Source: a virus | Reading direction: 5' to 3' (one strand) | DNA length: 64,000 bases | Virus record (IMG/VR): IMGVR_UViG_3300012943_000031 | Coordinates: 1 to 64,000 of that record | In this document: piece after piece, positions 1 through 64,000 of the stretch | Layout: each line of letters opens with the position of its first letter | How positions within the stretch are numbered: the stretch's first letter is position 1 | Notes under the pieces: generated by a model | Told to the model about the DNA's origin: nothing | Database searches by the model: none | What the model saw: only the letters and a program-made list of their open reading frames with translations | Position numbers and translations under genes: made by a program

Positions 1-803
1 TAAATCTCAACATCACTTATCCCTAGTTCATCACAGACTTTCACAGCATTCTTACTGGTCGTTGAGGAATAGGTCACGTTAGGAAATATTCCATGTTCCA
101 TGTCCAACAATATACCCTGAGAGCCCTCAAATATGTAGCCAGCAAAGTACTCAGTTAAGTCGGTATATGTCATTATTCCTTTAACTATGGTTTTGGTATA
201 CGTAGAACCAACTGCATCATCCCATCTCTGTTTCTCATTGTCGGCTTGAGAATAGAAATAGTCTACCATTTCTTGTGAGCAATTGAGGTCTTTGACCTTT
301 TCCCCGTAATATCTACCTATGCCTCGTAATTTCTCTTCAAGTATCCTAGGATACCTTAAATCACACACAAACAGCTTGTAGGGGCTTTGTTCTTGACGTG
401 CCATAGTTGCACCAACACCTATACCACATGATCCGTGGTTGTAGATTCTTTCCCGTAATCTCCCCCAAGCCACGTCCCAGTACGTAGTCAATTTGGCTAA
501 AGGATGTAAGTAGAGAAGGTTCTTATAACCCTTGTCAATGAGCACATTATGCTCATTCAAGGCATTTGGGGGATAAAAGGTACAATACTCTGACAGGTAA
601 GTGGGTAAACCTCTGCCAGTTCCACTACCATAAGTAGCATAAGTATGCTTGACATCTCCAATTTGTACAGTATGTCCGGCTTGTTGGCCTCCAGAAAACC
701 GGACTACTATGCATGAACCGGGTGACTGTTTGCTGAGGAAATCAGTTGTTATACCTTTTCCCTCATCTCCCATACCCAGTCCTACTACAATCTTGGCTTC
801 CAT
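1..803 (-). CDS. purA: Adenylosuccinate synthetase-like protein (3' end runs off the window)
   Basis: Not in the ORF track. Manual translation from ATG at 803 gives MEAKIVVGLGMGDEGKG...VVRFSGGQQAGHTV...HGSCGIGVG...IFEGSQGILLD...FPNVTYS, the hallmark PurA motifs. Confidence 0.88.
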   Translation of the reverse strand, partial: MEAKIVVGLGMGDEGKGITTDFLSKQSPGSCIVVRFSGGQQAGHTVQIGDVKHTYATYGSGTGRGLPTYLSEYCTFYPPNALNEHNVLIDKGYKNLLYLHPLAKLTTYWDVAWGRLRERIYNHGSCGIGVGATMARQEQSPYKLFVCDLRYPRILEEKLRGIGRYYGEKVKDLNCSQEMVDYFYSQADNEKQRWDDAVGSTYTKTIVKGIMTYTDLTEYFAGYIFEGSQGILLDMEHGIFPNVTYSSTTSKNAVKVCDELGISDVEI

Positions 804-807
804 AGGC

Positions 808-1746
808 TTAAAGAATTATAGGTGTGCCTGATCCTACAGTAGGCTCAGGATTTTTAATGGTGTCACCACCTTCCTGAGGAGCATCTCTGTTGATAACAGA
901 TGCTTTAGGTGTAGCATGAGAGTAGGAAACTACAATATCGGCAATTTTATTTGCCAAACCATCATAGTCACTTCTTCCACAATCAACTACATTTTCTGAT
1001 CCTATCAGGGTAGACCATGTATGTTTGCAGTTACCCAAATCCATGTGGTAAATATTCCACTTGTCTTTTAAGGCATCTACCAAATGTTCTGTTTTTACTG
1101 ATTCTTTAGAAGCAGCAACAGAACCCATTACTTCATCAATTTCCCTAACTGATAAAGTATCATGGCAATGGTCATCACCAATAGTGAAGATAAATCCTTT
1201 CTGTTTGCGTTTATCCCATGCATCTGTCTGAACATGGTTTAAAGCATAGTAGTAGGGCCAGTTGTAGCTTTCACCACCATTACCACCACCACCATTACTG
1301 ATCCATATCCTTTCCAGCCACATATCCATTTCCTTATCACCACTTTCAAATTGGCCCAGTTGGAATACTCCATTATCAGCATCACAACGGCTATCACCAA
1401 CAGCCATAATGAGGATTTGAGGATCGGCAACACCTTTTTCCATGATTTTACTCACGATTTTGGGTAAGCCTTCCCTGATTAAGTTTTCGGGAATATCTCC
1501 CATACTTCCTGTAACATCCAGAGCTATGATAACAGGTACTGAATTAGGATGTGCGTCACTGTCACGTGATTCACGTAAATGTGCCTTATTTTTGGCATTA
1601 GGAATCATACTTTCATGTGCTGTATGCTTCCTGTTTTGTTCAAAGAGTGCATCTCTAGTTACTGTATAATTACCACTCTTATCTTTTGTGTTCAAGGAAG
1701 CTGTTTTAGCTGACCTTGCATTAAAATTATAGGAACTTCCACCCAT
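808..1746 (-). CDS. vWA-domain protein (Ter/PurA-associated type)
   Basis: MIDAS-like IIALDVTGSMG, GGGGNGGESY and FIFTIGD motifs. Confidence 0.8.
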   Translation of the reverse strand: MGGSSYNFNARSAKTASLNTKDKSGNYTVTRDALFEQNRKHTAHESMIPNAKNKAHLRESRDSDAHPNSVPVIIALDVTGSMGDIPENLIREGLPKIVSKIMEKGVADPQILIMAVGDSRCDADNGVFQLGQFESGDKEMDMWLERIWISNGGGGNGGESYNWPYYYALNHVQTDAWDKRKQKGFIFTIGDDHCHDTLSVREIDEVMGSVAASKESVKTEHLVDALKDKWNIYHMDLGNCKHTWSTLIGSENVVDCGRSDYDGLANKIADIVVSYSHATPKASVINRDAPQEGGDTIKNPEPTVGSGTPIIL

Positions 1747-1780
1747 TGTATTGATTTTTAGAGGGTTATGAAAAATAGAA

Positions 1781-2134
1781 TTATGGTGCTATTACCTCTG
1801 CTGCCTCTTCAGGACTGAATAGGTCATCATATTTCTTCTGAGCAATTTCCAGTTTGATTTCGAGATTACGAATCTCTACCCCTTTTTCCAAATCTTTCTT
1901 AACAAAGAGGGCTGCATCAAACTTCTCAACTGTCAGAGAATATGTGTTACCGGGAGATAAATCCAAGGCAGCATCTCTTTCTCTCCTCAGACGTTTTAAA
2001 TCCCTGTCCATATTCTCAATTTCCCTCTTATACTCCAACTCCACATCTTCAATGATGGCAATAGCTCTGTCATCACGAATTTGTTTGTTGTTACGGGTGA
2101 GGATTTTCCCGAACTTGCTGTTTTTTAAGTCCAT
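1781..2134 (-). CDS. Hypothetical coiled-coil protein
   Basis: ORF track 1781..2188. The ATG at 2134 follows an A-rich AAAAACCAATAAA leader and is the more likely start. Confidence 0.7.
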   Translation of the reverse strand: MDLKNSKFGKILTRNNKQIRDDRAIAIIEDVELEYKREIENMDRDLKRLRRERDAALDLSPGNTYSLTVEKFDAALFVKKDLEKGVEIRNLEIKLEIAQKKYDDLFSPEEAAEVIAP

Positions 2135-2403
2135 TTTATTGGTTTTTAAAGTGTTAACTAAATCTTCTCCCTGTTGCATTACGTACACTAGTCCTTCTAG
2201 TTGTAATTCTCAGGGGTTCTGAGATGGGACGATGTGAGTTACCTGTAATAGTACCACTGGTGGGAATGTATATACTCCCAGTCATTTCATCTGTCCAGAA
2301 CTCAGTTTTACTCTTCATGTCTACTTTCTCGAAGTCTACATTAGGTAGTGTCGATTTTGGGTGACTGTTTACCATAGACAGTAAATAGTAAACAGTCCAG
2401 AGG

Positions 2404-3411
2404 TTATGACACCTCTGGCTGTTTTTTAAAGGTTAATAATGATATTCCAATTGAGATTGCTAATACACCTAAAACTATCCATAGGGATAGTGTTCCTCCT
2501 ATATGGAAGAAAGGTGCTGTAACCATCTTTGCTCCTATGAATGCCAATATTAGGGCTACTCCATGTTTTAAATACTTGAAGAGTGGTAGCATGTTGGCTA
2601 ATAGAAAATACATACTTCTTAACCCTAGAATAGCAAAGATGTTACTACTATACAGTATAAAGGGATCTTTACTGACTGAGAATATAGCCGGGATACTATC
2701 CACAGCAAATAGTAAATCAGTAAATTCCACAACACCAACTACAACTAATAGTGGTGTAGCTACCTTAACAAAGGTAATATTATTAGTTCCTGCCTCTTTT
2801 ACCGGTACACTTGCTATAAACTTATCTTCGTGGTAGTGTTTAGTTACCTTATTTTTGAATATTTTCCTGATAAATCTAGCACCTACACTATTATCAAAAT
2901 CCTGTTCCTCCTCATCCGGGACATCATTTAAAGCTTCCTTCATAGCTTTTATACCTGCATATACTAAGAATCCCCCAAATGCTAGTAATAGTATGTTAAT
3001 ATCCATACCAAATACATGTACATCAAGGAATTTCATCAGTGATACACCTGCAAATATGAAGATAGCCCTCAATACAACTGCCCCTATGATACCCCAGAAT
3101 AGTACTTTATGATGATATTGGTCAGGTACTTTGAAGTAGGCAAATATGAGTATGAACACAAATAAATTGTCTACACTCAGTGTTTTTTCAATCACATAGG
3201 CTGATAGGAACTCTGTAGCCTTCTCCTTACCATACAGTCCATAAGTATACCACGCAAATGCCAATGATACACCTACAAATATAGCAGTCCATATAGCTGC
3301 CTCCTTAGTGGAGACTTTGTGGGCCTTTCTACCAACAAATTTCAAGTCAATGATTAATAAAACAATGACTGCTATTATGAAGGGAATGACCAAATCGAGT
3401 TCTGGTATCAT
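2404..3411 (-). CDS. terC: TerC/Alx family integral membrane protein
   Basis: YVIEKTLSVDNLFVF, VLFWGIIGAVVLRAIFI, DLLFAVDSIPAIF and SNIFAILGLRSMYF motifs; multiple TM helices. Confidence 0.95.
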   Translation of the reverse strand: MIPELDLVIPFIIAVIVLLIIDLKFVGRKAHKVSTKEAAIWTAIFVGVSLAFAWYTYGLYGKEKATEFLSAYVIEKTLSVDNLFVFILIFAYFKVPDQYHHKVLFWGIIGAVVLRAIFIFAGVSLMKFLDVHVFGMDINILLLAFGGFLVYAGIKAMKEALNDVPDEEEQDFDNSVGARFIRKIFKNKVTKHYHEDKFIASVPVKEAGTNNITFVKVATPLLVVVGVVEFTDLLFAVDSIPAIFSVSKDPFILYSSNIFAILGLRSMYFLLANMLPLFKYLKHGVALILAFIGAKMVTAPFFHIGGTLSLWIVLGVLAISIGISLLTFKKQPEVS

Positions 3412-3536
3412 GGTATATTATACTGTTTTTTGAGTTTTTTAATACGTCTCCTCCACTTGAAGGAAACTATCCAGTTGGTTACGATTGCAGTTAGAGCTAC
3501 AGCCATAACCAGATAGGTTACAACTAATAGGTTCAT
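3408..3536 (-). CDS. Small single-pass membrane protein (42 aa)
   Basis: MNLLVVTYLVMAVALTAIVTNWIVSFKWRRRIKKLKKQYNIP; its stop overlaps the terC ATG (ATGA). Confidence 0.55.
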   Translation of the reverse strand: MNLLVVTYLVMAVALTAIVTNWIVSFKWRRRIKKLKKQYNIP

Positions 3537-3541
3537 ATAAA

Positions 3542-4270
3542 CTATTTTATGAGTTGTTTAGCACGTGCCTGATGCACATACGAAGGGAACTCAGTTAACA
3601 ATAGTTTATACAGTTCATCATCTGTCTTCTGATCTAAATCATTGACAGAGAAGAAGTTGGCATTATCAATGTTCCTTCCCTGCATGTTATCCAGTTTTTC
3701 AAGGAAGTCAAATCCGGCACGTCCAATACCAACGAACTGGAAGAATATACCTGCATTGGAAGCTTCTTTAACAGCTTCTTCTACACCACTTCTGTTACTC
3801 GTATCACCATCAGTGATAAAAATAACATATACAGGAACATCCATTGTTTTATAGCCACCCAGTCCCAGTAGACCTTTCTTTTCAGCAAAGTCTTTTGTAA
3901 TGGCTTTGATAACAGGAGCATAATCTGTCCCACCCATGCTATATTTGCCAATTACTTTGCTATTAATATAGCCGGGAATGTTGCTGACAGTTAATGCTTC
4001 AGGGAGTTTCTTTACCCCATCGTCGAACAGGTAGAAGTCTACCTCACCATTGTCATCGAAAGCCATACCAATAGGTAATAATCTTTCAACTAAGGTTTGA
4101 ATTTTACCAGATGAATACATCATTGACATACTTCCTGAGAAGTCTAATGCCAATACAACTTGGGCTTTCTGGTGATTTAAGCCCAAGTCTTTACGCAAAT
4201 CCAAGACCTTCTTTTTTCTGAGGTCAAGCTGCTCTACAAGTGTAGGAGCAGGAGTTGTTGTTCCACCCAT
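3542..4270 (-). CDS. vWA domain protein, TerF C-terminal type
   Basis: VVLALDFSGSM, FDDNGEVD, GGTDYAP, FITDG, FFQFVGIG and FLEKLD...RNIDNANFF motifs. Confidence 0.9.
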   Translation of the reverse strand: MGGTTTPAPTLVEQLDLRKKKVLDLRKDLGLNHQKAQVVLALDFSGSMSMMYSSGKIQTLVERLLPIGMAFDDNGEVDFYLFDDGVKKLPEALTVSNIPGYINSKVIGKYSMGGTDYAPVIKAITKDFAEKKGLLGLGGYKTMDVPVYVIFITDGDTSNRSGVEEAVKEASNAGIFFQFVGIGRAGFDFLEKLDNMQGRNIDNANFFSVNDLDQKTDDELYKLLLTEFPSYVHQARAKQLIK

Positions 4271-4437
4271 AATTAGTGTTTTTTAAGATTAGAGGAGTTT
4301 GTTTTGTTACCATTTACTACTACCGGGAGACCTGTAATTTCTCTTTTCCTTTCTGGGAAGTGCTCTCCACTGAGAAGGTTTGAATGATCTAACACACGGT
4401 AAATCAAGCATATAGCTTGGGATGTGTATTTTAATTA

Positions 4438-5277
4438 TCATAACAATTTGTTTTGTAATAGTATTTTTCTCACCTTGGTTATATTCTCGTTATATTCAGG
4501 CATAAGGTGGTAAGAATTACCTATAGCTAAATGATAAATGGTCTGTAATATCTTGAGTGGCTGGAACTGGATGAATGTATCAAACTGCTCATTATCTCTT
4601 TTGAAGATATATTTAACCACACGTGTATTTGGTATCCAATCCTCATTCTTAATTACTTTATCTAAACTATATAAGTCCTTGACAAAGTAATAATTAAGAG
4701 TATTTTCAACCACAGGATTAACATTGGGATTTGCCAATTCTGCAAAGTAGATAAATATTTTATTACATGCATGTTCAAGATTAGGATTAGAATCACTAAT
4801 CATCTTCCTGATGACCTTTTCATGGCTACCAGTAATTTTAATATCATCCATGTAAATGACAGTTTTCCCATCAATAAACTTCCAATCCATGTGGAATTGG
4901 TCATTACTAATCAATCTCATTCTTTCTTCAGCAGATAGTGCTCCATAGTCTTCCTTATATGTTACAGTACGATGAATTTTAGTTTCCTGAACAACAGGTA
5001 AACCTTTCTCAGCCAAATAATCATTTAATTTCTGAACAAAGTAATTCTTCATAGCAAATGTAGCTGTTGGTATGAAATCATACGGTGAGGATGCTACAAC
5101 TATTTGATTTTCAATAGGATGGATGGATAAAAACTGTTTGATAAAACCAGTAGCCAGATCAAAACCAAATTTTCGGGATATGTTTTTATCCCCAAACTTG
5201 AATTTACTGTACTGTTCAGCAGAGAAAGGAAATTCCTTATCACTGTAAATCTTGTGAAGACTATAATGCTCTGTCAT
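4438..5277 (-). CDS. Ter-associated phosphoribosyltransferase-fold protein
   Basis: YSKFKFGD, PYDFIPTA and PRPP-loop-like IYMDDIKITGSHE; lies between HAD and vWA genes. Confidence 0.8.
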   Translation of the reverse strand: MTEHYSLHKIYSDKEFPFSAEQYSKFKFGDKNISRKFGFDLATGFIKQFLSIHPIENQIVVASSPYDFIPTATFAMKNYFVQKLNDYLAEKGLPVVQETKIHRTVTYKEDYGALSAEERMRLISNDQFHMDWKFIDGKTVIYMDDIKITGSHEKVIRKMISDSNPNLEHACNKIFIYFAELANPNVNPVVENTLNYYFVKDLYSLDKVIKNEDWIPNTRVVKYIFKRDNEQFDTFIQFQPLKILQTIYHLAIGNSYHLMPEYNENITKVRKILLQNKLL

Positions 5278-5969
5278 AACAAATCTTTGATTGTGTAATG
5301 TGCCCCTGCTTGATGCTTGGGCTGATTAATAATCATGTAACCAAAACCATATTCATGTGCACCAGCACCATCATACAGTTCACTATCACCTACATGCATG
5401 ACATCTTCTATGTCGTATGGCAGTTTGTCATCAACTGCTCTGAAACATTCTCTATGAGGTTTAGAGTATCCTAATTCGTCTGAATAGATACGAAATAGGA
5501 AATGATTCTTAATGCCCAGTGTTTCAAGAACCACATCGAGAGTTTTACCTCTTATAAATGAGGTGTTAGATAGGAGGGACATTGTTTTAGCTCTCATTTT
5601 CAGTTCCTGTAATACGTCTTTTGTGTCATTATCATATAAGGTAGGAGGATATTTAAGGAATAACTGTTCTAACTCCTTATATATCAATTCCATCTTAAGT
5701 GGTGTAAGGTTAGTTAACTTACCAGTCAATTTGAATAAAACCATAGCATACATCTCCAAGCAATTAGGAGCTTTTCCAAATAGTCTGGATACCTGATCGA
5801 AGTACTTCCAAGTCTCTTGAAAGGCTTCTTCTATCTCATCTCCATTTCTAAGTATCCCATGCTTGGTAAGAAGATATATGTGGAAATATCTCTTCCTTTG
5901 CTCCTTATACTCAGGATTTGGCCGGATAAGGGTATCCCATAAGTCGAATGAATAGTGTTTATGTTGCAT
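5274..5969 (-). CDS. HAD-superfamily hydrolase
   Basis: FDLWDTL (motif I), LLSNT, SKP and HVGDSELYDG motifs. Confidence 0.9.
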   Translation of the reverse strand: MQHKHYSFDLWDTLIRPNPEYKEQRKRYFHIYLLTKHGILRNGDEIEEAFQETWKYFDQVSRLFGKAPNCLEMYAMVLFKLTGKLTNLTPLKMELIYKELEQLFLKYPPTLYDNDTKDVLQELKMRAKTMSLLSNTSFIRGKTLDVVLETLGIKNHFLFRIYSDELGYSKPHRECFRAVDDKLPYDIEDVMHVGDSELYDGAGAHEYGFGYMIINQPKHQAGAHYTIKDLL

Positions 5970-5981
5970 GTGTTTTGTTTT

Positions 5982-6015
5982 AAAAAAAGGGTCTGTGCTA
6001 TCTCAGACCCTTTTT
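5982..6015. terminator. Intrinsic terminator-like hairpin (possibly bidirectional)
   Basis: AAAAAAAGGGTCTG-loop-CAGACCCTTTTT. Confidence 0.6.
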
Positions 6016-6021
6016 ATCTTT

Positions 6022-6594
6022 TTACAGGTATGCCTGACGAAGGCTGTTGATGTCTCCATCTTTTCCTTCACCCAGTGCATTAAATTTCCATTCCCCATCT
6101 TTTTTGTAGAATTCCCCTACTAAGATTGCAGTTCTTGTACTGTAATCTTCATTCAGGTCATACTTAATGATGGATTGTGCAGGATTAGCCGGGTCAAATG
6201 CACGGCAGAATGCACCTTTTACTTGTCCAAAATTCTGTCCGGCCTGAGCATTATAGATGTTAACACCGATAACAACTTTTTCACACTCTGCTGGTAATTC
6301 ACCATGTGTAATAGTGATAACTTCATCATCACCATCACCAGCACCTGTTAAGTTGTCACCACTGTGCTTAACACCCGGTGAGCTTAAATGCCCAAAATAT
6401 ACAGGATTTGCACATTCCTTCCCCTGTGCATTCAACAAGAATGCAAATGCATCCAAGTCAAATGTAACTCCGGGTTGCAAATCCCATCCCAAACCAAATG
6501 CAAATGCAAGAAGTCCGGGGTTTGTTTTTGTCATGTCCACCTTTTGTCCCTTAACAAGGTTCAAAGTAGCTGGAGCTTGAGCTGTTGTACTCAT
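6022..6594 (-). CDS. terD: TerD family stress protein
   Basis: LVKGQKVD, GLGWD, FDLDA, HSGDNLTGAGDGDDE, QNFGQV and EWKFNALGEG motifs. Confidence 0.95.
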   Translation of the reverse strand: MSTTAQAPATLNLVKGQKVDMTKTNPGLLAFAFGLGWDLQPGVTFDLDAFAFLLNAQGKECANPVYFGHLSSPGVKHSGDNLTGAGDGDDEVITITHGELPAECEKVVIGVNIYNAQAGQNFGQVKGAFCRAFDPANPAQSIIKYDLNEDYSTRTAILVGEFYKKDGEWKFNALGEGKDGDINSLRQAYL

Positions 6595-6635
6595 TTTGTT
6601 TTGTTTTTAAATGATTAATAATTATTAAACCGAGT

Positions 6636-6815
6636 TTACTTATCAAACTTGTCTTGTCCAGTGTAACTTTCTTGTTTAGGTGTAATCCATTCATTACAGT
6701 TCAAACACTGACATTCACGTGGTGGGTCTTCAGTAAATATTCTGTCTAATCCCTTTTCAGGATCACAGGTACATTTAGCAACCCACACTATACGTCTTGT
6801 AATTGTTTCGTGCAT
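6636..6815 (-). CDS. Small Cys-rich (putative Zn-binding) protein, 59 aa
   Basis: Manual translation MHETITRRIVWVAKCTCD...RECQCLNCNEW...; below the ORF track cutoff. Confidence 0.55.
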   Translation of the reverse strand: MHETITRRIVWVAKCTCDPEKGLDRIFTEDPPRECQCLNCNEWITPKQESYTGQDKFDK

Positions 6816-6831
6816 ATAATATTATATTTAG

Positions 6832-6903
6832 TACTGAGTACGGGATTCGAACCCGTGTGCCTCCCGTGAAAGGGGAGTGAACTAACCACTATTCTAACTC
6901 AGC
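6832..6903 (-). tRNA. tRNA-Glu(TTC)
   Basis: Acceptor GCTGAGT/ACTCAGT, anticodon arm CTCCC-CTTTCAC-GGGAG, GGTTCGAATCC T-arm; no encoded CCA. Confidence 0.92.
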
Positions 6904-6915
6904 ATACCAGAACCC

Positions 6916-7131
6916 TTATGGGTTCAGTTTCTTACTTCCATTTCCATGCACACGCAGTATTTCTCTTCTGTGTTGTGCCTTAATTACTGCCAATTCAATT
7001 TTCTCCTTAGCTTCCTTCTTAAATACAGAGTAATCTACTCCATGAGTATTACAAGGAGCACCTAAAGTCATGGGTGCATAGCTACTACTACCTTTACTGT
7101 AGCTGAAGAATCTCTCTTTAAAACTAAACAT
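6916..7131 (-). CDS. Hypothetical protein
   Basis: Coupled ORF in the leftward operon. Confidence 0.5.
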   Translation of the reverse strand: MFSFKERFFSYSKGSSSYAPMTLGAPCNTHGVDYSVFKKEAKEKIELAVIKAQHRREILRVHGNGSKKLNP

Positions 7132-7336
7132 ATACCTTTCTCTTTTTTGCTTCGTAAATTTTCATAAGGTTACCATCAGATTCAGCTAAAGCTTTGATTT
7201 CCTTTTCTTTAGCTAAACCTTTTGCATAGATACGAGGGTCATCTGATTTATCATAGAAAAAATCATGTTCCTCCAGAAGCTGTCTCAGTAGCTTTATTCG
7301 AAGGTTTCTTTGCCTGTTGTATTCTGATCTCCTCAT
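7124..7336 (-). CDS. Hypothetical protein
   Basis: Coupled ORF containing HDFFYDKSDD. Confidence 0.6.
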   Translation of the reverse strand: MRRSEYNRQRNLRIKLLRQLLEEHDFFYDKSDDPRIYAKGLAKEKEIKALAESDGNLMKIYEAKKRKVYV

Positions 7337-7688
7337 CGTCTAGTAATTTTCGGTAAATTGATATTGATTGTCTTGCCTCAGAGACTAACCTACCATATTG
7401 TATACGCAGTAAATCTACCTCATGTCTCTCAATGACTAGATTCTTCTTTATATTATTGATGGTCTTCTCATTGTCATCAAGAGTGTCAATTCTATGTGCA
7501 GTGGATAGCAACATGATATTTGCTGTCAGCACAATAGCTAATGAAACAGCCAATATACAGGCATACAAGATGACAACAGATTGATTATGAGGGCCGGGTA
7601 AGAATGTTCCCATTGGATTCACTACACCAAATAGGAATACAGGAATTATCATAATATTGGATAATATAATCCATCTACGTAGTTTCAT
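7263..7688 (-). CDS. Hypothetical membrane protein
   Basis: Two N-terminal hydrophobic helices followed by a coiled coil. Confidence 0.6.
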   Translation of the reverse strand: MKLRRWIILSNIMIIPVFLFGVVNPMGTFLPGPHNQSVVILYACILAVSLAIVLTANIMLLSTAHRIDTLDDNEKTINNIKKNLVIERHEVDLLRIQYGRLVSEARQSISIYRKLLDDEEIRIQQAKKPSNKATETASGGT

Positions 7689-9054
7689 GGTTCCTCCTTT
7701 GTGGTTTAAATTGTTTAATCATTTGTTTCCAATTTCCCTCATTGAGAGTCCCCCTATCCTGCCATTCCAGAGCTTTACCCATTAATGAACCCATTTCTCT
7801 ACCTTGTGTATAACCAATTTCCATTAGTTTTTCACCAGTAACTATTGGCTCCATAGCGTTGGATTCCAATAATTCTTTAGCTCTGTGTTGTCCAATGTCT
7901 GGGGTATATTTAGCCAATGGAGGACGACCAGACAGGTCACACCTGCATACTTCAACCAGTTGTTCATAAGTTAAATTTTTTGCCATTAGTTTGCGTAATG
8001 TTCTCCTAATCACCTTTTCTGACACACCAGTACGAATCATATGCAATTCAACCATAGTTTCTATTTGTCTGATAGTTTTCTTATCAGCAAAATGAATACG
8101 GGTTAACATAGCACGTGTTGGTTTCCATCCTTCAGTCTCGTGACCAATAGACTTTATAGGTAAATCTTTGTTATAGAATACTCCTTTAGTTAAGGGATAA
8201 TCTCCTATAGTTGTAGTTGATACTTTACCTAAATCGTGACAAATCATACATATACGTGTAAACCAATCTTTTGCTTCATCTAGTGTATACATAGTATGCA
8301 TAAACACATCACCTTCTGGATGGTGTAATGGTGATTGTGGTACACCAATGCAATCATGTAGTTCCTTGAAATGATGTGGTAACCATCCAACCTGACGTAA
8401 GAACATAAAGAACACTGATGGCATTTCAGCAGTCTTGAGCATCTTATTTAACTCCATACCTACTCTCTCAGCAGATATATCGGTGGGTTCCATGCTCTTA
8501 CACATGGTAAACAACTCCACTGACGGTTGAAACTCAGGAAAACGTGCCAAGAAACGTGCTGCTCTATATACACGTAAAGAATCCTCCTTAAATGCTATAG
8601 ATGTGGGAGTAAGAAAACTATGTGCAATATGATCTCTTCCCATATATGGATCAACATACTCACCATGAATAACTTCTTTAGCTATTGCATTGATTGTCAA
8701 ATCCCTACGTGCTAAATCCTGTTCAATAGTTACTCCTTCAGTAACTACATCAAAATCTTTACGTGTACCACCAACTAATGTTTCCTTTCTAGCCATAGCA
8801 AAGTCAACTTTTTGACCATCTATATCTGCAATCCATACAGGAAATTTCTGTCCTACTAGTGGAGTTACAGATTCACAGTGTTCAAGGAGTATATCCTCAA
8901 CCTGTCTTGGGTTGGTAACCCCGACCAGACATATATCTATGTCATCAGTCTCGATTCCCATCAATTCATCTCTGACACATCCACCTACATAGTAGGATTT
9001 AATATGATGTTGAGACAAAATCTGGGCTATTTGTTTCAGTTTCTTCTCCAACAT
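7675..9054 (-). CDS. cca: Class II tRNA nucleotidyltransferase (CCA-adding enzyme) with HD domain
   Basis: YYVGGCVRD...DDIDI, ARKE, DLARRDLTINAIA, EDSLRVYRAARF, ISAERV, HHPEGDVFMHT and HDLGK motifs. Confidence 0.93.
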   Translation of the reverse strand: MLEKKLKQIAQILSQHHIKSYYVGGCVRDELMGIETDDIDICLVGVTNPRQVEDILLEHCESVTPLVGQKFPVWIADIDGQKVDFAMARKETLVGGTRKDFDVVTEGVTIEQDLARRDLTINAIAKEVIHGEYVDPYMGRDHIAHSFLTPTSIAFKEDSLRVYRAARFLARFPEFQPSVELFTMCKSMEPTDISAERVGMELNKMLKTAEMPSVFFMFLRQVGWLPHHFKELHDCIGVPQSPLHHPEGDVFMHTMYTLDEAKDWFTRICMICHDLGKVSTTTIGDYPLTKGVFYNKDLPIKSIGHETEGWKPTRAMLTRIHFADKKTIRQIETMVELHMIRTGVSEKVIRRTLRKLMAKNLTYEQLVEVCRCDLSGRPPLAKYTPDIGQHRAKELLESNAMEPIVTGEKLMEIGYTQGREMGSLMGKALEWQDRGTLNEGNWKQMIKQFKPQRRNHETT

Positions 9055-9253
9055 AGTCAATAATTTTATGGAGTTCAGTAACAGCTATTAACTTAACTGC
9101 TCTATCACCCGTTTGTTTTTCAATTTCCTGAATAATTTCCTTGACACTATGAAGATTCTTGAAAGACTCACCAAATGATATAGATTTCAAACCTCTCTCA
9201 CTGGTAATAACATGAGCTTCATATGTGTAAGCAACGAGATATAGTTCTTTCAT
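8999..9253 (-). CDS. Hypothetical protein
   Basis: ORF track; A-rich leader before the ATG. Confidence 0.55.
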   Translation of the reverse strand: MKELYLVAYTYEAHVITSERGLKSISFGESFKNLHSVKEIIQEIEKQTGDRAVKLIAVTELHKIIDYVGEETETNSPDFVSTSY

Positions 9254-9297
9254 TTTACTTTATTTAAAAAAAGGGAGGGTTTCCCCTCCCCATTAGG

Positions 9298-9630
9298 TTA
9301 AACGATTCTTCGGAAGTAATACTTCAAAACACATGTTTTGATGCCACCTGTGGGATACTTTTCACATGTAACTACTTCACTGTCAACAACATACTCAGAA
9401 CGGTCAGCCAATTCAATATTGGTGATTTGAGTGAAGAAACCTGCCAACACTGCATTGGCATTGTGTTTTAGTGTCTCACTATCATTTTCACCTTTGATGG
9501 TTAATAACTGTTCTTCTATATCAGTATCAATAGTAGTTTTTAAGGTCGGTGTAAAATGGGATAACTCTTTTATTACTGTCCCATCTTCGTTGTAGTTCAT
9601 TGTGACGATCCCTATCTCTAAAGTGTTCAT
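9298..9630 (-). CDS. Hypothetical protein
   Basis: ORF track; followed by a terminator-like hairpin at 9266-9290. Confidence 0.6.
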   Translation of the reverse strand: MNTLEIGIVTMNYNEDGTVIKELSHFTPTLKTTIDTDIEEQLLTIKGENDSETLKHNANAVLAGFFTQITNIELADRSEYVVDSEVVTCEKYPTGGIKTCVLKYYFRRIV

Positions 9631-9639
9631 TATAACGGA

Positions 9640-10575
9640 TTAATTTTGTGTGAAATAATATGGCCTCCCATTCTCATATACCAATTGTAAACCTCTTTCA
9701 ACAGCCTGTTTCCTGTGAACAGTCTCATACTGTCCATTTTCATCAACAAATAATGCTGAATGCCAAGGTGATGTCCATGCTTTTTCTGATGGAATTAATT
9801 GGAATGAGTATTTTTTGCCATTATTGATAGTTGGGTGCATGGAAATACGGATAGAATTTTGAAATTCATTATTGACCATATTGCTGTATGCTTCATTTCT
9901 GAACATCATTTCTCTTGCAACCCTTTTTGCCTCCTTATGTAACTGATTAGTAGAGGAATATGGACGTATTGCTAAATCCACCTCCATAAACTTAATCATA
10001 CCACGATATAACATATTAGTATCAACATCGTTTAATATACGATCTTGTAATACATTACCATTGATACCAAAGTTATTAAGGATTTTGTTTCGAACACCAC
10101 GCATACATATCCTTTTTGGATAGAAATCTGTAGCGTTGTAGAAAGTAATATCAATACCTTTAACCAAATCTCTCATAACTTCCTCATAACCAGCAACTGT
10201 TAAATCACTGATAGAGAGAACATCTGAGAATACATAGCCATCACTGACTATGTTGATATTGACACCGGGTGGATATACATCTCTTACTTGTCTGGCAAAA
10301 TTATCAAAATTATCAATAGATACTTTTTCACCCAAGTCGGGTAACCTGCCAATAACTTTGTCTCTTTCGTTAGGTGACTTCATTGGATAACCCAACATAA
10401 CAAAGTCTATAACTTGTTGTTTATCAATGAATTCAACAAGTCTTTGGCGCAGAATATCTCTACCTACAATAGCATACTGATCTACATTAGGTAGCTCAGG
10501 CATTCTAAATCCCTGAAATATATCAAGAATTCTATCTGCAACCTGAGTCGATGTTAATACAAGTAACTCTTGCAT
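9640..10575 (-). CDS. Isonitrile (isocyanide) synthase, PvcA/IsnA/Dit1 family
   Basis: FVMLGYPMKSPN..KVIGRLPDLGE, VYPPG.NINIVSDGYVFSD, RNEAYS, IRISMHP and TSPWHS follow the Dit1/PvcA motif order. Confidence 0.85.
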   Translation of the reverse strand: MQELLVLTSTQVADRILDIFQGFRMPELPNVDQYAIVGRDILRQRLVEFIDKQQVIDFVMLGYPMKSPNERDKVIGRLPDLGEKVSIDNFDNFARQVRDVYPPGVNINIVSDGYVFSDVLSISDLTVAGYEEVMRDLVKGIDITFYNATDFYPKRICMRGVRNKILNNFGINGNVLQDRILNDVDTNMLYRGMIKFMEVDLAIRPYSSTNQLHKEAKRVAREMMFRNEAYSNMVNNEFQNSIRISMHPTINNGKKYSFQLIPSEKAWTSPWHSALFVDENGQYETVHRKQAVERGLQLVYENGRPYYFTQN

Positions 10576-10592
10576 ATAGGTGTGTTTAAAGG

Positions 10593-11618
10593 TTATTGTA
10601 ATACTGTTGCTTCAGGCCAGTGTACTTCATCATCATGTACACTGATACCATGAAATTCAAGGAATGCTTGTTTAGCTTTATCCTTTAACTTCAGTAATGT
10701 CAACCCCATCTGAGGTTCATAACAATCCAATAACTTCACACCATCCGGGGCATGTATTGCTTTATCCTGTGGACGTAATCCATGCTCTTTCAGAACGGGA
10801 TGACCTGTGATGACAATATAATGGTCACCATATTCAGGTACATTTTCACTTCTTACTAAAGCAACATCACCAATACGTAGATACATACCTTCCTGTGCAG
10901 TAATACGTTGTACATCATCCACAGTCATTTGATAGGAATTATCAAAATACTCTACACTGAAGGTATTATCTCTACCATCACGTGTATGTTCTGATAGGTA
11001 ATGCAGTGATGCAGAATATCCTATAGATGTAAAATTGTGGATTAATGTTTGCCTTTTAAATGATTCATTTTTAGGACGTTGGTAAAGGGAGGCAAACATA
11101 CCCTCTCCAACAATAATAGTTTCAACAGGTCGTACTACGGCCTTATCTTTGTGTATCATCCGGTATGTGTTGACACGCATTTTACCGAATAATATTTCTT
11201 CATGAATATACCCTATAGCATGTCCATGAACAGGGGATGTATGTCCATCACCCCAACGTGCCATAACTAATTCAACACCCTCCTTGTAAAGAGGTTTGTC
11301 TTCGTTTTTGAGTAGGACAGGAGCTTCCAGTGCTAAAATAGTTCTGTTAAAACCATTCTTACCCGGTGGCATATCTTTAGCCACCCAAGGAGCTATCCTT
11401 AATTTTCCTGCCAGTTTGGTCATAATTGATTTAGTTAGTTCGACCTTTTCTAACAGTAGGGGATCATCATTTCTCAGATGTGGCATTTCATCAAAGAAGT
11501 TTTCATACCCATGTTTGTACATCCTTCTTTCGTAGGGCTGACCATCATACATGATCTTAAGGATGTCTTCTTCTGGTGTGTTGGAGCTAACCAACGTTTT
11601 CATCATTAGTGTTTCCAT
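10593..11618 (-). CDS. Cupin, cysteine dioxygenase-like domain plus an unknown C-terminal domain
   Basis: ELVMARWGDGHTSPVHGH...ILFGKM...Y...LIH...ASLHY resembles the CDO WxPGxxSxxHxH...H...SLHxY pattern. Confidence 0.7.
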   Translation of the reverse strand: METLMMKTLVSSNTPEEDILKIMYDGQPYERRMYKHGYENFFDEMPHLRNDDPLLLEKVELTKSIMTKLAGKLRIAPWVAKDMPPGKNGFNRTILALEAPVLLKNEDKPLYKEGVELVMARWGDGHTSPVHGHAIGYIHEEILFGKMRVNTYRMIHKDKAVVRPVETIIVGEGMFASLYQRPKNESFKRQTLIHNFTSIGYSASLHYLSEHTRDGRDNTFSVEYFDNSYQMTVDDVQRITAQEGMYLRIGDVALVRSENVPEYGDHYIVITGHPVLKEHGLRPQDKAIHAPDGVKLLDCYEPQMGLTLLKLKDKAKQAFLEFHGISVHDDEVHWPEATVLQ

Positions 11619-11802
11619 TGTTAACTTGTTGATTTGATTTAGTTAATTTAACAATTTGAAATCCATAGGGTTTAAGTAGCATATCAAGGGACAGAAATGT
11701 TGGAGAACTCATAGTCTGTAATGTTGCAGCTATACCCCTGACTAATACAATTTCTCTTGTTTTAGCCAGTTTTTTCTCCTGTTCTTCTTGTTCAGGGGTC
11801 AT
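11587..11802 (-). CDS. Hypothetical protein
   Basis: ORF track; operon context. Confidence 0.5.
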   Translation of the reverse strand: MTPEQEEQEKKLAKTREIVLVRGIAATLQTMSSPTFLSLDMLLKPYGFQIVKLTKSNQQVNNGNTNDENVG

Positions 11803-11848
11803 GATTACCTCCTTTTCGTTGCTTTTTCATGTTATTTGTTTTAAATGT

Positions 11849-12070
11849 TTATAATTCGTCGGCTATTAATTTATCCATTTCCAAAGCAAGTAATACAACT
11901 TCATCATCAGTCATACTTTCCATAATAGATACTATATTACTCATTTTTAATATAGCACTGTTATCTACACCAACACTTTTCCCCATCTTGTCCACATCAT
12001 TTCTCATCTCTTTTATCCCATCCTTATGATGTTGTATTATCTCTGCTCTTTTTTCTTCAGTTATTTCCAT
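11849..12070 (-). CDS. Hypothetical protein
   Basis: ORF track; operon context. Confidence 0.55.
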   Translation of the reverse strand: MEITEEKRAEIIQHHKDGIKEMRNDVDKMGKSVGVDNSAILKMSNIVSIMESMTDDEVVLLALEMDKLIADEL

Positions 12071-12338
12071 CTTTTAGTTTTTTAAGGTTAGTTTTAATTA
12101 TTTCGCACTGTAGTTTGTCCCTAGTAACATTGACAACAGAAATACCACCTGCCAATTCACTACTACCACGTGCCTGTGTGAGGTATGTAAATACAGCGTA
12201 GTCCATACCATCTATAGTATAATGATCTACAGTTATGTTACCACTATTACCACTACTCTGTGCATGTGCCTGTTTAGGACGTATCTCACAGTTTGATAGG
12301 ATTATAGCTCCTATCAGGCATATGATAAATTTTCTCAT
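12057..12338 (-). CDS. Putative lipoprotein
   Basis: Likely start MRKFIICLIGAIILSNC (signal peptide plus lipobox-like Cys), coupled by TAATG to the upstream gene. Confidence 0.55.
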   Translation of the reverse strand: MRKFIICLIGAIILSNCEIRPKQAHAQSSGNSGNITVDHYTIDGMDYAVFTYLTQARGSSELAGGISVVNVTRDKLQCEIIKTNLKKLKDGNN

Positions 12339-12532
12339 TACTTTTTTGATTTTACTAAACCAGTAATATACAAGGTAGAACCAAGTACAATAATAATAAG
12401 ACCGGGCCAACCTCTTTTAAAGGTTTCATATACCATATAAGTATATTGACTCCATAAACCTCTTGCAAGGTATTGGTATAATATAGCACCTGCAATAATA
12501 AGAAGTGCACCTACAATTTTTAATGACTTCAT
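12338..12532 (-). CDS. Small two-TM membrane protein
   Basis: MKSLKIVGALLIIAGAIL...; the longer start in the track overlaps a tRNA. Confidence 0.55.
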   Translation of the reverse strand: MKSLKIVGALLIIAGAILYQYLARGLWSQYTYMVYETFKRGWPGLIIIVLGSTLYITGLVKSKK

Positions 12533-12546
12533 AATAATGTTTTTAG

Positions 12547-12620
12547 ACTTCACGACAGGATTCGAACCTGTGAACACTTGGTTTGCTGCCAAGGTGTTTG
12601 GGCCACTCACACACATGAAG
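12547..12620 (-). tRNA. tRNA-Cys(GCA), atypical A33
   Basis: Acceptor CTTCATG/CGTGAAG, U73, anticodon arm CTTGG-CAGCAAA-CCAAG, T-arm ACAGG-TTCGAAT-CCTGT. Confidence 0.8.
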
Positions 12621-12772
12621 GTATGTCAGGGAGAGAACTTCCATTTTAATGTCCTCCTTAGTCCTGACAAATAAGATTAAACCCCTATAGAAATAGGGGT
12701 CGGTATTAAGGGACTATTCCAATGAAGAAATGACTACGGTGATATAGTAGATTTAGTTAATCTACCTTGTGT

Positions 12773-13258
12773 TTAAGATTTTGTTTCGTTCAATAGTGGT
12801 TTAATTGCAATCTCCATAGACTGGAGCATAGGTTCTACAGCAGCCTCTGGCATATGTTTGGCTAATTCAACCCTCATAGCTTCCTTATCAAATTTACCTG
12901 TATTTGCTATATCTGCAAATAGTTTATCAATTCCTTTGTGTTCTGAACTGAATAACGGTTTCAATCTTGATGGTAATAATACATCAAGTACATGCATAAC
13001 ATCTGCCTTAGACCTTACCAATTTCTTTGTTTTCATCTCCGGATAACCTGCGTTAACCATCAATTCACGTAATTCTTGCAGTTTACCTATTGTGAAATCT
13101 ATGATACGAATATCCTCAAACTTCAGTGTAGACTGGGGTTTCTTACCCTTCTTAAAATCTTTGGAGGATGTAAATGATGCACGAGCACCACTTTTACCTA
13201 TAGATATAGTGATTGAATTGGCCTTTTTTCGGCCAAGAACTGTAGCTTTCTCTGACAT
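12773..13258 (-). CDS. Hypothetical protein
   Basis: ORF track; AAAACAAAACAT leader. Confidence 0.65.
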   Translation of the reverse strand: MSEKATVLGRKKANSITISIGKSGARASFTSSKDFKKGKKPQSTLKFEDIRIIDFTIGKLQELRELMVNAGYPEMKTKKLVRSKADVMHVLDVLLPSRLKPLFSSEHKGIDKLFADIANTGKFDKEAMRVELAKHMPEAAVEPMLQSMEIAIKPLLNETKS

Positions 13259-13270
13259 ATATGTTTTGTT

Positions 13271-13699
13271 TTAGTGATTTCTATACATGGGTTTACCGAA
13301 TAGTATCTCTTCACACTCATCATATGTTAATGTAGGATAGTCCCAGTGTACTGCATCTAATGCATAACAGTCTGTTCCTTCCTCACATACACTACATCCA
13401 TGAAATACTATTTGATCTTTCATAGTACAGTTCTTATAGGGACAAATATGTTTCTCAAGGTAGAAATATTTCTGGATAGTATCAATTTCTTTAGCTGTCA
13501 TCCAAACAAATTGAGCCTTAACCAGTAGATTTACGGCATTATCAGGTATAGGATTACCTTCCCCATCATAATATGTAGGACAGGTATTAACTTCTTTGTT
13601 TTTGGCAGGGTTAATAATTGCCTGTATGAGTAGTGTAAAGAATATACTACCTATCACTATTCTTATGGCTATCCCTGCTAGTTCAAATATATTTTTCAT
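13271..13699 (-). CDS. Hypothetical protein with N-terminal TM and Cys cluster
   Basis: ORF track. Confidence 0.6.
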   Translation of the reverse strand: MKNIFELAGIAIRIVIGSIFFTLLIQAIINPAKNKEVNTCPTYYDGEGNPIPDNAVNLLVKAQFVWMTAKEIDTIQKYFYLEKHICPYKNCTMKDQIVFHGCSVCEEGTDCYALDAVHWDYPTLTYDECEEILFGKPMYRNH

Positions 13700-13782
13700 G
13701 ATAATAAGTTTAGTAATAAAAAAAGGGAGGTCTATAGAAATAAACCTCCGGCTACTCGGAATTGCTTGATTGCTGAAAACTC

Positions 13783-14070
13783 TTATAGTACACTCTCAGT
13801 CAAATAATCATCGATTACTTCTATTGGTGGTTCTTGTGGGAACGGCAATGGACATACTCTATTATTTATTAGACTATGGAGTGTTATTTCTTCTTCAATT
13901 ACCTGTTTTGCGTGGGCTTCACAAGGTATAAAACCACCACCTGATGTTGCAGCAATATATGCTTGTTCAGGGGATTTTCTACCACCATTACTCTGTATCT
14001 CCTCATATGAAGCAATACAACATGAGGGATACCCAAAGTACTTGCCCAATTCTTCTGTCATGTTCATCAT
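13783..14070 (-). CDS. Hypothetical protein (GKYFGYPxCC motif)
   Basis: GKYFGYPSCCI...GFIPCEAH...RVCPLPFP, a motif type common in phage small proteins. Confidence 0.65.
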   Translation of the reverse strand: MMNMTEELGKYFGYPSCCIASYEEIQSNGGRKSPEQAYIAATSGGGFIPCEAHAKQVIEEEITLHSLINNRVCPLPFPQEPPIEVIDDYLTESVL

Positions 14071-14393
14071 ACACCCATTGTTTAAAGATTAGAAAATCAA
14101 TGTTGGCTTGGAGTATGGCAAGAAAAAAAGGGTTGTTAATACAACCCCTATTATGATAGCTATTTCAAAGGTCAAGAACCTTGTGGTTATCAAGGAATGA
14201 ATTGCTGATATTAATATAGCTTTAAAAAGAAAGAGGGTATTTCTACCCTCCCCTTGGCAACAGCCTTAACTGGAATGGCCGTTAACCGTAAACCTTATCC
14301 TATATACCTGCTCAGGACGGAGCAGTAATTTATTTCCTGTTTAACTTTCTGGACTTCCTTTCCTGTTTCTTTTTCTTTCGTAATTTCTGATCT

Positions 14394-14666
14394 CTACAGT
14401 GAAGATATTGAAAATCTATCATCACCTTCCCTGTCTGATCTGGTTTTTGTTTTACCCTGTTTCCGGTTCTCATTCCTGTCTGGAATCCCACGTTCGGTTT
14501 CATATAGGTAGTTTTTCACTTTGTTGAATAATATTAATGCCTGTTCATCCGTCTGAACTACATCCTGTTCTATTACAACTGCACAAAACATACGAGGCCA
14601 ATGTTCCCACTGCTGATAGAGTCCTACAAAATATGACACTCTAACAAATGAATATATACCTGTCAT
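14394..14666 (-). CDS. Hypothetical protein
   Basis: ORF track. Confidence 0.5.
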   Translation of the reverse strand: MTGIYSFVRVSYFVGLYQQWEHWPRMFCAVVIEQDVVQTDEQALILFNKVKNYLYETERGIPDRNENRKQGKTKTRSDREGDDRFSISSL

Positions 14667-14717
14667 AAGCTTTAAGTTTAAAGCCCCTGCATATCTCTAT
14701 GCAGAGGCTGTTATAAG

Positions 14718-15173
14718 TTACAACTTACGTATAACTCTCTTTTCCTTAGTGTTACCCTGTATAGCCTGAACAGAGAATACTTTTGGAGCATATTGCTTAA
14801 AGAATTCCTTTGTTGCTCTTTCCATACGGGCTGGAATAACAACTGCACCTTTAAATGGCTCCAGTCTCGGTAACTGAACAGCCAATGATTTATTTAATGA
14901 TAGTATCTCAACCTCATCAATACGTGAGTTTGAGCCTACATAATCAGCCTCAAATTTCAGGGCCATAGCAGGTATATCATTGTTAGTTGGTGCAGGGGTA
15001 TTTACCAAACTTTTCTTGTGCTCATCATTCCATTTTGCATATACATTAGCATATGGTCTTTTGAGTTTAGCTGAAAGTTTCGTTAATATCTTTCTTGTAT
15101 TCTGGTCTTTAGGTATGCCAATGACTTGGTGTGTTTCATCAGGTGACCATTTACCTGTTTTCAGTGTTGCCAT
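14718..15173 (-). CDS. Putative DNA-binding protein with Myb/SANT-like N-terminus
   Basis: KTGKWSPDE...LSAKLKRPYANVYAKW spacing resembles a Myb-type helix-turn-helix. Confidence 0.5.
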   Translation of the reverse strand: MATLKTGKWSPDETHQVIGIPKDQNTRKILTKLSAKLKRPYANVYAKWNDEHKKSLVNTPAPTNNDIPAMALKFEADYVGSNSRIDEVEILSLNKSLAVQLPRLEPFKGAVVIPARMERATKEFFKQYAPKVFSVQAIQGNTKEKRVIRKL

Positions 15174-15190
15174 ATATGTTTTGTTTACGA

Positions 15191-15481
15191 TTACGTTTTA
15201 TTTACCTTGTAATAGAACTGTTTGCCCAGTCCATATTTATTAACAAAGGTATTACATATAGTGAATATACCATCCTTGCTTTTAAATTGGGTGGTATTAC
15301 CTATATTCCCTACTTTGGTGGCCTTTATATGACCATCAATAGGGTCTGAACTTATTTGTAGTAACTCGAATGTATTAGGTGACATATACTTCTTTATGAT
15401 CTCAATACAGTCATCGAATAACACATTTCCATTAATATAGGCCAGTTCACGGCCATTTTTTACGTTTAATATATTTCTCAT
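15191..15481 (-). CDS. Hypothetical protein
   Basis: ORF track; coupled. Confidence 0.55.
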   Translation of the reverse strand: MRNILNVKNGRELAYINGNVLFDDCIEIIKKYMSPNTFELLQISSDPIDGHIKATKVGNIGNTTQFKSKDGIFTICNTFVNKYGLGKQFYYKVNKT

Positions 15482-15750
15482 AAGGGTGGATTATTATTTA
15501 ATATAAATGTCACCTTAGTTGGTGACGTTATCAGTGGTAGCCAGTATTTTTCTTGTGTAGTGATGGGTAAATCATCTACTGCTCCACACGTTACACCCCA
15601 TACTATTTTCCTACCATTAGCAAATGAACCCAATGCATGTGTCAAGGCAATTGCACCCTGACACATATGTGGGTTAATTGGAATAGATGATTTAATCATC
15701 TCTTTGGTAATTGTAATAGTAATAGGGAATAGTGACTCTACAGATGTCAC
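15478..15750 (-). CDS. Hypothetical protein
   Basis: ORF track; coupled. Confidence 0.55.
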   Translation of the reverse strand: MTSVESLFPITITITKEMIKSSIPINPHMCQGAIALTHALGSFANGRKIVWGVTCGAVDDLPITTQEKYWLPLITSPTKVTFILNNNPPL

Positions 15751-16082
15751 TTATAACCTGACTGAATGAAGGCCATAACAGTGTTATAGTCTTCATTATT
15801 AAAGTAATAGGAGTATTCCCAATATATAGTGGGCTTACCCTTATACTTTACCTGTCTTTTATACCCATTATAAGACAGGAGAATGGTAGGACGATATTTG
15901 GCCTCTATCTTCTGAGCAGTTAACTCATTAGATATTATGACCCGGAATTTCTTATCACCACTCTTAACTAATTCAACCTCATCAGCAATAGTCACCTTCT
16001 TATCAGGTGGTGCTGTGGGTATTTTCTGTGCACATACACTTAATGAGCACACTACGAGTAACATACAAAGGATTCTCTTCAT
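15747..16082 (-). CDS. Hypothetical secreted protein
   Basis: Bacteroidota-style signal peptide MKRILCMLLVVCSLSVCA-Q. Confidence 0.6.
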   Translation of the reverse strand: MKRILCMLLVVCSLSVCAQKIPTAPPDKKVTIADEVELVKSGDKKFRVIISNELTAQKIEAKYRPTILLSYNGYKRQVKYKGKPTIYWEYSYYFNNEDYNTVMAFIQSGYK

Positions 16083-16238
16083 ATTATATAGTTTAATAAT
16101 TTAATTAATAAAAAGCTCTGGTCATCATTCAGTATCCATCATACTTCATCCTCTGCCCAATGGTATTAGGGCCAAGGCAACAACTACTACTTACTAACCC
16201 ATCCCTAGGTAGTTGATAACCAGAGTCTTAGCTCTTAA

Positions 16239-16293
16239 TTCGTTTCGACCCTCAATTAGGTCTCATCAGTATGAACAATAGTCCATATACGAA
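16239..16293 (-). ncRNA. Type III hammerhead ribozyme (HH1)
   Basis: Minus strand reads TTCGT-A / TATGGAC-tatt-GTTCATA / CTGATGA / GACC-taattgag-GGTC / GAA-ACGAA; full core with GUA cleavage triplet. Confidence 0.88.
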
Positions 16294-16299
16294 AGGAGG

Positions 16300-16863
16300 T
16301 TACCCTCCTTGTTCAATAGATGTAGAATCTGTAATAACCTTCCACCCATCAGCTTTACGAACACCAAAATAGTGTGGTATTAACCATGATATTTTTTCTC
16401 CCTCTTGTGCCCTCTTTGCATATGTAGAGGCAGTACGTGGGTTTTGTTCGATAATCTCAAACTGCTTTTCATCATCCTTAAAGACAACGAAACGAAGACC
16501 TTTTGGGTCAGTCTGAATCTCTGTGGGTGTACCATTGATTACAATCTTTTTTTGTTTAGGGTTATGTATAGCCCTGTGAATATCGATGAACACTTTCTTC
16601 ATATATCTGTTTTTTAGCTGAAATAATTGGGTCATTTGATAGGATGCTGCATTTATCTGCATGTATATCTCTGGATTCTGGTCTAATAGATAGTCCATAT
16701 CATCCTCCGTACATGGTACACAGTTTCTATGTTCATCTATTCTACCTATCTCACCACAGTTAGTACATAAGCAGAAATCACCCTCTTTAGGGCCATTGTT
16801 TTCAATAGAGTTATTCTGTACCAGAATATCCATTGACATACCACATGTTAGACATCTACCCAT
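16300..16863 (-). CDS. Hypothetical protein with N-terminal CxxC...CxxC zinc ribbon
   Basis: CLTC...CTNC. Confidence 0.6.
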   Translation of the reverse strand: MGRCLTCGMSMDILVQNNSIENNGPKEGDFCLCTNCGEIGRIDEHRNCVPCTEDDMDYLLDQNPEIYMQINAASYQMTQLFQLKNRYMKKVFIDIHRAIHNPKQKKIVINGTPTEIQTDPKGLRFVVFKDDEKQFEIIEQNPRTASTYAKRAQEGEKISWLIPHYFGVRKADGWKVITDSTSIEQGG

Positions 16864-16866
16864 AAC

Positions 16867-17109
16867 TTATTTATTTCCCTGCCATTCAGGTTGGTTAGGT
16901 ATTCTGGATTCGTAGTTATACTGTGCAAATACCCAGTCCAGTTCCACAGGTATAGCAGTTTGTGTTTTATCCAATTTACGCATGTGTTCCTCAAGAGCTA
17001 TCTTCATATACTCTACATTCTCAAGATACTCAATAAGGTGGCCTAATCTGTTATCTAACAGGGCATCACGTACTTTTTCAGGATACTTAGCAACAAGTCT
17101 TGGTTTCAT
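16867..17109 (-). CDS. Hypothetical protein
   Basis: ORF track. Confidence 0.55.
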   Translation of the reverse strand: MKPRLVAKYPEKVRDALLDNRLGHLIEYLENVEYMKIALEEHMRKLDKTQTAIPVELDWVFAQYNYESRIPNQPEWQGNK

Positions 17110-17119
17110 GATGTTTTGT

Positions 17120-17341
17120 TTATTCGTATTCTAATTGTATTTTGTACCTTCTCTCACTATCTTTCACCCATTTCCATATATACTTAAGGTTATTCTCATT
17201 TCTGAAACTATGCTTATCATATATATGTGCAATGAAGCGTGTCTTTTTATAGGATAGTCTCCATATTAAAAATCCAACAGTTTGGAGTATGTACACAACA
17301 ATAAGAAATACCATTATTAAGAATCGGTATATGTATCTCAT
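17120..17341 (-). CDS. Hypothetical membrane protein
   Basis: N-terminal hydrophobic helix; ATG at 17341. Confidence 0.5.
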   Translation of the reverse strand: MRYIYRFLIMVFLIVVYILQTVGFLIWRLSYKKTRFIAHIYDKHSFRNENNLKYIWKWVKDSERRYKIQLEYE

Positions 17342-17482
17342 AATCAATGGATTAATAGGATTCTGGGAGGGATATTAGGCCGTAGCTATCCCTCCCATAC
17401 ACAATGTATTGAATCCTTTGTATGTAGAGAAATGAACCTATTGATGGGTAGAACTACGCAGTAGTATAGTAAACCCCCGATC

Positions 17483-17752
17483 TCAAGACTCATCTCCATC
17501 CATACCTTCACAGAATTTATTTGTTAATGCAATTAATTTCTTGCTATCCAATACATCACTGGGATTAGCACGTATTAAATTGAGTGTTATCCCAAATGCC
17601 TCATCCCATTCAAATACGTATCCCTCACCCTGCAAATCATTACCACTTCTCATATATCTGTTATCCTGTATTTGGATAAATCTGCCTAATACATGGTCAG
17701 TACCCCTGACTATAGTGATATTCTCACCATGAGGTTCATATATTCTGGCCAT
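17483..17752 (-). CDS. Hypothetical protein
   Basis: ORF track. Confidence 0.6.
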   Translation of the reverse strand: MARIYEPHGENITIVRGTDHVLGRFIQIQDNRYMRSGNDLQGEGYVFEWDEAFGITLNLIRANPSDVLDSKKLIALTNKFCEGMDGDES

Positions 17753-17753
17753 A

Positions 17754-18191
17754 TTACTGTTTATTTGGGTTAGAAAATTCGATATGTCCCTTGTGTTTGA
17801 TCCAATTACCTTTAATAATCAGATCATCAGGTATATCTAATAGTGATTCTAATACCTCCTCAGCATCATGCTCTAACTCAAAGCAATACCTACCAATATA
17901 CCCAGTCTGATCTATTCCATAGAACAAACCTACAGTAAATGCCATCCTTCTGAGTCCACATAATACCCAATTATCCTCATACCATAACCATCTCAGGTTA
18001 TAATATCCCTCATTATCAGCATCTACCTCTAATTGTGCAGTCTGTAAATCATGCCTGAATTCGTTACCATGTGGGTCTTTCCCATTTGCTTGTATACTAT
18101 CTTTCATACGTGTTGATTTAGGTGTAAAGTATGATTCGACAATATCCCACACCCTATCTAGGGATTCTGGGGAATAGTCTGATATATTCAT
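17754..18191 (-). CDS. Hypothetical protein
   Basis: ORF track; CTCTAAATCAAC leader shared with other early genes. Confidence 0.65.
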   Translation of the reverse strand: MNISDYSPESLDRVWDIVESYFTPKSTRMKDSIQANGKDPHGNEFRHDLQTAQLEVDADNEGYYNLRWLWYEDNWVLCGLRRMAFTVGLFYGIDQTGYIGRYCFELEHDAEEVLESLLDIPDDLIIKGNWIKHKGHIEFSNPNKQ

Positions 18192-18261
18192 AACATGTTG
18201 ATTTAGAGGTTAATGAGAGCCATGTATGGAAATACACGGCTGTTTACGAATGAGAATGGTT

Positions 18262-18498
18262 CTATTTACCTCGTTTAATAATTTCATTTATCTTCTTTGC
18301 TATTCTCTCTGTCTTTATGTGCTTAATGAAGTATAGAATACTCCATACTCCTGAAACTATGAAGTTCCACTGAGCATGTAGTATACCCAGTAATGCAAAT
18401 ATTCCAGCAAATATAAAGAACATAATAGCCAGACGTGCATGTTTCTCGTACTGGATAATTAGCTTATCAACCTCTTCTTTGTCTTGTATATCAAACAT
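18262..18498 (-). CDS. Hypothetical two-TM membrane protein
   Basis: ORF track; ATG at 18498. Confidence 0.55.
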   Translation of the reverse strand: MFDIQDKEEVDKLIIQYEKHARLAIMFFIFAGIFALLGILHAQWNFIVSGVWSILYFIKHIKTERIAKKINEIIKRGK

Positions 18499-18858
18499 AT
18501 AAATGATTTTCAAAAGAAACCCCTATGGAAATAGGGGTCGTATTTTTATCCCAAAATAACCAAGCTTCAGACTGATTAAGCCTTAAGCCTGATATATTTC
18601 ACATCCAGTAAAGCTGTGTCCAACTGCACTGAAACTCTTTATATTGATTATCAATAAGTTAAAGGGAACCCCCTGTAGAAACAGAGGGTGATTAAAAATA
18701 TACCAAAACCCTATCCTAAATGAGCAGATAGTACATTAAATTCAAAATATTGTCCCTCTATAGATATAAAGGGACACGTTATGAAAAACCAAAGCCATTA
18801 AACTGGCCCACTGTCTGTAGACACAGATAGTCTAATATGTCAAATATTCAGAAAAGAT

Positions 18859-18916
18859 TAATGTTTCGGGGCTCAATTACCCCATCATCAGCATAAGGAC
18901 AACCTTATGGACATTA
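18859..18916 (-). ncRNA. Type III hammerhead ribozyme (HH2)
   Basis: Minus strand reads TAATGT-C / CATAAGG-ttgt-CCTTATG / CTGATGA-T / GGGG-taattgag-CCCC / GAA-ACATTA; GUC triplet. Confidence 0.88.
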
Positions 18917-19094
18917 TTTTTAATTATTTTATTATTTTTCGAACATTTACCAAACCATATATGTTATGATTACATCCTATATATGAAGGTAAAGATATGT
19001 GCAGGGCTCCAACTAATAGTCCATGAGTAATAAAAGTAACCGAATTATTCCACTCTGAGAACACTGTACTATATTGGCCTACCCTGCAAATATC

Positions 19095-19409
19095 TCAAGG
19101 TATATAATCATTACCAGCTATGTGTTTCTTTAGTATACTATAACGATCAATCATCTCATCAGGAAACTCCTCATCACTCATCACAATATTCTTAACCTCA
19201 ACATATGCATAATGACCAATCATAGCATATAAAGCCTCAACAAACAGGTAAGTGATTACCCCTAATTTCTCCAAAGATATACGTACATTGACAAAATTAA
19301 TATTGGGTGGTTGTTGGGCTATAATCTCACCCAAACGTTCACTAACAGCCAACATATCATTATCATCAAGATATTCACGTATGTCAGGTAATGGTATAAC
19401 TTTAAGCAT
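19095..19409 (-). CDS. Hypothetical protein
   Basis: ORF track. Confidence 0.55.
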   Translation of the reverse strand: MLKVIPLPDIREYLDDNDMLAVSERLGEIIAQQPPNINFVNVRISLEKLGVITYLFVEALYAMIGHYAYVEVKNIVMSDEEFPDEMIDRYSILKKHIAGNDYIP

Positions 19410-19411
19410 AT

Positions 19412-19639
19412 TTAATTATCAGATGTGCCAAGTATAAGATTGTTTACTTCATTTGCTTGATAGCCCAAGTCCTTACACATAGCTATAAATACCAGATTTG
19501 CCATACTTTCTCCATCTATGGCCACTGTAGCCATGAGTGTATCCCACATCTCTTGAGCTTTATCATCCCCAACCTTACTAGAGAATAACCCAAGTGCTCT
19601 CTTTTTAAAGGTAGCAGCCTCAATTTTAGACATGTCCAT
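19412..19639 (-). CDS. Hypothetical protein
   Basis: ORF track. Confidence 0.55.
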   Translation of the reverse strand: MDMSKIEAATFKKRALGLFSSKVGDDKAQEMWDTLMATVAIDGESMANLVFIAMCKDLGYQANEVNNLILGTSDN

Positions 19640-19911
19640 ATCAAATGTTTTGTTGTGTGAAACGTTAATGTTCCACGATTATAGTAATATAGTGCACCGA
19701 CCCAATTTTTTAAATAGACAACTTTGAGTTGAATATCAATGAGTTATGAGGCATAAATGCACCATTATACAGTACATTCATGCCCCATTATACCCATCTT
19801 TTATTCAACATTAGCCACCTAAATCCAATCCATAATACCCATGCTCAGGTACATAGAACGCTTAAACCCACCAATTCTTACCACTATTTGATATAATATT
19901 AATAGAGCCCA

Positions 19912-19927
19912 TGTTTCACGTGGAACA
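19912..19927. promoter_or_regulatory. parS-like palindrome (ParB binding site)
   Basis: TGTTTCACGTGGAACA; its reverse complement TGTTCCACGTGAAACA fits the TGTTNCACGTGAAACA consensus. Intergenic, with two half-sites at 19657-19677. Confidence 0.65.
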
Positions 19928-20105
19928 TTCCACTCATTTGCAGCATAACTATCAACAGTTTGCCAGTATCCTATCCTTATAGACATAAGTTCTAGGTTAA
20001 AAAGTTGGTAACTTCTTGGTTTTGGGTGTGTGTCGTGGGCTTTTAAAAAAGAGCCAGTACCATTACAGTACTGACCCTATATATCTCCAAGCCGACGGGA
20101 AATCA

Positions 20106-20672
20106 TTAATTCCGTGCTCCTACTACTACCTCAGGTTCTACCTTGGCCCCATCATTACTGGTATTTGTATCAGTTGATGCTGTTGCAGTTTCTGCTGTCA
20201 GATCAATAATACCCTTACCAAAGAATGTAGATGTGAATGAGGAGAGTTTCTCTCTCTGTTGGTTTCTTAATTGTCCACCATTACGAGAGAACTTTGTTTT
20301 GGTCAGCCAAATCTTTGCTGGCTTGGTGACTTCAAACTGACCAGACTGTGCATTCACTCTTCCTGATGGTTTACTTACATCCAAATGCATTGGGCCTTTA
20401 TAGACCAGAATACCATCCTGTTCTACTAAATCCTTCAACATTTCATCGATGTTATCAGATGCAACATAGACTTTTGTGCCTTTAACTCTCATCTCACCAC
20501 CATCAGGTGTAGGATTTGAACCAACGGCTAATACTTCCTTCACTAAGTGAAGAATTTTGACTTCTGTTCCCTCAGTATCCGCAGTACCACCACTACTGTC
20601 ATCCTCAATGAGTTTGATAGCAAGCTCTGTACTCTTGGAAAACTTGAGTAAGTCTTCTTTTTTCATTGCCAT
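20106..20672 (-). CDS. Hypothetical early protein (paralogue family member 1)
   Basis: VYVASD...HLDVSKP...KPAKIWL. Confidence 0.7.
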   Translation of the reverse strand: MAMKKEDLLKFSKSTELAIKLIEDDSSGGTADTEGTEVKILHLVKEVLAVGSNPTPDGGEMRVKGTKVYVASDNIDEMLKDLVEQDGILVYKGPMHLDVSKPSGRVNAQSGQFEVTKPAKIWLTKTKFSRNGGQLRNQQREKLSSFTSTFFGKGIIDLTAETATASTDTNTSNDGAKVEPEVVVGARN

Positions 20673-20850
20673 AAAATACTTATTAAAGCTTTAAAAATAT
20701 TAATATCTAGTCTAACCCCCTCGTCTTGCTTGGAGTTTTGAAATAAAGACACCCAACCCCATTTGTACTGTGTATTTACTACACAATCCACAAGTGATTG
20801 AGTGTCAATTAATTATATATCAGTCGGCTAAGATGATATATTATGGATTA

Positions 20851-21486
20851 TTATTCTTGTTCCTCAAATCCTAGATTCTTTCTACGTGCTATTCTCTCAT
20901 TATACAGCACTCTACCAGCAACTTGCATTGCACCATAACTAATTGGTGTGACCATTGCACGTTTTGGCACTATTATCTTGTCATTTCTATCTGATTTAGG
21001 TGATGTTACATCAATAATACCCTTCTTAAGACGTAATTTGATGATTGTTGTCTCTCTACCCATAGAATCAGTGGCCTTTTCTTCAGTCTCTTCATACTCT
21101 AATAGACCAAGATTGACAGCATCTTCAGGCACAAATATACTCTTGACATTATCCATGCTAATTCTAAGGATTCTATCACCATCACTGACAGTTTTAGTGC
21201 CCTGTATTCTGGCAATTGGTTGTAATAACCTAAATTCCATCATAATCTTAGGTTTAGGTAACAAATCCATCTTGGCTTGGACAAGTTTTGTACCCTCAAT
21301 ATCACCAGCTAATACTGCTCTGGTCATTTCAATTTGTAATGCAGCCCTCTTTTCGTCATAAACTGACTCTGATTGCCAGTAATGACAGAGAAAATCCACA
21401 CTTTGTGTACCATTGTTAACATCAGACCCTGCAACAACTTGTTCCAAAGCCTGTTTTACTACGATGAATTTTGATAAATCTTGCAT
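20851..21486 (-). CDS. Hypothetical early protein (paralogue family member 2)
   Basis: IFVPED...IIDVTSP...PKRAMV. Confidence 0.7.
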   Translation of the reverse strand: MQDLSKFIVVKQALEQVVAGSDVNNGTQSVDFLCHYWQSESVYDEKRAALQIEMTRAVLAGDIEGTKLVQAKMDLLPKPKIMMEFRLLQPIARIQGTKTVSDGDRILRISMDNVKSIFVPEDAVNLGLLEYEETEEKATDSMGRETTIIKLRLKKGIIDVTSPKSDRNDKIIVPKRAMVTPISYGAMQVAGRVLYNERIARRKNLGFEEQE

Positions 21487-21520
21487 AATTGATTGATTTT
21501 TAAGTGTTTATAAATAATTA

Positions 21521-21715
21521 TTATCCTCTTTCTATTTCTTTCCATTCTATTTCATAACCAGCTTGTTCCCAAATTGAAGCAGCTTGACCTATTCCTTCTT
21601 CAGTTGCCTCAAATGTGTAAGAATAGCCAGTTCCGAAATCAATGTAATAAGCATACATGAATGCACCAATAGTTGCACCCATTTTGATCCCTTTCTTGAT
21701 GATGATCTTTTTCAT
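21521..21715 (-). CDS. Hypothetical protein
   Basis: ORF track. Confidence 0.55.
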   Translation of the reverse strand: MKKIIIKKGIKMGATIGAFMYAYYIDFGTGYSYTFEATEEGIGQAASIWEQAGYEIEWKEIERG

Positions 21716-21796
21716 TAACAGTGTTTTAAGATGATTGGCCCAAATATAGCCAGAAATATGAGTATTGCTATCATAGTTGATGATACTCTGTCTTGT

Positions 21797-22216
21797 TTAT
21801 TTTCCATTATTAAACAGTTTGGCAGCAGCTTGTGAGTAGTTATCTCTCATTTTTAATCTCCTGGAATGTAATGTTTCATGTACAATCCATACTCTTGATG
21901 GTTTATCTATTACATGTCCGTCTCTTTGTACTATATGTGGAATACTTACGTCAAGATATAGATTGACTAATACAAGCTTGAAATTGTTGTAGTTACCAAC
22001 ACGAAATGTTTTGACGTATGATACTGTTTCTTCTGCAATAAATACCTCATTAGCACTCTCATAATCAAATCCTATAGAACCATGAACAGTATCCAATGGT
22101 TTGGATAATTTCATACGATAAATCTTTTGTCTACCATTGAATGGCAATTCACTTATTTCACTGATATACAATGTGATAGTTTGAGGATGTTTCTTTAGAT
22201 AATCCTTAAGTTTCAT
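21797..22216 (-). CDS. Hypothetical early protein (paralogue family member 3)
   Basis: VFIAEE...YLDVSIP...KPSRVWI. Confidence 0.65.
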   Translation of the reverse strand: MKLKDYLKKHPQTITLYISEISELPFNGRQKIYRMKLSKPLDTVHGSIGFDYESANEVFIAEETVSYVKTFRVGNYNNFKLVLVNLYLDVSIPHIVQRDGHVIDKPSRVWIVHETLHSRRLKMRDNYSQAAAKLFNNGK

Positions 22217-22233
22217 AACTAATTGATTTAGAG

Positions 22234-22389
22234 TTAATTAAGATTGATTTCGATACCAGTTGTGCAACCACATTCACATGTGACTACATTAATATCAGAT
22301 GGAATTCCTTTGCCCATCTGAATGATTTGACCATTAATGATCCAATCCCATCTTTCTTCAGATAGATTGATAACTTGAGTGATAAACAT
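22234..22389 (-). CDS. Small hypothetical protein (51 aa, CxCxC)
   Basis: Manual translation MFITQVINLSEERWDW...VTCECGCTT. Confidence 0.45.
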   Translation of the reverse strand: MFITQVINLSEERWDWIINGQIIQMGKGIPSDINVVTCECGCTTGIEINLN

Positions 22390-22430
22390 AACTAATTGTG
22401 TTTGAACAGTTTAGCACCTCTGTTGATTGA

Positions 22431-22628
22431 TTAGATGATTGGTTTACGATTGAAATAAGCATAGATTGATGCAGCATATCCCACTATGATAGGAATAAAT
22501 AGGAACATCCTTGCATCATGATCCACCTTATACCAGTTTAAAATGAGTGTCACCAAACCTGCTGATGCACACAGTGCCATGAAGATAGAATACTTCATCA
22601 TGTTAGATACTTGTTTGTTTTGTTTCAT
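22431..22628 (-). CDS. Small two-TM membrane protein, first gene of the leftward arm
   Basis: ORF track. Confidence 0.6.
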   Translation of the reverse strand: MKQNKQVSNMMKYSIFMALCASAGLVTLILNWYKVDHDARMFLFIPIIVGYAASIYAYFNRKPII

Positions 22629-22871
22629 AATTGTTGATTTAAGTGATTGATTGTTAAGTATTTATTGTTTCCTAAATATTTTGACTTTGATTTTTTCCAG
22701 TTTGAAAAATGTTTTTCTCCAAGACTTTTTGACGGGGGATACCGGCAGACCACCCTCTATACCGGGTATCAATTCTATACATCCTCTCTAACTTTACATG
22801 CTATAAAAATTGGAAAATAAAATAGAAAATAAAAATTGAAAAAATAAAATTTAAAAATAAAATAAAAATAA

Positions 22872-22903
22872 TTTGGTATGTTATTTGATATAGTGTACCT
22901 TTG
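22872..22903 (+). promoter_or_regulatory. Bacteroidota sigma-A type promoter starting the rightward arm
   Basis: TTTG-N20-TACCTTTG, downstream of an A-tract region. Confidence 0.8.
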
Positions 22904-22910
22904 TTAAGAT

Positions 22911-23093
22911 ATGATAAACGATTATATTACACAAGGTTACCGTTGTTACCTATTAAAGGACTTGCCTGTTAAGGATTTAGCCTCCCAGTTACCGTCACTA
23001 TGTAGACGTTATAAGTGGGAGTACCTTATTTTGGGCAATATTATTTACATCAAAAACACAAACAAGTATGAATTACGAAACCCATATTTATGA
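22911..23093 (+). CDS. Hypothetical protein
   Basis: First ORF after the promoter. Confidence 0.5.
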   Translation: MINDYITQGYRCYLLKDLPVKDLASQLPSLCRRYKWEYLILGNIIYIKNTNKYELRNPYL

Positions 23094-23277
23094 TTGGGTA
23101 TTCCACTATAACATATATACCAGTAAGTGGAATGCAGTTAGGAGAGAAAATTATCATCAGCTTTTTAATGGTGGGAAGGATGTTCTATCATCTAGTGAGA
23201 TAGATACCTTAATTACTATTATTAATAGAACTGATGGAGATGGTAAGAAACTGAAGAAATTAGTCAATGGAAAATAA
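23068..23277 (+). CDS. Hypothetical protein
   Basis: YDWVFHYNIYTSKW; coupled ORF. Confidence 0.6.
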   Translation: MNYETHIYDWVFHYNIYTSKWNAVRRENYHQLFNGGKDVLSSSEIDTLITIINRTDGDGKKLKKLVNGK

Positions 23278-23518
23278 ATACCCCACATTTGACCAGAATA
23301 ACTATAACGATGATTTGACAATCTTTCGGGATGGTAGTCATGAAATGGATGAGCCATTTGATTTGTTGAAATACAAAGGAGAGTTGATAAAGGAACTGAA
23401 TATGTGGATTATCACAGACAATAGTAGTTTTGAGCATATAGATCAGATTAAGACTAATATAGAGTCAGTTGATATATTGATGGATTTTTTACAAATATTT
23501 GATGATGAAGACAAATAG
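23267..23518 (+). CDS. Hypothetical acidic protein
   Basis: ORF track. Confidence 0.55.
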   Translation: MENKYPTFDQNNYNDDLTIFRDGSHEMDEPFDLLKYKGELIKELNMWIITDNSSFEHIDQIKTNIESVDILMDFLQIFDDEDK

Positions 23519-24224
23519 AATAATAGTGGCTATCTTTGTGATAGCTACGATCCTGTTGATGTTGAATACATGCAGGTTAACAAAAAGACAGGGTAAGGAT
23601 GCAGCAACAATATCTGCACTACAATTAGAGAAGCAGAGGCTTGACTCACTTACCAATAAACAAGGGGAAACTATCCTATATCAGGAGTCTCTCATTACAT
23701 CTTCTACAGATGCTATAGATGAACTGACAGATACAATCTTCAATTTGAGGAAGAAGGATGAGAAGAACCAGCAAACCTTAGCTTACTATAAATCATCTAA
23801 TGCAATCAACTTGGTGGGAGTATCTGTTCCCTATATAGATTCTATAGCAATGAAGGAGTTTGGAGACTCTATATCTGCTCAGTGCAAGGAAGTGATCGAT
23901 TATTATAATATGAATACTATTCCTATAGGAATGATAGCAGAGGATTCTACAGCTAATTATAAGATTTCCCAGACAGTAGAGAGTGGTGGGATCAAAATCA
24001 ATAATCTAGTAATCCCTGATACTCTACAATTACGTTTTGTGGAGAAGAAAGGTGGACTATTTAAGCCTTCTTCCATCCAAGTACAGTTCAAACATAGTAA
24101 TCCTTTAGTAACAACAACCCAAGCCAACTCAGTATTTTACGTTCCAAAGAAGAAATCCTTCTTCAAACGTGTCATCCTACCAGTAGCAATAGGTGTTGGG
24201 GCAGGTATTTTAATAGCAAAGTAA
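23499..24224 (+). CDS. Membrane protein with N- and C-terminal anchors (possible spanin-like)
   Basis: N-terminal hydrophobic segment ending LNTC, coiled coil, C-terminal TM VILPVAIGVGAGILI. The spanin role is inference. Confidence 0.5.
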   Translation: MMMKTNRIIVAIFVIATILLMLNTCRLTKRQGKDAATISALQLEKQRLDSLTNKQGETILYQESLITSSTDAIDELTDTIFNLRKKDEKNQQTLAYYKSSNAINLVGVSVPYIDSIAMKEFGDSISAQCKEVIDYYNMNTIPIGMIAEDSTANYKISQTVESGGIKINNLVIPDTLQLRFVEKKGGLFKPSSIQVQFKHSNPLVTTTQANSVFYVPKKKSFFKRVILPVAIGVGAGILIAK

Positions 24225-24523
24225 TGATATTAGTAGGAGAATTAGAATATACAGATAAGAAGATGGCCCCAGATGGTTTCAGAGGATTCTTATTTGTTGG
24301 AAATAATGGAAATGCATACCAATATAATATATCTCCTTATCCTGAGAAGGAGTCTGCTTGGGTGGGTGACAATTTTGTAAGTGGAAAGAATCTTTCAGTT
24401 ACAGAGTTTCTCCAGTCTATTGTAGATCAAGACATAGAGATAGGTAGAAATGCATATGTGAGATTTAAGGATAATGTTGGTATTCGTCTGAAAGGAATGA
24501 GTGAATGGATAACTAGAAAATAA
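24224..24523 (+). CDS. Hypothetical protein
   Basis: TAATG-coupled ORF. Confidence 0.6.
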   Translation: MILVGELEYTDKKMAPDGFRGFLFVGNNGNAYQYNISPYPEKESAWVGDNFVSGKNLSVTEFLQSIVDQDIEIGRNAYVRFKDNVGIRLKGMSEWITRK

Positions 24524-25056
24524 TGAGTGACTATACAATAAATATGAAGGAATATCTGGATGATTGGGGTAATGGGAACAAAATCCACCCCACAGCAGTC
24601 ATAGGCCCAAATGTGAAGATGGGTAATAATAATTATATTGGGCCATTCTGTATTATAGGGTTTCCAGCAGAACATAAAGATTTCTGGGATGAACCTACAG
24701 GTCATGTAGAGATTGGTAACAACTGTGTATTTACAGGACACGTGACTGTGGATGCTGGTACGGAACAACCTACATACATAGGACATAATGTATGGATGTT
24801 AAAACATTCTCATGTTGGTCATGATGCTTTTATAGGAAATGATGTGACAATCTCCTGTGGAGCTAAAATTGGAGGACATGCTACTATATGTCCCGGTTGT
24901 AATATAGGGTTAAATGCAACTATTCATCAAAGAGTAGAAGTACCACATAACTGTATGATAGGGATGAATGCTGCTGTAACAAAGAAATTAGAAATGAAAG
25001 AAAGTCGTAAATATGCTGGTGTCCCTGCAAAGGATATTGGCTCAAATATAATATAA
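24523..25056 (+). CDS. Hexapeptide-repeat acyltransferase, LpxA-like
   Basis: IHPTAVIGPNVKMG, TYIGHNVWMLKHSHVGHDAFIG and left-handed beta-helix repeats. Confidence 0.85.
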   Translation: MSDYTINMKEYLDDWGNGNKIHPTAVIGPNVKMGNNNYIGPFCIIGFPAEHKDFWDEPTGHVEIGNNCVFTGHVTVDAGTEQPTYIGHNVWMLKHSHVGHDAFIGNDVTISCGAKIGGHATICPGCNIGLNATIHQRVEVPHNCMIGMNAAVTKKLEMKESRKYAGVPAKDIGSNII

Positions 25057-25784
25057 TGGGAATATTTGTAAAATTTGAATGTGCTAAATGTGGACAGTAC
25101 GAGTGTGACTGTTCACTGGAAGAAAGAAAAGGAACTGCAACTCCTAATAATACTCCTCTTTTAAAGAAAGGTAACTTAACTGAAGGAGATATAGTAAAAA
25201 GAGACCATACAAAGCATGATGCTTGGGTATGTACTAATATTGATGGAGAGCTTAAAGGTGTACCTATCTTAACTAAAAGATTCACAGACGAGACTATAAT
25301 TGAGCTTACTGACGACTTAATCAGACTAGCAAATGCTACAACTGCTGATTTAGAGAAATATAAATATTTTGCACCTTCCAGAGAGGACATCTTCATAGGA
25401 TATGAATGTGAATTCAAGTTCAGGTTAGGAATACAAGGTTATGAGTGGAGACCTATAACTGTGTTTGAGACAGATTTGAATCTCTTTCTAAGAGACATTA
25501 AGATGGCAAGAACTCCCTATCTGACTAAAGAACAGATAGAGAAAGAAGGGTGGATAGATAAATCTCATGTATTAAATGTTAACAGTTGGGCTTTTGAAAA
25601 AGGTAATAGATTTGCTGTAATCAGAACAATTGATTTAGAAAACCCTTTTGTTTTAGAAATCATAATAAAAGACCCATCAAAAGAACCCTTTGTATTTGGA
25701 CTTCCTTCTGAACATTTTAGATTTATTTGTCCTTGTCCTTCTATTAATGAGTTTCGTAAAATATGTAAATTATTAGGAATATGA
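25056..25784 (+). CDS. Hypothetical protein
   Basis: N-terminal CxxC; C-terminal domain duplicated in the next ORF. Confidence 0.65.
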   Translation: MGIFVKFECAKCGQYECDCSLEERKGTATPNNTPLLKKGNLTEGDIVKRDHTKHDAWVCTNIDGELKGVPILTKRFTDETIIELTDDLIRLANATTADLEKYKYFAPSREDIFIGYECEFKFRLGIQGYEWRPITVFETDLNLFLRDIKMARTPYLTKEQIEKEGWIDKSHVLNVNSWAFEKGNRFAVIRTIDLENPFVLEIIIKDPSKEPFVFGLPSEHFRFICPCPSINEFRKICKLLGI

Positions 25785-25978
25785 TATTAACATTAGACGA
25801 GATTAAAGAAGAAGGGTGGCAGGGAGCTACTTCCTTTTGGAAGGATAGGTTCTTTCTTACTAAACATGGAGATCACATCCAGATACGGGATGTTGGGTAT
25901 GAGAAAACATTATTTGATGGCAAATGCTATGATTTACAAACATTTAGACTGATATGCAACCTGATAGGTATAGAGTAA
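25781..25978 (+). CDS. Hypothetical protein
   Basis: LTLDEIKEEGW...FRLICNLIGI parallels the end of the upstream ORF. Confidence 0.6.
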   Translation: MILTLDEIKEEGWQGATSFWKDRFFLTKHGDHIQIRDVGYEKTLFDGKCYDLQTFRLICNLIGIE

Positions 25979-26595
25979 CATTATCAATGCCTTGTTGGGG
26001 CAGACCTGAGAGAACTAAACGTGCTATAGAATGCATTGTTAAGCAGTACTTTCAGGGATGGGAAGCTTTAGTTGTGGGTGATGGATGTCCCCACTTCCAG
26101 AAATTACTGGAGAGTGATTGGTTGAAGGAGATGATTGATACAGCAGAAAAGGGTGGAAACTCCCTTGTATGCTACAATTTACCTACTAATCATGGAGGTT
26201 GTGGCTACCATATAACCAATCTTAATATACAGGCAGCCAAAGGAGAGTATCTCCTGTTTATGGGAAATGATGATGTCATCCAACTTAATCATTTTTCCAA
26301 CTACCATTCAGCTATAGAGAATACTGGATTAGATTATATATACTTTAATTCCTTCTTGCATCCTATAAATCAGAAAAGAATAACCAAATATGCTCCATCT
26401 GAGATAGGTCATAGTGAGATTATCGTGAAAACGGAGTTGGCTAAACAAGCACCACCTCATACTAATAAGTATGGACATGACTGGGATTTCCTCAAATTCA
26501 TCAGTGAGAATGGAAGAGGGAAGAAAATCCTCTCATCTCCAACATATTATGTAATGTCATTACCAAATTTTGGTACAAGAGATAAGATTAATTAA
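25954..26595 (+). CDS. Glycosyltransferase family 2
   Basis: SMPCWGRP, WEALVVGDG, AKGEYLLFMGNDD and HDWDF motifs. Confidence 0.85.
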   Translation: MQPDRYRVTLSMPCWGRPERTKRAIECIVKQYFQGWEALVVGDGCPHFQKLLESDWLKEMIDTAEKGGNSLVCYNLPTNHGGCGYHITNLNIQAAKGEYLLFMGNDDVIQLNHFSNYHSAIENTGLDYIYFNSFLHPINQKRITKYAPSEIGHSEIIVKTELAKQAPPHTNKYGHDWDFLKFISENGRGKKILSSPTYYVMSLPNFGTRDKIN

Positions 26596-26618
26596 CAAAA
26601 ATTACTTATATTTGCATT

Positions 26619-27074
26619 ATGAAATTTACGCAAGATCACTTCACCTTTCCAATAGTTATGGTAGATGGTGAAAATGAAGAGAGAAAAGAAAAGAAGAAGG
26701 AGCAGGACAGTAATCTGTTTAATAAGCCTGAACCTGTAGAGGTAGAATATGATATAGTATATGGAGAAGCCAGCTATCCTTACTTTGATTTTGTAGGATT
26801 TGAAGATAGATGGTTACCAACAAAACGTTCACTTCGTCGTGCACTACAGCAGAAGTTCGATGCATGTATGGTACGTTTTGCTAACATAGGTCAATTTCTC
26901 GTACCTATGAGTAAGGAAAAATTCCTTGAAGCAATTGAGGAGTTTGCTGCTGAAAGAGAGAAACCACCAGTAGAATTGCCAGTCAATGCAACTGTTGTCA
27001 AATTTACACCTGAACTATTAGCACAACTGATAGCTAAACAAATAGAAGGATCAGATGAAAAAGAAGGAGAATAA
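26619..27074 (+). CDS. Hypothetical protein (near-leaderless; TATATTTG at 26607-26614)
   Basis: ORF track plus a -7 promoter box 4 nt upstream of the ATG. Confidence 0.65.
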   Translation: MKFTQDHFTFPIVMVDGENEERKEKKKEQDSNLFNKPEPVEVEYDIVYGEASYPYFDFVGFEDRWLPTKRSLRRALQQKFDACMVRFANIGQFLVPMSKEKFLEAIEEFAAEREKPPVELPVNATVVKFTPELLAQLIAKQIEGSDEKEGE

Positions 27075-27606
27075 ATTTTTTAAGGTATCTTTGGAGAAGG
27101 AGTATAACGATACTCTTACTTTGATGCAGAAGATTATGGAGGATGATTGGTTCACACCATCAACTATCCTAGTCAACTGTTCTCCAGACTACTCATCACG
27201 TCTTACACAGGCTCTTAATCATGGATTGTCCATTCTAAATAGACATGAATTGTTTGAGCAGATGGATTTACAGATGCCATATCCTAATAGTAATCAGGTA
27301 TGGAATCCAATCACCAAATCATATGAGACGTTTGATACATACCTAAAAAGTTGGATAAATGAAAATGTTTATCCCTGTAACTTCCTCTTTGTAGATAGTG
27401 GCACATTACGTGGCAAGAACTTCAACAAATTAAAATTATCTCTACGTTCTAGGTTAGAGAATGAGAATTTCCGTTTTGCATCCCTTTACTTACAGGATGA
27501 CAGTATTCTTATACCAGACTACTACGTAGAAAAATTCAATAAACAAACACAGGGTGGACTGCTATTTCAGTGGGAAAACCCATTAAACCCCAACTGGGAC
27601 TATTAA
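27055..27606 (+). CDS. Phosphoribosyltransferase-fold protein
   Basis: FLFVDSGTLRGKN PRPP-loop-like motif, PDYYV and terminal LFQWE as in purine PRTases. Confidence 0.6.
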   Translation: MKKKENKFFKVSLEKEYNDTLTLMQKIMEDDWFTPSTILVNCSPDYSSRLTQALNHGLSILNRHELFEQMDLQMPYPNSNQVWNPITKSYETFDTYLKSWINENVYPCNFLFVDSGTLRGKNFNKLKLSLRSRLENENFRFASLYLQDDSILIPDYYVEKFNKQTQGGLLFQWENPLNPNWDY

Positions 27607-27610
27607 AATT

Positions 27611-27952
27611 ATGGCAAATAAACAATTAAAAACAGCAAATGGAAATCCAAACATCTTAACAGAAGACCAAGAACATATGCGTCTTCAGGTAGTGGATTTA
27701 GAATTAAAGGCACGTTATTGGGAAGCACAGTGGAAAATCCGTTTCTATACATTAGAAGCTGAGAAAATGCAACCTGAATACAATGAGTGGCTTGAGAAAG
27801 AAAAGGCAAAACAAGAGGAAGCATTTAAACGTTTCCAAGAGGAGTTGGAGAACATGACAAAGAAGGCAGAGGCTGACAAAGTAGCTACTGAGAATAAAGA
27901 TTTCCTTGATTCTTTGGCTAAAGATTCAGTATCACCATTAACAATAGTCTAA
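27611..27952 (+). CDS. Hypothetical coiled-coil protein
   Basis: ORF track. Confidence 0.65.
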   Translation: MANKQLKTANGNPNILTEDQEHMRLQVVDLELKARYWEAQWKIRFYTLEAEKMQPEYNEWLEKEKAKQEEAFKRFQEELENMTKKAEADKVATENKDFLDSLAKDSVSPLTIV

Positions 27953-28263
27953 TGGCAGTAGATAGAAAAGCTGACTATGTAGGTAATCATGGTGGGGCAT
28001 ATACAGATGAAACTGGTATGTCCCGTCAATTTACCTATGTGGATCATGATAAGAAACTGAAAATATCCCCTAGAACAGATACTCCCTTTAATAAAGAATG
28101 GGATGCATTAGAACAACAGGTAATCAACAATCCTATATTTACTCAGTATCTTGAGGATAATGAATTGGAGTGGGGACTTAATGTAAATCTAGGTCATTTA
28201 AGGGAAATAAAAAAATTAATAGATGGACAGCTACAGAAAAAGTCTAATAGAAAGAATAAGTAA
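27952..28263 (+). CDS. Hypothetical protein
   Basis: ORF track. Confidence 0.6.
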   Translation: MAVDRKADYVGNHGGAYTDETGMSRQFTYVDHDKKLKISPRTDTPFNKEWDALEQQVINNPIFTQYLEDNELEWGLNVNLGHLREIKKLIDGQLQKKSNRKNK

Positions 28264-28438
28264 TCTACCTGCCTCCATATGTCCTGAGGCATTCAGTGAT
28301 TTCACACTGAGAGGTGAGGGTAGAACACATATCGAATGGGATACAGACATGCTAATAGATGCCGGAGTTCCAGTTGATAGATTGAGAGAGTTATGCACTA
28401 TGCTTGAAAACAGAGCAGAGTTCATGAAATTAACGTAA
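28223..28438 (+). CDS. Hypothetical protein
   Basis: ORF track. Confidence 0.55.
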   Translation: MDSYRKSLIERISNLPASICPEAFSDFTLRGEGRTHIEWDTDMLIDAGVPVDRLRELCTMLENRAEFMKLT

Positions 28439-28526
28439 TACATTATTATAACATACCACATTATTTTCAAAAATAAATTTGGAAAGTTATTTATAATAGT
28501 GTATATTGATATTAAACAAAACCAAC

Positions 28527-28952
28527 ATGGTTATCAAATCATTTCCTGACAAAATCCTACTACCAACACGTAGAGATGTCCTTAGGGTACATCTGTATGC
28601 CAAGTTTTTGGAACATGGTATCAGACCATTTGAGGCTGATATAGACATGGTTGTGGAGTTATATTGTTATGGTGGGTATAATGAAAGTACCCAAAAAGGG
28701 TTTTTTGATATTTGTTTGGAGAAAAAGTATCGTAAATCTGAGCAGTCAGTACGTAACACCCTCTCTAAATACACCACATTGGGAGTTTTAGAAAAGCCCA
28801 GAAACAGGCAACTGAAGGTAAGTCAGAGATTTATCCAATCGGTAGATTGTGATTTACTAGTTCTGGAACATAAAATTACTCATGCAGACAGATTACAAAC
28901 AAATATATCAGGAACTGTCCCAACAAACAGGGAAGTCGGAGCAGATGTTTAA
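28527..28952 (+). CDS. Putative winged-helix DNA-binding protein
   Basis: KSEQSVRNTLSK...GVLEK helix-wing pattern; ATG at 28527 after AAAACCAAC. Confidence 0.55.
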   Translation: MVIKSFPDKILLPTRRDVLRVHLYAKFLEHGIRPFEADIDMVVELYCYGGYNESTQKGFFDICLEKKYRKSEQSVRNTLSKYTTLGVLEKPRNRQLKVSQRFIQSVDCDLLVLEHKITHADRLQTNISGTVPTNREVGADV

Positions 28953-29304
28953 AGACATAGGCTCTTTTGTGTTTCAGGAAACAGCCAGAATGATGAAGAA
29001 CCCAGAGTCCCTCATCATAAAATTAAAAGGAGTTGGATCATGGCACTTACGTAAGAAGAGAATGGAAATAGTTGTTAACGAATACTCAGATAGGGGTATT
29101 ATCAAAACAAGAGACGAGTTCGAATCAGACAGTGGATGGAATGAATACCTAGATAAACATAATCAATATAATATCTTTAAAGATAGGTTAGAAGAATATG
29201 ATAGGTATTTGGCAATTAAAAAAGAAGTAAACGAAAAAAGACGTGAGACTCAAGTACTATTGGAACCTGATAAAGGGGAAAACCAACGCTTTAAATCCAG
29301 CTAA
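28882..29304 (+). CDS. HU/IHF-like DNA-binding protein
   Basis: IYQELSQQTGKSE...IIKLKGVGSW resembles the HU/IHF helix plus IxGFGxF motif. Confidence 0.55.
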   Translation: MQTDYKQIYQELSQQTGKSEQMFKDIGSFVFQETARMMKNPESLIIKLKGVGSWHLRKKRMEIVVNEYSDRGIIKTRDEFESDSGWNEYLDKHNQYNIFKDRLEEYDRYLAIKKEVNEKRRETQVLLEPDKGENQRFKSS

Positions 29305-29596
29305 ATTGGATTTGAAACATATCTGGGCAGTAATACAAAGCTGGTTCAGGTCATTATTTCCCCAACCTAAACATATTAAAGAACAGATTATATGGAGACG
29401 TACTGAAGTAATTAAGAAATCTCCTACATGTTGGATAGCTGGCAATTGTGTCCAATGTGGCTGTTTTATGGTTGAGAAAACCACAGCAGATATGGGTTGT
29501 GAAAATGAACCATACTGTTACCCTGAGATGATGGATAAGAAGACTTGGAAGAAGTTTAAGAAAGACAATTCTATCCGTCTCTTTGAATTGCTATAA
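29243..29596 (+). CDS. Hypothetical Cys-rich protein (crAss-like conserved type)
   Basis: EQIIWRR...CWIAGNCVQCGC...CYPEMM. Confidence 0.65.
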   Translation: MRLKYYWNLIKGKTNALNPAKLDLKHIWAVIQSWFRSLFPQPKHIKEQIIWRRTEVIKKSPTCWIAGNCVQCGCFMVEKTTADMGCENEPYCYPEMMDKKTWKKFKKDNSIRLFELL

Positions 29597-29606
29597 AACC
29601 ACCTAT

Positions 29607-30101
29607 ATGAAAAAGAAACCAATAAAGGAAATTATTGTCAACTTGGAAGATATGGGACTTCCTGATTCTATTGCTGAAGTTGATTTGTTTAGTCCACGTG
29701 AACAACAGCATAGGATAATACAAGAAGTTCCTAAAAAACCTGATCTTACTGTATCAGAGTATGAGGAATTATGTGCCTTATTGAAGAAATCATTTGAAGA
29801 ATTGAGTAGAGCAAAGGATAAATTATCTGATCTACAAAAATTATTTCATGTAAATAAGGAAGGTGAGGATTTTGATGTATCCTACAAGGTTGTATTTGGG
29901 AAAGAAATTCCATCTGAACAAGATGAACACACCATGATAATAATGGATAACTTCATAGCAACATATTCCCTTGACTTATCTAAGATAACAAGAGATTTTA
30001 AGTTGATTTTAAATGCAACAGAAGCTAAGTTATTAAGAGGTGCACCAAGTTATTGTGAAGTTGATTTATTTGACAAAGAAAAAGAGCCAGTAGAATGTTA
30101 A
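29607..30101 (+). CDS. Hypothetical protein
   Basis: ORF track; ATG at 29607. Confidence 0.55.
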   Translation: MKKKPIKEIIVNLEDMGLPDSIAEVDLFSPREQQHRIIQEVPKKPDLTVSEYEELCALLKKSFEELSRAKDKLSDLQKLFHVNKEGEDFDVSYKVVFGKEIPSEQDEHTMIIMDNFIATYSLDLSKITRDFKLILNATEAKLLRGAPSYCEVDLFDKEKEPVEC

Positions 30102-30394
30102 AAGTTAATGAAGAAGTAAAGGACTTAGGTACTATACAATATGGTACAGTCCATTCATTTGAGATTGAAGTGGAGAATACAACAGCAAAAGATGTGCCAA
30201 TTAATAAGGTACAGGTGTCATGTTCTTCATGTACTAAAGCAACAATCACAAAGTTAATAAAAGGTAGTAGCAAAGAAAAGTTAAAAGTTACATTTACTCC
30301 GGGTGTCGTAGGACAAACCAATAAGTGGGTGGACTTAATATATGATGGAGATCAGACACTTCGTATCAAATTTAAAGCGTTAGTAAATGGATAA
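30095..30394 (+). CDS. DUF1573-like Ig-fold protein
   Basis: DLGTIQYG...FEIEVEN...VQVSCSSCT...LKVTF pattern typical of Bacteroidota DUF1573. Confidence 0.7.
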   Translation: MLKVNEEVKDLGTIQYGTVHSFEIEVENTTAKDVPINKVQVSCSSCTKATITKLIKGSSKEKLKVTFTPGVVGQTNKWVDLIYDGDQTLRIKFKALVNG

Positions 30395-31169
30395 GGTTAA
30401 ATTCATAGAGAAAACACACCAATACCTTACAGAGGATGATAGAGAATTAATATCAGTATCAGCATTTACTGAGAGATTTAAGGAGAAAGTAGACTGGGAA
30501 GCTATAGCCAAACGTTCAGCAGCCAAAGCTAGGAAAGAAGGTAAGAAAGTAACAGCCAGAGACTTACTTGTAAAATGGGAAAAGAAGAGAGTTGAATCAG
30601 CTAATGTAGGAACAATATACCATTCTATTAGGGAAAAAGAACTAATAGATAGTGGGTGTCCAACAAAACAATGTGATTTTGTGGGTGACTTAAAATGGTC
30701 TATACCTATATCTACTCTGGAAGATAATACTACATATCCTGAATTGATGATATATGACATGGATTATATGATCTGTGGACAATCAGATAAAATCATAGTT
30801 AAGGATAAAACTATAAATGTGTGGGACTATAAGACTGACCAAGAGATTAAATTTAAAGGATGGTCTTCAGAATGGAAGTCTGCAACTAAATTAAAGAAAC
30901 CACTCCAGCATTTAGATGAGTGTAATGGGAACATCTACTCAATTAAGATGTCCTTATATATGTATCTACTCTGGAAAGCTAATAAGGGAAAACTAAAGGT
31001 AGGTGACATCATAATTGAACATGTACATCTGGAAAGAGACCCTGAAAACGACAATATACCAATACTAAAAGATGGTAAACCTGTCGTCAAAAAGATTGAG
31101 CAGATAAAACTACCATACCGTAAAAAGGAAGTAGAAGCAATGCTTGCCACTATTAAATTAAAGACATGA
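30387..31169 (+). CDS. PD-(D/E)XK nuclease
   Basis: GTIYH...PE...ICGQSD...VWDYKT...YSIKMSLY; usual position upstream of crAss terminase. Confidence 0.85.
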   Translation: MDKVKFIEKTHQYLTEDDRELISVSAFTERFKEKVDWEAIAKRSAAKARKEGKKVTARDLLVKWEKKRVESANVGTIYHSIREKELIDSGCPTKQCDFVGDLKWSIPISTLEDNTTYPELMIYDMDYMICGQSDKIIVKDKTINVWDYKTDQEIKFKGWSSEWKSATKLKKPLQHLDECNGNIYSIKMSLYMYLLWKANKGKLKVGDIIIEHVHLERDPENDNIPILKDGKPVVKKIEQIKLPYRKKEVEAMLATIKLKT

Positions 31170-31399
31170 GTTTACCTGCTGTTAGATTTATTGGAGAGAT
31201 TATTCCTGAGAAAGGACTAGAGAAAGTTGTTACATATAAGTATCATCCTAGTACTGAAATGAAGGAACAGATTCTCACTGATGTCAAAAAGCATTTGAAG
31301 TGTGATGATTTAGATGATTACACAACTGAATTAAATATAGAAGTTCACTTAAAACAATATAAGAAACCAACAAATGACACCAAGAATTCTGGAATATGA
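31166..31399 (+). CDS. Hypothetical protein
   Basis: ORF track. Confidence 0.5.
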   Translation: MSLPAVRFIGEIIPEKGLEKVVTYKYHPSTEMKEQILTDVKKHLKCDDLDDYTTELNIEVHLKQYKKPTNDTKNSGI

Positions 31400-31886
31400 G
31401 GATGGAAGAGTTAAGGTAACAGCATATGCTTATGCTATACCTGAAGTTAAGGCATTGATTGATAAGTATGATATGGGTGCTGAACCCTACCTTGCTTTTG
31501 TACATGCCATGACTGCTCCCGATTCTCCATATGTAAATGTACCTGATGATGAGAAAGTAGAAGTAATTGTGTTTGATGTACAGGAAACAATGGGTGATTT
31601 TGATTATCAAGATGAGTTGGTTGAAAATGCAATAGCAAAGTTTAATAGTTTATACACCTCTACTACTAAACGTTACTATGATGGGTTAAAGAAATCCATT
31701 GAAAAGATGGCTAAATACTTGGCTGACGCTGAGATTGAGGCTGGTAAAGAAGGGAATCTATCAGAATTGATTCGTCTTCACAAAGAAGGGGGTAGTACCA
31801 TTCGTAACTTCAAAGACATTGAAAAACAAGTAGATGAGGAATTGAAGGTAAAAATGAAGGGTAACAATGAATTAGGAGAATATTAA
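31374..31886 (+). CDS. Conserved pre-terminase protein (possible small terminase)
   Basis: Lies immediately upstream of TerL; function inferred from position only. Confidence 0.55.
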   Translation: MTPRILEYEDGRVKVTAYAYAIPEVKALIDKYDMGAEPYLAFVHAMTAPDSPYVNVPDDEKVEVIVFDVQETMGDFDYQDELVENAIAKFNSLYTSTTKRYYDGLKKSIEKMAKYLADAEIEAGKEGNLSELIRLHKEGGSTIRNFKDIEKQVDEELKVKMKGNNELGEY

Positions 31887-31888
31887 TA

Positions 31889-34177
31889 ATGTTTTGGACG
31901 TATCCACTGAGAGTACAAACCTATTACTCTGCAACCAACCAATGGACATTTACTGAATTTGCAAACAAGCAAGAGCATCTGGAATTTTGTAAACAACAAT
32001 TCCGTATGCCCAAAACTTTTGACGATGATTTGGGGTATAACATTCAGGATTCATCTCTCTTCCAGACAGAGGGACTGAGGTATGCTGCAACTGTGACGAA
32101 ACCCAATTTTGAGGGAGGTTATTATACTCGTGCCATCAAAGGAACCCATAAGTGGAAAACGTACTGGGCCAATGAGAAAGATAAAGTTCTCAAAGGTGTT
32201 ATTATTGACGGGATATTCCTCCCTCCCTTTTACTACTGGTATCTGAACTTTTGTCCCATCTATGATGACGTAGCAAAGAAGAGAAGGTTACCGGATGTGT
32301 GGGATGGTGACTTGTGGTATATGCATTATTGCATGGTATGCATTCTACATGGAAGACATATAGGTGGTATCAAAGGTCGTCAGAAAGGTTACTCATTTAA
32401 GCACATGGCTATATTATACTGGTCATACTGCTGGTTTGAGGGTTCAGTTAATACTGTAGGTGGATACATGGAAGATTTGGTTAAGAAGTCATGGAGATTC
32501 CTTGAGGGTTATCGTAACCATATCAACAGATATACAGCTTGGAAAAGAGGGCCAACTATAGCCAAAACACTAGAATGGTATGAGAGAACATTAGGTGTTG
32601 ATAATATTACCTACGGTTTGGATAGTAAGTTAGTGGGTGTAACCTTTAAACAGTCATCATCAAATGACGTAGGGGGATCACAGACATTCTTTAACTATGA
32701 AGAGCCGGGTGTATCACCAACAATTTTGGAAACACTGGAGTTCGTGCGTCCTGCCTTGGAGAAAGGTTCCGAGACTACTGGTATCATTATAGCTAATGGA
32801 TCAGTGGGTGATTTGGATGATGCCCAAGGTATAAAATCCATATTCTACAGTCCATCTGATTATAACTTCCATCCTGTTAAGAATATATGGGATAAGAAGT
32901 CAGGAATCGAAGAGTGCTGTATATTCATATCTGAAGCCTATAATATGATAGGTACAGATGATTTAACTGGTCAACCATTCATGGATAAGAATGGTAACAG
33001 TAATGTAAAATTAGCTTTGGCGTGGATTGCACGTCAAGAGGAAAAGATTAAGAAGAGTACACAGAGAGCCGAACTTAAACAACTTCGTCTATCACAAAAG
33101 TGTACTTCTCCAGAACAAGCCTTTGCACAACGTGCATTAGGTGAGTTCCCAATAGAGTTATTACGTAAACAACAGGAACGTATTCTACTTAAGGAGAAGG
33201 AGAATTCATGGGACTTCAAACCTATCAAAGGTCTTCTTTATGAAGATGATAAAGGTAAAGTTTACATGGAGTCAGCAAATTCTCCACAGGAACACGAGTA
33301 TCCTATTAAACCTGACTGGGAAGATAAGAGAGGTGTATGTACAATGTACGAACCACCTGATGAAAACCCTGAGATGTTTACCTACTTTGCCTGTGTCGAT
33401 GCCATTGAGGTTGACCAAACAGATACCTCAAAATCAGTAGCATCACTTGATATATTCAAGACAGCAGTAGAAGTTACTTACGAAGACCCTAAAGATAAGA
33501 AGATTAAGACAAGGATAGAGGGGGATAAGTTAGTATTCACATACAGAGGAAGGTTCGAAACTGCTGAACAGACTAATCATCAATTATGGTTAGCAATTAA
33601 AATGTATAATGCATTTACATATGCAGAACGTAATAAACCTAACTTCATCAACTATATGAGAAGAATAGGTAAAGCTGAAAGATACTTAGCTAAAGAACAG
33701 GATGTACCTGTCTTTAAGGACTTAAATATAAAGAACGGAAATGCAACAAATAACTCCAAATTTGGATTCCATAAAGGAGACAACACAGAGATTTGGAAGT
33801 ATTTCAAAGCCACAGCAAAGGAATATTTTTTTGCAGAGTATGGAAGAAACACCTTCATGAAAGGTGATGTAGAACAAACTTTGAAGATATTCACAGGTAT
33901 TGATAGAATCGATGACTACTGGTTACTCGAAGAATTCTGTCAGTATGTTGAGGTGAATGGTAAACAGAAAGGCAACTATGACCGTCTTGTGTCATTTATG
34001 GGTGCACTGTTTATCTGTAAAGTATACCAACAAAATCGTTTCATTAAGAGACGTAATGATGTACCAAAAAAACAGGAGGATCAAACTTATAGACCTCCTA
34101 GATCAATAAACATGCTTGGTGGAGGCATGAACACTTATTCTAATGGAAGAAGTGGTAAAAGACGTTCCATGTTATAA
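31889..34177 (+). CDS. terL: Terminase large subunit
   Basis: Walker A-like KGRQKGYS, Walker B FNYEEPG, nuclease motifs ACVDAI and NYDRLVS. Confidence 0.92.
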   Translation: MFWTYPLRVQTYYSATNQWTFTEFANKQEHLEFCKQQFRMPKTFDDDLGYNIQDSSLFQTEGLRYAATVTKPNFEGGYYTRAIKGTHKWKTYWANEKDKVLKGVIIDGIFLPPFYYWYLNFCPIYDDVAKKRRLPDVWDGDLWYMHYCMVCILHGRHIGGIKGRQKGYSFKHMAILYWSYCWFEGSVNTVGGYMEDLVKKSWRFLEGYRNHINRYTAWKRGPTIAKTLEWYERTLGVDNITYGLDSKLVGVTFKQSSSNDVGGSQTFFNYEEPGVSPTILETLEFVRPALEKGSETTGIIIANGSVGDLDDAQGIKSIFYSPSDYNFHPVKNIWDKKSGIEECCIFISEAYNMIGTDDLTGQPFMDKNGNSNVKLALAWIARQEEKIKKSTQRAELKQLRLSQKCTSPEQAFAQRALGEFPIELLRKQQERILLKEKENSWDFKPIKGLLYEDDKGKVYMESANSPQEHEYPIKPDWEDKRGVCTMYEPPDENPEMFTYFACVDAIEVDQTDTSKSVASLDIFKTAVEVTYEDPKDKKIKTRIEGDKLVFTYRGRFETAEQTNHQLWLAIKMYNAFTYAERNKPNFINYMRRIGKAERYLAKEQDVPVFKDLNIKNGNATNNSKFGFHKGDNTEIWKYFKATAKEYFFAEYGRNTFMKGDVEQTLKIFTGIDRIDDYWLLEEFCQYVEVNGKQKGNYDRLVSFMGALFICKVYQQNRFIKRRNDVPKKQEDQTYRPPRSINMLGGGMNTYSNGRSGKRRSML

Positions 34178-34189
34178 ACAAAACGATAG

Positions 34190-36979
34190 ATGGCAAACAA
34201 AGCAATATGGAGTTCCGATCTCCTAAAAGGATTCAAACTAGACAAAAATAAACTACTTGGTGGTGCAATAAATGACATCTTACCATTCCAAATGCTTACT
34301 CTTGAAGAGAAGGATGAGGACTGGATTAAAGGTGTTGCTGACTACTATGAAGTAGCTGGTTGGGCTAATGTTGAAAGAAAGGCTGGTAAAATTCAAAAGA
34401 ATTATTGGATGAGATATGGTAAGATTAACCCATCTGACTATATTATTAATCCTACTTCTAATGATTATTATCAGGCTATTGGATTCATATTACCCCCAGA
34501 GTCCCAATCTCCACTTGAACAATTCTATCCATTAGCTCCTAACTTCGTAGATGTACTACGTGGTGAGTTCATCAAAAGAGATAATACATGGACAATTGAG
34601 GCAATTGATGAAATGTCAACTGCTGAAATGTTTGCTGAGAAAAGACAACAGTTTGAAGATATAATCATGCAACAAGCTATGCTGGAGAAACAAAATGCTC
34701 TGGCACAGATGGGTATTGAACCAGAAATGGCTCCTGAAGAGTTTCAAGCAGAAATGCAGAAACTACAACAGCAGATGACTGAGGTTGAGTTTGCATCACG
34801 TAATTTCCGTACTACAGGTATTAAATGGGCTGAAAAAGTACTTAAGATACATGAGAAGCGTTATAATATGCATGAGTTAGAACCTGATGCATTTGAAAGT
34901 GGGTTGATCTGTGACAGAGAATTCTGGCACTTAGACTTACTGGATGACGACTTTAAGGTAGAATTACTGAATCCTAAATGGTGTGATTACCATAAAGGCC
35001 CAAATGTTAAGTATGTTAGTGATGGTGACTACTTCCTATGGTTTGATTTTATGTCTGCCGGGGATATAGTTAACAAGTTTGGTAGAAAGATGACTGAGGA
35101 AGACATCCTTAAAATGAAGGACATCTACGTAAAAACGTCTAATATCATTGTACCTGACTATCTGAAATCTCACCAAGGATCATATTATGATTTGTCCAAA
35201 TCATGGTTACAGGCAACTGACATGGATCCAAAGATGAATGATGCTTTACTAGGTAAAGAGTTAGCCTATAACTTCATGCGTTCTCCCAACTTCGACCATA
35301 ATATGGAGGTTGATATTCTCAATCCTGTGTGGGGTCGTCGTGTCACAGGTCATCCACAGATGTTCCGTGTTATGAGATTATACTGGAGATCACTGAAACG
35401 TATTGGTTGGTTAACAAAAATCAACAGAGATGGTACTACATCTACACCTGATTGGGTAGACGAGAACTATAAAGTTACAGTTGAGCCTGTATATGACAAA
35501 TCAGTTAATAGAAAAGAAACAAAAGACAATCTGGTATATGGTGAACATATTGACTGGACATGGGTTCCTGAGTGGAGACATGTGCTGAAAATATCACCTA
35601 ACCAAAAACATACGTTCTGGTTGAATAGTAATAATAGCATGGAGTCCATTTATATAGATGGAGCCCCAGTGAAGTTCCAATTCAAAGGTAGAAACAATCC
35701 ATTTGATAGTTTACCACCAGTAGAAGGTTGTGAGTACAGCTATATTAATACTGATACCCACTCCTTTATAGATCGTATTAAGCCACTACAGATCATCTAC
35801 AATATCTGTATGAACAAAGTTCCTAAGAAGTTCCTTAAGGACTATGGTAATAAAGTGGCTGTAGATAAAAGACTTATCCCACAAAATAATTTATCATCAA
35901 GTGCACCAACAATTGATCCGGTGGAAGATTACGAGATGCAGTTACAGGAGAGTGATATTCTTCCGTATACCATATCACGTGATATACTAGATGGAGTAGG
36001 ACAACCTGCTCTACCAACAGTAATCCCACTGTCTACAGTGCAGGAGGCACAGATGTATTTTGCATTGGGTCAACAAATCAAATGGGAAGCAGGAGAGTTG
36101 ATTGGTATTACTCGTAACAGAATGGGCCAGAATAAGGCTTCAGAAACTGCTACAGGTATCAATCAGGCTATTGTTTACTCAGAAGCACAGACAGAAAAGT
36201 ACTTTGAACAACACAGTAATTTAATGCAGAGAGTACGTCAACGTATGTTAGATGCTGCTCAATACTACTCTACATTCCAAGAATATTCACGTTCAGTGTA
36301 TATGAATGAGATGGATGAGAATGTGTTCCTAGATATTGAGGGTATGGAGAATTTATTCCCTCACTACAATATCTACCTACAATCTCGTGCAAATGTTAGA
36401 GCTGCCCTACAAACTATCAGCCAATTCCTACAGCAGGATAATACATTAGATATTAGACCTTCAGCTAAGATTGGTGCACTGGTAGAACAGTCTCTACCTA
36501 AATTAATGTCTCTTATCAGAGAAGGAGAAGCTAAAGCTGACCAGAAAGAAAGAGAACAAATGGCTGCACAACAACAAATGCAGGAATCTGCACAACAGGC
36601 TACACAACAACTTGAGGAAACTAAGTTGGCATTTGAAGCTGACCAAAATGAGAAAGACAGACAAACTGACTTGGATGTTGCCAAAATCAGAGCATTGGGT
36701 GGATTACAGTCTGATAACAACAAGGATGGTCAATTAGATGCTGCCCAGAATCTGGATGCCCTAATCAAGACACGTCAGTTAGCTCAGGATGGATTACTTG
36801 CACAACAACAGACTGATAATCAGAAACAAGCAAATGAACAATCCCTAATTGCTGCACAAGCAAAAGCACAGGCTGATTTGGACAAAGAAATCATAAAAGG
36901 TGAATATGCCTTGAAGGTAGCAAAGGAAAATAAAACTGCTGCTGAATTAAAAAAGAAACAATCTAAACCAAAGAAATAA
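34190..36979 (+). CDS. Portal protein (crAss-like)
   Basis: 929 aa directly after TerL; LRGEFIKR, GITRNRMGQ...ETATG and a C-terminal Q-rich coiled coil. Confidence 0.88.
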   Translation: MANKAIWSSDLLKGFKLDKNKLLGGAINDILPFQMLTLEEKDEDWIKGVADYYEVAGWANVERKAGKIQKNYWMRYGKINPSDYIINPTSNDYYQAIGFILPPESQSPLEQFYPLAPNFVDVLRGEFIKRDNTWTIEAIDEMSTAEMFAEKRQQFEDIIMQQAMLEKQNALAQMGIEPEMAPEEFQAEMQKLQQQMTEVEFASRNFRTTGIKWAEKVLKIHEKRYNMHELEPDAFESGLICDREFWHLDLLDDDFKVELLNPKWCDYHKGPNVKYVSDGDYFLWFDFMSAGDIVNKFGRKMTEEDILKMKDIYVKTSNIIVPDYLKSHQGSYYDLSKSWLQATDMDPKMNDALLGKELAYNFMRSPNFDHNMEVDILNPVWGRRVTGHPQMFRVMRLYWRSLKRIGWLTKINRDGTTSTPDWVDENYKVTVEPVYDKSVNRKETKDNLVYGEHIDWTWVPEWRHVLKISPNQKHTFWLNSNNSMESIYIDGAPVKFQFKGRNNPFDSLPPVEGCEYSYINTDTHSFIDRIKPLQIIYNICMNKVPKKFLKDYGNKVAVDKRLIPQNNLSSSAPTIDPVEDYEMQLQESDILPYTISRDILDGVGQPALPTVIPLSTVQEAQMYFALGQQIKWEAGELIGITRNRMGQNKASETATGINQAIVYSEAQTEKYFEQHSNLMQRVRQRMLDAAQYYSTFQEYSRSVYMNEMDENVFLDIEGMENLFPHYNIYLQSRANVRAALQTISQFLQQDNTLDIRPSAKIGALVEQSLPKLMSLIREGEAKADQKEREQMAAQQQMQESAQQATQQLEETKLAFEADQNEKDRQTDLDVAKIRALGGLQSDNNKDGQLDAAQNLDALIKTRQLAQDGLLAQQQTDNQKQANEQSLIAAQAKAQADLDKEIIKGEYALKVAKENKTAAELKKKQSKPKK

Positions 36980-37085
36980 CTTTTAGTATATAATGTTGAA
37001 ATCTAATTAGTTATATTAACAAAAATTTGGTAGATTAATTTATAATGTTTATTATCATATTAATAGAAAGCTAAAAACCAACAAC

Positions 37086-38297
37086 ATGCCAGAAAATGTA
37101 AGAAATTTAACTGAGGCTGATATAGCTGACATCTTTGGGACAGCATCTCAAAGTAACGCTTATTCAACCCCATCATTTAGTGGAACAGGAGCAGAACAGT
37201 CAGCAGATTTGTTCAACACTATACCTGCAACTCCTCCTAAAGAGGAAGATAAGGTAGACCCTCCTATAGAAGGTGACGACAAAACTAAAAAGGTAGAAGA
37301 AGCACCAAAAGAAGAAGCAGACTTATTTAATCCTGACACTACAAAGGTTGAGGATAAAGTGATGGAAATCACGGGTTTAGCTGACTATTACAAAGATCGT
37401 CTGACAAAGGGACAATTCGTTGAGATTAAATCAGAAGACGAAGCCGGAAATCAGGTAGCATTCATACCACAGACACCAGAAGAATTTGACGAAGTTATCC
37501 AAATCCAAGTGGATTATCAGGTAGACAAAGCAAAGAAAGAACTGGAAAACTCATGGTATCAAAGCAAATCTCCAGCTTGGAAAGCAATTTCCCAGTATGC
37601 TGAGATGGTTGATGATCCAACCCAACTAATACCTTTCCTACAGGGTGTAAAGAGCATTCAATCTGTATCTACCCTAAATGAAGAAGACCCAGAACAAGCA
37701 GAGGTTATCATACGTTCACGTATGGAACAAAGGGGTGATCCAGAGGGATTAATAAAATCTCAGATAGATGCCCTGAAATCCACAGATAATCTGATTAAAA
37801 CTGCCCAACAAATAAAGCCCTTAATGATTGAGGAAGAAAGGAGAAACCTTGCTACCCAAATCCAAAGAGCAAAAGAAGAGGAACAACAGTACCTACGTGT
37901 CGTAAATGACATTAGAGAAAATGCTCACAAAGCTATTGAACAACCATTATTTGGTAAGACAAAGCTTAAACAGGAAGAAAAAGCAGCAATCTATGATCTG
38001 ATTGCCGTACCACAGGAACAAACTGGTGGATATGGAATATACTCAGTAATAGATAGTTTGTTTGACAACAAAGACTTTGAAACCCTGAAAATGATTGCCC
38101 TACTTGCTGCTAAGAAAGATGCTTTCCTACAGTATATGGGAACAGACATAGCTAATCAAACAGCTACAAAACTACAGAAGAAATTGACGGTTGCTGGTGA
38201 AATGAGGGGTGGTAAAGACTCCTTCTCAGAAGAAGATAGACCTGTAGTACAAAGAAACCAGTTTAAGAAAACACCAAGATTTGGTGCTGGTGGATAA
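37086..38297 (+). CDS. Putative scaffolding/structural protein
   Basis: Acidic N-terminus, helical; lies between portal and capsid genes. Confidence 0.65.
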   Translation: MPENVRNLTEADIADIFGTASQSNAYSTPSFSGTGAEQSADLFNTIPATPPKEEDKVDPPIEGDDKTKKVEEAPKEEADLFNPDTTKVEDKVMEITGLADYYKDRLTKGQFVEIKSEDEAGNQVAFIPQTPEEFDEVIQIQVDYQVDKAKKELENSWYQSKSPAWKAISQYAEMVDDPTQLIPFLQGVKSIQSVSTLNEEDPEQAEVIIRSRMEQRGDPEGLIKSQIDALKSTDNLIKTAQQIKPLMIEEERRNLATQIQRAKEEEQQYLRVVNDIRENAHKAIEQPLFGKTKLKQEEKAAIYDLIAVPQEQTGGYGIYSVIDSLFDNKDFETLKMIALLAAKKDAFLQYMGTDIANQTATKLQKKLTVAGEMRGGKDSFSEEDRPVVQRNQFKKTPRFGAGG

Positions 38298-38325
38298 AAT
38301 TAAAATTTAAAAACAATCTATAATT

Positions 38326-40035
38326 ATGTTAATTCCCGGAACTGATAACAGAACAGGGTTAGGTACTTTAGGGATGCCCGGTATTTTTATCGGACAAGCA
38401 CGTTCACTTGGTATCAAAAACCATGTTGATATTCCTTATGTAACGGCACTTGCCCCTTCAAAGCCACTTGATTTTGGTGTGTTGGACTTATGGGCTCTTA
38501 AACAGAGAACTGACTCCCCACTTTTAACTTTGGCTATTGACAATGCTCAGGTAATCTACAGTGATGCTGAGTACTACACATTTGAACTTCCATCTGCTGC
38601 TGACTCAACTACACGTTTAGTAAGTGGTGGTACAGGACAAGACCAACAGGGTCGTGATGGTGAGCCTATCCCATTCATTGTTACTCGTAGAGACTTGTCT
38701 GCTGGTTCAATCTTCAAATTTGACTTGACTTCTCGTATTTCATTCACAGTAACTGACCAAGCTATTGAGCAAGTAGGTGAACACTACAAGGTTTGGGCTG
38801 TGTTAAATACTAACGCACAAGTTAAGTATGTATCTCAAGCTGAATTCCAGCCACAAAGACAAATCATTAAATTAGCTGACATCAGAGGTCTTGACTTCTC
38901 TTCTTACAAATCTGTATGGAGTATTTCAGGTGTACCTTCACTGATGAAGTTTAAAAACTATCTATCAAATGCTATGCTACAACAGTCTTACAGAGTAACA
39001 TCTGGTGCTGTTGAGTACTTAAATACAAACACACGTATTGACAGTAAGCAAATTGGTATGATGGAACAGACAGTACTTCAATTCTACCAAGTAAGAGGTA
39101 TTGCTGACAACAAGGTTATAAACCTAACAAATCCTGAAAGCTACAAAATGTATTTTGAAAGACTTCAGGAAGAGAAAGCAAAAGGTAATGGTGAAGCTGC
39201 TTTCGTTAACTTACTTGATAGCATTGCTATCAATCTGATGATGAAACAGAATAACGACCTTATGATCTGGTCTGACCAAATCAACATCCTACGTGATGGT
39301 TATGACACTACACGTCTTGTACCGGGTGTATGGTTCCAGTTAGACATGGCAGGTTATAAGCACACTTACTCAATCGAAACATTTACTCTTGATACTATCA
39401 CTGATGCTATTAAGGACTTCGAATTTGGTAAAGTGCCTCTGAGAGAGTCAATCTCTGACAACACATACACAATCAGAACTGGTCGTGGTGGTTCAGAATT
39501 ACTTTATCAGGCTTTCTTGAAGAAAGGATTCCAGATTCCTGCTCAAATCATCAATGGTAACAACGGATTATCCTTCATTGAAGGGCCAAACGTTGCTAAC
39601 ATGCAGTACAATGCTCCACGTTTCATCAAGTATCAGATACCAAATATCGGTTACCTTGAGGTAGTTTGGGAGCCAGGATTTGACCCAGTTAAAGCTGATG
39701 AGTTCGTAAACCCAATCTTAGCAGGTGGTTATCGTCTATCTTCATACACAATGTTGATTGAAGACTATAACACTTCTCGTGATAACATTGCAATCATTCG
39801 TAAGAATGGTTCAAAAATGAGAATGATTGTTGAGGCAGGTGACCAAACTCACCCACTTCTTAGAACAGGTGCTAACATCAACGGTCAGAACATCCAAGTA
39901 CATGCTGCTTCAGATGAGTTGACTGGTTATCAAGTAAAATTCGTTGGACGTGCTGACACAGCAATTGTGAAAGACCCAACTAAGTTACTGAAACTTGTAC
40001 CTAAGAACCCTCGTACTGGTATAGCTGCTCTATAA
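38326..40035 (+). CDS. Major capsid protein (crAss-like)
   Basis: Synteny, strongly biased high-expression codons, TGRGG and C-terminal KDPTK motifs. Confidence 0.82.
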   Translation: MLIPGTDNRTGLGTLGMPGIFIGQARSLGIKNHVDIPYVTALAPSKPLDFGVLDLWALKQRTDSPLLTLAIDNAQVIYSDAEYYTFELPSAADSTTRLVSGGTGQDQQGRDGEPIPFIVTRRDLSAGSIFKFDLTSRISFTVTDQAIEQVGEHYKVWAVLNTNAQVKYVSQAEFQPQRQIIKLADIRGLDFSSYKSVWSISGVPSLMKFKNYLSNAMLQQSYRVTSGAVEYLNTNTRIDSKQIGMMEQTVLQFYQVRGIADNKVINLTNPESYKMYFERLQEEKAKGNGEAAFVNLLDSIAINLMMKQNNDLMIWSDQINILRDGYDTTRLVPGVWFQLDMAGYKHTYSIETFTLDTITDAIKDFEFGKVPLRESISDNTYTIRTGRGGSELLYQAFLKKGFQIPAQIINGNNGLSFIEGPNVANMQYNAPRFIKYQIPNIGYLEVVWEPGFDPVKADEFVNPILAGGYRLSSYTMLIEDYNTSRDNIAIIRKNGSKMRMIVEAGDQTHPLLRTGANINGQNIQVHAASDELTGYQVKFVGRADTAIVKDPTKLLKLVPKNPRTGIAAL

Positions 40036-40148
40036 TTAGACCATTCGAAATATAGGAACCCCGTAAGGTTCCTTGGTACTACGCAAACCCCTCCACGTGG
40101 GAGTACTGGATAATCAACCAAGATTTGCCTAACATAAAAACCAACAAA

Positions 40149-41147
40149 ATGTCAGTTAAATTTGCAATTAAAAACACTGCAAGTAAAGCAGAGAAAGAAA
40201 GTGACGGTACAATACTGAGATATTCAGGTACTGCCGAGCCATTTAGAAGACACTCTGAAAGAGCCTGTAAAAAAATAGGGGTTGACGCAAAAGGAAATCC
40301 ACGTTTAGTATTTAATACAGGGCTAGAAGATGAACAAATCCAGCATTATTCATGGTATTCACCAGAGGATAAAGCAATTATCAAAGAAACAATTGCTCAA
40401 TTGAAACCTTTGATTTCTAGTTTCTATGGAGGAGAGGAAGTTATAGACAAATCTAACTATTTCTTCTGGAAAGAGGACAGAGATGTAAACAGGCTATCAC
40501 TATCTAATGAAGATATTGATGTATTTTTTGATACAGAGAAAGCACCACATGCCCTTCTGTATCTATCAATAATAAGTGGAGCATTCATTGATTTGGTTGC
40601 ACCCACTAAAGATTGGGCAGAAAGATTTCAGATACCACACTATATGGCTTTAGAAAAAGATGAGTCATTATATGGTGAAGATGAAGAAGATATTACTCGT
40701 TCAGATGCACATGGAGAATTGGCTATGTTAAGAAAAGAGTTCGGTAAAGATGCTCTATATATCATAGCATGGTGCTTACAGTATGACACAAATGCGTTTG
40801 GAGCATACAACTACAACACTTCTGAAAAGGACTTACTTAAATATCATGTGAAATACATTGATGGTAAGTTAGTTACTAAGAGAAAAAAGAACATGCCTAA
40901 AACCTTCATGGAATACGTGAAGAAATGGAGAGGTCAACAAACTCGTCAGCAGTTATATGTTGAGGCTTATATTAAGGCAGGTGATTACTTTAACTTTGTC
41001 ACACAGAGAGAGAAAAAGTACGTTACATCAGATGGAACAATACTGGGTAACACAATTGCTGACGCTGTAAAAGCTTTAATGCAACCTAAATTCAGCGTTG
41101 ACTTGGAAAAACTCCGTAGTCAGGTTGAAGCTAAATGGAAAGAATAA
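40149..41147 (+). CDS. Conserved virion protein after MCP
   Basis: Synteny; ATG at 40149 after AAAAACCAACAAA. Confidence 0.65.
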   Translation: MSVKFAIKNTASKAEKESDGTILRYSGTAEPFRRHSERACKKIGVDAKGNPRLVFNTGLEDEQIQHYSWYSPEDKAIIKETIAQLKPLISSFYGGEEVIDKSNYFFWKEDRDVNRLSLSNEDIDVFFDTEKAPHALLYLSIISGAFIDLVAPTKDWAERFQIPHYMALEKDESLYGEDEEDITRSDAHGELAMLRKEFGKDALYIIAWCLQYDTNAFGAYNYNTSEKDLLKYHVKYIDGKLVTKRKKNMPKTFMEYVKKWRGQQTRQQLYVEAYIKAGDYFNFVTQREKKYVTSDGTILGNTIADAVKALMQPKFSVDLEKLRSQVEAKWKE

Positions 41148-41806
41148 TGACAATTTCTCAAATATCTGCTAAAATTAATCTAAGGCTAAATAAAGATGCC
41201 TCTCAAGACTACGATAACATATGGAGTTACGTTAAGTCTGAGGCTTTCAATAAGGCTGTAAATGATTGGATACGTAGACAGATAAGGGGAAAGAATCAAA
41301 CACAGGAAGGAGATGAAGAAACTGTAGCAAGAGTAGATGACTTGCAATGGCTACTAAAGAATGACTTCCTAACAATAAGAGATAAAGGTGTATTTGTAGA
41401 GACTAATAAACTCCCATCAGATTACTTATATTATAAAAGAGTTACCCCCTACGTGAGCAAAGGCTCATGTATGGGAGTAACAATAAAGTCACACCTGAAA
41501 GAAGAGGCAAATGTGGATGATTTACTTCCATCTCTCCCTTCTTTTGATTTTGAGGAGACATTTAATACCTTGATTAACAACAAGATACGTCTCTATCATA
41601 ACAAGGATTTTGCAGTAGATAAGTTAGAATTAACCTACTACAGAAAACCAAAGGTATACGACTTTAAAAAACTTAGTGACACTACAGAGTTCAAGGATGA
41701 TGTAGCTGACATTATAACAGATGAAGCTTGTAAGATAATTGCAAGTGACATAGAATCACTTAATCAAAAGGCTCTTGCTGAACAAAGGGCTGAATTCAAT
41801 AATTAA
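41147..41806 (+). CDS. Head-tail ring/connector-like structural protein
   Basis: LRLNKDASQDYDN, LPSDYL and LTYYRKP motifs; synteny. Confidence 0.65.
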   Translation: MTISQISAKINLRLNKDASQDYDNIWSYVKSEAFNKAVNDWIRRQIRGKNQTQEGDEETVARVDDLQWLLKNDFLTIRDKGVFVETNKLPSDYLYYKRVTPYVSKGSCMGVTIKSHLKEEANVDDLLPSLPSFDFEETFNTLINNKIRLYHNKDFAVDKLELTYYRKPKVYDFKKLSDTTEFKDDVADIITDEACKIIASDIESLNQKALAEQRAEFNN

Positions 41807-41830
41807 CAACAAAAACAACAACAAAGTTTT

Positions 41831-43885
41831 ATGGAAAATTACAGCTATCACGTACCGTTTTACGTAGTTACAGGTGGAATTGCCACAGCAGGACATTCTG
41901 CTGATTTAACTGGTGGTAAGGTGGGTCTATATGATAGATCAACTTTCTCTGTAGCAACGTCTATTGGAACTGGCAAGGAGTTATTCTTTGCACAGGGAGC
42001 AATAGGTGGTTTTGACTGGTACGGCCAGCCCATAACAGAGTCTCACAAATCACCTTTCTTCTTCGGAAAGGATGTAGAGAGAATGCGTTTATCTCTTCCA
42101 CAGAGAGTACGTAATGAAGAGTGGGTAATCGGTTACAATGGTTCTCCTTCTTCAGTAAGCCTGAAATATGTAAAGGGTGAAAGTATCCGTCTTAAATTCT
42201 ACTTCCACGGAGAAGTAGCATACCGTTTCTTCAACGGGCCAAAAGAGTATGTAGTATCATATACTCCAAAAGAAGATTGTACTACTCCTTGTGAGGCAGG
42301 TGACTGTCCAGAGGGTATTACAGACTGTGAAGTTCACACAAAGAACTTTATAGATTTAATTAATAATCACACTGAACTGAAGAAATTTGGTGTAACAGCT
42401 AAGTATGTTCATGCTGACTTTTCAGAAGCATCAACAACTATGACAAAATGGTGCTTAACTGTGTGTGACAATGGAACAGGAGTTGATTTACTTGCTGTAC
42501 AGGCTCAAGCTCCAACAGGAGTTGTAGTAACTCGTACAGAAAGAGTAGGTTCATTATCTACATATCAATTCTGTCAATCTGATGACGAAGCTAACCCTTC
42601 AGCATTTACTCAAACATCATCTGTTTTACAGGCAGTTTGTGGTGAATGTCCAGCAGATTCATTCTTGATTCCAGCTAAAGATGTGTATATTGTTAAACGT
42701 CCAATTGTTGGTGGTGAGGATTTCTCTACTGCTGCAACACGTGATGCTTATGCAAATGCCATCTGGACAGCTTATGCTTCTCAGGAATCAGTAACAACAA
42801 CTACATCAACTACCTCAACAACAACAGCTTCTGGTAGCTTAACTAACCCTGATGCTACATTCGTAGGACAGGATGGTTCACTAGCTATTGTGAAACTGAA
42901 ATTTGAAGAAGGTACAGTATTAGACCCAGTAATTGGTACTGACACAATAGAATTCTCTCACACTGAACAAGCTGTGTGTGTATTCGAAACTCCAGCATCT
43001 ATTGCATGGACTAGTTGTGGTACAGGTATTTCTTCATCTCGTACACTGAGATTAAAGAACATCAACCGTCCTGATTGTGATCCTGATGCTGATAGAATTG
43101 ATGACATTGCTGCTACATTAGCAGGTGTTAAAGGTATTGACATTGAATCACTTACTCTTGTAGAAGGTGATGCATGTATGGATGACTATACTGTAGAACA
43201 AAATTCACTAGATTGCCTAGATGAAGGATGTTTAACATCTAATGTAACATTCACTTACGACAAATTACCAGCATTTGAAAACAGTGCATGGGAAGTTGTT
43301 CCTGAGGATGTTGAGGAAGATGAAACAAGAAAATGTGGTATTCGTGTAACTGCTGGTTATGTTGACCCACGTTTCGGTGATTGTTCATTCAATCCTATGG
43401 ACTACTACAACGTAGAACCAGTGAAAATGGAAATCTCATTACTTGGTGAAGACTGGGATAGATGTGATTTTGCAGATGCTCCAACTGTAGCACAGTCTCA
43501 AATTGGGCAGATTTCAAGACAATCTGGTGAATATGTGATAAGAGAAGTTATCATGAAAACTGAAGCTTACCTGAAACACATTGACCAATTCTCTCCTGAA
43601 CCTCGTATGAGAGAAGCATTTGACATGAATTTACTGAATATGGTTGACAGAAAAGCCTTCTACAAACTATACTACGTTAGATTCAAATCATCTTATGGTA
43701 ACTTCCAGTTCCGTAAGAACGAACAAGAGAAATTCACTGCTGTATTTGCCTTCAAAGAAGGAGATGCTAGTGCTCAATTGTTCGAGTCTCAAATACTAGA
43801 TGTACTGACACTGAAATCAGGTGTTCTTCTTGAAGTAGAAGAAGCCAATGTAGGTGGAACATCAGGTATGCAAGGAATAGGTTAA
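41831..43885 (+). CDS. Structural protein (auxiliary capsid-like), Cys-rich with Thr tract
   Basis: Synteny, high-expression codons, followed by a terminator. Confidence 0.65.
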   Translation: MENYSYHVPFYVVTGGIATAGHSADLTGGKVGLYDRSTFSVATSIGTGKELFFAQGAIGGFDWYGQPITESHKSPFFFGKDVERMRLSLPQRVRNEEWVIGYNGSPSSVSLKYVKGESIRLKFYFHGEVAYRFFNGPKEYVVSYTPKEDCTTPCEAGDCPEGITDCEVHTKNFIDLINNHTELKKFGVTAKYVHADFSEASTTMTKWCLTVCDNGTGVDLLAVQAQAPTGVVVTRTERVGSLSTYQFCQSDDEANPSAFTQTSSVLQAVCGECPADSFLIPAKDVYIVKRPIVGGEDFSTAATRDAYANAIWTAYASQESVTTTTSTTSTTTASGSLTNPDATFVGQDGSLAIVKLKFEEGTVLDPVIGTDTIEFSHTEQAVCVFETPASIAWTSCGTGISSSRTLRLKNINRPDCDPDADRIDDIAATLAGVKGIDIESLTLVEGDACMDDYTVEQNSLDCLDEGCLTSNVTFTYDKLPAFENSAWEVVPEDVEEDETRKCGIRVTAGYVDPRFGDCSFNPMDYYNVEPVKMEISLLGEDWDRCDFADAPTVAQSQIGQISRQSGEYVIREVIMKTEAYLKHIDQFSPEPRMREAFDMNLLNMVDRKAFYKLYYVRFKSSYGNFQFRKNEQEKFTAVFAFKEGDASAQLFESQILDVLTLKSGVLLEVEEANVGGTSGMQGIG

Positions 43886-43905
43886 TCCTAAATATTAAAA
43901 ATAAG

Positions 43906-43942
43906 AAAAAGCTGGTAGGCAGATATTGTCTGCCAGCTTTTT
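43906..43942 (+). terminator. Intrinsic terminator after the capsid operon
   Basis: AAAAAGCTGGTAGGCA-gatat-TGTCTGCCAGCTTTTT. Confidence 0.8.
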
Positions 43943-43997
43943 GTTTTTAACGTATACAATTATTTTAATTTATCACATTTTTTAACTATCTTATACT

Positions 43998-44543
43998 GTG
44001 GCTAAACATGACTTATCATTAGAAGTATCTGATTCTTGCAACCCAAAGGTTCTAAGAATATATGACACTTCACGTTATACTGAGGAAACAGTAGAAAACT
44101 ATCTTGTAGAGGTACTACCTCCACAGAAATCTGCTTTTGTACCATTCTATGTACAGAAGGGATTTAGTATTGCTACCAACTCCTCTTCCCTAAAGTATAG
44201 AATTGTAAATGATGTGGATGAACTACGTAATCTGCCAGATGGCATATATGAGATAAAACAGTCATACAAACCTAATCTCCAGACAATTGTAATCTTTTAC
44301 CACCTACGTACAGTAGAGTTACGTCTTAAGATTAAAGCTGAATGGAACAAACTTCTTAAGGACGAATGTAAACTTTCTCGTGAAGAGTTCTTTAAAAACA
44401 GGGACAAACTAAGAGAAATTGATGAATATGCAGCAGCAGCTAAATATTCCGTTGAAGAGTGTCATGATAAGAAGAATGGTAAGGAAATGTATGAGTGGGC
44501 TTTAAAACTATTAGAACAATATAGCAATGAGTGCAAGTGTTAA
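43998..44543 (+). CDS. Putative structural protein
   Basis: LPDGIYEIKQS motif; structural module context. Confidence 0.6.
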   Translation: MAKHDLSLEVSDSCNPKVLRIYDTSRYTEETVENYLVEVLPPQKSAFVPFYVQKGFSIATNSSSLKYRIVNDVDELRNLPDGIYEIKQSYKPNLQTIVIFYHLRTVELRLKIKAEWNKLLKDECKLSREEFFKNRDKLREIDEYAAAAKYSVEECHDKKNGKEMYEWALKLLEQYSNECKC

Positions 44544-44706
44544 ATGTAAGTTTGCCGATCTTAAGTATGAACAACTTCTGAGTGAGAAGTATTTCGTAGA
44601 AACCTGCTTTTCTAAAAAATATGAGTCTTATACATCTAAACAGAAACTGAGAGATTGGTACATGCAGATAAAGATGGATGGATGTGTAAAACCCCCCAAT
44701 TGTTAA
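44527..44706 (+). CDS. Small hypothetical protein (59 aa)
   Basis: Manual translation MSASVKCKFADLKYEQ...GCVKPPNC fills the gap between neighbours. Confidence 0.55.
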   Translation: MSASVKCKFADLKYEQLLSEKYFVETCFSKKYESYTSKQKLRDWYMQIKMDGCVKPPNC

Positions 44707-44709
44707 TAA

Positions 44710-45978
44710 ATGAAAAAAGTACAACACTGTGAGACTGAAAACTGTATCCCTACTCTAACATCATGTGTAGAGTGGAATGGAGGCTCTATTGAGTTTCTTG
44801 GGATATGCAACGGTGACTCACTAAACAATTTGGTTTGGGAGATTATTACCAAATTACAGGATATTGCAGGTGATGATTTATCCCAATTTGATATTGATAC
44901 ACTATTGGATATTTGTAATCAACAAGCTCCAACAGAGGTAACAATCATTTCCATTCTTAACTTAATAAAGAATAATCAGGTTTGTTTAAAGGATTACATT
45001 GATACTCTCAATGAAAAATTAAACGAACTATTTAATAATACTGGAGTAACAGTTAACTTAAAATGTTACTCACAATTTGACAATCTGGGTAACGCACTCT
45101 CTATAACTAGGGATCAGTTAGACCAGCTTGTAATAGACAACTTATGTAATCATAAACTACGTATAGAAACCCTTGAGGGTAAGGTAGTTAGCTTACAAAG
45201 TCAAATAGACAATATCAATAGTAATGTTACAGTTGATGAATTGTCATTCGGAACTTGTGTTAATCCAGCTTCATTACCTACATCTACACAGGTCATCAAT
45301 CTAGCAAATGCTCATTGTGATCTTGAAGATGCTACAGGTGATAGTAGTGACATTGCTTCAGCATTAGGTAATACACCTACTGATCTGAATGCAGAGTTTG
45401 GGTTGATAACAGGTTGGATATTAGCTCCCCAGAACTGGGCAGATAATTATAATAACTTACTACTTGAGGTAGAAAACTTACGTCAACGTATTATCTTCAT
45501 GGAAGAAAACTGTTGTGCATCTACTTGTGATGATGTTGGAATTGGATTCAGCGTTGTTTACAATGAGGATGGTGATGGTATTATCTTACGTTTCACATCT
45601 GGTGCAGGTACATCAATTCCTACTGGATTTGAAGATTTAGGTTCTACTGGTATTGTAACAGACATCAATGGTGATACAGTTGAGTTCAACTTAGCTATTG
45701 AGAATAATGCTGAAGTAGAGGTAATTGTTAGCTCACTTGATTTAACAGGTGATCTGAATGTAAGTGTAACAGGTAGAATTGGAACAGAAGCTCTGACATG
45801 TGAGAAATGTTTCGGTAGAGTAATCAAATCTAACAGTCGTTGTGCATTATGTACAATCACTAATAATGGTGATACTGACATAGTATTAATTTACGATGAT
45901 GCTAATAGATTGATTGTCAATCCAATAATACCGACAACTACTACATCAACAACTACAACTACTACAACAGGAGTTTAA
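44710..45978 (+). CDS. Putative tail/fibre-associated structural protein
   Basis: CVEWNGG..FLGICNGDSL N-terminus, coiled coils, terminal poly-Thr. Confidence 0.65.
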   Translation: MKKVQHCETENCIPTLTSCVEWNGGSIEFLGICNGDSLNNLVWEIITKLQDIAGDDLSQFDIDTLLDICNQQAPTEVTIISILNLIKNNQVCLKDYIDTLNEKLNELFNNTGVTVNLKCYSQFDNLGNALSITRDQLDQLVIDNLCNHKLRIETLEGKVVSLQSQIDNINSNVTVDELSFGTCVNPASLPTSTQVINLANAHCDLEDATGDSSDIASALGNTPTDLNAEFGLITGWILAPQNWADNYNNLLLEVENLRQRIIFMEENCCASTCDDVGIGFSVVYNEDGDGIILRFTSGAGTSIPTGFEDLGSTGIVTDINGDTVEFNLAIENNAEVEVIVSSLDLTGDLNVSVTGRIGTEALTCEKCFGRVIKSNSRCALCTITNNGDTDIVLIYDDANRLIVNPIIPTTTTSTTTTTTTGV

Positions 45979-45988
45979 AACTAATAAA

Positions 45989-46543
45989 ATGGCAACAGTA
46001 AATTACGATGGTATAAATACTATAGTGTTAAGACCGGGAGAGAGTGTATCAATCCCGGCTAACATTAAGATTACTGGTATAATTGGTAGTAATTTTACTA
46101 CAGATTGTAGTAATCTACCTGATCCAGAACAGTATCAATGTTACTATATGGGTTGGGGTTATTCAGCTACATCAGGAGATGATGCTGCATTAGAAAATGA
46201 TGCAGGTGTAACACTAGACTGGATTTCCGTAGGTGGTACACAATACAATATCAACCAATCTATTACAACAGATGCAGCTACTGTAAAAGGTTACATAGAA
46301 GCAGGGGTTCCACAAGCACTATTTAAAGTGTACTCTATGGCTAAAGATATATTTAGCAGAAGAGAGGAGTTTTTAGTTAAATTTAAAACAACTGCTACAC
46401 TTGTACCTACTATCAGAATGCATATCACAGGTCTATCATTCCCTGATGGTTTAATCCTAGTTCCTATTCAGGACAGTGATTGTAACTGTTTCTCAGGACA
46501 TGATGAAAATATCTGTGATCCTACTGAAGATGGTGACGAATAA
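45989..46543 (+). CDS. Putative structural protein
   Basis: Structural module context. Confidence 0.55.
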   Translation: MATVNYDGINTIVLRPGESVSIPANIKITGIIGSNFTTDCSNLPDPEQYQCYYMGWGYSATSGDDAALENDAGVTLDWISVGGTQYNINQSITTDAATVKGYIEAGVPQALFKVYSMAKDIFSRREEFLVKFKTTATLVPTIRMHITGLSFPDGLILVPIQDSDCNCFSGHDENICDPTEDGDE

Positions 46544-46568
46544 TTAATAACTAATAAAAATACTTACA

Positions 46569-47675
46569 ATGGCTTGTAACGAACAAAATCCATGCAATCA
46601 AGACCCATGCCCAGATTTATATGACAACTGTGGCTGTGTTAATCCAAATACGTTTGGATGTACTACCTATACAGGGACATCATTAGAATGTCTTGATATA
46701 GACAATGGTACAAATGGGGATGATGTATTGGGTAAAATTGAAGAGGCTGTATGTGACCTTCAGGAGAACAAAGGTAAAGTTCTTATTGATGGCACAGATA
46801 CATGTCCTGAATACCTATTTGATAAACTAGAAGAAGGTACTAATATCTCTTTCAATATCACTGGAACAGGATGTGATAGAAAATTAGTTATTAATGCAGT
46901 AGAAGGTGGTGAACCAGTAGATGTTAATGTAAAAATTACATCTAATGACACAACTTCTGGATACCTTGACCAAAAGATTCAGACAGGTACATACTTAACT
47001 AAATCTGTAGTTTCTCCTACAGCTAATGAAAAACTAAGATTAGACGTAAATGTAGCATCTTTAGTATCTGGAGATTCAGGTAACCAATTAACAATTGGAG
47101 GTGATGGTGGTCTTAAGACTTTATATACTGCACCTGATGGAAGTGAAACTAAGGTTATGCAGGGTACAGGAACTACTGTAACAGGTACTGGTACTGTAAG
47201 TGATCCTTACATAGTATCTACTAACCCGACTATCCAAGTAGCACGTCCATGTTTTGATGGAGTATGGAGAAACATAACATTGGCCCTAACAGGTAATGTG
47301 AATGTTGTTTATGCATCAGGAACACCTCAGTTCAGGTATCGTTTTGATGGTACTATTGAGTTTAGAGGTTCAATTACCTACACAGTTGATTTCGGAGCAT
47401 ACACTACTGCTAACAGAAAATACACCATCCCTATGGGAAGTATTGCTGTAACATGTGTAACTGCTGGTGAATTAATTGGCACAAAAGACTTAAAAGGAAT
47501 AAATTATATAGATGTACCACAGGCTGGTGCTGACCAATATACACAAATGTATGGATACATACTACGTATGTCAGCACAGAACTTAACTTTAGAGTTCCAG
47601 TCTTCGTTTATTAACAGTACATCAAAATCTATAGTGGTTAATTTGGAAGGAGCAGTAGTTCATCCAAATATATAA
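46569..47675 (+). CDS. Putative tail fibre protein
   Basis: Cys-rich N-terminus, repeated VxxxxxDTxxxYLxxK, VTGTGTVSDPY motif, beta-rich C-terminus. Confidence 0.6.
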   Translation: MACNEQNPCNQDPCPDLYDNCGCVNPNTFGCTTYTGTSLECLDIDNGTNGDDVLGKIEEAVCDLQENKGKVLIDGTDTCPEYLFDKLEEGTNISFNITGTGCDRKLVINAVEGGEPVDVNVKITSNDTTSGYLDQKIQTGTYLTKSVVSPTANEKLRLDVNVASLVSGDSGNQLTIGGDGGLKTLYTAPDGSETKVMQGTGTTVTGTGTVSDPYIVSTNPTIQVARPCFDGVWRNITLALTGNVNVVYASGTPQFRYRFDGTIEFRGSITYTVDFGAYTTANRKYTIPMGSIAVTCVTAGELIGTKDLKGINYIDVPQAGADQYTQMYGYILRMSAQNLTLEFQSSFINSTSKSIVVNLEGAVVHPNI

Positions 47676-47720
47676 TAACTATTGAAAACCTCGGTTGTTG
47701 GTTCTCCGAGAACAGTTTAT

Positions 47721-47744
47721 AGGGCCATCTCTATGGCCCTTTTT
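47721..47744 (+). terminator. Intrinsic terminator insulating the tRNA island
   Basis: AGGGCCAT-ctct-ATGGCCCT-TTTT. Confidence 0.75.
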
Positions 47745-47852
47745 ATCTGGCACAATTTTTGAACATTATAAATATAAAAGCTATGACAATCTTAAAAGGT
47801 GGAGGATGTGGATGTGGTGGAAAAAAATAATTTCCCATTTTCACAAAATAAA

Positions 47853-47884
47853 TTTGGAATTTGCCAAATTACTTCGTATATTTG
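47853..47884 (+). promoter_or_regulatory. Promoter of tRNA operon 1
   Basis: TTTG-N20-TATATTTG. Confidence 0.85.
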
Positions 47885-47888
47885 CATT

Positions 47889-47978
47889 ATGAATTTACAT
47901 CGTACACATACATGGTTTACTACTTGTCCCCAATGTCCATTTGGAGGAGAAGGGTGTTGTATGTGTGAAAATAAATAA
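47889..47978 (+). CDS. Leader peptide 1 (attenuator), MNLHRTHTWFTTCPQCPFGGEGCCMCENK
   Basis: ATG 4 nt after the -7 box. Codons 4-18 use only H,R,T,W,F,C,P,Q, the amino acids of the downstream tRNAs. Confidence 0.8.
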   Translation: MNLHRTHTWFTTCPQCPFGGEGCCMCENK

Positions 47979-48039
47979 GTTTTTTCTTATTCATACTTAA
48001 AAACCCTTCAGTAATCCAATCACAACTGAAGGGTTTTTT
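47904..48039 (+). terminator. Attenuator 1 (1:2, 2:3 antiterminator, 3:4 terminator)
   Basis: 1:2 ACACATACA 47904-12 / TGTATGTGT 47958-66. 2:3 GAAGGGT 47949-55 / ACCCTTC 48003-09, plus GTATG/CATAC and AATAAG/CTTATT. 3:4 AAACCCTTCAGT / ACTGAAGGGTTT with U-tract. Confidence 0.8.
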
Positions 48040-48047
48040 CTTTTTAT

Positions 48048-48123
48048 CGGGTAGTGGGAGAATGGTTAGTCCACTATGTTTGGGGCATAGAAAATGTCAG
48101 TTCGAGTCTGATCTACCCGACCA
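48048..48123 (+). tRNA. tRNA-Pro(TGG)
   Basis: Cloverleaf, anticodon arm CTATG-TTTGGGG-CATAG, CCA encoded. Confidence 0.92.
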
Positions 48124-48129
48124 AATAAT

Positions 48130-48205
48130 GCCAGTGTAGCACAACAGGTAGTGCAGTACTCTTGTAAAGTAAAGGTTGCAAGTTCGATTCTTGTCACTGG
48201 CTCCA
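48130..48205 (+). tRNA. tRNA-Thr(TGT)
   Basis: Loop CTTGTAA, CCA encoded. Confidence 0.92.
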
Positions 48206-48213
48206 AATTATAT

Positions 48214-48287
48214 GGCCGTATAGCCAAGTGGTAAGGCACATGTCTGCAAAACTTTGATCCCCAGTTCGAATCTGGGTACGGCTTCCA
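48214..48287 (+). tRNA. tRNA-Cys(GCA)
   Basis: Loop CTGCAAA, U73, CCA encoded. Confidence 0.92.
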
Positions 48288-48290
48288 TAT

Positions 48291-48365
48291 GGTGCACTAA
48301 CTCAATGGTAGAGTTCCTCCCTGAAAAGGAGGGTGTTCCCAGTTCAAGTCTGGGGTGTACCACCA
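48291..48365 (+). tRNA. tRNA-Phe(GAA)
   Basis: Loop CTGAAAA, CCA encoded. Confidence 0.92.
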
Positions 48366-48368
48366 CAT

Positions 48369-48439
48369 ACGGGTATGGTGAAATGGTATCATAACAGTCT
48401 CCAAAACTGCTGTTCAGGGTTCGAATCCTTGTACCCGTG
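48369..48439 (+). tRNA. tRNA-Trp(CCA)
   Basis: Loop CTCCAAA, G73. Confidence 0.9.
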
Positions 48440-48491
48440 CTTTTTCTTATTCCCACATTTCCCTGAGAAATCAAACTTGTGGGTTTCGTAT

Positions 48492-48565
48492 TGTCTCATG
48501 GTGTAATGGCAACATAAGAAGCTTTGACCTTCTTGTTTCAGGTTCGAGCCCTGATGGGACATCCA
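48492..48565 (+). tRNA. tRNA-Gln(TTG)
   Basis: AGAAG-CTTTGAC-CTTCT, CCA encoded. Confidence 0.9.
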
Positions 48566-48570
48566 AATAT

Positions 48571-48641
48571 TACCTTATAGTGTAATGGTAACACACCACT
48601 CTCTGAAAGTGTTGTTTAAGGTTCGAGTCCTTATAAGGTAA
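48571..48641 (+). tRNA. tRNA-Gln(CTG)
   Basis: Loop CTCTGAA. Confidence 0.9.
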
Positions 48642-48643
48642 CT

Positions 48644-48717
48644 GTGACTATAGCTTAATGGTTTAGAGCCCTTGGTTGTGACCCAAGGTAGTGTCAGTTC
48701 GAATCTGATTAGTCACC
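48644..48717 (+). tRNA. tRNA-His(GTG)
   Basis: CTTGG-TTGTGAC-CCAAG, C73; T rather than G at -1. Confidence 0.9.
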
Positions 48718-48722
48718 TAAAT

Positions 48723-48793
48723 GCCCTATTAGTATAATGGAAGTATCTGAGAATACGAATCTCAGGGTAGGAGTTCAAATCTTCTATAGGGTT
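48723..48793 (+). tRNA. tRNA-Arg(ACG)
   Basis: TGAGA-ATACGAA-TCTCA. Confidence 0.85.
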
Positions 48794-48820
48794 CTGGTAC
48801 ACTTCTTGCTATATGAAAGT

Positions 48821-48997
48821 ATGGTAATGAAAGGTAAAAATAAACTAGAAAGAATGGAATTACGTGCTGCTAAAAGATTTAACAGACGTTCTAAGAAAAT
48901 AAAATTCCATCTTACTAATGATTGGAGTTGGACATTTCCTATCCCTAAAGAGGGAATTCCAAAAATAGTTGAAGAAATATTTGGAAACGGCAAATAA
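48821..48997 (+). CDS. Small basic hypothetical protein
   Basis: MVMKGKNKLERMELRAAKRFNRR...; the longer start in the track overlaps tRNA-Arg. Confidence 0.5.
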   Translation: MVMKGKNKLERMELRAAKRFNRRSKKIKFHLTNDWSWTFPIPKEGIPKIVEEIFGNGK

Positions 48998-49011
48998 ATG
49001 TCGTATCTTTG
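48980..49011 (+). promoter_or_regulatory. Promoter of tRNA operon 2
   Basis: TTTG-N20-TATCTTTG. Confidence 0.85.
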
Positions 49012-49038
49012 TATTATAAAATTTAAAAGCAGCAAATA

Positions 49039-49113
49039 ATGTACTTAATAAATATGATAGTGGATAGAATTAATGGGGCAGAGAAATCTGGCTCTGGACT
49101 TCTATTGTCATAA
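49039..49113 (+). CDS. Leader peptide 2 (attenuator), MYLINMIVDRINGAEKSGSGLLLS
   Basis: Codons 4-16 give I,N,M,V,D,R,G,A,E,K, exactly the ten amino acids of the downstream tRNAs. Confidence 0.8.
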   Translation: MYLINMIVDRINGAEKSGSGLLLS

Positions 49114-49177
49114 TCATAGTACTGATTACCAATATTTTAGAAGCCCAGAGCCTACGAAAGTTAGCTCTGGGTTTTTT
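49053..49177 (+). terminator. Attenuator 2
   Basis: 1:2 TATGATAGTGGA / TCTATTGTCATA. 2:3 GGCTCTGGACTTCTA 49090-104 / TAGAAGCCCAGAGCC 49138-152 (14 of 15 pair). 3:4 AGCCCAGAGC / GCTCTGGGTT with U-tract. Confidence 0.85.
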
Positions 49178-49180
49178 AAT

Positions 49181-49253
49181 GCCCTTGTAGCAAACTGGTT
49201 GTAGGCAATAGTCTTTTAAACTATGGGGTCTGGTTCGATTCCAGACGGGGGTA
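49181..49253 (+). tRNA. tRNA-Lys(TTT)
   Basis: ATAGT-CTTTTAA-ACTAT. Confidence 0.88.
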
Positions 49254-49261
49254 CACAATAT

Positions 49262-49333
49262 GCAGGATTAATTCAATGGTAGAAATCCATCTTTACATGG
49301 TGGAAGCTGGGAGTTCGAGTCTCTCATCCTGTA
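49262..49333 (+). tRNA. tRNA-Val(TAC)
   Basis: CCATC-TTTACAT-GGTGG. Confidence 0.88.
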
Positions 49334-49339
49334 CAATAA

Positions 49340-49411
49340 CTCTCTATAGCACAATGGAAGTGTAACTGCCTTCTAAGCAGTTTGGTATAGGTTCGAATCC
49401 TATTAGAGAGT
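49340..49411 (+). tRNA. tRNA-Arg(TCT)
   Basis: ACTGC-CTTCTAA-GCAGT. Confidence 0.9.
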
Positions 49412-49456
49412 CAGGTCAGTTTTCCAATTCTGCGTGGAGTACAAAATTGGATATAT

Positions 49457-49528
49457 TCCTCATTAGCTCAATGGTAGAGCGCAAAGCTGTTAACTTTGGA
49501 GATTTAGGTTCGAGTCCTAAGTGGGGAG
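49457..49528 (+). tRNA. tRNA-Asn(GTT)
   Basis: CAAAG-CTGTTAA-CTTTG, G73. Confidence 0.92.
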
Positions 49529-49538
49529 CATAATTACA

Positions 49539-49613
49539 TGTAGGGTGGACTGGAGATGGTTCCAGCTTGGTCTCATAAGCCAAATGACAGGGGTTCGAAT
49601 CCCTTCCCTGCAT
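49539..49613 (+). tRNA. tRNA with CAT anticodon (Met; initiator vs elongator unresolved)
   Basis: TTGGT-CTCATAA-GCCAA. Confidence 0.85.
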
Positions 49614-49618
49614 CTATA

Positions 49619-49771
49619 CTGTAAGGTGGTGAAATAGGCAGACACATCCACTTGTCTCGTGGACACAGATAAAGAAATAGATTAGGTATAATGGGGTTGA
49701 CCACTAATGTTTAACTTATTGTGTATCTAATTGAATCTCTGTATGAGTGGTTCAAATCCCTCCCTTACAGC
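49619..49771 (+). ncRNA. tRNA-like RNA (GTC anticodon) with an ~80-nt hairpin variable arm
   Basis: Acceptor CTGTAAGG/CCTTACAG, D-arm GTG-AAATAGGCAGA-CAC, TCCAC-TTGTCTC-GTGGA, long hairpin 49664-49744, T-loop TTCAAAT. Confidence 0.7.
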
Positions 49772-49776
49772 AACAT

Positions 49777-49850
49777 TGCACATTAGCCAAGAGGTCTAAG
49801 GCATCACTCTCATAAGGTGACATTCATGAGTTCGAATCTCATATGTGCAA
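49777..49850 (+). tRNA. tRNA with CAT anticodon (Met or lysidine-Ile2)
   Basis: TCACT-CTCATAA-GGTGA, A73. Confidence 0.88.
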
Positions 49851-49879
49851 CATTTGATAATTTTCCTTATATTTGTAAA

Positions 49880-50347
49880 ATGGAAAAGTATTTCAGAACA
49901 GAGCAAGGAGAAAGAGTAAATATAGTTGAACACACTTTGGAACAAATCCAGAAGTGGCCCAACCTAGAGATTTACATAGCAACAGACTCTCAAGACCAAG
50001 GTGGAAAGAGTAGATATGCTACAGTAATTGTCTACAGATATGGGAAAAGAGGTGCTCACTATATATACTTTAGAGAAGACGTACCACGTTGTAAGGACAT
50101 GTATACTCGTCTATATGATGAGGCTGTTCGTACAATTGATACAGCACAGTTAATAGACAGTGAGATACCTGTTAAGTTTGCCGGGTTAGAGTTTGACTAC
50201 AATAACCTACCAAGACATAACAGTAACAAATTACTCTCTTCTGTAAGAGGATGGGTAACAGGATTAAATTACAATGCTGTCTTCAAAGGTGATGAATTAG
50301 TAGCTGCAAAAGCTGCTGACCATGTTTGTAGACACAAGAATATATAA
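49880..50347 (+). CDS. RNase H-like YkuK/DUF458 family protein
   Basis: IYIATDSQ...YATVIV...RLYDEAVRTI...DYN...AAKAAD motifs; ATG after TATATTTG. Confidence 0.8.
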   Translation: MEKYFRTEQGERVNIVEHTLEQIQKWPNLEIYIATDSQDQGGKSRYATVIVYRYGKRGAHYIYFREDVPRCKDMYTRLYDEAVRTIDTAQLIDSEIPVKFAGLEFDYNNLPRHNSNKLLSSVRGWVTGLNYNAVFKGDELVAAKAADHVCRHKNI

Positions 50348-50382
50348 GAGATGGATTGCAGCACTCTTTAAAATGCTGATTT

Positions 50383-50456
50383 GCAGAGGTAGTTAAATGG
50401 TATAATGCCTTCCTTCCAAGTAGGATTTGGGAGTTCGATTCTCCTCCTCTGCTCCA
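50383..50456 (+). tRNA. tRNA-Gly(TCC)
   Basis: Loop CTTCCAA, U73, CCA encoded. Confidence 0.92.
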
Positions 50457-50457
50457 T

Positions 50458-50529
50458 GCATTAGTAGCTCAATGGTAGAGTACTACCTTGCCAAGGTAGG
50501 AGTTGACAGTTCGAATCTGTTCTAGTGCT
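50458..50529 (+). tRNA. tRNA-Gly(GCC)
   Basis: CTACC-TTGCCAA-GGTAG. Confidence 0.92.
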
Positions 50530-50535
50530 CAATAA

Positions 50536-50609
50536 CATGCTGTCATCTAATGGCTTAGGATAACGGACTTTCAATTCGTTCATGTCGGGTTCAATTCCCA
50601 CCAGCATGA
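50536..50609 (+). tRNA. tRNA-Glu(TTC)
   Basis: ACGGA-CTTTCAA-TTCGT. Confidence 0.88.
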
Positions 50610-50632
50610 CTAACAACTAAAGTCGAAGGACA

Positions 50633-51031
50633 ATGAGTAAACAAAGTAACCAAAAGAAGACTGAACAATTGGGTATGCCAATTGGTACAGCAAGTAATAG
50701 ATTGAGGAAATCAATTATCTTTAATCTGTTAAAGAAAGCAAATGAGAATTTCTGTTTCCAATGTGGAGCAGAAATAGAATTAGAGAATGAATTATCAATA
50801 GAACATAAGACTCCATATCTGGATTCTGAAGACCCACAAGGTCTGTTCTTTGATTTAGATAATATAGCTTTTTCTCACCTGTCATGCAATGTAGGTGCTG
50901 CAAGACAGACTCATAGAGTAAAGAATCATGGCCTGACTCTCTACAAAGATGGTTGTAGATGTGGTATTTGTGTGACAGCACAAAAAGAATCTTGGTCAAA
51001 ATATGATAAGAAGAGAAGAGTAAAAACGTAG
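50633..51031 (+). CDS. HNH endonuclease (free-standing, homing-type)
   Basis: CFQCG...LSIEHKTP...NIAFSHLSCN and C-terminal GCRCGIC. Confidence 0.8.
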   Translation: MSKQSNQKKTEQLGMPIGTASNRLRKSIIFNLLKKANENFCFQCGAEIELENELSIEHKTPYLDSEDPQGLFFDLDNIAFSHLSCNVGAARQTHRVKNHGLTLYKDGCRCGICVTAQKESWSKYDKKRRVKT

Positions 51032-51103
51032 GTGTAGTGTAACGGTTTAGCATATCTGCCTGTCACGCAGACGGTAGGAGTTCGAATCTCCCATCTACGG
51101 CCA
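51027..51103 (+). tRNA. tRNA-Asp(GTC), apparent 8/4 fold
   Basis: CGTAGGTG/CATCTACG 8-bp acceptor plus G-CCA, 4-bp T-stem GGAG/CTCC, anticodon arm TCTGC-CTGTCAC-GCAGA. Confidence 0.88.
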
Positions 51104-51105
51104 AT

Positions 51106-51178
51106 GTTGTTGTAGCTTAATGGTTAAAGCTCATGTCTTATACACATGTGAGTGAGAGTTCGAGTCTCTCCAACAACA
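51106..51178 (+). tRNA. tRNA-Ile(TAT)
   Basis: CATGT-CTTATAC-ACATG. Confidence 0.88.
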
Positions 51179-51187
51179 CACAAATAT

Positions 51188-51262
51188 GTTGATATAGCTC
51201 AATGGTGGAGCACTTGTCTGATACACAAGAGGATGAAGGTTCGAGTCCCTCTATCAACACCA
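51188..51262 (+). tRNA. tRNA-Ile(GAT)
   Basis: CTTGT-CTGATAC-ACAAG, CCA encoded. Confidence 0.92.
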
Positions 51263-51265
51263 TAT

Positions 51266-51338
51266 GGGGGTGAAGTTCTAGTGGATGAACACCTGTCTTG
51301 CACACAGGAAGTTGTGGATTCGAGTTTCACCACCTCCA
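51266..51338 (+). tRNA. tRNA-Ala(TGC)
   Basis: G3.U70 pair, CCTGT-CTTGCAC-ACAGG. Confidence 0.9.
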
Positions 51339-51341
51339 CAT

Positions 51342-51372
51342 AACCTACTGATAATCAGTCAGTAGGTTTTTT
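51342..51372 (+). terminator. Terminator ending tRNA operon 2
   Basis: AACCTACTGA-taatcag-TCAGTAGGTT-TTTT. Confidence 0.8.
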
Positions 51373-51409
51373 ATTTGGTAAACTGGCAGGATTTTTGTAC
51401 CTTTATAGT

Positions 51410-51883
51410 ATGATAACAGCAATAGTTATGCTCAGTATAGCACTTATAGTGGCAATTCTTCTTCTCCTTAGAAAGGAGGAATGTGAAGAGTCAGGATATA
51501 TTGAAATATCATTTATTATTAATAATACAAAAATAACAGGAAAAAACATGGCATTAACAGCATTCCCACAACAAAAAACACCTTTCATTCTACAGCCGGT
51601 AGATAGAAAAGGTAATCCAGCACAAGTTGAAGCTGGAACAGTAGTTTTCACAGTAGATGATCCATCAATTGCAGAAGTTCAGGTAGACCCAACAAATGAG
51701 TTGGCAGGTACTATCATAACTAAAGCAGTAGGTGTAACACAGATTAATTATTCTGCTGATGCTGACTTAGGAGAAGGTGTAACAACTATTTCAGGTTTTG
51801 ACGCAATTGAAGTTAAAGCTGAACAAGCAGTTGGATTTGGTATCACTTTTGGCCCATCAGAGGACATAGAGGAAACACCTTAA
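51410..51883 (+). CDS. Membrane-anchored Ig-like (Big-2-like) protein
   Basis: TTTG-N20-TACCTTTA promoter, N-terminal TM, FTVDDPSIAEV...ITKAVGVTQI pattern; an alternative ATG lies at 51548. Confidence 0.6.
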   Translation: MITAIVMLSIALIVAILLLLRKEECEESGYIEISFIINNTKITGKNMALTAFPQQKTPFILQPVDRKGNPAQVEAGTVVFTVDDPSIAEVQVDPTNELAGTIITKAVGVTQINYSADADLGEGVTTISGFDAIEVKAEQAVGFGITFGPSEDIEETP

Positions 51884-51891
51884 AAGAAAAA

Positions 51892-51923
51892 TTTGGAATT
51901 TTATTCTCAGTACCGTATATTTG
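51892..51923 (+). promoter_or_regulatory. Promoter of the suppressor tRNA / Pth2 unit
   Basis: TTTG-N20-TATATTTG, overlapped by a 12-bp inverted repeat (51908-51941). Confidence 0.8.
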
Positions 51924-51934
51924 TGAAAGTATAC

Positions 51935-52006
51935 GGTACTGTAGTTTAATGGCAAAACAGCAGTCTCTAAAACTGAATAGTGTGGGTTCGATCCCCATCA
52001 GTACCA
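51935..52006 (+). tRNA. Amber suppressor tRNA (CTA anticodon)
   Basis: Acceptor GGTACTG/CAGTACC, A73, CAGT-CTCTAAA-ACTG, GTGGG-TTCGATC-CCCAT. Confidence 0.88.
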
Positions 52007-52023
52007 CAATTAAACCAAATACA

Positions 52024-52500
52024 ATGAGTAAGTAGATGGAAATCCAGAAACTGGTAACTGTGACCAGAACTGACTTACCTGAAGGTTATCAGGCAGTACA
52101 GTCAACACATGCAGCAATTGATTTTGTTTTTGAACATCCTACACGTGCTGGCCCTTGGCATAAAAACAGTAATACGTTAGTGATGTTAACAGTAAAGGAC
52201 ACGAAAGGTCTCCTTCACCTAATGAGGAAGTGTGATTATCTGTCTATAGCTTATACTGTTTTCAGGGAACCAGATATTGGTAACCAAATCACAGCCATCT
52301 GTATGGAGCCTCATGAGGAGGTTTACAAGATGGTTAGTAAGCTACCTTTATTAATACCAAAAACACAATCAAATGAATACCAAGACACTATCAATCAAAG
52401 CCAAGTTAGCCAACCAAGTGAGAACAATCTTCTACAAGAAGTGGGATGTGACGAAAATCACAGAACACGAACAGAAGAGGATGTTGAGAGAGTTAGCTGA
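52024..52500 (+). CDS. Pth2-family peptidyl-tRNA hydrolase-like protein, with in-frame TAG at codon 4
   Basis: KLVTVTRTDLPEGYQAVQSTHA...LVMLTV...FREPDIGNQITAI fits the PTH2 pattern. ATG AGT AAG TAG ATG at 52024-52038, with the A-rich leader before the first ATG. Confidence 0.75.
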
Positions 52501-52648
52501 GTTAACTAAAGAAGTTCACTATGAGTTAAATCTCTACAAGGGTAAGAGAAGAGATAAGAAAATACTCTTAGAAAAGAGGTTAGAAGCCCCTCAAACAAAG
52601 ACCATGAAGAAGAAACTGAAAGGTCACAGAAAAGAAATTTCAAAATAA
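52373..52648 (+). CDS. Basic hypothetical protein
   Basis: ORF track; AAAAACACAATCAA leader. Confidence 0.55.
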   Translation: MNTKTLSIKAKLANQVRTIFYKKWDVTKITEHEQKRMLRELAELTKEVHYELNLYKGKRRDKKILLEKRLEAPQTKTMKKKLKGHRKEISK

Positions 52649-52649
52649 A

Positions 52650-52681
52650 TTTGGAAATCGTGAAAAAAGGTTGTATATTTG
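52650..52681 (+). promoter_or_regulatory. Promoter of tRNA operon 3
   Basis: TTTG-N20-TATATTTG. Confidence 0.85.
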
Positions 52682-52685
52682 CAGT

Positions 52686-52733
52686 ATGAAAATAACATCA
52701 ACATATAGTTCCTTGTCGTTACTCTATAGCTAA
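52686..52733 (+). CDS. Leader peptide 3 (attenuator), MKITSTYSSLSLLYS
   Basis: Codons 7-15 are only Y,S,L, the amino acids of the downstream tRNAs; ATG 4 nt after the -7 box. Confidence 0.8.
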   Translation: MKITSTYSSLSLLYS

Positions 52734-52814
52734 TAGAGCCGGGAATACTATGTGTCAAAAATAACTATCTTGATTTTACATAACATGACCCGGTATTTCT
52801 ATACTGGGTTTTTT
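52702..52814 (+). terminator. Attenuator 3
   Basis: 1:2 CATATAGTTCC / GGAATACTATGTG with inner CTCTAT/ATAGAG. 2:3 CCGGG 52739-43 / CCCGG 52789-93, plus TATGTG/TACATA. 3:4 ACCCGGTAT-ttct-ATACTGGGT-TTTTT. Confidence 0.78.
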
Positions 52815-52821
52815 GTTTTAT

Positions 52822-52895
52822 GGCATTGTGATGGAACTGGGATACATACCTGTCTTAGAAACAGTTTTTTGTGGGTTCGAATCCCACCTTTGCCA
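52822..52895 (+). tRNA. tRNA-Leu(TAG), short variable region
   Basis: CTGT-CTTAGAA-ACAG; acceptor stem has two T.T mismatches. Confidence 0.8.
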
Positions 52896-52898
52896 CAT

Positions 52899-52977
52899 GC
52901 TCCTATGGTGGAACGGTATACACGTCAGACTTAAAATCTGATCTTAATTGATGAGAGTTCGAATCTCTCTAGGAGCA
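52899..52977 (+). tRNA. tRNA-Leu(TAA)
   Basis: TCAGA-CTTAAAA-TCTGA, A73. Confidence 0.9.
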
Positions 52978-52978
52978 C

Positions 52979-53204
52979 AACAACCATAAACTATCGAGTT
53001 ACAACTTGCTGGGTACTTACTGGGTACTTGCGGGGTGTAATTAGGAAACTCAGCACATCTCTGCTTAAAATGGGAGGACTAGCAATCCGTTATTACCAAA
53101 GAGGATGAAACTCAAACAGACTAAGAAGGTGAGCAGTTCTATGAAGTCGGGTTAGAGGATTAGACAAATGATAGTTGATACAGAAAGCTGGTTATTGGGT
53201 TGTT
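52979..53204 (+). ncRNA. rnpB: Minimal RNase P RNA (~226 nt)
   Basis: P1 AACAACC/GGTTGTT, P2 AACTATCG/TGATAGTT, CR-I AGGAAACTCAGC, TAGACAAATG, CR-V ACAGAAAGCTGGTTA; P4 AAC(T)CAGC/GCTGGTT with the bulged U. Confidence 0.82.
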
Positions 53205-53209
53205 AAATT

Positions 53210-53299
53210 GGTGGGCCCCAGATGACAGAGGTACTCCGTCTTGAAAACGGCTATAACGGTAATCATTCCGTTGTAAGGGTTGGACTCCCTTGCCCACCT
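53210..53299 (+). tRNA. tRNA-Ser(TGA), atypical D-arm and T-loop
   Basis: GGTGGGC/GCCCACC, CCGT-CTTGAAA-ACGG, long variable arm, T-loop TTGGACT. Confidence 0.78.
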
Positions 53300-53306
53300 C
53301 AAATAA

Positions 53307-53396
53307 GGAGAATAGACGAATATTGGTTTGTCGTAACTACCTGCTAAGTAGTTCTGTGTAACAGCAGTAAGAGTTCAATTCTCTTATTCTCCGCCA
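53307..53396 (+). tRNA. tRNA-Ser(GCT)
   Basis: ACTAC-CTGCTAA-GTAGT, variable arm, G73, CCA encoded. Confidence 0.9.
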
Positions 53397-53400
53397 ATAT

Positions 53401-53473
53401 GGGATAGACAGCAGGGCACTGTAGACGGTCTGTAAAACCGAACTATGTAGAGTTTCGAATACTCCCTATCCCA
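53401..53473 (+). tRNA. tRNA-Tyr(GTA), short variable region
   Basis: GGGATAG/CTATCCC, A73, CGGT-CTGTAAA-ACCG. Confidence 0.8.
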
Positions 53474-53512
53474 CATTAACTTTTCTTTAACAGAAAAAAG
53501 TCTTACCTTTGT

Positions 53513-53537
53513 AGCCTCCTTCGGGAGGTTATTTTTT
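53513..53537 (+). terminator. Terminator ending tRNA operon 3
   Basis: AGCCTCC-TTCG-GGAGGTT-ATTTTTT. Confidence 0.75.
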
Positions 53538-53823
53538 GCCACCCAGTTATGGTACTGAGGTAAACGCCTACACGAGGTAGGATAGTTCCTTACAGAAGTT
53601 GGATTGGTAGCCCTAAATAAGGGTGAGATTTTCTCCAATAGTGGCGCAATGTTTTGAGTAAGAGGTAGTTGGTATCCAAGGGATTGGTCATTTCTATGAC
53701 GTGTGAGGAGGATACTGGGGTAACAATGCACTGGCTATCTTCAAGTGAGAAACAGTAAGTTAAAAAATTCATAAGGGATTGGTGTGTCTAATTGATGGCA
53801 CATTAATTGATTACATATTAAGT

Positions 53824-55125
53824 ATGATTATAAACAACATAACACAGAAATTTTTAGACAATCCGGGATACCTGAAAAATGGTGCTGGATACTTAGCAGA
53901 ACAATGGAAATGTTCAAAGGACGAAATTTATGAGGCCAAATCACAAGCCAGACAAATAATGGCAATGACTGAGGCAATAGAAAGAGCTAATGATACAGCA
54001 AACAGTTTTGAAGTTCAGGTTAAATCAGAACCACTGAAGTATACTGGATCAGAAACTACTCCAGATGGAACTGTAAAGAAATACGAATCAGACAAACCTC
54101 TAACACCAAAAGAAATCGAAGAGTTAGCAGGAGTTGATGGGATAAATACATACGTAGCTAGAGTTTGGGATAAGTTACTACCAAATGGTAAATGGACATA
54201 CTCAATCGATATTAGATACAGAGTAAAAGATTTCTATGATAGAAAGGAGCTAAACAGTAAGTTACTGGAAATCATGTCTTCTGTAGAAAGAACACCATTC
54301 AATCCAATGTCTGTTCCAAAAGGATTTAACAATAGATGCTTAAACATTCTCCTAGCTGATGACCACGTAGGTGCAATCAACGTAACTAACTTGTTTGATA
54401 ATCCTCATGTCACCTATAGGGATAGACTGTTAATGATACTAGATGAAGTAGCAGATTTGGGACAGGAATTTGATGAGGTACATATCATCTCATTAGGTGA
54501 CCAACTAAATGGATGGAACTCTCAGACTACTAGAGGTGGTCATGAGGTAAAGAGTAAGAGCAATAAGGAACAGTTTGACGAGTATGTTGCTGCAAGAATG
54601 GAGTTCTATACTAACATATTTGAATCAGGAATATCTCAGAACTACTATGTACATGATGTGGAGAACAGTAATCACTCAGGTCTGGGAATGTCATATATGG
54701 CTAATCAGGCACTGAAGTTGTGGATAGATGCAAAATATCCTTGGGTAATCCAAGAATCCATAACTGACATGGTAGGTGGGTTCCAATATGGACAACATGT
54801 TGTTATGTTTGGACATGGTAAGGATGAGAAATTCCAGATCAGACCTATGCCAGCAGTACTAAATGACAAGACTGACTTGTTTTTATATGACTTAGCACAA
54901 AATAAAGGTTACTCACCATATAATGATTCAATCACTTTCTATAAGGGAGACTTACACCAGCATGGTTTACAGAATGGTAAGTTTGGTAGATATGTGAATG
55001 TACAATCATTGGCCGGTAATTCCGACTATGGTGACTTAAACTTTGGAAATACTAAAGGTGGGGCTCTACTTGAAATACTACAAAAAGATAGTTACAAGAT
55101 AACCTCACAAGCAATTTGGTTCTAA
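53824..55125 (+). CDS. Calcineurin-like metallophosphoesterase-fold protein
   Basis: LADDHVG, SLGDQLNG, NSNH, GHG and GDLH motifs; ATG at 53824. Confidence 0.75.
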   Translation: MIINNITQKFLDNPGYLKNGAGYLAEQWKCSKDEIYEAKSQARQIMAMTEAIERANDTANSFEVQVKSEPLKYTGSETTPDGTVKKYESDKPLTPKEIEELAGVDGINTYVARVWDKLLPNGKWTYSIDIRYRVKDFYDRKELNSKLLEIMSSVERTPFNPMSVPKGFNNRCLNILLADDHVGAINVTNLFDNPHVTYRDRLLMILDEVADLGQEFDEVHIISLGDQLNGWNSQTTRGGHEVKSKSNKEQFDEYVAARMEFYTNIFESGISQNYYVHDVENSNHSGLGMSYMANQALKLWIDAKYPWVIQESITDMVGGFQYGQHVVMFGHGKDEKFQIRPMPAVLNDKTDLFLYDLAQNKGYSPYNDSITFYKGDLHQHGLQNGKFGRYVNVQSLAGNSDYGDLNFGNTKGGALLEILQKDSYKITSQAIWF

Positions 55126-55166
55126 AATCCTAGAACAATAGTAGAAATACTACTTCCTCGTAAGGT

Positions 55167-55201
55167 AAAACCCTCCTTCTCAATGAGTTGGAGGGTTTTT
55201 T
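55167..55201 (+). terminator. Intrinsic terminator
   Basis: AAAACCCTCC...GGAGGGTTTTTT. Confidence 0.75.
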
Positions 55202-55290
55202 AATTTAGCAGGTTAATTTTTATATGACTAAATTATTGTGTATATTGTAAGGGAGAATAGCTATAATGTATGAAATAAATAATTTGTGAA

Positions 55291-55821
55291 GTGAAACCAA
55301 CCTATTCAAATGACAGAAAAGCCCCTCGTATGAAGAAGGGACAATTTTCTAAAATGGTGATAACCAAGGATTTATGGAGAAGATTCAGGAAAGAATACCC
55401 TGAATATGCTGAAATAGAGTGGAGAGAGTTCTATGATACTTGGTGTGAGATTGCAGAGAGAATTCGTTATCACTGTATTTATAATCCATTAGGAGTTAAA
55501 TTAGGAGCATATACAGGAGAATTAAAGTTTCAGTATTTGCCACATAACTTCAAAGCAAAAGATCATCACCTATCTGAACAAGAGGGTGTACAAATAAACC
55601 ATCTCAATATTGATGCTAAGGGAAAAGTACCTAAGATAAAATGGGAGAGAAGGTGGGCCGTCAAATTCAATAAGATACTCCAGTTCTACGCATTTGATGA
55701 GACCAGAGAAATCAACGTCTTAGCCTATAAATACATGTTGGATAATCCTGATAAACTACGTGTAGCACGTAACACATTAGGTGGGCCATCAGTCTGGAGA
55801 CAAAAAATGAAAAAACAATGA
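55291..55821 (+). CDS. IHF-like protein of the crAss tail module
   Basis: GVKLGAYTGELKF...KIKWER pattern; synteny before ring and muzzle genes. Confidence 0.6.
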   Translation: MKPTYSNDRKAPRMKKGQFSKMVITKDLWRRFRKEYPEYAEIEWREFYDTWCEIAERIRYHCIYNPLGVKLGAYTGELKFQYLPHNFKAKDHHLSEQEGVQINHLNIDAKGKVPKIKWERRWAVKFNKILQFYAFDETREINVLAYKYMLDNPDKLRVARNTLGGPSVWRQKMKKQ

Positions 55822-56492
55822 CAAAAAGACAAGCAATTGATTCATTACGTAACAAGTTAAGAGAAAGGAATGCTGATAGTAATTACAGCAATCAGTTTCT
55901 CTATCAGTCGTTGGTGGAACATGCTAAATGGTTAATCAAGAGAGATATATCAAGTGGACGTATCTATAAGAATACCTACTTCTTCCAGACATTAGGTTGT
56001 CAAAGAGTAATAGAAGTTCCAAGTACTGATCCATGTTGTCCAGTGAAGACGAACTGTAAAATGTATCGTACTGAATGTAAAGTTCCCGATATATGGATTG
56101 ATAACAATGGGCCTATTGTAAAGAGTGTAACATCTGTCGATGGATCAACAGATTTCTTTATAACTACTCCAACTACGTGGCAGAATAAAAGACATGACCC
56201 ATATCAAAAAAAGAGTAATCAAAATTATGTATTCTTTTCTGATGGATATTACTGGTTCCCAGAAGTAAACCCACACTATATTAACATCCTAGGGTTCTGG
56301 ACTGATGATGTTACTCAATTAAATGGATGTGATCCAAATAAGGAATGTGTTCGTTACTTAGATACACGTTTTATGATACCTGACTGGTTAGAAGCAGAAA
56401 TGTTTGCAAAAGCATTGCAACAACTTGCAGGAATAAGTAAACGTCTACCCGAAGATGAACAAATCGATAAAAACCCAACCCGTAAAAGCTAA
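55818..56492 (+). CDS. Tail ring/tubular protein
   Basis: Synteny; FFQTLGC...CKMYRT..KVP...VTSVDG motifs. Confidence 0.7.
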   Translation: MTKRQAIDSLRNKLRERNADSNYSNQFLYQSLVEHAKWLIKRDISSGRIYKNTYFFQTLGCQRVIEVPSTDPCCPVKTNCKMYRTECKVPDIWIDNNGPIVKSVTSVDGSTDFFITTPTTWQNKRHDPYQKKSNQNYVFFSDGYYWFPEVNPHYINILGFWTDDVTQLNGCDPNKECVRYLDTRFMIPDWLEAEMFAKALQQLAGISKRLPEDEQIDKNPTRKS

Positions 56493-57424
56493 TGGAACTT
56501 CTTAGAGACTACGAAAACTTTGATAGACGTAACTTACCTGTAAACCCTCATGAAATGAAGGAAGCACAGGACAAAATGTATGCTAATAATAGTAGAAATT
56601 TTGAGAACCGTCCTATTAATGAATTGATGGCTATTGTTAAACAGGACTTCAGAAAATTTGACGATGAAGGTTTGATTGATGAGGGTAATCTTATTAAGGT
56701 TATTATGCATTGTAATGAGAGACTTGGAATAGGACTCAGATCAATAAAACAAGCATGTATTCCTGTTGAGGATTTTAGAGCAAGGCTTCCATTAAACTTT
56801 GAGAAGCTTTTCTTCGTTACAGCCCTTAAAGCTACATCTACAATGGTGAGTATTGGAAGAAATCCATTTAATAATAACTTTGATAGAGATGTTATATATG
56901 AGGCAGACCTAGCCAGAGAAGACTTTGGAGGTACTACATTTTATGGTGTAACAATCAAAAGAGAAATGAATGTAACAGTTCATTCACCCGGAGAGTGGAT
57001 ACCATTAGAAGTAGTTCCCGGATCATTTGGATTTTGTCATCCCGGATCACCTAATATGACTAAGAAGGGAAAATATGCTGTTCGTATAGAAGATGGTCAT
57101 ATCATAACTCCTTTTCGTTCAGGTGAATTATATATAATGTATGTGGGCACAATGGCTGATGAAGAAGGTAATCTATTATATCCATTTCATCCACTAATTA
57201 CTCCATACTATGAGTGGTCTTTAAAGGAGAAAATTCTGCTGGATGCTATATTCAACAGTGATTCAACTGATGGAAATCTACTAATATTAGCTCAGAAAGA
57301 GAAAGCCAAAGCTTGGTTAGATGCATTTGATATTACCACATCCAGAGGATTTGGAGAATATGTACAAATGCAGAGGAAAAAAGAAATGGGTTGGTATAAT
57401 CAATACTTTAAATTCTTCCAATAA
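56492..57424 (+). CDS. Tail ring/tubular protein
   Basis: ARLPLNFEKL, IITPFRSGELYIMY and DEEGNLLYP motifs; synteny. Confidence 0.7.
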   Translation: MELLRDYENFDRRNLPVNPHEMKEAQDKMYANNSRNFENRPINELMAIVKQDFRKFDDEGLIDEGNLIKVIMHCNERLGIGLRSIKQACIPVEDFRARLPLNFEKLFFVTALKATSTMVSIGRNPFNNNFDRDVIYEADLAREDFGGTTFYGVTIKREMNVTVHSPGEWIPLEVVPGSFGFCHPGSPNMTKKGKYAVRIEDGHIITPFRSGELYIMYVGTMADEEGNLLYPFHPLITPYYEWSLKEKILLDAIFNSDSTDGNLLILAQKEKAKAWLDAFDITTSRGFGEYVQMQRKKEMGWYNQYFKFFQ

Positions 57425-57741
57425 TGTTAATTAAATTAAAGGCAAAAGTTCTCCTTACATCTGAGGAACAGATGGAAGCAGAAGAGAAATATGATTTAGG
57501 AGATATTGCCAAATCAAAAGAATGGGTCTGGAGACAGATAGCCATTCCTGTTGAAGAGGTTTACAAAGTAATAGAATACAATAAATCAAAAACTATCGTC
57601 CAAACATACGACGATGAAAAGATATTAATCAATGAACCATTTGATGATCTATTTGGAAGATGGGAAGAATTGAAAATACAATTGGGGGAGTTACCTCCCC
57701 ATACCTCTGATACAGAAGAGGAAGAAGAAAATGAAGAATAA
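57424..57741 (+). CDS. Hypothetical protein
   Basis: TAATG-coupled on both sides. Confidence 0.6.
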   Translation: MLIKLKAKVLLTSEEQMEAEEKYDLGDIAKSKEWVWRQIAIPVEEVYKVIEYNKSKTIVQTYDDEKILINEPFDDLFGRWEELKIQLGELPPHTSDTEEEEENEE

Positions 57742-60700
57742 TGGCTGAAAATCTACAGAATACAACTCAGGTAACAACTAATGTTACATCAAAGGCTGGA
57801 CTTGTAAGTGATATGAACTCCTCATACTTAAATGAGGAAAGTTATAGTCATGCACGTAATGCTGTACGTAATAGTAAGGATGGAGACTTGGGGACTATTG
57901 GTAATGAACCTTCAAATGAATTATGCTTCACAGCACCATATAAAATCATAGGTCACGTTGATTTGCCTGATGATAAGCTACTTATATTCTCAACTGATAA
58001 TATAAATAGTGAGATAGGTATAGGTGATCCTATAGCTTGTTCATATGAGAAACTTCTTAACTCAAGATGTCTTAATTTCTCAGATAAATATCCTATAACA
58101 GGTGTTGCTAAGAAGGATTTTCAGAAAGGTGTGATAGCCACATTTACAGATAAATTCAATCCTGTAAGAAGGATTCAATTAAAGAATGCAACATCTATCA
58201 CTACATGTGATGATTTACTGCTGTTTAAGAAGATTGATACACCATGTCTTGAGTTACAAAAAACTCAGGTAGGTAATGTACCTAATGGTATGTACTCTGT
58301 AGCTATTGCTTATGTAGTTGATGGTCAGGTATTTAGTGACTGGTATGGATTATCCCAACGTATCCCTCTCTACAGTGAGAGTGGTAATAATTCCTTTGAT
58401 GTAAAAATCAGTGGGTTAGATCAAGAATTTGACCAGTTTGCTTTAGTAGTTGTTGGTAACTTTATTGACCCTGAAACTAAGGGTGTGTCCAAATTAGCCA
58501 AACAAATAGGTATCTTCTCTACCAAGGTAAGAAGTGTCTCTGTAACAGATTTCATTAATAGCAACTATACTGAAATATTACTGTCCAACTTAGTAATCCA
58601 AAAGAAGACTTGGTTAAAGGCTGGTATCATATCATCCAATGCAAACTATCTTCTGTTAGGTGATCTTGTATCACGTCCTGAAGAAAATTACCAGCTTAAG
58701 GCTATGTCTATAAAAGCTGAGTATGTTGTAGAACAGGTTCCTGTAGATTACTATGAACAGGAAGGATTAGATGTAGGATATTATAGGGATGAAAACTACG
58801 ACTTTTACATACAAGGTGTATATAATACTGGTGAATTAACTGAGAAATATCACATACCCGGAAGAGTAGCAGAATCTAATGATTTATCAATTGTTAGTAG
58901 TGGAGATGTTTATGAGTATGATAAACAGTTTAATGACTGTGATCCTACCGAGAAAATATCACGTTGGAAAGTAGAGAATACAGCAGGTAGAATGATACCT
59001 ACTGGTGATGAATTCAAATGTAATAGAAGAATATTAGGTACAGGTGAGTTAGGATACCACCAATCAACAGATACCTACCCAGACAACACTGATATGTTTG
59101 GTGAGTGGGCAAATACACCCATTCGTTATCATAAATTCCCTGATGAGTGTAAAGTTCCACGTTATCAGAAGATAGATGGAGTAACTTACATTAACATATT
59201 AGGTATTCGTTTCTCTGAAATTCCAAAGTTTGATAATCCAGATATTATTGGATACAAAATTACTCGTTCTGACAGAAAGGGTGGGAATGGTACAGTTGTA
59301 GCAAGAGGTCTTATGTCTAACATACGTTCATACGTAGATGTTACAACAAGAGATACTATCATGTATAACAACTACACAGTTAATGACTTATCTGCTGACC
59401 AGTATTTATCATCTACTCAAACAGTATATAAAAGTGGTAGAGAAACAAACTTTACACCTCTGGTAGATTATTATCAGGATAGATTTGCTTTCTATTCACC
59501 TCATACATCATTTGAACCACGTTACTCACTTGGTACAGAGATTAAGATTGAGAGTGAGGAAATTGCTACTGTAACAGGTCAGTTTGAGAAAGTATTCAAT
59601 CACCCACGTCAGAAGTTGATGAACCAATTCTCATTCTGGTTAGCTGCTGCTGTAGGTTTCATTGAAGCTGCATTAGTAATAATAGGTAAGAGAACTGAAG
59701 GTTCTAATAAACAAGCTAAGATTTCTGCTGAAGGTGTATCATCAGGTACATCTGATACATGGGAATTTGATAGAACATATCCTTTCCAGTCAGTAGAAGA
59801 TTTGATAGGTCTGGACATTGTTGGATATGTGACTGATAGAATATTAGCCAGAAAATTTGATGTATCAACAATTACCTCAATTTTGACAGTAATTGCATCA
59901 TTAGGTATCAAGATACCTTACTCTATCTTCTCAGGTATTAAAGCTGCTGATGATATGTTCCAAATAATCTATGACTTTACTGGGTATACAGACTATGTAT
60001 ATCAGTACAATGCCATAGCTGAGTTTGACAGATCAATATGTACTCCTACAGGTCAGAAAAGAAGAAGGTTAACATTCCCGGCAACATATATTCCAGCAAC
60101 TGTAGTTACTGTAAATAACACGATATTAAATAATTTAAATAGAGAACGTTTTGTTTACCTACAATTAAACAAACCTCTCAATGATCCTTCTGTGAAGGAT
60201 ACCACACGTCAGACAGCTAGTGGATTTGGTGTATGTGATAACTTGGATAAGAAGACGTCTTCAACAGCATCCATGTTTTATGCCACATCAAAAGTGCCTA
60301 ATCCTAATCAGTATGGTCAGTTAGGTTCATCTTCAGCAGTATCAATGCACTCATGTATATTCAAATTTGAAGATGAATTGACAACCACTCCAGTTCTGTA
60401 TGGTGGAGATTGTATTATTACACGTTTCCAGTTCCTTAAGAAAATGCAGTTCTTCTCACAGAACATTGCCGGAACTGATCCTGTAACTAATGCACGTTAC
60501 CCAGATGGTGTAGAATATGATTACAGAAAGTATAGAAATATAGCTTTCCCTCGTTTTTGGATGGATTCAACTAAGTATGATTTCTCTGAGTTAATCTCAG
60601 GTACACGTATTAACTATGCACGTTTCTCACGTACAACCTCGTCTAAGCATAACTTAGACTGTAAGGAAGGTGATAAGAGAAATATTGCACGTATTGATGA

Positions 60701-62345
60701 TGCTTACATGTATCTATTCAATAATGCTGCAATAGACTTCATAGTAGAATGTGATTACCATGCTGAGTTTAGAGAGAAGACAGAAATGCCATTCTACTCT
60801 AAAAACAATAAGGATATATCTCAAATATTCCGTGCAGACAGAATGAATAGAGAAGAAGAATTTGTTGTGTCACGTGCATACAATGATCTGTATCCAACAG
60901 AGGTATATGCTCCACAACAGAGATATAACTTTGATCCTAATGATCCAGTTCCAGCAGAACAGCCAAACAGTGTAATTTACTCACTACCTTCATTCAATCT
61001 ACAGGAAGTAGATAACTGGCAGTATTTCCTACCAGCAAACTACTTTGCTTTTAGAGAGAGTGATTTTGGTTCCCTTACAGGAATGCATAAGTTAGATCAG
61101 GATAGAATTATATTCCTGTTCTCTAAATCATCTCCATTCGTATCTATGGGTAGAGATTTCTTAGAATTAGAACAGTCAGGTAGAAAAGTAACAATCGGAG
61201 ATGGCGGTTTGTTCGCACAAGACCCACGTGAAGTTATGCCTACAGATAATAACTATGGTGCATGTACATCACGTTATGCTTTTGCTAACACACATCTAGG
61301 TAGATACTATCCATCTGCTGTACAAGGTAGAATCATGAATTTCACAGAATCATTAGATGATGTGGCAAGACAAGGTGTATCTTACTGGTGCAAAAACTAT
61401 ATGCCAATATCATTATATGATTACTTCCCAACATATGAAAAACAGGAGAATCCTGTAAATGGTGTTGGATACCTAATGGCATTTGATTCATTCTATGAAA
61501 CAGTGTACATAACTAAGAGGGATTTTGTCCCTGTTCCAGAGTTGGTAGATGATATTGAGTACAGAGATGGTAAATTCTTCTACAGAAATAATGAAGTTTC
61601 ACTACACAATTCAACATACTTCAAGGATATATCATGGACTTTATCTTATTCTCCACTAGAGAAAGGATTCGTAAGTTATCATGATTGGCATCCAGACTGG
61701 GTAATCCAGCAGGATAATCACTTTATGACAGTTAAGGATAATGGGGTATGGAAACATAATGAAAGATATGATAGCTACTGTAATTTCTATACTGTAGATT
61801 GGCCGTTTGAAATAGAGTTTGTTAGTAACTCAGGTCAACAGGTACACACAGTTCGTTCTATGGAATACCTGTTAGAAGTATATAAATACAAGAATTTCGG
61901 TAGAGATCGTTTCCATGTACATCATCAAAACTTTGATGCTCTGATAGTTAGAAACACAGAACAAATATCCCCACTTCTGAAGTTGAATTATTCTTCTTCA
62001 GACCCAGAAAGAGATTTAGCATATCCATCAAAGGACACTGTTAATCCCGTAGCATGGAATGTACTATTCTCTAAAGAGGAGAACAAATACAGAGTAAATA
62101 TGTTCTGGGATGCAACAAAGGACAGAGGTGAATTTACCAATAGTGATTTCCACCTATTCCCAACAGATGAAAGTGGTTACAAAAATGTAATTAATCCTCT
62201 TGGTATGGATGTAGATAAACCAGAGGAGCAAAGAAAGAAATTCAGACATTACTGGAATAAGTTCCGTCTGATTAAGACAGTCTCAGGTGAAAACAAATTC
62301 ATCTGCAAGATATATAATATAAAAAAACAAATATCTATTAGATAA
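57741..62345 (+). CDS. Tail stabilization/muzzle protein (P22 gp10-like, crAss type)
   Basis: 1534 aa; GLVSDMN...YSHARNAV...GNEPSN, CLNF...PI, PIRYHKFP, GGDCII and WTLSYS...FVSYHDWHP motifs. Confidence 0.8.
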   Translation: MAENLQNTTQVTTNVTSKAGLVSDMNSSYLNEESYSHARNAVRNSKDGDLGTIGNEPSNELCFTAPYKIIGHVDLPDDKLLIFSTDNINSEIGIGDPIACSYEKLLNSRCLNFSDKYPITGVAKKDFQKGVIATFTDKFNPVRRIQLKNATSITTCDDLLLFKKIDTPCLELQKTQVGNVPNGMYSVAIAYVVDGQVFSDWYGLSQRIPLYSESGNNSFDVKISGLDQEFDQFALVVVGNFIDPETKGVSKLAKQIGIFSTKVRSVSVTDFINSNYTEILLSNLVIQKKTWLKAGIISSNANYLLLGDLVSRPEENYQLKAMSIKAEYVVEQVPVDYYEQEGLDVGYYRDENYDFYIQGVYNTGELTEKYHIPGRVAESNDLSIVSSGDVYEYDKQFNDCDPTEKISRWKVENTAGRMIPTGDEFKCNRRILGTGELGYHQSTDTYPDNTDMFGEWANTPIRYHKFPDECKVPRYQKIDGVTYINILGIRFSEIPKFDNPDIIGYKITRSDRKGGNGTVVARGLMSNIRSYVDVTTRDTIMYNNYTVNDLSADQYLSSTQTVYKSGRETNFTPLVDYYQDRFAFYSPHTSFEPRYSLGTEIKIESEEIATVTGQFEKVFNHPRQKLMNQFSFWLAAAVGFIEAALVIIGKRTEGSNKQAKISAEGVSSGTSDTWEFDRTYPFQSVEDLIGLDIVGYVTDRILARKFDVSTITSILTVIASLGIKIPYSIFSGIKAADDMFQIIYDFTGYTDYVYQYNAIAEFDRSICTPTGQKRRRLTFPATYIPATVVTVNNTILNNLNRERFVYLQLNKPLNDPSVKDTTRQTASGFGVCDNLDKKTSSTASMFYATSKVPNPNQYGQLGSSSAVSMHSCIFKFEDELTTTPVLYGGDCIITRFQFLKKMQFFSQNIAGTDPVTNARYPDGVEYDYRKYRNIAFPRFWMDSTKYDFSELISGTRINYARFSRTTSSKHNLDCKEGDKRNIARIDDAYMYLFNNAAIDFIVECDYHAEFREKTEMPFYSKNNKDISQIFRADRMNREEEFVVSRAYNDLYPTEVYAPQQRYNFDPNDPVPAEQPNSVIYSLPSFNLQEVDNWQYFLPANYFAFRESDFGSLTGMHKLDQDRIIFLFSKSSPFVSMGRDFLELEQSGRKVTIGDGGLFAQDPREVMPTDNNYGACTSRYAFANTHLGRYYPSAVQGRIMNFTESLDDVARQGVSYWCKNYMPISLYDYFPTYEKQENPVNGVGYLMAFDSFYETVYITKRDFVPVPELVDDIEYRDGKFFYRNNEVSLHNSTYFKDISWTLSYSPLEKGFVSYHDWHPDWVIQQDNHFMTVKDNGVWKHNERYDSYCNFYTVDWPFEIEFVSNSGQQVHTVRSMEYLLEVYKYKNFGRDRFHVHHQNFDALIVRNTEQISPLLKLNYSSSDPERDLAYPSKDTVNPVAWNVLFSKEENKYRVNMFWDATKDRGEFTNSDFHLFPTDESGYKNVINPLGMDVDKPEEQRKKFRHYWNKFRLIKTVSGENKFICKIYNIKKQISIR

Positions 62346-63796
62346 TGAAACACCCAAAGAATTGTAAGAAATGTGGTGGAAAAATGCAAGCAGGTGGATT
62401 GCAACCCTATGTACAGTCCAATACTGTAGCAGGTTCCATAACACCTACAGGTCAGTCATCATTGATAAATAATTCAAATATGACACCTGAGCAAATTGCT
62501 GCATTAGCACAACAGTATGGTTTCCGTACTGACAGTAATAAGAATTTACAGGAAGACTTATTTGGTTATGCCCAGAAAAATCAACCACAAGCATACAATG
62601 CTGTAATGGGAAAGTATGGTCAAACTAACTCAGGTTCATTTGTAGATGGAATGCTTGGTGCACGTACAACAGATTTACTTCAGTCTCTACAGAGACCACA
62701 ACCCCCTGCACCTCAACCAGCAAGAGCTTCTCTTACTGAACACTTCTTTGGCCCTGACCAACATGCTTTGGGTATGGCATCACAGAGGTATAGAGATTCT
62801 CAATCTGTAGAAGATGCAGGTGTTGTTAATACAGCAGCACCTCAGGAATGGGTTGATTTCCAATACTATAAACCAAATAGTACAGATATTGATGAATCAA
62901 GAGGTCGTTATAAAATACCTAACTCTGTTTGGACAAACCAAATATCAAGAGGTACAAATCGTATCACTGATCCTACATTATTAGATCAATACAGAATGGA
63001 CTCTCCTTCAATAGCTTCTAAAATGAGAGGTGGTATACTACAATCTGGTGGTAGGATTGATTTGAGTAGTTATAATCAACTAATCAGACCTGAGGATATA
63101 ATTTACCCAGAAATGGATACATCAGATTTAGGAATGTCACCACGTGTTCCAAGATTTATTGAAGGTGTAGAAAAGGGTATTGTTGATTTACCAAAAGGTT
63201 ATACTTCTGCACAGGAGTACTATAACTTTGTCAATTCACCTGCTGAGAGAAAAAGAAATCCAGCTACTCCAAAAAACTGGAGACAGAATCTAGGATTAGG
63301 TATAATGGGATTAACAGCTTTGGGTTCAGAGATTTCAGGTAGAGTTGCTAGAGCACGTCAAAATCAATATGATTATGACCAGCAAACAGCTTTAGGTATG
63401 ATGAATCCTATGCCAACTACAGACTACCAACCAAATCCTTACTCACTTTACTCAAAGTATGGTGGTAAACTTAAGATGAAAAAATATGGTGGTTTACAAC
63501 ACGTAGATTACTTTGGGCCTCCATTCTCTAATGGAGCAACATATAAATTTTCTGATGCAGAGAAGTATGATAAAACAGTGGTTTCCAGAAAGTTAGTACC
63601 ACAATTATTCCTAAGTAAATTTGTAAAGAAGAAAGAAGGTGGTATTCACATTAAACCTGAGAACAAAGGTAAATTTACAGACTACTGTGGTGGAAAAGTA
63701 ACAGATGAATGTATTCAGAAAGGACTTAATTCTCCTTCAGCAACTATAAGAAAAAGAGCACAGTTTGCAAAAAACAGTAGGTCATGGAACAAGTAA
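62345..63796 (+). CDS. Putative virion cargo/internal protein
   Basis: Low complexity, repeated ..GG motifs, C-terminal GGIHIKPENKGKFT...RKRAQFAKNSRSW. Confidence 0.6.
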   Translation: MKHPKNCKKCGGKMQAGGLQPYVQSNTVAGSITPTGQSSLINNSNMTPEQIAALAQQYGFRTDSNKNLQEDLFGYAQKNQPQAYNAVMGKYGQTNSGSFVDGMLGARTTDLLQSLQRPQPPAPQPARASLTEHFFGPDQHALGMASQRYRDSQSVEDAGVVNTAAPQEWVDFQYYKPNSTDIDESRGRYKIPNSVWTNQISRGTNRITDPTLLDQYRMDSPSIASKMRGGILQSGGRIDLSSYNQLIRPEDIIYPEMDTSDLGMSPRVPRFIEGVEKGIVDLPKGYTSAQEYYNFVNSPAERKRNPATPKNWRQNLGLGIMGLTALGSEISGRVARARQNQYDYDQQTALGMMNPMPTTDYQPNPYSLYSKYGGKLKMKKYGGLQHVDYFGPPFSNGATYKFSDAEKYDKTVVSRKLVPQLFLSKFVKKKEGGIHIKPENKGKFTDYCGGKVTDECIQKGLNSPSATIRKRAQFAKNSRSWNK

Positions 63797-64000
63797 AAAA
63801 GAAAGGACATAGAACTAAATTCATTCAATTCAATTCTGATGGAGAATTATTGTGCTATATTTGTAAGAATTATAAAGATACACCTTTGTTTGATGATAAT
63901 CTTACAAATACACACAGAGATTGTAAAGATAGAAGATGTAAATCATGTAAACATGATGCTTATGAAAGAAGAAGAGCATCTACTAGAGGTCAAAAAGACC
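63784..64000 (+). CDS. Partial Zn-ribbon protein, probably an HNH/endonuclease VII-like homing endonuclease
   Basis: Manual translation MEQVKKKGHRTK...CYICKNYK...F...RCKSC; runs off the window. Confidence 0.5.
   Translation, partial: MEQVKKKGHRTKFIQFNSDGELLCYICKNYKDTPLFDDNLTNTHRDCKDRRCKSCKHDAYERRRASTRGQKD

Follow-up and report, generated by a model that had tools for sequence, protein, structure and literature searches.

Isonitrile synthases of the DIT1_PvcA family (PF05141) condense an amino acid with ribulose-5-phosphate to form an alpha-isocyano acid, and isonitriles bind copper and haem iron strongly. In the IsnA/IsnB, PvcA/PvcB and AmbI1-3 pathways, which lead to vinyl isonitriles (rhabduscin, paerucumarin and hapalindole precursors), the synthase is encoded in a compact operon together with a non-haem iron oxygenase of the TauD family. 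The fungal isocyanide synthase clusters combine the DIT1_PvcA domain with more varied partners, fusions included (Dit1/Dit2, the ICS-TauD fusion XanB and the ICS-NRPS-like CrmA); there the domain is accompanied by a P450, a TauD enzyme or NRPS-like modules, and none of these partners is a thiol-dioxygenase cupin or resembles the additional domain described below. Work on CrmA is said to indicate that a DIT1_PvcA domain can accept non-aromatic amino acids. To our knowledge, small-molecule biosynthesis encoded by phages is rare, and full-text searches of the literature turned up nothing published on a phage isonitrile synthase, on a synthase-cupin pair, or on crAss together with DIT1 or PvcA.

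The phage locus described here has the synthase family in common with the IsnA/IsnB-type pathways, all invariant residues being present, and likewise joins the synthase to a putative non-haem iron enzyme in a compact operon. However, its synthase falls into a separate clade, its carrier is a phage, and the partner is predicted to be a 3-His cupin with a thiol-dioxygenase fold, i.e., of a 2-oxoglutarate-independent type, instead of a TauD-family enzyme. Moreover, the phage version has two more obligatory components, a C-terminal domain attached to the cupin (C-domain) and a 110-aa protein; neither is present in the four canonical bacterial genomes that were checked. This arrangement is real and conserved. 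On balance, we favour the reading that it is a mobile, phage-borne, three-gene biosynthetic cassette, whose most likely product in the infected cell is an isonitrile built from an amino acid, or a derivative of such an isonitrile.

The gene unit and its phage carrier

The window, i.e., the whole stretch of 64,000 nucleotides of viral DNA that was analysed, belongs to an IMG/VR record of 106,836 bp, which is estimated to be 72% complete. The phage setting claimed by the first-pass annotation is confirmed by this record, by terminase, portal and major head protein genes at 31.9-40 kb, and by 28 tRNA genes (ARAGORN). Among 50,697 GenBank phages, the nearest relatives of the terminase are those of crAss-like phages of Bacteroides and Flavobacterium, and this kinship at about 25% identity identifies the carrier as a distant, soil-type crAss-like phage. 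Neither the synthase nor the 341-aa protein that carries the cupin has a match in the 50,697 GenBank phage records by tblastn, and megablast of the cassette region gave no match in GenBank phage records either. The synthase and the small protein occur as identical copies on a record from a 132,658-bp contig, so that a longer assembly of the phage than the 106,836-bp record probably exists. One of the 28 tRNAs, at window positions 51935-52007 on the plus strand, has the anticodon CTA (labelled tRNA-Pyl by ARAGORN; amber-suppressor type). TAG reassignment is known for some crAss-like phages, and this tRNA could reflect such a reassignment in part of the phage genome.

The cassette lies in a leftward block, opposite to the structural genes. 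Both reading frames that the first-pass annotation had paired are found on the minus strand, at 10593-11618 for the cupin and C-domain protein (341 aa; the alternative start at 11603 in the public gene call gives 336 aa) and at 9640-10575 for the synthase (311 aa). The unit is not limited to two genes, as had been proposed, but comprises three genes and four domains: the synthase is followed by the small conserved protein of 110 aa (9298-9630, minus strand), whose gene starts 9 nt after the synthase stop, and a strong intrinsic terminator (9272-9291, minus strand; 8-bp stem with six G-C pairs, GAAA loop, T7 run) begins 6 nt past the stop of the small gene. The order is thus cupin and C-domain protein, IsnA-type synthase, 110-aa protein, terminator. 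A scan for sigma-70 promoters stayed at background (26 found, 27.9 expected); with a crAss-like phage, such a scan carries no information. About 1 kb upstream of the cassette, a lone tRNA-Cys (12546-12620, minus strand) is located in the leftward block, just downstream of a terminator-like hairpin (12680-12701, minus strand), and an ORF of 95 aa at 13783-14070 (minus strand) matches DUF483 barely above the cut-off (26.1 against 25 bits).

Two neighbours were considered as functional partners and rejected. The CCA-adding enzyme encoded downstream is separated from the cassette by the strong terminator, and it is not conserved in other loci. A general link to a Ter-type module was suggested by TerC, which occurs near one cassette in a Deltaproteobacteria-binned contig and about 6 kb away in the window, but the five other carrier phages lack both TerC and TerD.

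The synthase homologue and its cupin partner

The 311-aa protein is an isonitrile-synthase homologue of the DIT1_PvcA/IsnA family, as judged from Pfam, PDB sequences and invariant residues. In agreement with its first description, it matches PF05141 over practically the full length of the profile (positions 3-272 of 273), with an E-value of 5.9e-69 and a score (233 bits) far above the cut-off of 26.4, and it matches the solved isonitrile synthases 9dh4 (2.8e-38) and PvcA 3e59 (2e-33). In an alignment of phage-type relatives with four canonical bacterial homologues, all 21 of the 21 family-wide invariant residues are kept (P64, K66, S67, K73, V74, G76, D80, E83, G104, D112, G113, F116, Y130, F196, A229, R243, S245, H247, K255, W271 and H272); the four canonical homologues used for this alignment and for the tree were taken from a sample of 401 Pseudomonadota genomes. 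Against NF045653, the NCBIfam equivalog for the PvcA L-tyrosine isonitrile synthase, the protein scores 137.7 bits, below the cut-off of 600, and by sequence comparison it is a member of the family and not an orthologue of PvcA. A quick maximum-likelihood tree, with only four outgroup sequences, places the phage-type synthases in a clade apart from the canonical TauD-linked IsnAs (SH-aLRT 98). Given the separate clade and the score of 137.7 against 600 bits, the substrate and even the outcome of the reaction may differ.

A synthase clade set so far apart from the canonical IsnAs, and so far under the PvcA equivalog score, might release no isonitrile but another product, such as an N-formyl or cyclised (e.g., thiazoline-type) amino-acid derivative, with the cupin supplying or consuming a sulfur-containing substrate. 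Such an outcome has a precedent in the same family, as yeast Dit1 yields N-formyltyrosine (PMC7345447), and it would also suit a thiol-dioxygenase-like partner with an invariant arginine (R92, see below). However, the retention of all family-wide invariant residues argues that the core chemistry is probably the same, and the enzyme may still produce an isonitrile, even one that is hydrated or cyclised afterwards. We regard this alternative as unlikely; an isonitrile-forming synthase is the reading that is followed below.

The usual partner of such a synthase is absent. In three of the four canonical bacterial loci a TauD gene lies directly downstream of the synthase gene, whereas, in line with the earlier statement that no TauD-type partner accompanies the phage synthase, PF02668 has no match in six carrier phage records, namely the 106.8-kb record of the window and five others, two of the six being complete. 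The place of the partner is taken by the 341-aa protein, which has no match in Pfam, NCBIfam, PHROG or PDB sequences and belongs to a small family (193 clusters at 50% identity among 1.84 billion representatives). An AlphaFold2 model based on an alignment of 38 homologues (pLDDT 93.8) predicts a thiol-dioxygenase-type cupin (residues about 35-224; 10947-11516, minus strand) with an additional C-terminal domain, much as the first-pass annotation had described it: a CDO-like cupin, putatively 3-His, with an extra domain. The assignment of the cupin rests on the model together with Foldseek and VIA-align. With VIA-align, thiol dioxygenases take all of the first seven places among 48,161 chains (B. 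subtilis CDO, 3-mercaptopropionate dioxygenase, mercaptosuccinate dioxygenase, rat CDO, ADO, ergothioneine dioxygenase and PCO4; Z 10.2-12.5, rmsd 3.2-3.8 over 140-162 residues), whereas generic cupins reach Z 9.0 at most. The best Foldseek matches are B. subtilis CDO 4qm9 (2e-7), MDO, PCO and ADO, and the best 20 matches of the cupin family profile among PDB sequences are all CDO type 1, with E-values of 0.006-0.05.

At the level of residues the likeness to CDO is partial. The profile alignment to CDO type 1 places WGDGHTSPVHGH opposite WGEGHGSSIHDH, so that the invariant H131 and H133 (HxH) stand opposite H86 and H88 of CDO, and a third invariant histidine, H194, occupies the cupin motif-2 position. 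Across the family alignment, R92, H131, H133, E140, H194 and H206 are invariant, as is the loop EHTRDGRDN (210-218). R92, upstream of the metal motif, presumably sits at the position of CDO R60, which binds the substrate carboxylate; two bacterial CDO homologues show Y-x-R-N upstream of HxH, the same pattern as in the cupin around R92. However, the CDO_I profile (PF05995) scores 12.7 bits on the 341-aa protein, below the gathering score of 23 (E 0.004, HxH region only), and hhalign of the cupin family against the two bacterial CDO homologues gives a probability of 12.9%. The column opposite Cys93 of CDO contains Ile or Leu and no Cys. The S-L-H206 stretch is retained; two positions further on, however, stands Leu, and the adjoining Y207 varies between Y, F and L across the family; neither the Cys93-Tyr157 cofactor nor the Ser-His-Tyr triad of CDO was found intact in the family alignment. 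With CDO_I below its threshold, no Cys93 equivalent and no conservation at the Tyr157 position, thiol dioxygenation is not assured, and on the strength of the model the N-terminal domain is best called a thiol-dioxygenase-like cupin and not a demonstrable CDO. The invariant EHTRDGRDN loop, the fused extra domain and the constant location beside an isonitrile synthase set the phage cupin apart from the thiol dioxygenases. A CDO-related cupin in natural-product biosynthesis has been described in SbzM, the cupin sulfonamide synthase of the altemicidin pathway (PDB 9ug7); its structural match to the phage cupin (Z 7.5) is much weaker than those of true thiol dioxygenases, and its pathway has no isonitrile synthase.

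Conserved partners and spread of the cassette

The C-terminal domain, an alpha/beta domain of about 110-115 residues (residues about 225-341; 10596-10946, minus strand), reaches a pLDDT of 93.4 when folded in isolation. Its closest fold relatives are not convincing (best E 0.19 in the PDB by Foldseek, best Z 3.2 in a wide VIA-align search, best E 0.05 in BFVD), which does not by itself prove a new fold; the ESM Atlas gave no usable lead for this domain or for the small protein. Some proteins of 105-167 aa are stand-alone versions of the domain, and in three others (P0231, P0265 and P0263) it forms a natural fusion with DIT1_PvcA, at the N-terminus of the latter. Judged from sequence, these fusions tie the domain to the synthase in the Rosetta-stone sense. 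Because it occurs alone and fused to the synthase, the C-domain is the constant partner of the synthase, and the cupin the optional one. A search with a positive control did not find the domain in the four canonical bacterial genomes. Three metagenome loci (L041, L042 and L045) contain two C-domains: one is fused with the cupin, and the other stands alone directly before the synthase.

The co-occurrence of these parts was surveyed in several collections. Scans of viral and genome collections with single-sequence queries found nothing, while alignment-based queries gave loci. Twenty-six metagenome loci were scanned with our own HMMs of the four cassette parts and evaluated where the flanking DNA sufficed: the small protein comes after the synthase in 23 of 23 evaluable loci and the C-domain before it in 16 of 16, and 13 of 14 have the cupin domain. 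DIT1_PvcA adjoins the cupin in all seven loci found through the cupin family, and three more viral loci, found via the synthase, show the equal order of C-domain, synthase and small protein. For 34 of the best 120 cupin homologues, the longest contig is exactly equal in size to that of one of the best 120 synthase homologues. The linkage of the pair in other genomes, which the first-pass annotation had made a test of its proposal, is thus found in the seven cupin-family loci and in the metagenome loci. As a statement about partners, the pairing holds in part: cupin and synthase are linked in most loci, but the cassettes L004 and L017/L029 have a C-domain and no cupin, and the invariable partners are the C-domain and the 110-aa protein.

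Some loci deviate from this order or add to it. The complete 95.6-kb phage L002 has two extra genes inside the cassette (L002:7083-7610 and 8536-9279), which encode a 175-aa protein without a match and a 247-aa protein with a weak methyltransferase hint (E 0.009); neither has a PDB match. In a Deltaproteobacteria MAG contig (L006:968-7026) the synthase precedes the cupin, and ahead of the pair stand genes for an argininosuccinate-synthase-like PP-loop enzyme, a VTT-domain protein and TerC. In two Candidatus Peribacteria MAG contigs (L007/L008), a very divergent DIT1_PvcA-like protein of 430-440 aa is followed by a protein of 338-340 aa with the C-domain behind an uncharacterised N-terminal domain, and then by a stand-alone cupin domain; in L008 a YdjC-like protein follows.

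The 110-aa protein gave no lead in Pfam, PHROG, PADLOC or the Atlas, and no cassette protein has a match in PADLOC. In L002, L003, L004, L005, L017, L018 and L021, a homologue of the small protein comes immediately after the synthase. This constant co-occurrence bears on the possibility that the cassette acts on a macromolecule and not on a free amino acid. The target might be the amine of a protein N-terminus or side chain, possibly in the 110-aa protein itself, or an amine of a nucleic acid or an aminoacyl-tRNA, with the C-domain as recognition module and the cupin acting like PCO or ADO. Indeed, PCO and ADO, which oxidise protein N-terminal cysteine, are among the best structural matches of the cupin, and the investment in tRNAs nearby is heavy, with 28 tRNAs and the CCA-adding enzyme; the latter, however, is encoded beyond the terminator and is not linked to the cassette elsewhere. 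The only likeness of the C-domain, a faint one, is to small beta-barrel binding modules (WYL, Tudor, RimP and Sm), but with Z scores of 3.2 or less it is at noise level. The small protein, although always co-encoded, has no invariant Cys or Lys across its homologues, and free amino acids are the substrates of all characterised DIT1_PvcA enzymes. A macromolecular target seems decidedly improbable to us, and a cassette that makes a small molecule remains the preferred reading.

Between phages, the cassette proteins are 45-52% identical, whereas the terminases of the carriers are 25-28% identical to that of the window or not detectable, a pattern that points to a selected, transferable module. 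The genes flanking the cassette are not common to the loci. The genes might instead be passengers, recently taken from a host and without a selected function in the phage; in favour of this, four loci sit in bins labelled as bacterial MAGs (Neisseriaceae, Deltaproteobacteria and two Peribacteria). However, these are the only loci obtained when 185,579 prokaryote species were scanned with one genome each, and at least the Neisseriaceae-binned contig carries phage-type genes and looks like a phage. Moreover, many phage contigs that are only distantly related show the same order, each of the proteins has dozens of invariant residues, and the canonical bacterial form has a different partner. Passenger status is accordingly very improbable, and the spread of the locus is better described as that of a phage-borne cassette.

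Proposed chemistry and role in infection

The combination of an isonitrile-synthase homologue with a thiol-dioxygenase-like cupin, a C-domain and a small protein, without the usual oxygenase, suggests that these phages probably make a reactive small molecule during infection. As to substrate, product, order of steps, complex formation and biological role, we infer the following course. The synthase would condense the alpha-amine of an amino acid with ribulose-5-phosphate to an alpha-isocyano acid, as in characterised IsnA/PvcA. The C-domain would work together with the synthase. As it occurs by itself and in fusions with either the synthase or the cupin, docking of the C-domain on the synthase is probable, and the same complex probably includes the small protein. 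Where present, the cupin, presumably a 3-His mononuclear-iron enzyme, could provide an O2-dependent tailoring step in place of the Fe/2-oxoglutarate enzymes IsnB/PvcB. This step might be the oxidative decarboxylation of the isocyano acid or, in the manner of the thiol-dioxygenase relatives, the S-oxygenation of a cysteine-type substrate. The product could poison or chelate metal centres of host or competitor proteins; by analogy with the known behaviour of isonitriles, metal chelation or enzyme poisoning is a plausible role.

A more far-reaching version of this proposal is possible, though we hold it to be rather doubtful. The phages would then spread a new isonitrile route, in which the synthase is active only in complex with an unfamiliar adaptor domain and the small protein, and in which the cupin performs a reaction not known for its fold. 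It might decarboxylate an isocyano acid oxidatively without 2-oxoglutarate, or turn cysteine into an isonitrile that bears a sulfinate. With the product, the phage would disable metalloproteins of the host or of competitors, or a host defence, during infection.

The proteins of the cassette are small, give confident fold predictions and lend themselves to expression, which makes the question directly testable. If the favoured reading is true, isonitrile enzymology would gain three parts: a cupin in the place of IsnB, a new synthase-linked domain and a small partner protein. For the phages, a conserved and horizontally spread isonitrile cassette would then point to a chemical weapon or a takeover tool in infection.

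Follow-up and report, generated by a model that had tools for sequence, protein, structure and literature searches.

What controls the tRNA genes of a phage that carries them in three blocks, each with its own leader upstream? We addressed this question entirely by computation in a 64,000-nucleotide stretch (the window) of a 107 kb phage genome, where ARAGORN called 26 tRNA genes on the plus strand between 48048 and 53396 and, at a relaxed threshold, a further tRNA-Tyr(gta) at about 53401-53474. Another gene, at about 53208-53303, resembles a tRNA for Ser(tga) and can be aligned with the Ser(tga) genes called in related phages. On this basis the 28 tRNA or tRNA-like genes counted in an earlier note on this DNA are divided among three units of nine, 14 and five genes, apart from which there is a CTA suppressor tRNA with its own promoter. 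All 20 amino acids are covered, as that note had stated. Unit 1 (48048-48794; this and all following features are on the plus strand unless noted) encodes tRNAs for Pro, Thr, Cys, Phe, Trp, Gln, Gln, His and Arg(acg). Unit 2 (49181-51339) encodes Lys, Val, Arg(tct), Asn, Met, a tRNA-like gene, Met, Gly, Gly, Glu, Asp, Ile, Ile and Ala, contains inserted RNase H-like (49880-50347) and HNH (50633-51031) ORFs, and is closed by a terminator at 51342-51368. Its tRNA-like gene, at 49615-49776, is of odd form. Unit 3 (52822-53474), with a closing terminator at 53511-53532, encodes Leu(tag), Leu(taa), the Ser(tga)-like gene, Ser(gct) and Tyr(gta), with an RNase P RNA-like element (52979-53204) after the two Leu genes. 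This element matched RF00373 from end to end at 35.5 bits (E = 9.5e-9 for the stretch searched), short of the gathering score of 84; both conserved core motifs can be aligned, and most of the specificity domain is absent. A further real tRNA, for Glu, lies outside the units on the minus strand (6832-6903) and has no leader.

Each unit follows one layout, in which a host-type promoter is followed by a short ORF, a hairpin, a U-tailed terminator and the first tRNA. The promoter motif, TTTG and TAnnTTTG separated by about 20 bases, occurs seven times in 64 kb compared to 2.4 expected, and four of the seven copies are in the tRNA region, at 47853, 48980, 51892 and 52650. Pattern searches thus placed a promoter with Bacteroidota-type -33 and -7 boxes upstream of unit 1 (47853-47884) and its counterparts upstream of unit 2 (48980-49011) and unit 3 (52650-52681), in agreement with the earlier description. 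The remaining copy directly drives the CTA suppressor tRNA (51892-52007), and all four tRNA promoters share the extended motif. The suppressor promoter has neither leader nor terminator and provides an internal contrast to the three units. The leader ORFs, described previously as 15-29 residues long, comprise 29 (47889-47978), 24 (49039-49113) and 15 codons (52686-52733) and begin 5, 28 and 5 nt after the -7 box, respectively. Since the ATG of leader 1 is only 5 nt past the -7 box, its mRNA is probably leaderless, and the leader mRNAs of this phage in general probably are so.

The amino acids encoded in the leaders correspond to the tRNAs downstream. A matched core of 15 codons in leader 1 (47898-47942) draws on eight amino acids and no others, namely His, Arg(CGT), Thr, Trp, Phe, Cys, Pro and Gln. 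The 13-codon core of leader 2 (49048-49086) draws on exactly ten, Ile, Asn, Met, Val, Asp, Arg(AGA), Gly, Ala, Glu and Lys, and the nine-codon core of leader 3 (52704-52730) on Tyr, Ser and Leu alone. Within the last, the four Ser codons are all different, as are the three Leu codons. The longest runs of residues from a leader's own unit (own-set residues) are therefore 15, 13 and 9, with every amino acid of the unit used, compared to runs of 1-4 when the leaders are scored against the other two units, which bears out the earlier claim that each core equals the set of its own operon. Random peptides of genome composition equalled the match of leaders 1, 2 and 3 in 0, 34 and 0 of 300,000 trials, and when all 1,570 small ATG ORFs in the genome were ranked for each set, the leader of that unit came first. 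A permutation test, proposed in the earlier note, gave the same picture: when the amino acids were randomly divided into three sets 200,000 times, no division equalled the observed leader-unit match. Arginine is divided by isoacceptor, with CGT in leader 1 accompanying tRNA-Arg(acg) and AGA in leader 2 accompanying tRNA-Arg(tct), as had been noted; the split is kept in relatives, and in all four genomes tabulated at the codon level leader 1 uses CGT or CGC and leader 2 uses AGA. Almost every codon of these cores, hereafter panels, has its cognate anticodon in its own unit. Most amino acids of a panel have just one or two codons in it, without the runs typical of his, phe and trp leaders, which may confer low sensitivity to mild shortage.

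All three leaders can form the overlapping helices attributed to them earlier, and in each the 1:2, 2:3 and 3:4 helices are mutually exclusive. The minimum-energy fold of each leader consists of a hairpin over the ORF and a U-tailed terminator hairpin (z-scores -4.5, -5.0 and -3.4). The terminators are GC-rich hairpins followed by U tracts and end 0-11 nt upstream of the first tRNA: terminator 1 (47999-48047) has arms at 47999-48012 and 48025-48038 and a U tract reaching the first tRNA, terminator 2 (49139-49180) has arms at 49139-49155 and 49160-49176, and terminator 3 (52787-52821) has its hairpin at 52787-52810. In attenuator 1, region 2 (47949-47960) can pair either with the strand coding for the core (1:2) or with the 5' arm of the terminator (2:3). 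Region 2 of attenuator 2 (49090-49103) comprises 14 nt complementary to the terminator 5' arm with one mismatch, while that of attenuator 3 (52738-52743) is located just 3' of the stop codon, within the footprint of a terminating ribosome. Predicted 2:3 duplex energies were -12.2, -23.0 and -12.3 kcal/mol for attenuators 1, 2 and 3, and were matched or exceeded by 8, 0 and 6 of 500 shuffles.

The panels are positioned relative to these helices. When we folded the leaders codon by codon with an assumed ribosome footprint that extended 15 nt back and 14 nt forward from the A-site codon, the terminator 5' arm paired with region 2 while the A site was in the panel, and was set free from region 2 once the ribosome was beyond it. 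The matched codons are thus located where, under the assumed footprint, a stall exposes the strand that pairs with the terminator 5' arm. Inside a stall window defined from the helices alone, blind to composition, own-set residues accounted for 80%, 100% and 88% of leaders 1, 2 and 3, while in the remainder of the ORFs they accounted for 34%, 55% and 12%, near the 27%, 58% and 18% expected from the genome. When the RNA ended short of region 4 and no ribosome was included, most leaders already preferred 2:3 in equilibrium folds, such that default termination would need either a ribosome at the stop codon or kinetic trapping in 1:2.

Related phages allowed the covariation survey suggested earlier. 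Five uncultured relatives (L001, L017, L064, L065 and L091) keep all three leader-unit pairs, and their leaders retain composition while residue order is shuffled and the helices change in compensating fashion. The order of units in L091 is 2-3-1, and each leader has relocated with its unit. The minimum-energy fold was a 1:2 hairpin plus terminator in 13 of 14 leaders, and of 17 leaders tested against 500 shuffles each, 13 had 2:3 complementarity that exceeded at least 490 shuffles and one more exceeded 465; the antiterminator was weak or not significant in the other three (L064 leaders 1 and 3, L091 leader 3). Pairing between regions 2 and 3 was stronger in cognate pairs than in pairs swapped across genomes, and one helix position is T:A, C:G or A:T depending on the genome. 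Some panels departed from a perfect match, with a Val inside panel 1 of L064 and no Met in panel 2 of two relatives. In a clade of three phages (L006, L007 and L010) with tRNA-Cys alone at the locus, a homologous leader and terminator are kept; His, Arg, Trp and Phe no longer occur in this leader, whose stall window has gained a Cys codon. The earlier note had named leaders left unchanged after a reshuffling of tRNA content as an outcome against its reading. Such retention was slight, consisting of the Pro, Thr and Gln codons still carried by the leaders of the Cys-only clade and a Glu codon in panel 2 of L064, whose tRNA-Glu has its own promoter.

A cultured phage of a different family, Cellulophaga phage phi38:1, also has three leaders, and these track its own, different division of tRNAs. 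There, Thr is grouped with Lys and Ile, Asn with Ser and Tyr, and Leu and Glu with Pro and His, and Arg is again split, between AGA and CGA. Own-set runs were 11 (16 if one Asn, a mismatch in leader A, is allowed), 16 and 13 residues, compared to 1-3 against its other units, and none of 200,000 random divisions equalled its leader-unit match.

Taken together, these results make it likely that the three loci are multivalent leader-peptide attenuators, in which a translating ribosome would govern transcription into one phage tRNA operon each. The attenuation proposed in the earlier note is supported accordingly, with every one of its proposed tests that could be computed giving a favorable outcome. 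In the literature we came across no earlier description of tRNA genes regulated in this manner. Under this model, a tRNA block is probably made only when its codons are decoded slowly. Host RNA polymerase would initiate at the Bacteroidota-type promoter and a ribosome, presumably coupled to it, would load immediately on the short ORF. If the panel is decoded fast, the ribosome would proceed over region 2 or to the stop codon and mask region 2, such that the 3:4 terminator hairpin forms and transcription stops a few bases before the first tRNA. If charged tRNA is scarce for any single panel codon, slow decoding would stall the ribosome on region 1 and leave region 2 free to pair with the terminator 5' arm, and polymerase would enter the tRNA genes. 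The new tRNAs would then turn the operon off again by negative feedback. As each panel represents the tRNAs of its own operon, down to the Arg isoacceptors, supply would track demand. Candidate causes of shortage include decay or shut-off of host tRNAs during infection, codon-usage mismatch, starvation and tRNA-cleaving defenses, and rescue from the last might be one role of the system.

Attenuators of this kind might instead sense only general translation capacity, responding to whether any ribosome loads and runs rather than to individual tRNAs. The alternative helices and terminators would function alike whatever the panel codons, and single codons per amino acid imply weak specificity, both in line with this explanation. 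It nevertheless leaves the composition match (0 of 200,000 random divisions), the Arg isoacceptor split, the confinement of the match to the structure-defined stall window and the different partition tracked by the phi38:1 leaders unexplained, and we regard it as improbable. We give even less credence to the possibility that the ORFs encode small functional peptides, such as a zinc-binding Cys-rich leader 1, with terminators that end small genes and a likeness to the tRNAs that reflects coincidence or compositional bias. The CxxC...CxxC pattern of leader 1, kept in all relatives including the Cys-only clade, would also fit a zinc-binding peptide, and a second conserved small ORF, rich in Gly/Cys, adjoins leader 1 and is fused to it in L065, in line with functional peptides. 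Yet leaders 2 and 3 lack the CxxC pattern and match their units equally well, the amino-acid set is kept between relatives while residue order shuffles, and chemically similar residues from outside the set are excluded (Tyr and Lys from panel 1, Leu from panel 2, Thr and Ile from panel 3). Moreover, no Pfam or PHROG family matched the leaders, the Cys-rich tail of leader 1 is region 2 and covaries with the terminator arm, and a terminator serving a peptide gene would separate the tRNAs from their sole promoter.

Equally remote, in our view, is direct sensing of tRNAs by the leader RNA, in which uncharged tRNAs on codon-like triplets would stabilize the antiterminator without translation. The triplets are by construction complementary to the anticodons of the downstream tRNAs, a point in its favor. 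They nonetheless lie in one frame directly after an ATG and are closed by a stop codon in 20 of 20 leaders examined, the matched stretch stops where a ribosome footprint would start to cover region 2, and up to 16 adjacent specifier triplets would be without precedent. A search of 47500-54500 for T-box or other riboswitch models in Rfam gave no match at E up to 1.

Ribosome-mediated attenuation, the reading we favor, would share features with several known systems. T-box riboswitches of Firmicutes sense tRNA charging through a terminator/antiterminator switch upstream of translation-related genes (PMC9177973). A switch of this type responsive to tRNA charging is also proposed here, but the T-box binds tRNA directly and ribosome-free, using a specifier loop and a conserved T-box motif. 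The trn operon of Anabaena sp. PCC 7120 is an array of supernumerary tRNAs, ordinarily silent and induced when translation is impaired, and is controlled at its promoter by the repressor TrcR, which binds direct repeats there (PMC8421152, PMC10272220); the terms 'leader peptide' and 'attenuat' are absent from both papers. It is one cellular operon with no codon-matched subsets, compared to three codon-matched units in the phage, and its promoter has TrcR repeats, whereas the phage promoters lead into a leader ORF and terminator. TrcR is a ribbon-helix-helix repressor, and its repeats overlap the -10 box and start site. Phage tRNAs have been described as an escape from tRNA-targeting defenses, replacing host tRNAs lost in infection (PMC11555353). 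That work addresses which tRNAs help, not gene regulation, and describes no sensing circuit.

In Escherichia coli, a Phe-rich leader controls phenylalanyl-tRNA synthetase (pheST) by attenuation. As in the phage model, leader-peptide attenuation there acts on a component of the translation apparatus and not on amino-acid synthesis, but pheST senses one amino acid and regulates a protein-coding gene in a cellular genome. Enterobacterial attenuators, in which a ribosome stalled at a hungry codon favors the antiterminator, include trp, his, phe and leu as well as the multivalent leaders of thr (Thr and Ile codons) and ilvGMEDA (Ile, Leu and Val codons). The pheL attenuator is reviewed in PMC3082878. 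The phage loci resemble these in their short 5' leader ORF, regulatory codons, 1:2, 2:3 and 3:4 helices and intrinsic terminator before the first gene. They differ in being phage-borne, in their Bacteroidota promoters, probably leaderless mRNAs and isoacceptor resolution (Arg CGY vs. AGA), and in panels of 3 to 10 amino acids, mostly once or twice each, rather than runs of one to three. Whereas the enterobacterial leaders regulate biosynthetic enzymes, those of the phage would regulate tRNAs, a product that would itself relieve the inducing stall.

The phage genome is a single contig of 106,836 bp, of which the window covers the first 64 kb; its terminase and portal matched crAss-type families, with an identity to known Crassvirales of only ~25%. 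Between 48048 and 53396, ARAGORN and Rfam identified 26 tRNA genes, all of them + strand. A tRNA-Tyr at ~53401–53474 emerged at a relaxed ARAGORN threshold, and a Ser(tga) tRNA-like gene (~53208–53303) could be aligned with called Ser(tga) genes of relatives. The Bacteroidota promoter motif occurred in four copies in the tRNA region, and three of these were followed by a short ORF on the + strand: leader 1 (47889–47978), leader 2 (49039–49113) and leader 3 (52686–52733). A hairpin and a U-tailed terminator lay 3′ of every leader ORF, with the terminator ending just 5′ of the first tRNA, and the promoter-ORF-terminator layout that the earlier note had described for three tRNA units was present at all three. 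Further terminators close unit 2 (51342–51368) and unit 3 (53511–53532). The fourth promoter directly precedes a tRNA with the suppressor anticodon CTA, without leader or terminator. Unit 3 comprises class II tRNAs (Leu, Ser, Tyr), unit 2 those for codons starting with A or G, and unit 1 those for codons starting with C or T, plus Thr.

Leader codons were compared with the tRNAs of the unit that each leader precedes. Codons 4–18 of leader 1 specified exclusively His, Arg, Thr, Trp, Phe, Cys, Pro and Gln, codons 4–16 of leader 2 exclusively Ile, Asn, Met, Val, Asp, Arg, Gly, Ala, Glu and Lys, and codons 7–15 of leader 3 exclusively Tyr, Ser and Leu. The amino acids of each such core, hereafter panel, were exactly those of the following unit's tRNAs with none missing, so the claimed identity of leader and operon sets was exact and complete for all three units. 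The longest runs against the two non-own units reached only 1–4 codons. Random peptides of genome composition attained the values of leaders 1, 2 and 3 in 0, 34 and 0 of 300,000 trials, and when the 20 amino acids were randomly split into sets of the same sizes, none of 200,000 splits reached the observed summed run of 37 (best 34, mean 9). Among the genome's 1,570 small ATG ORFs, each leader ranked first for its own set. Nearly every panel codon had its cognate anticodon in its own unit, and the match extended to isoacceptors of Arg, as had been claimed, with CGT alongside tRNA-Arg(acg) and AGA alongside tRNA-Arg(tct). Weak points are that each amino acid is represented by only one or two codons in a panel, and that a CxxC...CxxC pattern is conserved in leader 1.

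Folding placed the panels within mutually exclusive RNA structures. Among 14 leaders taken from the window and its relatives, 13 had a minimum-energy fold consisting of a hairpin between the panel-coding strand (region 1) and a strand near the ORF end (region 2), plus the terminator (regions 3:4). The 5′ arm of the terminator was also complementary to region 2. The resulting 2:3 antiterminator duplexes of leaders 1–3 had energies of −12.2, −23.0 and −12.3 kcal/mol; out of 500 dinucleotide shuffles, 8, 0 and 6 did as well or better. We then moved a ribosome footprint along the leaders one codon at a time, folding the RNA in the state that precedes synthesis of region 4. In these constrained folds, an A site within the panel left the terminator 5′ arm paired with region 2, and a ribosome beyond the panel covered region 2 and left that arm free for the terminator. 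The 3′ end of the matched stretch coincided with the onset of region 2 coverage to within one or two codons; leader tails therefore need not match. When the stall window was derived from the helices alone and own-set fractions were summed over 14 of 17 leaders (leaving out two from relative L091 and one from a clade retaining only tRNA-Cys), own-set residues made up 80% of the stall window in leader class 1 (34% in the rest of the ORF, 27% expected from the genome), 100% in class 2 (55% and 58%) and 88% in class 3 (12% and 18%). Antiterminators were weak in 3 of 17 leaders. A further weak point is that equilibrium folds without a ribosome favor 2:3, such that default termination requires a kinetic trap.

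We assessed whether leaders and units remained associated in uncultured relatives. Two array-bearing relatives (L001 and L017) and the Cys-only clade were reached via a protein encoded downstream of the array, and three more (L064, L065 and L091) via DNA patterns from the leaders. A search of this flank protein against genome contigs gave no match; an exact 17-mer of leader 1 had two matches, both by chance, and a 16-mer of leader 3 had more than 117, one of them a true relative. Protein searches also revealed many closer relatives (56–73% identity, contigs of 100–170 kb); the leader comparison covers the genomes named here. All array-bearing relatives kept the three leader-unit pairs, and their panels varied in residue order and length yet kept to the same amino-acid sets, apart from small panel-unit mismatches, which are a weak point. 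In L091 the units occurred in the order 2-3-1, and every leader had moved along with its own unit. Leader 3 of L064 was preceded by a constitutive promoter and tRNA-Met, and tRNA-Glu in this genome stood behind its own promoter. The Cys-only clade kept a homologous leader and terminator before its single tRNA-Cys; this leader had lost His, Arg, Trp and Phe and carried three Cys codons within five, and still held Pro, Thr and Gln codons. No tRNA array stood at this locus where the relative of the flank protein was more distant (L022–L036), and the lone tRNAs found there (Arg in L030, Met in L029) had no codon-matched leader. Relatives had different inserted ORFs, lying elsewhere in the arrays and in some cases having their own promoters.

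Regions 2, 3 and 4 changed in concert among relatives, with one position of the leader 2 helix being T:A, C:G or A:T depending on the genome, and cognate 2:3 duplexes were stronger than duplexes swapped between genomes. Helix co-variation was judged by per-genome duplex energies against shuffles and non-cognate partners; column-wise counts of compensatory pairs on a MAFFT alignment were distorted by register shifts and were not relied on.

Cellulophaga phage phi38:1, a cultured member of the Pervagoviridae, had three promoter-short ORF-terminator modules, one before each of three tRNA units (NC_021796.1, 35283–38800). Its partition of tRNAs differs from that of the window: unit A holds Ala-like, Lys, Ile, Gly, Met, Asp, Thr, Val and Arg(tct), unit B Tyr, two Ser, Asn, Trp, Phe and Cys, and unit C Pro, Glu, Gln, His, Leu and Arg(acg). 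Leaders A–C followed this partition, with own-set runs of 11 (or 16 if a single Asn is allowed), 16 and 13 compared to 1–3 against the other units, and none of 200,000 random splits reached these runs. Because the partitions differ, leader content tracks tRNA content across families, which is the co-variation that the earlier note had proposed to look for. Only 26, 6 and 3 of 500 shuffles did as well as or better than the 2:3 duplexes, and the stall profile had the same shape as in the window. Leader A encodes Arg by AGA, leader C by CGA. In NC_021796.1, the leader ORFs are annotated merely as parts of hypothetical proteins, and the Ala-like, Tyr, Trp and Cys tRNAs are unannotated. The phage uses host RNA polymerase and its infection RNA-seq has been published (PMC5335546), which makes the idea directly testable. 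The tRNA array of Bacteroides phage crAss001 (1600–5800) had no codon-matched leader; it starts with a promoter of the host type, followed by a four-codon ORF that lacks a terminator, so not all crAss-like phages share the design. Structured spacers of ~75 nt set its tRNAs apart.

Several other elements lie around the tRNA genes. Within unit 3, a 226-nt RNA (52979–53204, +) matched the model of archaeal RNase P RNA over its full length, with 35.5 bits (E 9.5e-9 in the searched stretch) where the gathering score is 84. Its conserved core motifs could be aligned and its specificity domain was mostly absent; possibly the phage encodes a miniature RNase P RNA here and transcribes it together with its substrates. 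L001 and L017 have no space for it at the corresponding place. In unit 2, a tRNA-like gene (49615–49776, +) had a D arm resembling class II, a perfect acceptor stem of 7 bp and ~75–80 extra nucleotides 3′ of the anticodon stem; with introns allowed, ARAGORN read it as a tRNA that has the anticodon CTA and an intron of 74 nt. This unit also contains an RNase H-like ORF (49880–50347) and an HNH endonuclease ORF (50633–51031, +) between tRNA genes. At 51892–52500 (+), the amber-suppressor tRNA (anticodon CTA) is followed by an ORF with a PTH2 peptidyl-tRNA hydrolase domain (Pfam E 6.7e-7), a pairing which suggests that TAG is a sense codon in part of the genome. Just upstream of promoter 1, a second small ORF (47785–47829, +) encodes a conserved Gly/Cys stretch. 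It is kept in L001 (2475–2537), in L006 of the Cys-only clade (~8741–8842) and on the reverse strand in L065, where it forms an in-frame fusion with leader 1; its counterpart in the Cys-only clade follows tRNA-Cys and has its own promoter. Its G-rich codons may matter as RNA. Outside the array, a second tRNA-Glu(ttc) (6832–6903, −; Rfam 62.9 bits) lies between protein genes without leader or terminator, near a gene for a CCA-adding enzyme (7675–9060, −; PHROG E 4.6e-80). An ARAGORN call of tRNA-Cys at 12546–12620 (−) was below the Rfam threshold.

All sequence-level defining features of leader-peptide attenuators were found in the window, and these parts recur and co-vary in the relatives. Composition, helices and co-variation supported in silico the attenuation proposed in the earlier note, and we regard multivalent leader-peptide attenuation of the tRNA operons, with a demand-driven and self-limiting tRNA supply, as probable. 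We infer translation of the leaders, coupling of ribosome and polymerase, the response and its trigger. Each leader would serve as a checklist, probing codon by codon whether the cell still decodes the codons served by the tRNA operon, and the operon would open only on failure to do so. The loss of tRNA could stem from a tRNA-cleaving defense, phage-induced host shut-off or starvation. It is possible, though we hold this tentatively, that in vivo each attenuator is an independent sensor at the isoacceptor level, such that loss of one host tRNA opens only the operon carrying its replacement and the new tRNAs close it again.

Other explanations accounted for the observations less well. Chemically similar out-of-set residues do not enter the panels of relatives, which argues for selection on the tRNAs queried rather than on the peptide, and we rejected the reading of the short ORFs as functional micropeptides since it leaves the main facts unexplained. 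The same main facts are left unexplained by a gate on general translation. They are also left unexplained by T-box-like direct sensing of tRNA, which was rejected; Rfam models with E up to 1 gave no T-box match at 47500–54500.

The usual view of phage tRNA genes is that they are spares against tRNA-cutting defenses or serve constitutively to help with codon usage, and to our knowledge hardly anything is known of their regulation. Leader-peptide attenuation is a textbook bacterial mechanism. Its use as a checklist would make tRNA supply demand-driven and self-limiting, and would extend attenuation from 1–3 sensed amino acids to 10; a virus would then monitor host translation down to single tRNA species. 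If the tentative reading of independent sensors is true, this would be the first case of such attenuation acting on tRNA genes, and Bacteroidota phages of unrelated families would share a general, inducible counter-measure against tRNA depletion. No account of tRNA genes controlled by leader peptides turned up in full-text literature searches. The nearest published inducible tRNA array is the Anabaena trn operon, on which the repressor TrcR acts via promoter repeats; leader peptides and attenuation go unmentioned in both papers (PMC8421152, PMC10272220).

Follow-up and report, generated by a model that had tools for sequence, protein, structure and literature searches.

A probable leader-peptide attenuator in front of nine tRNA genes of an uncultured phage

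Nine tRNA genes of an uncultured phage are preceded by what is probably, judging from its sequence, a ribosome-mediated (leader-peptide) transcription attenuator in the style of the trp and thr operons, with the tRNA genes themselves as its output. This reading is supported by every computational test that was run, and there are no experimental data. Because the leader is written in the eight amino acids of these very tRNAs and is coupled to a switchable transcription stop, the tRNAs are probably made only when those codons are decoded slowly. The sequence and its computational analysis establish which parts the element has, that these can pair in alternative ways and are conserved, and that leader composition varies together with the tRNA set. 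The sequence is IMG/VR virus record IMGVR_UViG_3300012943_000031, and "the window" below means positions 1 to 64,000 of that record.

The leader frame, its promoter and the tRNA block

The features of the first unit (unit 1), all on the plus strand, are as follows.

47721..47749, plus strand: terminator of an upstream 368-aa gene, with an 8-bp stem plus a T run
47853..47884, plus strand: Bacteroidota-type promoter, with -33 TTTG (47853-56), a 20-nt spacer and -7 TATATTTG (47877-84)
47889..47978, plus strand: leader ORF, 29 codons plus TAA
47898..47942, plus strand: regulatory run, codons 4-18, 15 codons from the eight-amino-acid set
47903..47933, plus strand: segment 1, 5' strand of the leader hairpin, within the regulatory codons (outer helix 47903-12)
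47941..47967, plus strand: segment 2, 3' strand of the leader hairpin, carrying GAAGGGU at 47949-55 (outer helix 47958-67)
47946..48017, plus strand: composite antiterminator, key helix 47949-55 with 48003-09, plus 47946-48 with 48015-17
47999..48046, plus strand: intrinsic terminator, 14-bp stem 47999-48012 / 48025-48038, 12-nt loop and U tract 48039-46
48048..48794, plus strand: tRNA genes of unit 1 (ARAGORN and Rfam)

An earlier note, made from the letters alone, had placed tRNAs for Pro, Thr, Cys, Phe, Trp, Gln, Gln, His and Arg behind the leader, and ARAGORN and Rfam find these nine at 48048-48794, in the order Pro(tgg), Thr(tgt), Cys(gca), Phe(gaa), Trp(cca), Gln(ttg), Gln(ctg), His(gtg) and Arg(acg). 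The terminator at 47721..47749 insulates the unit from upstream transcription. A Gly/Cys-rich mini-ORF (47783-47830), conserved in the related contig L001, lies just upstream of the leader ORF.

Codons 4-18 of the leader specify only His, Arg, Thr, Trp, Phe, Cys, Pro and Gln. It had been claimed that 15 consecutive codons are restricted to the amino acids of the tRNAs that follow and that all eight occur, and both statements hold at 47898-47942. No longer run from the set occurs in any of the six frames of the 64-kb window, where the second longest has 11 codons. Runs of at least 15 are expected about 0.0023 times per window; the presence of all eight residues contributes a further factor of 0.16, giving about 4e-4 in combination, and none of 100 shuffles reached a run of 15. 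At the level of the ORF, the p value for the codon-set match is about 6e-7. The match extends to the codons themselves: 12 of the 15 strictly match anticodons of the unit and the other three, in four-codon boxes, are readable by U34, while Arg is written CGT in leader 1 (tRNA acg) and AGA in leader 2 (tRNA tct). Pooled from 20 leaders, the run codons comprise 182 strict matches, 23 that U34 can read and 13 non-cognate ones. An attenuator's leader ORF is expected to be rich in codons that correspond to the products of its operon, and this one is.

The motif and N20 spacer at 47853..47884 also satisfy the criterion for a sigma-ABfr promoter (-33 TTTG, -7 TAnnTTTG), the transcription start being predicted and unmapped. 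The spacing is identical in relatives, and the pattern has seven matches in the window; the four on the plus strand (47853, 48980, 51892 and 52650) each head a tRNA unit. A scan for sigma-70 promoters was uninformative, with fewer matches than in shuffles. In Flavobacterium promoters the G of the -7 box lies at -5 and the start site 4-5 nt after the box (PMC6847099), so that the predicted +1 is the A of the leader ATG at 47889. The -7 box ends at 47884, which places the ATG 4 nt past it, as the earlier note had stated; the proposal that the leader is translated from a leaderless 5'-AUG fits this published geometry and is probably right, with the start site unmapped. Against it counts the rarity of leaderless mRNAs in Bacteroidota (PMC7366714). 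No promoter-type motif was found in the interval between the attenuator's terminator and the first tRNA, and the promoter at 47853 is the only one of the recurring type upstream of the unit 1 tRNAs. The tRNAs thus appear to depend on read-through.

Alternative helices and the proposed switch

The 9-bp helix that was expected to overlap the codon run, 47904-12 with 47958-66, consists entirely of Watson-Crick pairs, and in the MFE fold it reaches 47903-12 / 47958-67 and makes up the outer helix of a long hairpin. The duplex of this leader hairpin has an energy of -25.3 kcal/mol (z -2.96 versus shuffles). The alternative partner proposed for segment 2 is equally borne out by complementarity and by folds: the antiterminator strand GAAGGGU (47949-55) is complementary to the 5' arm of the terminator (48003-09). 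The composite antiterminator encloses inner helices, one between about 47960-68 and 47991-99 and another forming a small hairpin in the region of the stop codon. As long as segment 4 has not been made, it is what the nascent RNA adopts as its MFE fold (about -20 to -31 kcal/mol). Its key helix in the window spans just 7 bp.

The terminator has an energy of -17.5 kcal/mol and ends 1 nt before tRNA-Pro. Two further criteria for an attenuator are met, namely an intrinsic terminator between leader ORF and regulated genes (47999-48046), and mutually exclusive helices 1:2, 2:3 and 3:4 with the regulatory codons in segment 1. Folds with a masked ribosome behave as the attenuation model requires. Column-wise counts of covariation were abandoned because the MAFFT alignment left the terminators out of register; in their place, duplex energies were computed for each sequence, with swap and shuffle controls. 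In the window the native antiterminator duplex (-12.2 kcal/mol) ranks 2/26 against swapped terminators, with a shuffle p of 0.02. Across 26 units, native duplexes are stronger than shuffled ones (mean z -3.3), and when terminators are swapped most of them take ranks 1-3 of 26. By the same comparison no significant antiterminator was found in L005, L066 and L028.

The proposed mechanism can be outlined from these structures. Host RNA polymerase would initiate on the ATG at 47889 or right beside it, and a ribosome would immediately start translating the leader. When the eight kinds of aminoacyl-tRNA are plentiful, it would pass codons 4-18 and run over segment 2; with no ribosome loaded, leader hairpin 1:2 would form. 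In either case GAAGGGU would be unavailable, terminator 3:4 would form and transcription would end 1 nt before tRNA-Pro. If any cognate tRNA is scarce, the ribosome would be predicted to stall within about codons 4-15, keeping segment 1 open and leaving segment 2 free to pair with the emerging 5' arm of the terminator. This 2:3 pairing would let polymerase read through into the tRNA genes, and the new tRNAs would relieve the stall, closing a loop of supply on demand.

That the ORF is translated, which way the switch works and what physiological signal it answers to are inferred, there being no expression, start-site, ribosome or termination data; support here is only indirect, from leader substitutions that are synonymous or remain inside the amino-acid set. 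The full-length MFE fold always includes the terminator, so the switch must be kinetic. A ribosome stalled at codons 16-18 would cover GAAGGGU, so that signalling is probably confined to codons 4 to about 15; with one or two codons for most of the amino acids, sensitivity to a single tRNA may be low. Leader-peptide attenuators are known to respond to tRNA gene dosage: hisL-based reporters respond to deletion or overexpression of proK/L/M (PMC8129111) and pheA is derepressed in a mutant without one tRNA-Phe gene (PMC3082878).

Sister units, related phages and rival explanations

Two other units of the same genome, units 2 and 3, have the same design as unit 1. Between them the three tRNA sets account for all 20 amino acids, and the set with which each leader scores highest is that of its own unit. 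The leader ORF is conserved in L001, L089, L092, L097 and L005, every copy ending in TAA, and six homologous leaders from related phage contigs keep the three-structure layout despite different helix sequences. In their nine-codon core all 54 of 54 residues fall in the eight-amino-acid set, as do the outcomes of all 50 of 50 pairwise non-synonymous differences; L001 and L089 differ by four synonymous and no non-synonymous changes. The outer 1:2 helix reads ACACAUACA/UGUAUGUGU in the window, CGCAAUACGCA/UGCGUAUUGUG in L089 and CAUUUACACAG/UUGUGUAAAUG in L031, and antiterminator strand and terminator arm have changed together (GAAGGGU:ACCCUUC in the window, GAAGGCUGC:GCAGCCUUC in L001).

In differently grouped phages (L039, L066, L031, L028 and L092) leader composition shifts with the tRNA set. 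At L039:12520-12612 a 14-codon run uses exactly Leu, Ser, Tyr, Gln, His and Pro, and exactly those tRNAs lie downstream; at L066:14613-14699 the leader WSSRRRSSSR is followed by tRNAs for Ser, Arg and Trp; at L031:7430-7504 Glu codons were gained where tRNA-Glu joined the unit. L092 lacks tRNA-Arg in its unit and Arg in its 14-codon core, and its tRNA-Thr has the anticodon ggt, with ACY in three of the four Thr codons of the leader. The tracking is imperfect: the L031 leader retains His and Trp codons in a unit without those tRNAs, in L089 an Asn codon separates Arg from the run, and the leaders of L005 and L097 bear an extra Asn/Met/Ile/Arg(AGA) head. Many tRNA blocks of more distant phages have no leader at all. 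The other tRNA blocks of L039, L008 and L068 also lack leaders and the Asn unit of L008 shows only a partial match, so the system is not universal. Units of L007, L023/L127, L069, L093 and L158, considered as attenuators, showed no match, the upstream ORF being the end of a normal protein gene, and were treated as ordinary terminators. A search of GenBank phages with the region gave tRNA-level matches only and no relatives, a viral scan with the Pth2-like gene as a single protein gave no match, and a search with a degenerate leader DNA pattern found no contig beyond one already known.

It is conceivable, if rather unlikely, that the attenuator is real but that what it signals is amino-acid starvation (uncharged tRNA) or any overall slowdown or uncoupling of translation in the infected cell; the codon match would then merely ensure that the tRNAs made are those that the test frame uses. 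It follows from known trp and his attenuation that a ribosome senses only the rate at which ternary complexes arrive, and to it the loss of a tRNA and the loss of its charging look alike. Amino-acid starvation, however, is not cured by extra tRNA, so the output fits tRNA shortage best. General translational stress does induce the trn array of Anabaena (PMC8421152, PMC10272220), but a sensor of general slowdown needs neither a leader composition that follows each tRNA set nor the choice between CGY and AGA.

We consider it very improbable that the ORF encodes a small Cys-rich peptide (CxxC...CxxC, zinc-knuckle-like) with its own terminator, the tRNAs arising by leaky read-through and the codon match being incidental. 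The leader ORF has no match in Pfam. Its two CxxC motifs are common to the window, L001, L089, L097 and L005, and the Gly/Cys-rich mini-ORF upstream would be a second frame of this kind; yet such pairs are absent from analogous leaders, with none in L031, L039, L066 or units 2 and 3, and these motif-free leaders match their own tRNA sets. The second Cys-Met-Cys is accounted for by helix 1:2, being the reverse complement of its Thr-His-Thr codons. The residues vary freely, yet only inside the tRNA set, and a peptide function leaves the co-varying antiterminator unexplained.

The terminator adjoins the RNase P site of the first tRNA, and some units have no detectable antiterminator; hairpin and U tract might accordingly serve in RNA processing or stability, or terminate part of the transcripts constitutively and so set tRNA dosage, with the ORF helping by ribosome loading or protection and without codon-specific sensing. 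Such an element does not predict the composition match, the cognate choice at codon level or pairings kept through sequence change, and we regard it as highly doubtful. Finally, short ORFs are common in AT-rich DNA and very many windows were screened at the first stage, but a chance ORF beside a terminator can practically be discounted given the expectations per window and for this location calculated above, two further matched units in the genome, six conserved homologues and independent matches in other lineages.

Comparison with known systems and significance

Our search of the literature found no description of leader-peptide attenuation of tRNA genes. That the tRNA-Phe genes of E. coli may carry a leader resembling an attenuator is an unconfirmed lead, from which we make no claim. 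Enterobacterial leaders that read several amino acids in one frame, as this one does, are thrL (Thr, Ile) and that of ilvGMEDA (Ile, Leu, Val). With these and with trpL, hisL and pheL the phage element shares a short translated leader (translation being inferred here) that contains the regulatory codons, and with the leaders of enterobacterial amino-acid operons the 1:2 / 2:3 / 3:4 helices as well as an intrinsic terminator ahead of the genes under control. The enterobacterial outputs are biosynthetic enzymes, whereas here they are tRNA genes, and the criterion that biosynthesis, transport or synthetase genes be regulated is not met. Enterobacterial leaders contain long runs of codons for one to three kinds of amino acid and carry the antiterminator strand after the stop; the phage leader samples eight amino acids one to four times each, with that strand inside the ORF. 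The phage element differs further in its Bacteroidota-type promoter, its probably leaderless mRNA and its carriage by a phage.

Aminoacyl-tRNA synthetase genes can also be under leader-peptide attenuators, as in E. coli pheST. Another case is that of hisS paralogues in Bacilli (PMC2965389). There too a component of translation is controlled by stalling at codons of its own amino acid, but each serves one synthetase and one amino acid, whereas the phage unit would control the decoded tRNAs, with direct feedback on the sensed quantity. Mycobacterial polycysteine short ORFs, which attenuate downstream operons (bioRxiv 10.1101/834739), are similar in their leaderless 5'-AUG and in a codon content through which expression of the operon downstream comes to depend on one amino acid; they differ in regulating Cys-related protein genes from a single-amino-acid frame, in another phylum and by a different downstream mechanism. 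The trn array of Anabaena PCC 7120, silent until translation is impaired (PMC8421152) and repressed by TrcR (PMC10272220), is likewise a supernumerary, horizontally mobile tRNA array that stays off until translation is in trouble, but it relies on a ribbon-helix-helix repressor at the promoter and has no codon-matched leader or terminator and no specificity per unit. Like the phage element as proposed here, T-box riboswitches let the state of a particular tRNA decide between terminator and antiterminator. They bind uncharged tRNA directly, with one specifier codon, a large conserved fold and no translation, whereas the phage codon string lies in an ATG-to-TAA frame. In 47000-54500, cmscan (E <= 1) returned only tRNA, chance-level antisense and one weak RNase P match; there was no match to T-box (RF00230) or to Rfam leader families (Trp, His, Thr, Leu and Phe leaders, and others), and identity of the leader with either was rejected.

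Phage tRNA genes are usually viewed as constitutive aids to codon usage or as spares against tRNA-cleaving defences, and to our knowledge their regulation is largely unknown. If our reading is true, this would be the first attenuation system whose product is the molecule sensed, which would form a direct homeostatic loop for tRNA supply, and it would extend leader-peptide attenuation to eight amino acids per frame, to leaderless transcripts of Bacteroidota type and to viruses. More tentatively, the three attenuators may serve as the phage's surveillance of the host tRNA pool, each silent until its own tRNAs are depleted, for example by host anticodon nucleases, other tRNA-targeting defences or phage-induced host shut-off, then replacing exactly those and switching off. 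Such units would amount to an inducible counter-defence in which the ribosome serves to read tRNA levels. Whether phages sense the depletion of specific host tRNAs becomes a testable question, and the leaders may potentially be of use in engineering as compact natural sensors of tRNA availability.

Organization of the tRNA region and its first unit

The source record, from an uncultured virus, is 106.8 kb long, and the window has a G+C content of about 37%. ARAGORN places 26 of the 28 tRNA genes of the window within 47.8 to 53.5 kb, all on the + strand. This stretch also contains four + strand matches to the Bacteroidota promoter pattern TTTG-N20-TAnnTTTG, at 47853, 48980, 51892 and 52650. The first belongs to unit 1, a short leader frame, a terminator and nine tRNA genes, arranged as follows.

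Features of unit 1 and its upstream flank
47721-47749: terminator of the upstream 368-aa gene, its own terminator at the gene end
47853-56, + strand: -33 box (sequence reading)
47877-84, + strand: -7 box (sequence reading)
47889 (ATG) to 47976-78 (TAA), + strand: leader ORF, 29 codons
47898-47942, + strand: run of codons 4-18, with only, and all of, His, Arg, Thr, Trp, Phe, Cys, Pro and Gln
47999-48012 / 48025-48038, + strand: terminator hairpin, 14 bp; U tract after the stem, ending at 48046
48048 (start), + strand: tRNA-Pro (ARAGORN, Rfam)
to 48794, + strand: tRNAs Thr, Cys, Phe, Trp, Gln, Gln, His and Arg(acg), following tRNA-Pro (ARAGORN, Rfam)

An earlier note had claimed that fifteen consecutive leader codons are confined to the amino acids of the downstream tRNAs; codons 4-18 are indeed such a run, and all eight amino acids are present. 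This is the longest run from the eight-amino-acid set in all six frames of the window, the second longest being 11 codons with just three residue types. At a per-codon probability of 0.313 for the set, about 0.0023 runs of at least 15 codons are expected per window (multiplied by 0.16 for the presence of all eight members), and the expectation limited to the ~200 nt before the tRNA block is of the order of 1e-6. None of 100 shuffles reached a run of 15, the maximum being 13.

The ATG (47889) lies 4 nt past the -7 box (47877-84), as the same note had stated. In Flavobacterium johnsoniae the -7 element is located at -12 to -5, with 4-5 nt to the start site in bona fide promoters (PMC6847099), so that the spacing here predicts the A of the ATG as +1, a leaderless start. 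Eight units of several phages share the 4-nt spacing, and other units have 16-37-nt leaders. Because 5' UTRs under 10 nt are rare in Bacteroides (about 3.7%; PMC7366714), the recurrent spacing looks designed, with the start site as yet unmapped.

Only 1 nt separates the terminator end from tRNA-Pro. No promoter-type motif was found between them, and the next promoter of the recurring type, at 48980, lies beyond the final tRNA of the unit. Judged from the sequence, the unit 1 tRNAs appear to depend on read-through of the terminator; a strong terminator here is understandable only if regulated or leaky.

Several other elements were noted in the region. Just upstream of the unit 1 promoter is a second mini-ORF (47783-47830, 15 codons; 11225-11287, 20 codons, in the related phage contig L001), with a conserved Gly/Cys core GGGCGCGG and no terminator after it; this mini-ORF may encode a peptide or serve as a further sensor frame. 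A hairpin between tRNA-Trp and tRNA-Gln (48441-48491; L001:12140-12174), differing in sequence between the two, may be a processing or partial termination signal within the unit. The extra tRNA after the unit of contig L092 (L092:2613-2686) is of the opal-suppressor type, its TCA anticodon loop reading opal; it has a Bacteroidota-type promoter of its own, and a Pth2-like gene follows it. In parallel, the window has an amber-suppressor tRNA (51935-52007) and then Pth2 (52036-52500). Genes for an RNase H-like protein (Pfam PF04308; 49880-50347) and an HNH endonuclease (PF01844; 50633-51031) are embedded among the tRNAs of unit 2. A weak Rfam match to RNase P RNA (E 0.014, far short of the gathering threshold) falls at 53015-53194, flanked by Leu and Ser tRNAs. 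Immediately after tRNA-Ser, 53400-53475 is tRNA-like with a GTA (Tyr) anticodon context, called by neither ARAGORN nor the Rfam tRNA model.

Alternative RNA structures and their conservation

Folding predicts that the free leader forms a long imperfect hairpin (-26.9 kcal/mol, z about -2.9), whose 5' strand (47903-33) consists of the regulatory codons and whose 3' strand (47941-67) includes GAAGGGU. Both pairings previously proposed, 47904-12 with 47958-66 and GAAGGGU (47949-55) with the terminator 5' arm (48003-09), are exact. When the RNA is folded without the terminator 3' arm, the MFE form pairs 47949-55 with 48003-09, enclosing additional helices. The same antiterminator is the MFE structure of the nascent RNA (-20 to -31 kcal/mol) when the nucleotides under a ribosome at codons 4 to 15 are masked; at codon 18 or the stop codon the footprint covers GAAGGGU, leaving the terminator as the only option. 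The MFE structure of the full-length RNA always includes the terminator, so the decision must be kinetic, as it is in classical attenuators. The leader-terminator duplex of unit 1 has -12.2 kcal/mol, ranking 2/26 against swapped terminators (shuffle p 0.02).

Contig L001 was reached through the neighbouring 368-aa protein, and the Pth2-like gene that lies within the tRNA array led, through its homologues (alignment A1), to 80 viral and 80 metagenome loci. The tRNAs were located with ARAGORN in all loci and kept if a T-run hairpin lay at most 40 nt upstream; the candidate leader was the longest frame that starts with ATG, spans 10-60 codons and stops 5-65 nt upstream of the hairpin.

Homologues of leader 1 in related contigs
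L001:11337-11429, TAA end
L089:274-369, TAA end
L092:1688-1774, TAA end
L097:4491-4592, TAA end
L005:8870-8977, TAA end

Each homologue has a long leader hairpin with the regulatory codons on the 5' strand and a differing outer helix, ACACAUACA/UGUAUGUGU in the window, CGCAAUACGCA/UGCGUAUUGUG in L089 and CAUUUACACAG/UUGUGUAAAUG in L031. The antiterminator strand and terminator arm change together (GAAGGGU:ACCCUUC in the window; GAAGGCUGC:GCAGCCUUC, -19.7 kcal/mol, in L001), and corresponding pairs exist in L089, L092 and L097. Across 26 units, the native leader-terminator duplexes exceed shuffled ones in strength (mean z -3.3), and when terminators are exchanged between units the native pairing takes rank 1-3 of 26 in most cases. 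The duplex swap/shuffle test gave no significant antiterminator in L005 unit 1, L066 or L028. Overall, the predicted three-structure layout is conserved through sequence change.

Leader composition and selection on the reading frame

Two further units of the same genome share the design of unit 1: the leader at 49039-49113 has a 13-codon run with all ten amino acids of its downstream tRNAs, and 52686-52733 has a Ser/Leu/Tyr run ahead of Leu, Ser and Tyr-type tRNAs. Jointly the three sets comprise all 20 amino acids. In L039, where the unit is Pro, His, Ser, Ser, Tyr, four Leu and two Gln, the leader (12520-12612) has a 14-codon run with exactly these six amino acids (p about 6e-6). The L066 unit (Ser, Ser, Ser, Arg, Arg, Trp, Arg) has WSSRRRSSSR in an upstream frame (p about 1e-7), and that of L028 (His, Glu, Val, Trp, Leu) is preceded by a frame in which eight consecutive codons use precisely these five amino acids. 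In L031, tRNA-Glu is added to Pro, Cys, Phe, Thr, Arg and Gln, and Glu codons occur in the leader (7430-7504); in L092, tRNA-Arg is absent from the unit and Arg from the 14-codon leader core. In a leader-by-set score matrix, every short leader scores highest with its own set type. Codon choice follows too: type-1 leaders spell Arg as CGT or CGC (tRNA acg), type-2 leaders as AGA (tRNA tct), and three of the four Thr codons of the L092 leader are ACC, ACT and ACT (tRNA-Thr anticodon ggt). Of all the run codons, 182 are strictly cognate, 23 U34-readable in family boxes and 13 not cognate, the last mostly Ser in units with a possibly missed Ser tRNA or a contig end. On these comparisons of sequence, the putative leader changes when the tRNA set changes, across phages with different groupings.

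Every one of the 54 residues in a 9-codon core of six homologues is a member of the eight-amino-acid set, and most columns are variable; all 50 non-synonymous pairwise differences swap one set member for another, and the indel-free pair L001 and L089 shows four synonymous and no non-synonymous codon differences. This is evidence that the predicted frame, and its set membership in particular, is under selection. Such confined variation speaks for selection on the presence of these codons in the frame, and against selection on a peptide's fixed sequence or fold.

The leader 1 ORFs end in TAA in 6/6 cases (window, L001, L089, L092, L097, L005), never TAG or TGA, and these phages carry amber or opal suppressor tRNAs. 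In the sub-lineage of L005 and L097, leader 1 has an extra N-terminal stretch (L005:8870-8905; L097:4491-4520) in which Asn, Met, Ile and Arg(AGA) codons abound; elsewhere these are unit 2 amino acids.

Probable attenuation with tRNA genes as the output

Two CxxC motifs in the leader peptide suggest a zinc-knuckle-like micro-protein. Against this, the peptide has no Pfam match, analogous leaders lack CxxC-type motifs, and the Cys-Met-Cys coding stretch is exactly complementary to the Thr-His-Thr codons of the leader helix. A purely constitutive terminator or processing hairpin would not predict the codon tracking. A T-box or known leader RNA family was rejected for want of an Rfam match.

All available computation (set match, alternative folds, homologues and tracking) supports the leader-peptide attenuator proposed in the earlier note. 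We therefore consider it probable that unit 1 is governed by ribosome-mediated attenuation with tRNA genes as its output, a mechanism inferred rather than demonstrated. Such attenuation is itself known; for its use on tRNA genes, in phages or cells, a full-text literature search of incomplete coverage found no published description, which is absence of evidence only. Among the nearest published cases are multivalent amino-acid attenuators, synthetase leaders (PMC2965389) and leaderless poly-Cys short-ORF attenuators (10.1101/834739). Also near is the Anabaena trn array, which translational stress induces via the TrcR repressor (PMC8421152, PMC10272220). As the physiological signal, tRNA depletion, charging failure and general slowing are not separable here. 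Of the three, a shortage of tRNA fits best with the tRNA output. Leader attenuators are known from published work to respond to tRNA gene dosage (PMC8129111; PMC3082878).

Follow-up and report, generated by a model that had tools for sequence, protein, structure and literature searches.

A candidate ten-valent leader-peptide attenuator upstream of a viral tRNA operon

The window analysed here is a stretch of 64,000 nucleotides that represents positions 1 to 64,000 of the virus record IMGVR_UViG_3300012943_000031 from IMG/VR. It carries an island of tRNA genes arranged in several units, and the second operon of this island, together with the region immediately upstream of it, is the subject of this report. 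Between positions 49181 and 51339, ARAGORN identifies 13 tRNA genes that collectively serve ten amino acids. A preliminary reading of the sequence had described this region as a 14-gene operon, and this description holds only for the 13 recognizable tRNA genes. The fourteenth member is an odd tRNA-like element of 162 nucleotides (49615-49776) that is not called by ARAGORN, even when introns are included in the search, and that has no match in Rfam. The element is nevertheless conserved at 76-78% in two related lineages (L022 and L024). Two protein-coding ORFs also reside within the operon. One encodes an RNaseH-like protein for which 131 homologues were found, and these are syntenic within tRNA islands. 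The other codes for an HNH endonuclease and is probably a mobile insert. At the corresponding place in lineage L003 there is no HNH ORF, and the tRNA genes for Glu and Asp are adjacent. The features of the locus are listed in Table 1.

Table 1. Features of the second tRNA operon and its leader region (coordinates refer to the 64,000-nucleotide window)
Feature	Position	Strand	Remarks
Putative promoter P2	48981..49011	+	TTGGAA, 17 nt, TATCTTTG; resembles -33 TTTG / -7 TAnnTTTG promoter
Leader ORF, 24 codons	49039..49113	+	ATG at 49039, TAA at 49111-49113
Regulatory run INMIVDRINGAEK	49048..49086	+	codons 4-16 of the leader ORF, 13 codons
Segment 1, 5' half of leader hairpin	49053..49067	+	inside regulatory codons; pairs with 49099-49112
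Segment 2	49090..49112	+	49090-49104 antiterminator 5' arm; 49099-49112 leader hairpin 3' half
Segment 3, shared arm	49138..49152	+	pairs with segment 2 (antiterminator) or segment 4 (terminator)
Predicted intrinsic terminator	49139..49177	+	13-pair stem 49139-49151/49164-49176, then TTTTTT (U tract to 49177)
tRNA genes Lys(TTT), Val(TAC), Arg(TCT), Asn(GTT), Met(CAT)	49181..49614	+	ARAGORN
tRNA-like element, 162 nt	49615..49776	+	within operon 2
tRNA-Met(CAT), second copy	49777..49851	+	ARAGORN
Internal -7 box TATATTTG	49868..49875	+	-33 element degenerate
RNaseH-like ORF (PF04308 / DUF458, YkuK-like)	49880..50347	+	Pfam E 7.4e-15
tRNA genes Gly(TCC), Gly(GCC), Glu(TTC)	50383..50610	+	ARAGORN
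HNH endonuclease ORF	50633..51031	+	Pfam HNH
tRNA genes Asp(GTC), Ile(TAT), Ile(GAT), Ala(TGC)	51027..51339	+	ARAGORN
Terminator closing the operon	51342..51372	+	

The putative promoter P2 is located directly upstream of the leader and its terminator, and is oriented such that it would fire into both. We liken its architecture to the -33 TTTG / -7 TAnnTTTG consensus, which we take to be that of Bacteroidota. The pattern TTGGWA-N17-TATNTTTG derived from this element has four matches in the 64 kb (0.03 expected), and every one of them (47854, 48981, 51893 and 52651) heads a tRNA unit. The same promoter box also precedes leader 2 in related lineages. An additional -7 box, which had been flagged at 49868 as a possible independent start for the distal genes, is indeed present 4 nucleotides upstream of the ATG of the RNaseH-like ORF. 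At the equivalent position, full promoters exist in four relatives (L003, L013, L010 and L014) and none in approximately half of the lineages; approximately half likewise have no promoter box between the leader and the distal tRNAs. The internal box, and the full internal promoters of some relatives, may feed the distal tRNAs independently of the leader.

A short ORF begins downstream of P2, and its predicted product is MYLINMIVDRINGAEKSGSGLLLS. There is no Shine-Dalgarno sequence upstream of its ATG, where an A-rich context (ACAGCARAATG) is conserved instead, and we presume that the ORF is translated. The regulatory run within this ORF reads ATA AAT ATG ATA GTG GAT AGA ATT AAT GGG GCA GAG AAA. 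As the sequence-only reading had proposed, these codons specify all ten amino acids of the operon and no others (I, N, M, V, D, R, G, A, E and K), in agreement with the set of tRNAs called by ARAGORN. Moreover, each codon can be read by at least one of the 13 downstream tRNAs. When the 64 kb were scanned in all six reading frames for windows of 13 codons that are composed exclusively of these ten residues and include every one of them, a single window out of 127,924 qualified, and this window is leader 2. The same scan showed leaders 1 and 3 of this island to be unique windows for their respective tRNA sets as well, and the division of the 20 amino acids among the three leaders is identical to that of the tRNA genes.

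The RNA spanning this ORF and the region that precedes tRNA-Lys is predicted to form three structures. The leader hairpin, formed by segments 1 and 2, has a predicted stability of -20.6 kcal/mol (z about -3.6) and sequesters the antiterminator arm. The antiterminator that had been proposed to form between 49090-49104 and 49138-49152 was borne out by folding, with 14 pairs and one mismatch (-25.9 kcal/mol, z -5.55). The competing terminator, originally placed at 49142-49177, is also evident (-22.4 kcal/mol, z -6.56), and tRNA-Lys begins shortly thereafter at 49181. Segment 2 also encodes the tail of the leader peptide (G-S-G-L-L-L-S). When the nascent transcript is folded as far as segment 3, the minimum-energy structure is already the antiterminator even without a ribosome, and thus the basal state of the element may be read-through rather than termination.

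An ORF is found at the position of leader 2 in 19 lineages, one of which is a GenBank phage. Because these lineages are mutually related, the counts given here and below do not represent independent events. The residues of the run occur in different orders in different lineages, and the composition is kept (INMIVDRINGAEK, IVVDNGMARGIEKDG, NIIGIVMEADRK and KNIAINMICKEVGRD, among others). Compared with the whole set of tRNAs in the corresponding operon, the run is complete in 13 of the 19 lineages, lacks only Met in four, and is interrupted by one Leu in two. A further difference concerns tRNA-Cys, which resides in operon 2 in lineages L016, L022/L091 and L098 and in phage Lbo-JY46. A Cys codon appears in the leader-2 run only in lineages with this arrangement, and the leader-1 runs of these lineages have lost the two Cys residues of THTWFTCPQCPF. 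The relocation of tRNA-Cys may have had a single origin, and a tree of the 155-amino-acid RNaseH-like protein was too poorly resolved to count independent moves.

Codon choice also tracks the isoacceptors encoded downstream. All 25 Arg codons in leader 2 are AGR, which fits the tRNA-Arg(TCT) of operon 2, and all 15 Arg codons in the leader-1 run are CGY, which fits tRNA-Arg(ACG); genome-wide usage is 65% AGR. Similarly, both ATA and ATY are present in every leader-2 run, as is fitting for two Ile tRNAs. No clear correlation was seen between the choice of Lys (AAA/AAG) or Gly (GGR/GGY) codons and the presence of a second isoacceptor.

The structural elements also recur in the related lineages. 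A strong terminator is predicted at the leader-2 position in 19 of 19 lineages, and equivalent leader hairpins reach z <= -3 in 14 of the 19, although little covariation can be counted in this hairpin because the DNA sequence of both its arms is conserved. The distance from the stop codon to segment 3 remains within 17-31 nucleotides. Among 16 representative lineages, the duplex between the leader and its own terminator arm has a predicted energy of -17 to -27 kcal/mol in 13, with z <= -3 in 12 of these; in L016, L022 and L092 the two arms pair weakly. In sum, leaders pair more strongly with their own terminators than in any of 100,000 permutations that reassigned leaders to terminators. In a MAFFT alignment (A4), 72% of the cells for segments 2 and 3 pair, with the peak at slide 0, and 35 cells have changed on both sides (19.1 +/- 3.2 in shuffled controls, and 0 of 500 shuffles as high). 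For the terminator pairs, the 3' arm of this uncurated alignment was shifted in register, such that slide +1 was as good as slide 0, and per-sequence folds were used in its place to assess the terminators.

Considering the promoter class, the composition of the run, the tracking of Cys and Arg, the covariation, the leader hairpin and the conserved spacing together, the earlier proposal that this leader gates the operon appears well founded. We consider it likely that the element is a ten-valent, ribosome-mediated transcription attenuator of the trp type, which controls the second tRNA operon by sensing the speed of decoding at the level of tRNA. Since the run of the leader uses precisely the ten amino acids carried by the tRNAs and a switchable stop follows, production of these tRNAs is probably restricted to conditions in which ribosomes are slow to decode the corresponding codons. 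According to this model, transcription would start at P2 and the leader would be translated as the RNA emerges. If all codons of the run are decoded rapidly, the ribosome would reach the stop codon at 49111 and cover segment 2, leaving segment 3 to pair with segment 4, and polymerase would terminate at 49177, 4 nucleotides before tRNA-Lys. If any one charged tRNA is in short supply, the ribosome would stall within the run and melt the leader hairpin, and the freed segment 2 could pair with segment 3 ahead of the synthesis of segment 4, allowing polymerase to read into the tRNA genes. The new phage tRNAs would then relieve the stall, and the loop would constitute a demand-driven negative feedback in which the signal is the tRNA species rather than the amino acid. 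Both the exchange between these conformers and the physiological trigger that would bring it about are predictions drawn from the architecture of the leader.

The codons of the run lie at varying distances from the antiterminator arm. Codons 4-13 lie at least 13 nucleotides upstream of the antiterminator arm at 49090, and Ala14, Glu15 and Lys16 lie 12, 9 and 6 nucleotides upstream, respectively. The Glu and Lys codons, with Ala at the margin, are 3-12 nucleotides 5' of the arm, and a ribosome stalled at Glu or Lys (perhaps also at Ala) should mask it. For the simple model, the Glu and Lys positions, and perhaps that of Ala, are too close.

Several other explanations were weighed against leader-peptide attenuation. 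The same attenuator could gauge general translation capacity or the supply of amino acids, as might fall during host shut-off, starvation or exposure to ribosome-targeting toxins, rather than individual tRNA species. A run with ten amino acids would indeed respond to nearly any slowing of elongation, and a tRNA array in Anabaena is induced by general translational stress (PMC8421152). However, the division between AGR and CGY and the presence of both ATA and ATY follow the downstream isoacceptors, which neither amino-acid sensing nor capacity sensing predicts, and the partitioning of the 20 amino acids among three leaders mirrors that of the tRNA genes, so we regard this explanation as unlikely. 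It is considerably less probable that the structure is a constitutive partial terminator, or a processing or stability element, that ends operon 1 and fixes the level of tRNA while the small ORF senses nothing. The absence of a terminator between tRNA-Arg(ACG) at 48794 and P2 speaks for such a role, since transcripts from P1 would then end at the leader-2 terminator, as do the weak antiterminators of three lineages. Against it, P2 would fire directly into this terminator, and the codon run, its agreement with tRNA content and the covarying antiterminator would all be left without an explanation.

Two further possibilities concern the ORF itself. Conservation in 19 lineages, and a recurrent GGCGCGGKK motif shared by some of the leader tails, could indicate a functional micropeptide whose match to the tRNAs is incidental. 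We judge this highly improbable, as the order of the run is rearranged while its composition is kept, pairing of the RNA constrains the tail, and the gain of Cys coincides with the move of tRNA-Cys. Short ORFs are also common in AT-rich DNA, and one of these could lie beside an ordinary terminator by chance. The uniqueness of the run among 127,924 windows, repeated independently for leaders 1 and 3, and the conservation and covariation of the pattern in relatives make coincidence so unlikely that it can be given almost no weight.

The enterobacterial leader-peptide attenuators are the closest mechanistic precedents for the attenuator proposed here. These include trpL, hisL, pheL and leuL, as well as the multivalent thrL (Thr/Ile) and the ilvL leader of ilvGMEDA (Ile/Leu/Val). 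The viral element shares with them a promoter, a short ORF rich in regulatory codons, four RNA segments from which the leader hairpin, the antiterminator and the U-tract terminator are built, a stop codon sited so that a terminating ribosome would mask segment 2, and regulated genes that supply the demand for the codons. It differs in being phage-borne and in targeting tRNA genes rather than biosynthetic enzymes. Furthermore, the enterobacterial leaders carry runs of one to three kinds of amino acid, whereas the phage leader includes ten (eleven in some lineages) at one to three codons each, and its codon choice follows the isoacceptor. To our knowledge, the only genes on record as controlled by leader-peptide attenuation are those of amino-acid biosynthesis operons, some resistance genes and a small number of synthetase genes.

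T-box riboswitches, which bind uncharged tRNA directly, have no ORF and recognize one tRNA each, control aminoacyl-tRNA synthetase genes, and the pheST attenuator with its pheM leader responds only to Phe and controls a synthetase. These systems resemble the phage element in that the tRNA pool sets the supply of translation components through conditional termination of transcription. A cmscan search of positions 47000-54000 with E-values up to 1 revealed no T-box and none of the Rfam leader families (Trp, His, Leu, Thr and Phe). The matches in this interval were tRNAs, weak reverse-strand matches to Plastid-ycf2 that overlap tRNA genes, and one weak RNase P.

Our literature searches found no paper on leader-peptide control of phage tRNA genes, and the nearest system is the trn L-array of Anabaena sp. 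PCC 7120. This supernumerary array of 26 tRNA genes is silent until it is induced under translational stress (PMC8421152), and it is thus similar to the phage operon in being turned on when translation is impaired. However, the array is cellular, is not specific for tRNA species, and is under the control of TrcR, an RHH repressor protein whose binding sites are direct repeats spanning the -10 box and start site (PMC10272220). The 2021 report of its induction (PMC8421152) nowhere mentions attenuation, a leader peptide or a terminator.

Sets of phage tRNAs are known to counter host defences that cleave tRNA by replacing the depleted host tRNAs (for example PMC11555353, whose title and opening abstract lines make no mention of conditional leader-peptide control). 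We tentatively raise the possibility that the three leaders of this island are inducible counter-defence devices, or multi-codon test strips that detect the loss of any host tRNA species, isoacceptor by isoacceptor. Such a loss could result from an anticodon nuclease or another defence that cleaves tRNA, or from host shut-off driven by the phage, and each leader would turn on exactly the block of tRNAs that holds the missing species.

If attenuation operates as proposed, a virus has applied this logic to tRNA genes themselves, with a ten-valent panel of codons that discriminates isoacceptors. The element would account mechanistically for both the timing of and the reason for the expression of tRNA sets by phages, and would represent a natural codon-by-codon sensor of decoding speed as well as a compact, programmable part for synthetic biology. 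The hypothesis is directly testable because the cultured Leptolyngbya phage Lbo-JY46 (PP438436.1) has the same three units.

Some routes to relatives were unproductive. A megablast search of positions 47800-51500 against GenBank phages gave no match, IMG/VR scans with the RNaseH-like and Pth2-like proteins as single queries gave no useful relative, and a degenerate DNA pattern of leader 1 matched only a contig that was already known. A neighbouring protein of 448 amino acids led to lineages L004 and L005, both of which are without the tRNA island. With regard to the host, the promoter type and distant matches to Cellulophaga phages suggest a member of the Bacteroidota, and the sole cultured relative is reported on a cyanobacterium.

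The operon 2 leader is a 24-codon ORF with the product MYLINMIVDRINGAEKSGSGLLLS, and its codons 4-16 read ATA AAT ATG ATA GTG GAT AGA ATT AAT GGG GCA GAG AAA. These thirteen consecutive codons specify all ten amino acids of the operon and nothing else, as the sequence-only reading had proposed; they match the ARAGORN tRNA set exactly, and each can be read by some anticodon encoded in operon 2. This is the sole stretch holding only those residues and all ten of them among the 127,924 13-codon windows in six frames of the 64 kb. The 15-codon run of leader 1 (HRTHTWFTTCPQCPF), which lies ahead of the genes for Pro, Thr, Cys, Phe, Trp, Gln, Gln, His and Arg tRNAs, and the Ser/Leu/Tyr run of leader 3 (YSSLSLLYS) are each, independently, equally unique in the window, and each fits its own tRNA block. 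The Leu/Ser/Tyr set of operon 3 is complete given a tRNA-Tyr(GTA) gene that ARAGORN calls at a relaxed threshold only and misses by default.

The source contig (106.8 kb, IMG/VR virus, estimated completeness about 72%), whose first 64 kb make up the window, carries 13 tRNA genes in operon 2 as called by ARAGORN: Lys(TTT), Val(TAC), Arg(TCT), Asn(GTT), Met, Met, Gly(TCC), Gly(GCC), Glu(TTC), Asp(GTC), Ile(TAT), Ile(GAT) and Ala(TGC). The fourteenth gene of the '14-gene operon' described earlier is a 162-nt tRNA-like element, which matches no Rfam family and is not called by ARAGORN even with introns allowed. It is 76-78% conserved in two related loci (L024 2681-2814 and L022 6039-6192). Two ORFs, RNaseH-like and HNH, are also housed in this operon, which forms the central part of the tRNA island.

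Features of the tRNA island and its surroundings (window coordinates)
Feature	Position	Remarks
Isolated tRNA-Glu(TTC), tRNA-Cys(GCA)	6831-6903, 12546-12620	minus strand; ARAGORN calls
Gly/Cys motif ORF	47783-47830	small, separate; just before the leader 1 promoter
Promoter sites	47854, 48981, 51893, 52651	heads of three leader units and of tRNA(CTA)
Leader 1	47889-47978	holds the 15-codon run
tRNA gene island	48048-53474	all on one strand; ARAGORN
Leader 2 ORF	ATG 49039, TAA 49111-49113	24 codons
Leader hairpin	49053-49067 with 49099-49112	RNA folding
Antiterminator	49090-49104 with 49138-49152	14 pairs
Terminator stem	49139-49151 with 49164-49176	U tract next; RNA folding
tRNA-like element	49615-49776	between both tRNA-Met genes; ends pair as tRNA acceptor stem; ~80 nt extra
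Internal box	49868	4 nt before the RNaseH-like ORF ATG
RNaseH-like ORF	49880-50347	PF04308 / DUF458, YkuK-like; inside the tRNA operon in every relative
HNH endonuclease ORF	50633-51031	between tRNA genes
Operon 2 end	51342-51372	strong terminator, after 13 tRNA genes
tRNA, anticodon CTA	51893-52007	own promoter box, without leader
Pth2-like ORF	52036-52500	PF01981; next to tRNA(CTA)
Leader 3	52686-52733	Ser/Leu/Tyr run
Archaeal RNase P RNA, weak match	53015-53194	tRNA-Leu on one side, tRNA-Ser on the other
tRNA-Tyr(GTA)	53401-53474	ARAGORN, relaxed threshold only

The promoter pattern TTGGWA-N17-TATNTTTG is found at four sites in the window versus 0.03 expected: one heads each of the three leader units, and the fourth heads the suppressor-type tRNA(CTA), which ARAGORN labels tRNA-Pyl. 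We take the box to resemble the -33 TTTG / -7 TAnnTTTG promoters of Bacteroidota. Only 4 nt separate the TATATTTG box from the ATG of leaders 1 and 3, so their mRNAs could be leaderless. The 5' UTR of leader 2 is about 27 nt long, and no Shine-Dalgarno sequence was found in it. Such a layout, in which transcription from a promoter meets a terminator 160 nt on, immediately ahead of the genes, is the hallmark of an attenuator.

The full leader RNA is predicted to fold at -47.2 kcal/mol (z -4.4) into the leader hairpin and the terminator. The proposed antiterminator was borne out, at -25.9 kcal/mol (z -5.55) when folded without the terminator 3' arm. The topology is of the classical four-segment type, wherein the regulatory codons contain segment 1, the end of the ORF makes up segment 2, both competing helices draw on segment 3, and segment 4 with the U tract forms the remainder of the terminator.

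From this architecture we infer translation, stalling and switching. A ribosome translating the nascent leader as far as the stop codon would cover segment 2, and the terminator would form. A ribosome stalled in the run would instead open the leader hairpin and leave segment 2 free to capture segment 3, such that polymerase would proceed into the tRNA genes. Scarcity of any single tRNA species would switch the entire block on, until the new tRNAs turned it off again. Operon 1 lacks a terminator ahead of the leader 2 gate, and its transcripts would meet that gate too. For nascent RNA that extends as far as segment 3, the antiterminator is already the fold of lowest energy; termination therefore probably needs either a ribosome at the stop codon covering segment 2 or prior formation of the leader hairpin. 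No more than 6-12 nt separate Glu15 and Lys16 (and, marginally, Ala14) from segment 2, which a ribosome stalled there should mask, and therefore the simple model fails to explain how Glu15 and Lys16 would be sensed. GAGAAA doubles as the apical loop of the leader hairpin.

Relatives were sought by scanning metagenome and IMG/VR contigs with homologues of the RNaseH-like ORF as anchor (131, E <= 1e-10), which yielded some 30 loci where the tRNA islands are syntenic; Leptolyngbya phage Lbo-JY46 (PP438436.1) was taken from GenBank. Several tRNAs seemingly absent from relatives were recovered by a relaxed threshold or BLAST. The leader 2 unit, comprising box, ORF and terminator followed by tRNA-Lys, is present in 19 distinct lineages, and the cultured phage Lbo-JY46 carries all three box, leader and terminator units (1790-2090, 5350-5530 and 6080-6255), with the leaders unannotated in its GenBank record. 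Leader 2 runs include INMIVDRINGAEK, IVVDNGMARGIEKDG, MIADNGDVRGIEKNG, NMIVDRMIGANEK, NIIGIVMEADRK, NIIAMVKGNIEDRN and IIVDNIGARGNEK, among others. The run equals the whole amino-acid set of the operon tRNAs, and nothing more, in 13 lineages; Met alone is missing in four, and one Leu interrupts it in two. Judged from these runs, it is composition that is conserved and not sequence. A recurrent Gly/Cys peptide motif (GGxGCGCGGKK or GCGCGKPKP) occurs either in a small separate ORF just before the leader 1 promoter or fused to a leader, in the leader tails of four loci (L024, L097, L098 and Lbo-JY46) and at the head of leader 1 in L090.

The terminator stems vary by lineage (CCCAGAGCC, CCCGGAGCC, CCTGAGGC, CCCCTGAGCC, CCCCAAGGC and others), with matching changes in the ORF tail. 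Among 16 representative lineages, the duplex between a leader and its own terminator arm has an energy of -17 to -27 kcal/mol in 13, with z <= -3 versus shuffles in 12 of those, and the summed own-pair energy (-324) is below all 100,000 random re-pairings (mean -222, minimum -288). Antiterminators are weak in L016, L022 and L092. On an uncurated MAFFT alignment, in which the terminator 3' arm is out of register, 72% of antiterminator cells are paired, compared with 54% and 61% when the partner is slid by one column; 35 cells have changed on both sides versus 19.1 +/- 3.2 in shuffled alignments, and 0 of 500 shuffles were as high. Every sequence individually folds a strong terminator, and the leader hairpin has z <= -3 in 14 of the 19 lineages. 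Spacing is conserved as well: the run borders on segment 2 in 17/19 (gap -4 to +9 nt), the stop codon precedes segment 3 by 17-31 nt, and 5-13 nt separate the end of the terminator from the first tRNA, except where an ORF is inserted between them. The parts, their conservation and their covariation are thereby demonstrated at the sequence level, and four independent kinds of comparative evidence support interpreting the unit as a candidate attenuator.

The tRNA-Cys gene resides in operon 2, after Lys, in L016, L022/L091, L098 and Lbo-JY46, and a Cys codon appears in the leader 2 run only in lineages with this arrangement (for example, ...NMICKEVGRD, ...NMICGNGRAKE, ...NAEGCKKA and ...IVCAEGVNKC). 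The leader 1 runs of these lineages (FQHTRFWFTPT and similar) have lost both Cys, and the two Cys of leader 1 THTWFTCPQCPF are present in all lineages retaining tRNA-Cys in operon 1. Locus L094 has the same rearranged operon order as these lineages, yet its tRNA-Cys is still in operon 1, with Cys in leader 1 and none in leader 2. The relocation may have been one event or two, the anchor-protein tree being too weak to tell.

Arginine alone has tRNA genes in two of the operons, operon 1 encoding Arg(ACG) and operon 2 Arg(TCT). In the leader 2 ORFs every Arg codon is AGR (25/25), and in the leader 1 runs every one is CGT or CGC (15/15), with the four AGR codons of leader 1 sitting in its tail; AGR makes up 65% of Arg codons in the long ORFs of the phage. 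Every leader 2 run contains both ATA and ATY, fitting the two Ile tRNAs. The Arg codon split and the ATA/ATY pairing argue for sensing of tRNA species rather than of amino acids. No match of Lys or Gly codons to the second isoacceptor is visible across lineages.

The concern that an internal promoter might independently drive the distal half of the operon is a real one, in that TATATTTG at 49868 is spaced from the following ATG just as it is in leaders 1 and 3. The -33 element there is degenerate. Full boxes occur at the corresponding place in four loci (L003, L013, L010 and L014), and there is none in about half of the lineages, where the distal tRNAs are thus reachable from the leader promoter only. 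The distal tRNAs (Gly, Glu, Asp, Ile and Ala) are served by 7 of the 13 run codons, which is sensible only if read-through gets that far.

No leader or T-box family match was obtained from Rfam, and full-text literature searches yielded no paper on attenuation of tRNA genes, phage or cellular, and nothing on Lbo-JY46. The nearest published case, the trn array of Anabaena, is induced under translational stress (PMC8421152), but its control is exerted by the repressor TrcR at the promoter (PMC10272220). The proposed mechanism is of a known kind; its apparent target class (tRNA genes) is new, its setting viral and its isoacceptor-specific codon panel unusually broad. The cultured phage Lbo-JY46 makes the attenuator hypothesis directly testable.

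The 131 homologues of the RNaseH-like protein come nearly all from phage-like contigs with tRNA islands, and the protein may have a role in tRNA processing or repair. HNH endonuclease ORFs lie between tRNA genes at sites that differ by relative (L003 3684-4277 and 5173-5577; L010 upstream of tRNA-Pro), and the island has the appearance of a homing-endonuclease hot spot. Elsewhere, the suppressor-type tRNA(CTA), of the amber class, is followed by a Pth2-like ORF, the match to archaeal RNase P RNA scores 19.9 bits (E 0.013) in Rfam, and two isolated tRNA genes lie far from the island.
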